Below, piece after piece: positions 1 to 7,841 of a stretch of 7,841 nt of DNA. The DNA lies in IMG/VR virus record IMGVR_UViG_2648501873_000011; one strand, written 5' to 3'. How positions within the stretch are numbered: the stretch's first letter is position 1; every line of letters begins with the position of its first letter. The notes below the pieces were generated by a model. It did no database searches. It saw only the letters and a list, made by a program, of their open reading frames with translations, and had not been told where the DNA came from. Both the position numbers and the translations under genes were made by a program. The DNA comes from a virus. Lineage: Duplodnaviria > Heunggongvirae > Uroviricota > Caudoviricetes.

Positions 1-750
1 TCACTGATCTCCTTCGGTCAACGGAGATTGTATTTTCCGCATTGATTCTCCTTTAAGTTCGATCTTGATACTGCCATGAACCAGTCGATCTAGGATGGCA
101 TCCGCATGTGTGGAGTCTCCGATCATTTTGTACCAGTTTTCCACCGGCAACTGGCTCACTACGATGATTGAGCCTCGTTGGTACATCAGATCCACTATTT
201 CCAGCAGGTCGCTACGCTGTTCTGATGAGAGAGGTTCCAGCCCCCAGTCATCCAGAAGCAGCAGATCGCTATTATTCAGCCTGGTCAAAAGTTTGCTGTA
301 TCTTCCATCAGCATGCCCCTGATAGCACTGTTCCATCAGCGCTTTAAGGCGATAATAGTAGACCTTGTATCCCTGTCGGCAGGCATTATGACCAAGTGCA
401 CATGCCAGGAACGTTTTACCGCTGCCGGTGGCCCCGGTCAGTAAAATATTTTGTTTCAGGGTTAACCAGTTTCCCTGACTGAGTGAACGGATGAGGGCCC
501 TGTCCAGCCCTCTATTGTTACGATAATCCAGCTTTGATAACTCAGCATTAAGTCTGAACCGTGCATGTTTGATCAGACGCTCTGCCTTCCTGTTTTCACG
601 GCAGGTTAGTTCTTCTGCTGTCAGTAATGACAGGCGTTCTTCGAAGCCCAGCTCCTGGTATGTGCCCGGTTGAGCAAGTTGCTTTTTAAGCGCATCACGG
701 AAGCCGGTGAGTTTAAGTGCGGTCAGTTGTTCGTAAAGATGATTCATCAT
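1..750 (-). CDS. istB: IS21-family transposition helper ATPase IstB (AAA+ family, DnaC-like)
   Basis: 249-aa ORF with Walker A GATGSGKT and Walker B LLLLDDWG. Starts 11 nt after the istA stop (ATGATG at 745-750 on the minus strand); stop codon TGA at 1-3 (minus strand), so the ORF is complete. Confidence 0.9.
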   Translation of the reverse strand: MMNHLYEQLTALKLTGFRDALKKQLAQPGTYQELGFEERLSLLTAEELTCRENRKAERLIKHARFRLNAELSKLDYRNNRGLDRALIRSLSQGNWLTLKQNILLTGATGSGKTFLACALGHNACRQGYKVYYYRLKALMEQCYQGHADGRYSKLLTRLNNSDLLLLDDWGLEPLSSEQRSDLLEIVDLMYQRGSIIVVSQLPVENWYKMIGDSTHADAILDRLVHGSIKIELKGESMRKIQSPLTEGDQ

Positions 751-761
751 TGGATCCCGTA

Positions 762-2303
762 TCAGTGGTAATACTCACTGCCGCGTACGTTTTCGTGTTC
801 CATCGTGGATAACAGATCTGGTTTTGGATCCTGAACAGGTTGTTTATCCAGACCTTTTTCCAGGATCGATTTAATACCTGACAGACGCCATACCTTTGTT
901 TTCAGAGCTCTTGCACATGCTGCATTAAGTCTGGCTTTACTGTATTTTTTATGAAGGTTCAGGAGTCCAAGGCAGAAGCGATAGCTTTGTTCCGGATGTG
1001 GACGAGAGTTCAGTATATGAAGCACATAACTATGAGTTTCACTGCCTATGTGCCCCGCCCATTCCAGAAGACGCTCTGGCGTCCAGGTGGCATGCTGTCG
1101 ATGAGCTTCAGGCATGTGCTCGTTGCGGGTACTGTAGCCATAAGTACGCTTGCGCGGGTGCACAGCAACCTCCTGCCCCTGATTGAAGAGTCTTACCAGT
1201 TCTCCGGAGATCCATGCTTCCAGTTGCTGGCCTAACAGCGAACATGGAACCGAGTAGTAATGTTTGTCGATTTCCACGTGGTAATCGGCATGAACTCTGA
1301 CTTTCTTCACCAGGGTGTAACTGTAACTGGCTTCAGGAAGAGGCTTCAGTGCGGGTTTATCAAGCTGGATGAAGAGTTCTGCACGTGAATAACCCAACTT
1401 CTGCATTATTTTGTTATTCAGTCTTTCCAGCAACTCCCGAATGCGCTGATTAAGCGATGCAAGGCTGTAGAAGATCTCATGCCTGATTCGGGCCATGATC
1501 CAGCGTTCAACAACCTGAACGCCAACTTCAGCTTTGGCTTTATCTTTCGGTTTACGTGGCCGCGCAGGCAAAACTGCGACATTATAATGCTCAAGCATCT
1601 GCTGGTAGGTAGGGTTAACGTCAGGATCATACTTACATGCCCTGGATGTGGCGCTTTTCAGATTGTCCGGAACAACAAGTTCAGGAACGCCACCCAACCA
1701 CTGGAAGCAGCGAACATGACTCATCACCCAGTCTTCAAGCTGCTGAGACCAGGTGGCCTCTGCCCATGTGTAACTTGATGCCCCGAGAACAGCTACGATG
1801 ACCTGAGCAGTTCTTATTTCTCCGGTCTCAGGGTCGGTAACGCCAACGGTAGGTCCACAGTAATCAACGAAAAGTTTTTCGCCAGCTTTATGTACCTGAC
1901 GCATTGATGGTGAAGTGGTTTTGAGCCATTCACGGTACATCCGGCAGTAATGGTTATAGCTGTAAAAACCGCCTGGATTACGCTCACAGTATTCTTCCCA
2001 GAGTAGCTGCAGCGTCACGCATTTATTACGCAGTTCCCGGTGTACTGTAGCCCAGTCAGGCAGAGAGTGCTTCTTCATCTTAACCTGGGTCTGAAGGAAC
2101 GCATGTTTTAGTTTTGTATCATCCCATCCTGTAGGTAAGGGCCACTGCTTTATGCCAAGTTGAGCCGCCCGATTAGCATATCTGGATACAACGGAAGGGG
2201 AGATTGCAAGACTACGACCAATTTGTCGATGGCTGAGTCCAACACCGTATTTAAGCCTAAGAATTTCTTTAAGTTTTCTCATAGAAATTGGAACTGTTGG
2301 CAT
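762..2303 (-). CDS. istA: IS21-family transposase IstA (N-terminal HTH plus DDE integrase-like core)
   Basis: 513-aa ORF. N-terminal HTH-like segment (LKYGVGLSHRQIGRSLAISPSVVSRYANRA). Central region with conserved acidic residues (FVDYCGP ... VVPDN ...) consistent with a DDE core. AAGGA Shine-Dalgarno about 5 nt upstream of the ATG on the minus strand. Immediately followed by istB. Confidence 0.9.
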   Translation of the reverse strand: MPTVPISMRKLKEILRLKYGVGLSHRQIGRSLAISPSVVSRYANRAAQLGIKQWPLPTGWDDTKLKHAFLQTQVKMKKHSLPDWATVHRELRNKCVTLQLLWEEYCERNPGGFYSYNHYCRMYREWLKTTSPSMRQVHKAGEKLFVDYCGPTVGVTDPETGEIRTAQVIVAVLGASSYTWAEATWSQQLEDWVMSHVRCFQWLGGVPELVVPDNLKSATSRACKYDPDVNPTYQQMLEHYNVAVLPARPRKPKDKAKAEVGVQVVERWIMARIRHEIFYSLASLNQRIRELLERLNNKIMQKLGYSRAELFIQLDKPALKPLPEASYSYTLVKKVRVHADYHVEIDKHYYSVPCSLLGQQLEAWISGELVRLFNQGQEVAVHPRKRTYGYSTRNEHMPEAHRQHATWTPERLLEWAGHIGSETHSYVLHILNSRPHPEQSYRFCLGLLNLHKKYSKARLNAACARALKTKVWRLSGIKSILEKGLDKQPVQDPKPDLLSTMEHENVRGSEYYH

Positions 2304-2370
2304 AGGTATCCTTTACCGGAATGGCAAAAGATACAGATCAACACACCTGTGAAGTTCCAATAACATTGAT

Positions 2371-2479
2371 GGAGATCACTGAATAACAAAATGAGTCAAA
2401 AGTGATCTCCATCGATGTTATTCAGCGATCTGTTCAAATGTTATTACCCGATCTCGATGGAAGTTATTGAGTGATCTCC
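2371..2479. repeat. Multiple terminal repeats of the IS (putative IstA binding sites), in both orientations
   Basis: GGAGATCACTGAATAAC at 2371-2387; AGTGATCTCC at 2401-2410 (perfect inverted partner of 2371-2380); GTTATTCAGCGATC at 2417-2430; degenerate GTTATTACCCGATCTCG at 2440-2456; GTTATTGAGTGATCTCC at 2463-2479. Five GATC sites fall inside these copies. Confidence 0.7.
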
Positions 2480-2483
2480 TTTC

Positions 2484-2960
2484 ATGAAAATACGCAATCA
2501 GGGCGTCGCGAAGTCCGTCACGCTGCCAAAACTGACCCGTAAGCTCGAAAACTATCGCGGTGCGGGGATGAACGGCAGCGCACCGGTAGACCTCGGCCTT
2601 GATGACGATGCGCTGTCAATGGAGTGGTCGCTCGGGGGCTTCCCGGATTCGGTTATCTGGGAACTTTACGCCGCAACCGGTGTGGATGCCGTGCCGATTC
2701 GTTTTGCAGGCTCTTACCAGCGTGACGATACCGGCGAAACGGTGGCCGTCGAAGTGGTCATGCGTGGCCGTCAGAAAGAAATCGACACCGGCGAGGGTAA
2801 ACAGGGAGAAGACACCGAGTCGAAAATCTCCGTGGTCTGCACCTATTTCCGGCTGACGATGGACGGTAAGGAGCTGGTCGAAATTGACACCATCAACATG
2901 ATTGAGAAGGTGAACGGCGTCGACCGGCTGGAGCAACACCGCCGCAATATCGGCCTGTGA
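2484..2960 (+). pseudogene. FII: Phage P2-type major tail tube protein FII, 5'-truncated by the IS insertion. The ORF start and first ~5 codons (MKIRN) are IS/junction-derived; phage-derived coding sequence begins at ~2497-2499.
   Basis: From QGVAKSVTLPKLTRKLENYRGAGMNG onward the translation matches P2-family tail tube protein through to the C-terminus (..DRLEQHRRNIGL). The conserved N-terminal ~15-20 residues of the family are absent. By recall intact P2 FII is ~172 aa, against 158 aa here. No Shine-Dalgarno precedes the ATG at 2484. Confidence 0.8.
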
Positions 2961-2967
2961 TTTTCAT

Positions 2968-2988
2968 CCGGTCAGCCTGGCTGACCGG
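2968..2988 (+). other. Intergenic inverted repeat (possible RNA stem-loop) between FII and E
   Basis: CCGGTCAG-CCTGG-CTGACCGG: 8-bp perfect stem with a 5-nt loop, starting 8 nt after the FII stop. No U-tract follows, so it is not a canonical intrinsic terminator. Confidence 0.3.
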
Positions 2989-3016
2989 TTAACCCTGATT
3001 CAGAAGTGAGAAAACC

Positions 3017-3292
3017 ATGAACAAAGAAAATGTGATTACCCTGGACAATCCGGTCAAGCGTGGTGAGCAGGTTATCGAACAGGTCACGCTGATGAAACCC
3101 AATGCCGGGACGCTGCGCGGTGTCAGTCTGGCTGCGGTCGCAAACTCCGAAGTCGATGCACTGATTAAAGTGCTGCCGCGCATGACGGCACCGATGCTGA
3201 CTGAGCAGGAGGTCGCCGCGCTGGAGCTGCCTGACCTTGTGGCGCTGGCCGGTAAGGTGGTCGGTTTTTTGTCGCCGAACTCGGTGCAGTAA
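3017..3292 (+). CDS. E: Phage P2-type tail assembly chaperone E
   Basis: 91-aa ORF (MNKENVITLDNPVKRGEQ...) in the position of P2 gene E between FII and T. It ends shortly after a TTTTTTG slippery site. Confidence 0.9.
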   Translation: MNKENVITLDNPVKRGEQVIEQVTLMKPNAGTLRGVSLAAVANSEVDALIKVLPRMTAPMLTEQEVAALELPDLVALAGKVVGFLSPNSVQ

Positions 3293-3444
3293 CGTTTCCG
3301 AAAAATCTCTCGGTCGATGACCTGATGGCGGATGTGGCAGTGATATTTCACTGGCCGCCATCAGAACTGTATCCCATGAGCCTGACCGAACTCATCACAT
3401 GGCGCGAAAAGGCGCTCCGGCGAAGCGGAAACACGAATGAGTAA
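3017..3444 (+). CDS. E+E': Tail assembly chaperone E+E', made by programmed -1 ribosomal frameshift at T TTT TTG (3265-3271)
   Basis: Manual translation of the -1 frame after the slippery heptamer gives ...GFFVAELGAVTFPKNLSVDDLMADVAVIFHWPPSELYPMSLTELITWREKALRRSGNTNE, with stop TAA at 3442-3444. The fusion is 142 aa, the length recalled for P2 E+E'. The -1 frame has no ATG, which is why no separate ORF appears in the track. Confidence 0.8.
3265..3271 (+). promoter_or_regulatory. -1 programmed frameshift slippery heptamer (X XXY YYZ = T TTT TTG)
   Basis: Six Ts followed by G, positioned in the E reading frame as GGT TTT TTG; the downstream -1 frame stays open for 57 codons to 3444. Confidence 0.8.
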
Positions 3445-5884
3445 CAATGTAAAATTACAGGTATTGCTCAGGGCTGTTGACCAGGCATCCCGCCCGTTTA
3501 AATCCATCCGCACAGCGAGTAAGTCGCTGTCGGGGGATATCCGGGAAACACAAAAATCACTGCGCGAGCTGAACGGTCACGCATCCCGTATTGAGGGATT
3601 TCGCAAGACCAGCGCACAGCTTGCCGTGACTGGTCATGCACTTGAAAAGGCACGGCAGGAAGCCGAAGCACTTGCCACACAGTTTAAAAACACTGAACGT
3701 CCGACCCGTGCTCAGGCGAAAGTGCTGGAATCCGCAAAGCGTGCGGCGGAGGACTTACAGGCGAAATATAACCGCCTGACGGATTCCGTTAAGCGCCAGC
3801 AGCGGGAACTGGCCGCTGTGGGAATTAATACCCGCAATCTTGCACATGATGAGCAGGGACTGAAAAACCGTATCAGTGAAACCACCGCACAGCTTAACCG
3901 GCAGCGTGACGCGCTGGCGCGTGTCAGTGCGCAACAGGCAAAACTTAATGCAGTAAAACAGCGTTATCAGGCCGGAAAGGAACTGGCCGGAAATATGGCC
4001 TCAGTGGGCGCTGCCGGTGTGGGGATTGCGGCGGCGGGAACGATGGCCGGAGTTAAGTTGCTGATGCCCGGTTATGAGTTTGCGCAGAAAAACTCAGAAT
4101 TGCAGGCCGTGCTCGGAGTGGCAAAAGACTCCGCCGAAATGACCGCACTACGCAAACAGGCGCGCCAGCTCGGCGACAATACCGCCGCCTCGGCGGATGA
4201 TGCGGCCGGTGCACAGATAATCATCGCGAAAGCGGGTGGGGATGTTGATGCCATTCAGGCGGCAACGCCGGTCACGCTGAATATGGCGCTGGCGAACCGC
4301 CGCACGATGGAAGAAAACGCCGCCCTGCTGATGGGGATGAAATCCGCCTTTCAGCTTTCAAACGATAAGGTCGCTCATATCGGGGATGTTCTCTCCATGA
4401 CGATGAACAAAACCGCCGCCGATTTTGACGGCATGAGCGATGCGCTGACCTATGCCGCACCTGTGGCAAAAAATGCCGGTGTCAGCATTGAAGAAACCGC
4501 CGCAATGGTCGGGGCGCTGCATGATGCAAAAATCACAGGCTCAATGGCGGGGACGGGAAGCCGTGCCGTGTTAAGCCGCCTGCAGGCACCGACGGGAAAA
4601 GCATGGGATGCACTCAAAGAGCTTGGAGTGAAAACCTCAGACAGCAAGGGAAACACCCGGCCAATATTTACCATTCTGAAAGAAATGCAGGCCAGTTTTG
4701 AGAAAAACCGGCTCGGTACTGCCCAGCAGGCTGAATACATGAAAACCATTTTCGGGGAGGAGGCCAGCTCAGCCGCCGCCGTGCTGATGACTGCCGCCTC
4801 AACCGGAAAGCTGGACAAACTGACCGCTGCGTTTAAAGCCTCAGACGGGAAGACCGCCGAGCTGGTAAATATCATGCAGGACAACCTCGGCGGTGACTTT
4901 AAAGAGTTTCAGTCCGCTTATGAGGCGGTGGGGACTGACCTGTTTGACCAGCAGGAAGGCGCACTGCGTAAGCTCACGCAGACGGCCACAAAGTATGTGT
5001 TAAAACTCGACGGCTGGATCCAGAAAAACAAATCACTGGCGTCAACCATCGGCCTCATTGCCGGTGGCGCACTGGCGCTTACTGGCATCATCGGTGCCAT
5101 TGGTCTTGTAGCCTGGCCGGTTATCACCGGCATCAATGCCATCATTGCTGCAGCAGGCGCAATGGGGGCAATTTTCACGACGGTTGGCAGTGCCGTTATG
5201 ACGGCCATCGGGGCGATTAGCTGGCCGGTAGTGGCCGTGGTGGCCGCCATTGTCGCCGGAGCGTTACTTATCCGTAAATACTGGGAGCCTGTCAGCGCAT
5301 TCTTTGGCGGTGTGGTGGAAGGGCTGAAAGCGGCATTTGCGCCGGTGGGAGAACTGTTCACGCCACTTAAGCCGGTGTTTGACTGGCTGGGTGAAAAGTT
5401 ACAGGCTGCGTGGCAGTGGTTTAAAAACCTGATTGCCCCGGTCAAAGCCACCCAGGACACCCTGAACCGTTGCCGTGACACGGGCGTCATGTTCGGGCAG
5501 GCACTGGCTGACGCGCTGATGCTGCCGCTTAATGCGTTCAACAAATTACGCAGCGGCATTGACTGGGTACTGGAAAAGCTCGGGTTCATCAACAAAGAGT
5601 CAGACACACTTGACCAGACAGCCGCCAGAACTCATGCCGCCACGTATGGCACCGGTGGTTATATTCCGGCGACCAGCTCTTATGCAGGTTATCAGGCTTA
5701 TCAGCCGGTTACGGCACCGGCTGGCCGCTCTTATGTGGACCAGAGTAAAAACGAATATCACATCAGCCTGACGGGTGGTACTGCGCCGGGGACACAGCTT
5801 GACCGCCAGTTACAGGATGCGCTCGAAAAATACGAGCGGGATAAACGTGCGCGCGCCCGTGCCAGCATGATGCATGACGGTTAA
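3437..5884 (+). CDS. T: Phage P2-type tail tape measure protein T
   Basis: 815-aa ORF directly after E/E'. The N-terminal ~180 residues are rich in heptad-like charged/Ala/Leu/Gln sequence (coiled-coil character). A long Gly/Ala/Ile hydrophobic segment (LASTIGLIAGGALALTGIIGAIGLVAWPVITGINAIIAAAGAMGAIFTT...ALLIRKYW, about nt 5036-5285) is typical of tape measure proteins. Confidence 0.92.
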   Translation: MSNNVKLQVLLRAVDQASRPFKSIRTASKSLSGDIRETQKSLRELNGHASRIEGFRKTSAQLAVTGHALEKARQEAEALATQFKNTERPTRAQAKVLESAKRAAEDLQAKYNRLTDSVKRQQRELAAVGINTRNLAHDEQGLKNRISETTAQLNRQRDALARVSAQQAKLNAVKQRYQAGKELAGNMASVGAAGVGIAAAGTMAGVKLLMPGYEFAQKNSELQAVLGVAKDSAEMTALRKQARQLGDNTAASADDAAGAQIIIAKAGGDVDAIQAATPVTLNMALANRRTMEENAALLMGMKSAFQLSNDKVAHIGDVLSMTMNKTAADFDGMSDALTYAAPVAKNAGVSIEETAAMVGALHDAKITGSMAGTGSRAVLSRLQAPTGKAWDALKELGVKTSDSKGNTRPIFTILKEMQASFEKNRLGTAQQAEYMKTIFGEEASSAAAVLMTAASTGKLDKLTAAFKASDGKTAELVNIMQDNLGGDFKEFQSAYEAVGTDLFDQQEGALRKLTQTATKYVLKLDGWIQKNKSLASTIGLIAGGALALTGIIGAIGLVAWPVITGINAIIAAAGAMGAIFTTVGSAVMTAIGAISWPVVAVVAAIVAGALLIRKYWEPVSAFFGGVVEGLKAAFAPVGELFTPLKPVFDWLGEKLQAAWQWFKNLIAPVKATQDTLNRCRDTGVMFGQALADALMLPLNAFNKLRSGIDWVLEKLGFINKESDTLDQTAARTHAATYGTGGYIPATSSYAGYQAYQPVTAPAGRSYVDQSKNEYHISLTGGTAPGTQLDRQLQDALEKYERDKRARARASMMHDG

Positions 5885-5898
5885 GGAGGTGATGAAAA

Positions 5899-6378
5899 AT
5901 GATGCTCGCGTTAGGGATGTTTGTTTTTATGCGCCAGACGCTGCCACACCAGACCATGCAGCGTGAATCAGATTATCGCTGGCCGTCAAATTCCCGTATC
6001 GGTAAACGGGATGCCTACCAGTTTCTAGGTGTGGGTGAGGAAAACATGACGCTTGCCGGTGTGCTTTATCCCGAACTGACCGGCGGCAAGCTGACGATGA
6101 CCACGCTCAGACTGATGGCAGAGGAAGGCCGGGCGTGGCCGTTGCTGGATGGCACCGGCATGATTTACGGTATGTATGTCATCAGCAAGGTGAGTGAAAC
6201 AGGGAGTATTTTCTTTGCCGACGGCACACCCCGGAAAATTGATTTTACGCTGTCACTTACCCGCGTTGATGAATCACTGGCCGCGCTTTATGGCGATATC
6301 GGTAAACAGGCGGAATCGCTCATCGGTAAGGCGGGCAGTATGGCAACTAAATTCACGGGTATGACGGGGGCGGGATAA
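5899..6378 (+). CDS. U: Phage P2-type tail protein U
   Basis: 159-aa ORF (MMLALGMFVFMRQTLPHQ...). Strong Shine-Dalgarno AAGGAGGTGA at 5883-5892. Lies between T and D as in P2. Confidence 0.85.
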   Translation: MMLALGMFVFMRQTLPHQTMQRESDYRWPSNSRIGKRDAYQFLGVGEENMTLAGVLYPELTGGKLTMTTLRLMAEEGRAWPLLDGTGMIYGMYVISKVSETGSIFFADGTPRKIDFTLSLTRVDESLAALYGDIGKQAESLIGKAGSMATKFTGMTGAG

Positions 6379-7541
6379 TGCTGGATACGCTGACATTTGA
6401 TGCAGGCAGTACGCTGACGCCGGATTACATGCTGATGCTCGACAGCAGGGATATTACCGGCAATATCAGCGACCGTCTGATGAGCATGACCCTGACGGAT
6501 AACCGGGGCTTTGAGGCTGACCAGCTTGATATTGAACTGAACGATGCCGACGGGCAGGTCGGGCTGCCGGTTCGTGGCGCTGTCCTGACGGTGTATATCG
6601 GCTGGAAAGGGTTTGCCCTGGTATGCAAAGGGAAATTTACCGTTGATGAGGTTGAACACCGGGGCGCGCCGGATGTGGTCACCATCCGTGCCCGGAGTGC
6701 AGATTTTCGCGGGACGCTCAATTCCCGCCGGGAAGGCTCATGGCATGACACCACGCTCGGTGCGATTGTTGAGGCGATAGCCTCCCGTAACAGGCTGGAA
6801 GCCAGTGTCGCTCCGTCACTGGCCGGAATTAAAATCCCGCACATCGACCAGTCGCAGGAGTCTGATGCGAAATTTCTGACCCGTCTTGCAGAACGCAACG
6901 GCGGTGAGGTGTCGGTAAAAATGGGAAAACTGTTGTTTCTCAAAGCGGGGCAGGGGGGGACGGCCAGCGGTAAAAAAATCCCGCAGATTACCATCACCCG
7001 CAGCGACGGTGACCGTCATCATTTTGCGATTGCTGACCGTGGAGCCTATACCGGCGTAACGGCAAAGTGGCTTCACACCAAAGACCCGAAGCCACAAAAG
7101 CAGAAGGTAAAACTGAAACGCAAAAAGAAAGAGAAACACCTGCGCGCACTGGAGCACCCGAAAGCGAAACCGGTCACGCAGAAGAAAGCGCCAAAAGCAC
7201 CGGAAGCGCGCGAAGGTGAATACATGGCAGGTGAAGCTGACAACGTTTTTGCCCTGACCACGGTATATGCCACAAAAGCGCAGGCTATGCGTGCCGCTCA
7301 GGCGAAGTGGGATAAACTGCAACGGGGCGTTGCGGAGTTCTCCATCATCCTGGCTACCGGTCGTGCAGATATTTACACGGAAACACCGGTCAGAGTGTCA
7401 GGCTTTAAGCGCGTCATAGACGAGCAGGACTGGACAATCACTAAGGTGACACATTTTCTGAATAATAGCGGCTTCACGACGTCCTTAGAGCTTGAGGTCA
7501 GGCTTTCTGATGTGGAGTACGAAACAGAAGATTATGAGTGA
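6378..7541 (+). CDS. D: Phage P2-type tail/baseplate protein D (phage late control gene D family; gp27/VgrG-N-like hub)
   Basis: 387-aa ORF (MLDTLTFDAGSTLTPDYMLMLDSRDITGNISDRL...). Its start overlaps the U stop (TAATG at 6375-6380). Contains a lysine-rich basic stretch at about nt 7078-7215. Confidence 0.9.
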   Translation: MLDTLTFDAGSTLTPDYMLMLDSRDITGNISDRLMSMTLTDNRGFEADQLDIELNDADGQVGLPVRGAVLTVYIGWKGFALVCKGKFTVDEVEHRGAPDVVTIRARSADFRGTLNSRREGSWHDTTLGAIVEAIASRNRLEASVAPSLAGIKIPHIDQSQESDAKFLTRLAERNGGEVSVKMGKLLFLKAGQGGTASGKKIPQITITRSDGDRHHFAIADRGAYTGVTAKWLHTKDPKPQKQKVKLKRKKKEKHLRALEHPKAKPVTQKKAPKAPEAREGEYMAGEADNVFALTTVYATKAQAMRAAQAKWDKLQRGVAEFSIILATGRADIYTETPVRVSGFKRVIDEQDWTITKVTHFLNNSGFTTSLELEVRLSDVEYETEDYE

Positions 7542-7559
7542 TGTATTTTGTTTATCTGT

Positions 7560-7588
7560 TTGTTTTATAAGGATAAATTAACTAAAAT
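7560..7588 (+). promoter_or_regulatory. Putative sigma70-type promoter for ogr (-35 TTGTTT 7560-7565, 17-bp spacer, -10 TAAAAT 7583-7588)
   Basis: Hexamers read directly from the AT-rich D-ogr intergenic region; P2 ogr is known to have its own promoter. Not validated. Confidence 0.3.
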
Positions 7589-7622
7589 GGCACTATCAAC
7601 AAAACCGGAAGAGGTGCTCGCG

Positions 7623-7841
7623 ATGTTTCATTGTCCTTTATGCCAGCATGCCGCACATGCGCGTACAAGCCGCTATATCACTGACACGACAAAAGAGCGT
7701 TATCACCAGTGTCAGAACGTGAATTGCAGCGCCACGTTCATCACCTATGAGTCGGTACAGAGATACATCGTGAAGCCGGGAGAAGTCCACGCCGTAAGGC
7801 CGCACCCGTTGCCGTCAGGGCAGCAAATTATGTGGATGTGA
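7623..7841 (+). CDS. ogr: Phage P2-type late gene transcriptional activator Ogr (C4 zinc-finger protein)
   Basis: 72-aa ORF MFHCPLCQHAAHARTSRYITDTTKERYHQCQNVNCSATFITYESVQRYIVKPGEVHAVRPHPLPSGQQIMWM, with the CxxC...CxxxxC zinc-binding arrangement. Shine-Dalgarno GGAAGAGG lies 8 nt upstream of the ATG at 7623. The stop TGA is at 7839-7841, the window end. Confidence 0.9.
   Translation: MFHCPLCQHAAHARTSRYITDTTKERYHQCQNVNCSATFITYESVQRYIVKPGEVHAVRPHPLPSGQQIMWM

Follow-up and report, generated by a model that had tools for sequence, protein, structure and literature searches.

The analysed window, a stretch of 7,841 bp, consists of two parts. Positions 1-2496 represent an insertion sequence, ISEc12 of the IS21 family, whose sense strand corresponds to the minus strand of the window. 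From position 2497 onwards, we identified the late region of a P2-like prophage, composed of a remnant of gene FII, a gene for a tape measure protein of 815 aa and other ORFs of this region. The genes relevant to this analysis are as follows.

1-750, minus strand: istB, encoding an AAA+ helper ATPase of 249 aa (Pfam IstB_IS21, E = 2e-67); the stop codon is at 1-3
762-2303, minus strand: istA, encoding an IS21-family DDE transposase of 513 aa (Pfam rve and Mu-transpos_C_2)
2497-2960, plus strand: remnant of FII, the P2-like gene of the major tail tube, split by ISEc12, covering only positions 17-165 of the Pfam Phage_tube profile and delimited by alignment to an intact FII gene

The preliminary description of this DNA had assigned the element to the IS21 family and left the naming of the specific IS to a database search. 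When positions 1-2500 were compared (megablast) with complete E. coli genomes, we obtained 100% matches annotated as IS21-like element ISEc12 family transposase and helper ATPase. The RefSeq annotation of istA and istB on these identical copies, together with the Pfam domains rve and IstB_IS21, confirmed the family assignment and identified the element as the catalogued ISEc12. In agreement with the gene organization of this family, istA (DDE, with an N-terminal HTH) is directly followed by istB (AAA+). The full length of ISEc12 is 2581 bp, and other copies of the element are bordered by target duplications of 5 bp (ACCAG, GTCAT) or 7 bp (ATCAGAC), that is, within the range of 4-8 bp used to define the family. 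ISEc12 is very common in E. coli: matches were found by megablast in 1836 of 5426 complete genomes, and in 1363 of them most of the query was matched. Prophage, adhesin and secretion genes are disrupted by its copies.

Alignment with an intact FII gene placed the insertion point of ISEc12 after about codon 19. An ATG located in the tip of the IS (position 2484) opens a fusion ORF of 158 aa (2484-2960, plus strand), which continues in frame into the truncated FII. The insertion would thus leave an N-terminally altered FII, if expressed. The exact junction between the IS and FII seen in the window had no single-piece match in the 5426 complete E. coli genomes.

Within the region 2371-2479, the preliminary description had noted an array of repeats in both orientations, five GATC sites and a perfect 10-bp inverted pair, and had considered this region to be the IS terminus. 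We confirmed the five GATCs (starting at 2374, 2404, 2427, 2450 and 2473) and, using a repeat finder, the array itself, which is composed of four direct copies (2401, 2424, 2447 and 2470), spaced by exactly 23, 23 and 23 bp, and one inverted copy. The array is indeed located at the left end of ISEc12, but the tip of the element lies at position 2496 (...AATACGCA), 17 bp beyond 2479; this is the limit of the sequence conserved among five independent insertions (the junction in the window and four others). The array had also been placed upstream of istA. With this gene on the minus strand (762-2303), the repeats are located between its start and the tip of the IS.

In the IS sense, the left end reads TGCGTATTTTCATGAAA, GGAGATCACTCAATAACTTCCAT, CGAGATCGGGTAATAACATTTGA, ACAGATCGCTGAATAACATCGAT and GGAGATCACTTTTGAC..., followed by the inverted copy GTTATTCAGTGATCTCCATCAATGTTATT, with the box-associated GATCs at IS positions 21, 44, 67, 90 and 120. 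Each repeat unit is built of two boxes, one of the AATAAC type and one with the sequence (G)AGATC(A/G)(C/G). The following elements were distinguished.

2480-2496, minus strand: left tip (IS positions 1-17), TGCGTATTTTCATGAAA, which starts with 5'-TG and contains a degenerate AATAAC-type box
2471-2493, minus strand: unit L1 in the IS5376 register, the tip-proximal box plus the GATC box GGAGATCAC (GATC at 2473-2476)
2448-2470, minus strand: unit L2, an AATAAC box (GTTATT on the plus strand, 2463-2468) plus the GATC box GAGATCGG (GATC at 2450-2453)
2425-2447, minus strand: unit L3, an AATAAC box plus the GATC box CAGATCGC (GATC at 2427-2430)
2402-2424, minus strand: unit L4, an AATAAC box plus the GATC box GGAGATCAC (GATC at 2404-2407), followed by CACTTTT
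2382-2387, plus strand: an extra AATAAC box beyond the inverted unit
2359-2381, plus strand: inverted unit Li, with AATAAC at 2359-2364, a spacer and GGAGATCAC at 2371-2379 (GATC at 2374-2377)
2336-2339: a sixth GATC (IS position 158), belonging to none of the repeats and located in the istA leader (untranslated) or promoter region

The 10-bp inverted pair (2371-2380 / 2401-2410) proved to be perfect, as had been described, and to extend to 22 nt with 95% complementarity (2359-2380 / 2401-2422), so that Li and L4 together form a 22-nt, 95% palindrome upstream of istA. The sixth GATC is shared with L005 and L006, the two closest relatives of ISEc12, and is absent from more distant ones. The GATCs in the interior of the IS (window positions 61-1625) showed no resemblance to the units described above.

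The number of GATCs had been judged to be far above chance. Their clustering is real, but by count it is moderately unusual (p about 0.01), since 21 of 2000 shuffles of the window that preserved dinucleotides contained at least five GATCs within 109 bp. The weight of the argument rests on the exact 23-bp phasing and on conservation: of 30 distinct left ends from related elements, 26 retain GATC at IS positions 21, 44, 67 and 90. A logo of units centred on GATC is circular with respect to the GATC columns, and we relied instead on extraction of the units by register.

The occurrence of multiple terminal repeats had been interpreted in the preliminary description as the IstA-binding architecture of IS21-family ends, and the repeats of ISEc12 fit this architecture, including the published spacing. 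The cryo-EM study of IS5376 IstA describes IS21 ends as carrying direct repeats (L1/L2 and R1/R2) "separated by 23 bp", each of which contains a pair of conserved boxes (CS1 and CS2) at a distance of about 10 bp (PMC10122671). In IS5376, the major groove of CS1 is contacted by HTH-2 of IstA (T92, K95) and that of CS2 by HTH-1 (R31, K32); the catalytic subunits occupy the first repeat and the structural subunits the second (PMC10122671).

The two boxes of ISEc12 were assigned by their distance from the tip. CS1 and CS2 of IS5376 are centred 9.5 and 23.5 bp from it; the corresponding distances in ISEc12 are approx. 9 bp for the degenerate box in the tip and 22.5 bp for the first GATC. Because these distances match, the GATC box would correspond to CS2 and the AATAAC box to CS1, and by analogy with IS5376 we infer that HTH-1 reads the former and HTH-2 the latter. 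This register also explains the apparent lack of a second box in the last direct unit. An alternative alignment of the GATC box with CS1 of IS5376 (GCCGAT compared with GCCGATC) was dropped, as the distance from the tip places GATC at CS2. Significant direct alignment of the two IstA proteins is confined to residues 107-391. A weak HMM profile alignment, which is not statistically significant on its own, places R31/K32 of IS5376 on P36/S37 of ISEc12, and this mapping is tentative.

ISEc12 shares with IS21 (L1-L3/R1-R2) and IS5376 the TG...CA tips, direct repeats of approx. 23 bp, the two-box composition of each repeat and the overlap of the ends with the region upstream of istA. It differs in the sequence of the boxes (AATAAC and GATC in ISEc12, GCCG and CCCCA in IS5376) and in the number of units: ISEc12 and its relatives carry four direct units and one inverted unit at the left end and two, sometimes three, direct units plus one inverted unit at the right end, whereas two units per end have been characterized in IS5376. 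The ends of Mu (L1-L3/R1-R3) and Tn7 likewise contain several transposase sites, unequal in number between the ends, with accessory sites beyond the catalytic ones. The DNA-binding domains, spacing and helper proteins of Mu and Tn7 differ from those of ISEc12, and the likeness is limited to the design.

The right end of ISEc12 lies outside the window and was read from other copies of the element, where its sequence is TGCGTATTACCGTGAAG GAGATCGGTGAGTAAC ATCGATG GAGATCGG... Two direct units, R1 and R2, are located about 85 bp outside the window. One right-end feature falls inside it.

3-13: inverted right-end GATC box CACTGATCTCC (the GGAGATCAGTG box), overlapping the last codons of istB

The box-associated GATCs of the right end are at IS positions 2488, 2536 and 2559, which gives eight end-associated GATCs located in boxes of the left and right ends; the ninth, at IS position 158, is outside them. 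In four or five independent insertions, the element starts and ends with TG...CA (left tip TGCGTATTTTCATG..., right tip TGCGTATTACCGTG..., both read inward), and its termini form imperfect inverted repeats. Both ends of ISEc12 are thus built of the same two boxes, AATAAC-type and GATC, arranged in subterminal direct repeats of approx. 23 bp (four units on the left, two on the right).

A protein search with IstA revealed thousands of relatives. Scanning one genome per species, we collected, among the matches listed, at least 80 loci with IstA identities of 49-93%. In every locus whose tip was contained in the fetched stretch, the left end begins with TGC(A/G)TATT and follows the 17 + 23n register, and in several relatives the element's own second-box sequence is repeated in the tip (e.g., ATTCTCA, ATTCCGG). 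Positions 4-7 of the unit are occupied by a lineage-specific tetranucleotide: GATC, GAAC, GACC, GTCC, GGCC, GAGC or T(G/T)CC. The tetranucleotide typical of a class is the same at the right ends of the relatives as at their left ends, and the inverted copy is found at the same place in relatives of all core classes. These classes are given for loci with visible repeats, to the exclusion of L044, L056, L058, L083 and L084, whose labels in the tree come from their neighbours.

GATC was present in 36 of 36 loci of the clade with at least about 55% IstA identity, among the matches listed. The hosts of this main GATC clade are Enterobacter, Kosakonia, E. coli, Motilimonas, Algibacillus, Pseudoalteromonas, Psychromonas, Colwellia, Paraglaciecola, Shewanella, Psychrobium, Aeromonas media and a few MAGs. 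The GAAC core was found in Marinobacter, Marinomonas, Zhongshania, Aeromonas salmonicida (L063) and others, the GACC core in Halomonas, Salinicola and Marinobacter bryozoorum, and the GTCC, GGCC, GAGC and T(G/T)CC cores in various MAGs and Ectothiorhodospira. A second GATC group (L066, L069, L070, L072 and L081), binned to Cellvibrionales, Oceanospirillales and other MAGs, is nested in the GAAC clade.

More distant elements carry comparable arrays. The ISSso4-like element of an E. coli IncF plasmid (L085, positions 1000-1304; 47% identity) has five direct repeats with a spacing of approx. 23 bp and a GATC in each, and an element of a Klebsiella pneumoniae IncC plasmid (L086, positions 1000-1298; 44% identity) has five CGGCCA(C/G) repeats; the left end of IS21 proper contains no GATC. 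Copies of the motif lacking GATC in related IS21-family elements, which the preliminary description had named as evidence against a role of Dam methylation, were found in relatives with at most about 54% IstA identity (GAAC, GACC, GTCC, GGCC and GAGC cores) and were absent from all sampled relatives with at least about 55%. As the distant relatives carry other cores at the identical position, GATC is not required for the architecture.

Two further features of these ends were observed. Irrespective of the core class, nearly all relatives (L005-L082) carry the sequence CACTTTT (window 2395-2403 in ISEc12) after their last direct unit; it is followed by a short variable spacer and then by the inverted unit, and the TTTT tract between L4 and Li is conserved. 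The left ends of L064, L071 and L077 mix GTCC and GACC cores within one end, which suggests that their IstA, with His at residue 36, tolerates either base at position 2 of the core.

We then compared the core classes with the N-terminal part of IstA. Only four N-terminal columns separate the second GATC group from its GAAC neighbours, and one of them is residue 36, the first residue of the recognition helix of HTH-1 (...LAIS-PSVVSRY...), which is Pro36 in ISEc12 (codon at window positions 2196-2198, minus strand). Over the whole tree, residue 36 tracks the core class almost one-to-one.

GATC core: P, A or S (main clade and the ISSso4-like element)
GATC core: Y (second GATC group)
GAAC core: V, T, I or L
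GACC core: K
GTCC and T(G/T)CC cores: H
GGCC core: R (three lineages, including the distant Klebsiella element)
GAGC core: T

The relation is not strictly one-to-one, since T is also found in three GAAC elements (L040, L042 and L068). Two of the combinations, R with GGCC and A with GATC, were encountered again in distant lineages. Because residue 36 tracks the core, GATC would be a specificity core read by IstA and not an addition to the binding site. The comparison of sequences thus points to IstA directly reading the two central bases of the core, GATC being one setting of a variable specificity position, and the way in which residue 36 follows the central dinucleotide of G-N-N-C constitutes a candidate specificity code.

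The direct observations comprise the anatomy of the ends and its conservation, the agreement of the left and right boxes, and the covariation between IstA and the core. Taken together with what is known of the family, they make it highly probable that the array represents the left-end docking sites of IstA in ISEc12, and that GATC is the core recognized by HTH-1 in this lineage. Binding of the units by IstA is inferred from knowledge of the family and from the covariation; the presence of the same boxes at the right end and the covariation with an HTH residue of IstA lend further support to the IstA-binding architecture.

By analogy with the IS5376 cryo-EM structure, HTH-1 of IstA would contact the GATC box through the major groove, the AATAAC box being read by HTH-2, and IstA bound to L1/L2 and R1/R2 would form a tetrameric synaptic complex. 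The middle two bases of the G-N-N-C core would be read by residue 36 (Pro, Ala or Ser in the clade), GATC being a lineage-specific version of this core that was presumably not added for the sake of methylation. Units L3, L4 and Li, which are conserved in all core classes, may serve as accessory sites that probably account for the inequality of the two ends and allow IstA to be positioned over the leader of istA. IstA would then occupy the region just upstream of istA, an arrangement reminiscent of the promoter occlusion proposed for IS21 (PMC10122671).

Such docking sites have to be weighed against other explanations of the array. Chance clustering of GATCs in an AT-rich leader, without function and without any relation to binding by the transposase, would agree with the GATC count taken alone, but not with the exact phasing, the same boxes at the right end, the four positions conserved in most left ends or the covariation of the core with residue 36; it is already contradicted by these comparative data, and we give it practically no credence. 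Sequestration by SeqA is known at oriC and at the dnaA promoter, and SeqA tolerates GATC spacings of up to about 31 bp. The five phased GATCs of the left end, spaced by 23-30 bp within about 100 bp, might recruit SeqA in the hemimethylated state after passage of the fork, which would hide the end or delay its remethylation; the discussion of PMC8826520 describes binding of SeqA to pairs of hemimethylated GATCs via flexible linkers. However, 23 bp corresponds to 2.2 helical turns, which places neighbouring sites on different faces of the helix, and the spacing is fully explained by the architecture of IstA binding and is identical in relatives with other cores. We therefore regard a role of SeqA as improbable.

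An adaptive role of Dam is harder to dismiss, although we consider it unlikely. Methylation of the GATCs in the boxes would control the binding of IstA, and transposition would occur only in, or be set off by, DNA still hemimethylated after replication, the principle known from IS10 and IS50 being extended to all docking sites of both ends. Eight of the nine end-associated GATCs of ISEc12 sit in putative IstA boxes, at both ends, and GATC is invariant throughout the clade with at least about 55% identity while the flanking bases drift. The cultured hosts of the main clade belong to Enterobacterales, Alteromonadales and Aeromonas, which are Dam/SeqA/MutH orders, and the separate GATC lineage of the ISSso4-like element, with the small residue Ala at position 36, is also enteric. 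A "Dam cohort" is cited in PMC8826520. Against this, one or two evolutionary events essentially account for the association between clade and hosts, the MAGs carrying the second GATC group fall outside the classical Dam orders, and relatives lacking GATC are found in Dam-type hosts (L063 with GAAC, L086 with GGCC, as well as the GATC-free left end of IS21). The core is equally invariant in every other class, so that invariance is not specific to GATC, and for this reason the conservation of GATC within the clade can be attributed to ordinary protein-DNA co-evolution. Two or three GATC lineages, a number that is approximate because the tree is a simple neighbour-joining one, are at most weakly above chance (a rough estimate, with approx. 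8-10 classes and a prior of 1/16). Moreover, the search for a GATC in a recognizable istA promoter was negative, the extra GATC at 2336 is shared with the closest relatives alone, and literature searches revealed no link between IS21 and Dam.

It appears similarly unlikely that IstA of the ISEc12 clade evolved to read Dam-methylated GATC, the small residue 36 accommodating the N6-methyls in the major groove and the IstA of the Tyr36 group reading the unmethylated site. If this were true, docking at both ends would depend on methylation, and IS21-family transposition would be coupled to replication or to the Dam status of the host; to our knowledge, control by methylation state has so far been shown only for elements of the IS4 and IS5 families.

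The preliminary description had raised the possibility that Dam methylation modulates end recognition or istA expression. Our data neither support nor refute Dam control of ISEc12. GATC sites in E. coli are Dam-methylated unless protected, and in the docking-site model proposed above the methyl groups would fall inside the IstA-DNA interface, in the groove read by HTH-1, which makes an effect of methylation on IstA binding, in either direction, plausible. A promoter scan of positions 2200-2520 revealed no sigma-70-like promoter, hence there is no overlap of a GATC with a promoter to claim. Literature searches combining the IS21 family or IstA with Dam or GATC methylation yielded no report linking them; two apparent matches were irrelevant.

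According to PMC9296519, Dam control has been demonstrated experimentally for IS10 (Tn10), IS50 (Tn5) and IS903, which carry one or two GATCs, in the transposase promoter and in one end. ISEc12 shares with these elements a Dam+ host and the location of GATC within an end sequence that is bound (in ISEc12, putatively) by the transposase. It differs from them in that every docking site, left or right, has GATC as its core, and no GATC is evident in the promoter. The RctB iterons at ori2 of Vibrio cholerae are a methylation-dependent array with embedded GATCs (PMC8826520). The phased repeats, each with a GATC and bound by a protein (IstA being the presumed one in ISEc12), are common to both systems, but the iterons are initiator sites of a replication origin with a demonstrated requirement for methylation, whereas the ISEc12 array belongs to a transposon end.

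Part of this picture is already known: ISEc12 is a catalogued element, and ends with multiple repeats spaced by 23 bp are textbook knowledge for the IS21 family. We did not find in the literature the near one-to-one correspondence of residue 36 with the central bases of G-N-N-C, or a Dam site serving as the core of every docking position at both ends throughout one large clade. The bases read by IstA help to define end recognition in the IS21 family beyond the sole available structure, that of IS5376. Should the Dam state alter the binding of IstA, replication-coupled control of transposition would extend to a family with an AAA+ helper, which would explain how so common an element is kept in check. 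Should it have no effect, GATC would be a coincidence of specificity and the finding an ordinary one.

The active form of IS21 is a tandem or circle junction. A circular record of Klebsiella pneumoniae described as a "plasmid" (L089; NZ_CP079815.1) is 2581 bp long and consists of exactly one ISEc12 with abutted tips, differing from the E. coli copy by one mismatch. This record represents either an excised IS circle captured by the assembly or an assembly artefact.

The two parts of the window also differ in their overall GATC content. The IS part (1-2496) contains 21 GATCs, compared with an expected 10.5 +/- 3.0, a number reached in 1 of 1000 dinucleotide shuffles. In the prophage part (2497-7841), there is one GATC (at 5017) in 5345 bp, compared with an expected 18.1 +/- 3.8, and none of 1000 dinucleotide shuffles gave a value as low. 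The prophage part thus shows strong GATC avoidance; scarcity of GATC in enterobacterial phages has been reported before.

Follow-up and report, generated by a model that had tools for sequence, protein, structure and literature searches.

An apparently recent ISEc12 insertion in the tail tube gene of a P2-like prophage and the intact tail genes downstream of it

Phage P2 carries its tail genes FI-FII-E-E'-T-U-D in a late operon that is transcribed from a single Ogr-dependent promoter, P_F, located upstream of FI (PMC3931495). Within this operon E (91 aa) and the longer E+E' (142 aa) are produced by way of the frameshift site TTTTTTG (PMC3091744). Insertion sequences of the IS21 family can form hybrid promoters, and the outward-facing -35 element documented for the family is located within the right inverted repeat, IRR (PMC9330008). 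The DNA described here brings these two systems together.

The window (the whole stretch of 7,841 nucleotides that was analysed) is a 100% match to a draft assembly of Escherichia coli (GCA_000711555.1, contig JONC01000118.1, positions 86-7926), window base 1 being base 86 of this source contig. From position 2497 to 7841 the sequence is that of a P2-like prophage at its right-hand end, with Pfam domains in the order PF04985, PF10109, PF10145, PF06995, PF05954, PF04606, corresponding to FII-E-E'-T-U-D-ogr. FI and P_F lie outside the window. The phage features are as follows.

2497-2960, plus strand: tail tube gene FII, truncated at its 5' end (PF04985, profile positions 17-165 only; aligned to the intact 172-aa FII of prophage L003)
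2968-2988, plus strand: perfect 9-bp hairpin between FII and E, not followed by a T-run (folding compared with shuffles)
3017-3292, plus strand: E, tail assembly chaperone, 91 aa (PF10109; 100% identical to that of L003)
3017-3444, plus strand: E+E', 142 aa, by -1 frameshift at TTTTTTG (3265-3271), stop codon TAA at 3442-3444 (our translation; P2 precedent in PMC3091744)
3437-5884, plus strand: T, tape measure protein, 815 aa (PF10145; ATG at 3437)
5899-6378, plus strand: U, tail protein, 159 aa (PF06995)
6378-7541, plus strand: D, baseplate hub (late control D) protein, 387 aa (PF05954)
7623-7841, plus strand: ogr, late-gene activator, 72 aa, intact (PF04606; 100% identical to those of L003 and of isolated phage L014)

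A first-pass annotation had described the whole interval 2497-7541 as full-length. This is true of E to D, but not of the FII remnant at 2497-2960, which lacks its first 19 codons; a complete FII has 172 aa and only codons 20-172 are present. In E, E+E', T, U and D the list of open reading frames, our own translation and Pfam agree with the earlier reading that the frames are free of frameshifts and premature stops; the lengths of the tail genes match those of intact prophages (L003-L007) and of the isolated P2-like phage L014. The frameshift site of E+E' is retained, as had been claimed, at 3265-3271, and the 91- and 142-aa products predicted from it fit the -1 frameshift of P2. Coupled overlaps, which the same annotation had seen throughout, are kept between E' and T (8 nt) and between U and D (1 nt, TAATG), but T and U do not overlap; they are separated by a 14-nt spacer containing GGAGG, which is the same in all relatives. 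The hairpin between FII and E was considered as a structured element and rejected, its folding in a 71-nt context being not significantly different from that of shuffles (z = -1.3).

To the left of the prophage genes lies an insertion sequence, with the following features at and near its junction with FII.

1-2496, minus strand: ISEc12 (IS21 family), from the RefSeq annotation of the same sequence; 2,496 of its 2,581 bp are inside the window
1-750, minus strand: istB, helper ATPase, 249 aa (PF01695 IstB_IS21, E = 2e-67)
762-2303, minus strand: istA, transposase, 513 aa (PF00665 rve and PF22483 Mu-transposase C-terminal domain)
2304-2496, minus strand: left IS end, which precedes istA and adjoins phage DNA, with repeated GATCTCC/GGAGATC motifs
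2484-2960, plus strand: chimeric IS/FII open reading frame, 158 aa, listed by gene callers in the source contig
2497-2501, no strand assigned: ATCAG, expected to be one half (the right-hand copy) of a 5-bp target-site duplication, and the only copy in view

The gene content is that of the IS21 family, istA (a DDE/rve transposase) being followed by istB (an AAA+ helper) on one strand. Both genes lie on the minus strand, confirming that the IS is antisense to the tail operon. Its size had been given as about 2.5 kb; the whole element is 2,581 bp long, and the remaining 85 bp, together with the right inverted repeat, lie to the left of the window in the source contig, whose first base is that of this inverted repeat (TGCGTATTACCG...). 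The terminal repeats of ISEc12 are TGCGTATTACCGTGAAGGAGATC and TGCGTATTTTCATGAAAGGAGATC, and both ends begin TGCGTATT (the right end being read from the source contig, beyond the window). Strain 463, an unrelated E. coli, carries a copy that matches this element at 100% identity over all 2,581 bp.

The source contig was located by exact-protein look-up of T, and the same protein was present in 184 blocks of the public collection. Two prophages among these, L003 and L006, have the identical T protein and an intact 172-aa FII, and occupy the same chromosomal site, adjoining fieF. The chromosomal flank to the right of ogr (8,043 bp) is 100% identical between the source contig and the strains carrying L003 and L006, and the module at 2497-7841 differs from theirs at only 2 of 5,345 nt, both in D. 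The difference at position 6611 (GGG in the window, GGT in the relatives) is synonymous, while that at 6958 replaces valine (GTG in all relatives) with glycine (GGG). Both are changes from T to G that extend a run of G, with the derived state in the window. A separate assembly (L010, of run SRR1191664) has the same IS/FII junction and T at both positions, making its module 100% identical to those of the intact prophages; given the G-run context, the two G calls are more likely to be draft errors than private mutations.

More distant relatives show lower identity. In complete E. coli genomes the closest copy of the module has 98.2% identity, and isolated P2-like phages have 97.2-97.6% nucleotide identity over 98% of the query (83 phage records covering at least 80%). 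Compared with isolated phage L014 there are 106 synonymous and 16 non-synonymous differences. This mostly synonymous divergence goes back to the time before the insertion, when the lineage was that of a functional phage, and says nothing of what happened afterwards.

The junction itself is rare. Within a very large collection the chimeric IS/FII open reading frame was found in only two assemblies, GCA_000711555.1 and L010. The IS/FII junction was absent from all 5,426 complete E. coli genomes in RefSeq, and an exact search for it in species-representative genomes gave no match.

The first-pass annotation had proposed a recent insertion as one of two reasons for the intact genes, with near-identity to intact P2-like prophages as its sign, and the comparison gives such near-identity (99.96-100%). 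A recent insertion is strongly supported by these sequence comparisons, because the module has this identity to intact prophages at the same site, the flanks are identical and the junction is private to one strain. In E. coli about 1e-7 to 1e-6 substitutions accumulate per site per year; at such rates 0-2 changes in the ~13 kb compared would, by our own estimate, put the age of the insertion at a few centuries at most. E to D would thus be intact because too little time has passed since the insertion for mutations to build up. As intact frames are expected after so short a time, they carry no information on expression or selection, and 0-2 substitutions give no statistical power for or against selection after the insertion.

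Taken as a whole, it is very probable that ISEc12 inserted very recently in FII of a P2-like prophage, and that E to D are intact for lack of time. An active copy of ISEc12 would have transposed into FII at codon 19/20, the prophage concerned lying beside fieF in one E. coli lineage only. FII is thereby beheaded, and antisense IS DNA, 2.6 kb long and for the most part untranslated, would come to lie between the FI-proximal P_F and the genes FII'-E-E'-T-U-D (FII' being the truncated gene), so that late transcription is probably lost through polarity. Such a prophage should no longer build tails, a defect in tail assembly being the expected outcome. The remainder of the prophage presumably still lies beyond the IS, as it would after a simple insertion. 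With essentially no mutations since the event, E, E+E', T, U and D would have stayed intact without any need to invoke expression or selection. The event is of an already known kind and is ordinary.

Position 2497 is the first phage base past the IS terminus, and alignment to the intact gene places the insertion point between codons 19 and 20 of FII. The 158-aa open reading frame takes its ATG and the next four codons from the IS, in frame with FII codons 20-172, giving an N-terminus of MKIRN-QGVAK... in place of MAMPRKLKLMNVFLNGYSYQGVAK... in intact FII. Inspection of the sequence revealed no Shine-Dalgarno before this IS-supplied ATG. In an intact relative the uninterrupted target site reads ...CAGCTATCAGGGCGTC; a simple insertion predicts a left junction that contains ...CAGCTATCAG, with ...GGCTACAGCTATCAG followed directly by TGCGTATTACCGTGAAGG.

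As the source contig starts at the IS end, the left junction is out of view, and the IS could instead have landed further upstream, with an adjacent deletion or rearrangement then extending to FII codon 20 and leaving the module as an orphaned prophage remnant. A related element, ISPve1 (IS21 family), often deletes DNA beside its 5' end (PMC9330008), and it is the 5' (istA) end of ISEc12 that abuts FII'. Against this, 11 of 12 other ISEc12 insertions fetched from the same operon are simple, with direct target duplications of 5-7 bp (our script found none at the remaining locus, L018). A deletion would in any case be equally recent, and the reason for the intact state of E to D would be unchanged. 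We regard this course of events as improbable, and a simple insertion by a recently active ISEc12 as the better description of the junction.

A second possibility, also raised in the first-pass annotation, is that the tail genes have been kept by transcription and selection, with transcripts arising at or inside the left IS end or by read-through. E to D and ogr are indeed all intact, IS21-family elements can form hybrid promoters (PMC9330008), and FII' has an in-frame ATG that comes from the IS. Yet identity of 99.96-100% to intact relatives fully accounts for the intactness, and it is not obvious what the gene products could be used for once the tail tube is missing. Nor does the sequence supply a promoter: a strict scan for the sigma-70 consensus found none on the plus strand in 2250-3440, and a lenient scan of the same region gave five sites compared with 4.6 in shuffles, which is the chance level. 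The end of the IS that abuts FII' is the left end (IRL), and the documented outward -35 would point away from the tail genes because IRL, not IRR, faces FII'. ISEc12 is also found near or in the module in both orientations (within 4.4 kb of it in 37 complete genomes antisense, as in the window, and in 50 sense).

Activation by Ogr fares no better. With TGT-N12-ACA taken as the motif of P_F, a single plus-strand copy occurs in the left end of the IS at 2348-2365, and it might be read in favour of local transcription, but about two per strand are expected by chance in 7.8 kb and its spacing from any -10 is wrong; it was rejected as an Ogr-type promoter. A candidate for P_F can, by our own reading, be seen ~90 nt upstream of FI in intact L003, where TGT-N12-CCA is accompanied by a -10 of sequence GAAAAT. 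Transcripts reading through from P_F would encounter 2.6 kb with no plus-strand open reading frame longer than 99 aa, and Rho-dependent termination within the IS is therefore likely, judging from known polarity. Low-level transcription of E to D is possible; nothing in the sequence calls for it. An outward IS promoter, expression or selection as the cause of intactness finds no support in the sequence and is unneeded given the near-identity to relatives, and we consider it very unlikely.

An assembly artefact, in which a repeat had caused a chimeric join between IS and FII, is scarcely credible, even though the assembly is a draft that breaks at the end of a multi-copy IS. NCBI and Logan assemblies, which are different, both contain the junction; it coincides exactly with the terminus of the IS, and 12 insertions in complete genomes are built in the same way.

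A very recent insertion in FII, which is the reading we prefer, would be one of many in this operon. Of ~1,566 genomes that carry the module, 87 have ISEc12 no more than 4.4 kb from it, about ten times the naive random expectation. The 12 further loci that were fetched have 12 different insertion points (four in FI, one at the 3' end of FII, one at the E/E' boundary, three in T and three in D). Six are sense and six antisense, so that with the window there are 13 sites, seven of them antisense. The copies of ISEc12 at the 12 loci share 99.9-100% identity with the one in the window. Neighbouring tail genes are annotated as intact at 11 of the 12; the other locus, L019, is frameshifted in FI, T and istA.

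Two regularities were looked for among these insertions and rejected. There is no orientation bias of ISEc12 with respect to the operon (50 genomes with the IS flipped in the query compared with 37 in the original orientation); such a bias could have pointed to selection acting for or against outward transcription. The target site in the window, ATCAGGGC, resembles that in strain 463, CTCAGGGC, but ten further sites lack the motif, and a common target motif was not accepted.

The frequency of ISEc12 in these operons may be due to target preference, to tolerance of insertions in prophage DNA or to selection to disarm the prophage. It is a tentative and rather doubtful suggestion that ISEc12 prefers P2-like tail operons, or that hosts repeatedly profit from knocking the operon out. 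If it were true, IS21-type elements would be a recurrent and fast route by which E. coli disarms P2-like prophages, and the window would be a fresh example. The repeated insertion of ISEc12 in the tail operon across E. coli is the sole wider point to be drawn from this locus.

Otherwise its value is in showing, cleanly and in a datable form, how prophage decay begins: a single IS hit strips the tail tube and, probably, the late promoter from five otherwise perfect genes. For annotation, 'defective' is the proper label for such a prophage, long and intact though its open reading frames are, and the 158-aa 'tail tube' open reading frame should be recognized as an IS/FII chimera.

Compared with the late tail operon and ogr of phage P2 (Peduovirus), the window has the same gene order, the same lengths (91, 142, 815, 159, 387 and 72 aa for E, E+E', T, U, D and Ogr) and the same TTTTTTG frameshift site. 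It differs in that FII is without its first 19 codons and an IS parts the operon from the position of P_F. Other ISEc12 insertions in E. coli also resemble it: the same element (99.9-100%) is found in the same operon with downstream genes mostly intact, as in strain 463 (in T), NRZ95651 (at the 3' end of FI), ST131 strain 751 (in D) and APEC E19035 (at the 3' end of FII), whereas the site at FII codon 19/20 is private to a single strain. Like ISKpn7 upstream of blaKPC, ISEc12 is an IS21-family element directly upstream of genes that have been separated from their own promoter; the difference is that the documented outward -35 is in IRR, whereas here IRL faces the genes, and promoter-like sequence does not rise above chance.

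The window differs from the intact sister prophages at just two positions, 6611 and 6958, both in gene D. Each is a T to G change that extends a run of G (GGT to GGG and GGGGGTG to GGGGGGG, respectively), and neither is present in the assembly that Logan provides for SRR1191664, where the IS junction is identical. The G at 6611 and that at 6958 are probably errors of the deposited draft rather than mutations.

In P2-like prophages of E. coli genomes, ISEc12 was found at no fewer than 13 distinct positions of the tail operon, from FI to D. Across the window and 12 other loci (L001, L002, L011-L013 and L015-L021) both orientations occur and the copies are near-identical; duplications of 5 to 7 bp are present at 11 of the 12 other loci. 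No target motif common to the insertion sites was found. Among approximately 1,566 complete genomes carrying the module, 87 have ISEc12 within 4.4 kb of it (≤ 4.4 kb), and the element looks enriched near the module relative to a naive random expectation.

The following features of the window, all on the + strand, lie in or downstream of the left end of ISEc12:

2348-2365, +: match to the Ogr-type element TGT-N12-ACA, inside the ISEc12 left end
2484-2960, +: chimeric IS/FII open reading frame (MKIRN followed by FII residues 20-172)
2968-2988, +: GC-rich hairpin with a perfect 9-bp stem (CCGGUCAGC...GCUGACCGG), in the FII-E spacer
7548-7841, +: ogr open frame, accepted ATG at 7623, frame open upstream of this ATG

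The 158-aa 'tail tube' protein is an IS/FII chimera, listed by gene callers because the left end of ISEc12 supplies an in-frame ATG. No Shine-Dalgarno sequence precedes this ATG (2484). The TGT-N12-ACA match is the sole one on the + strand of the window; it was rejected as an Ogr-type promoter, as such matches are expected at this frequency by chance and its spacing to a -10 is incorrect. The hairpin has no T-run 3' of its stem and was not significant when compared with shuffled sequences. It could have a role in the ratio of FI/FII to E-D expression or in mRNA stability.

The length of ogr varies with the caller (97 aa from a TTG start as a mechanical ORF, 84 aa from one gene caller, 72 aa in RefSeq and P2), which is a difference in start-codon annotation only.

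An identical T protein is encoded at two chromosomal sites, adjoining fieF and adjoining yegQ (peptidase U32). When prophages of the two site groups were compared (L003, L006 and L008 against L004, L005 and L007), FII through T were near-identical, with one synonymous difference, and U (98.5% identity) and D (96.6%) were divergent. This is a mosaic pattern.

The intact sister prophage L003 also carries two further genes, likewise present in L004-L007:

L003, 5946-7591: gene for a 199-aa protein and DndB-like gene (PF14072)

The 199-aa protein has no Pfam match. The pair is probably a defence cassette; in L003-L007 it has the gene for tail-fibre assembly on one side and FI on the other, the position occupied by the Z/fun cargo in P2.
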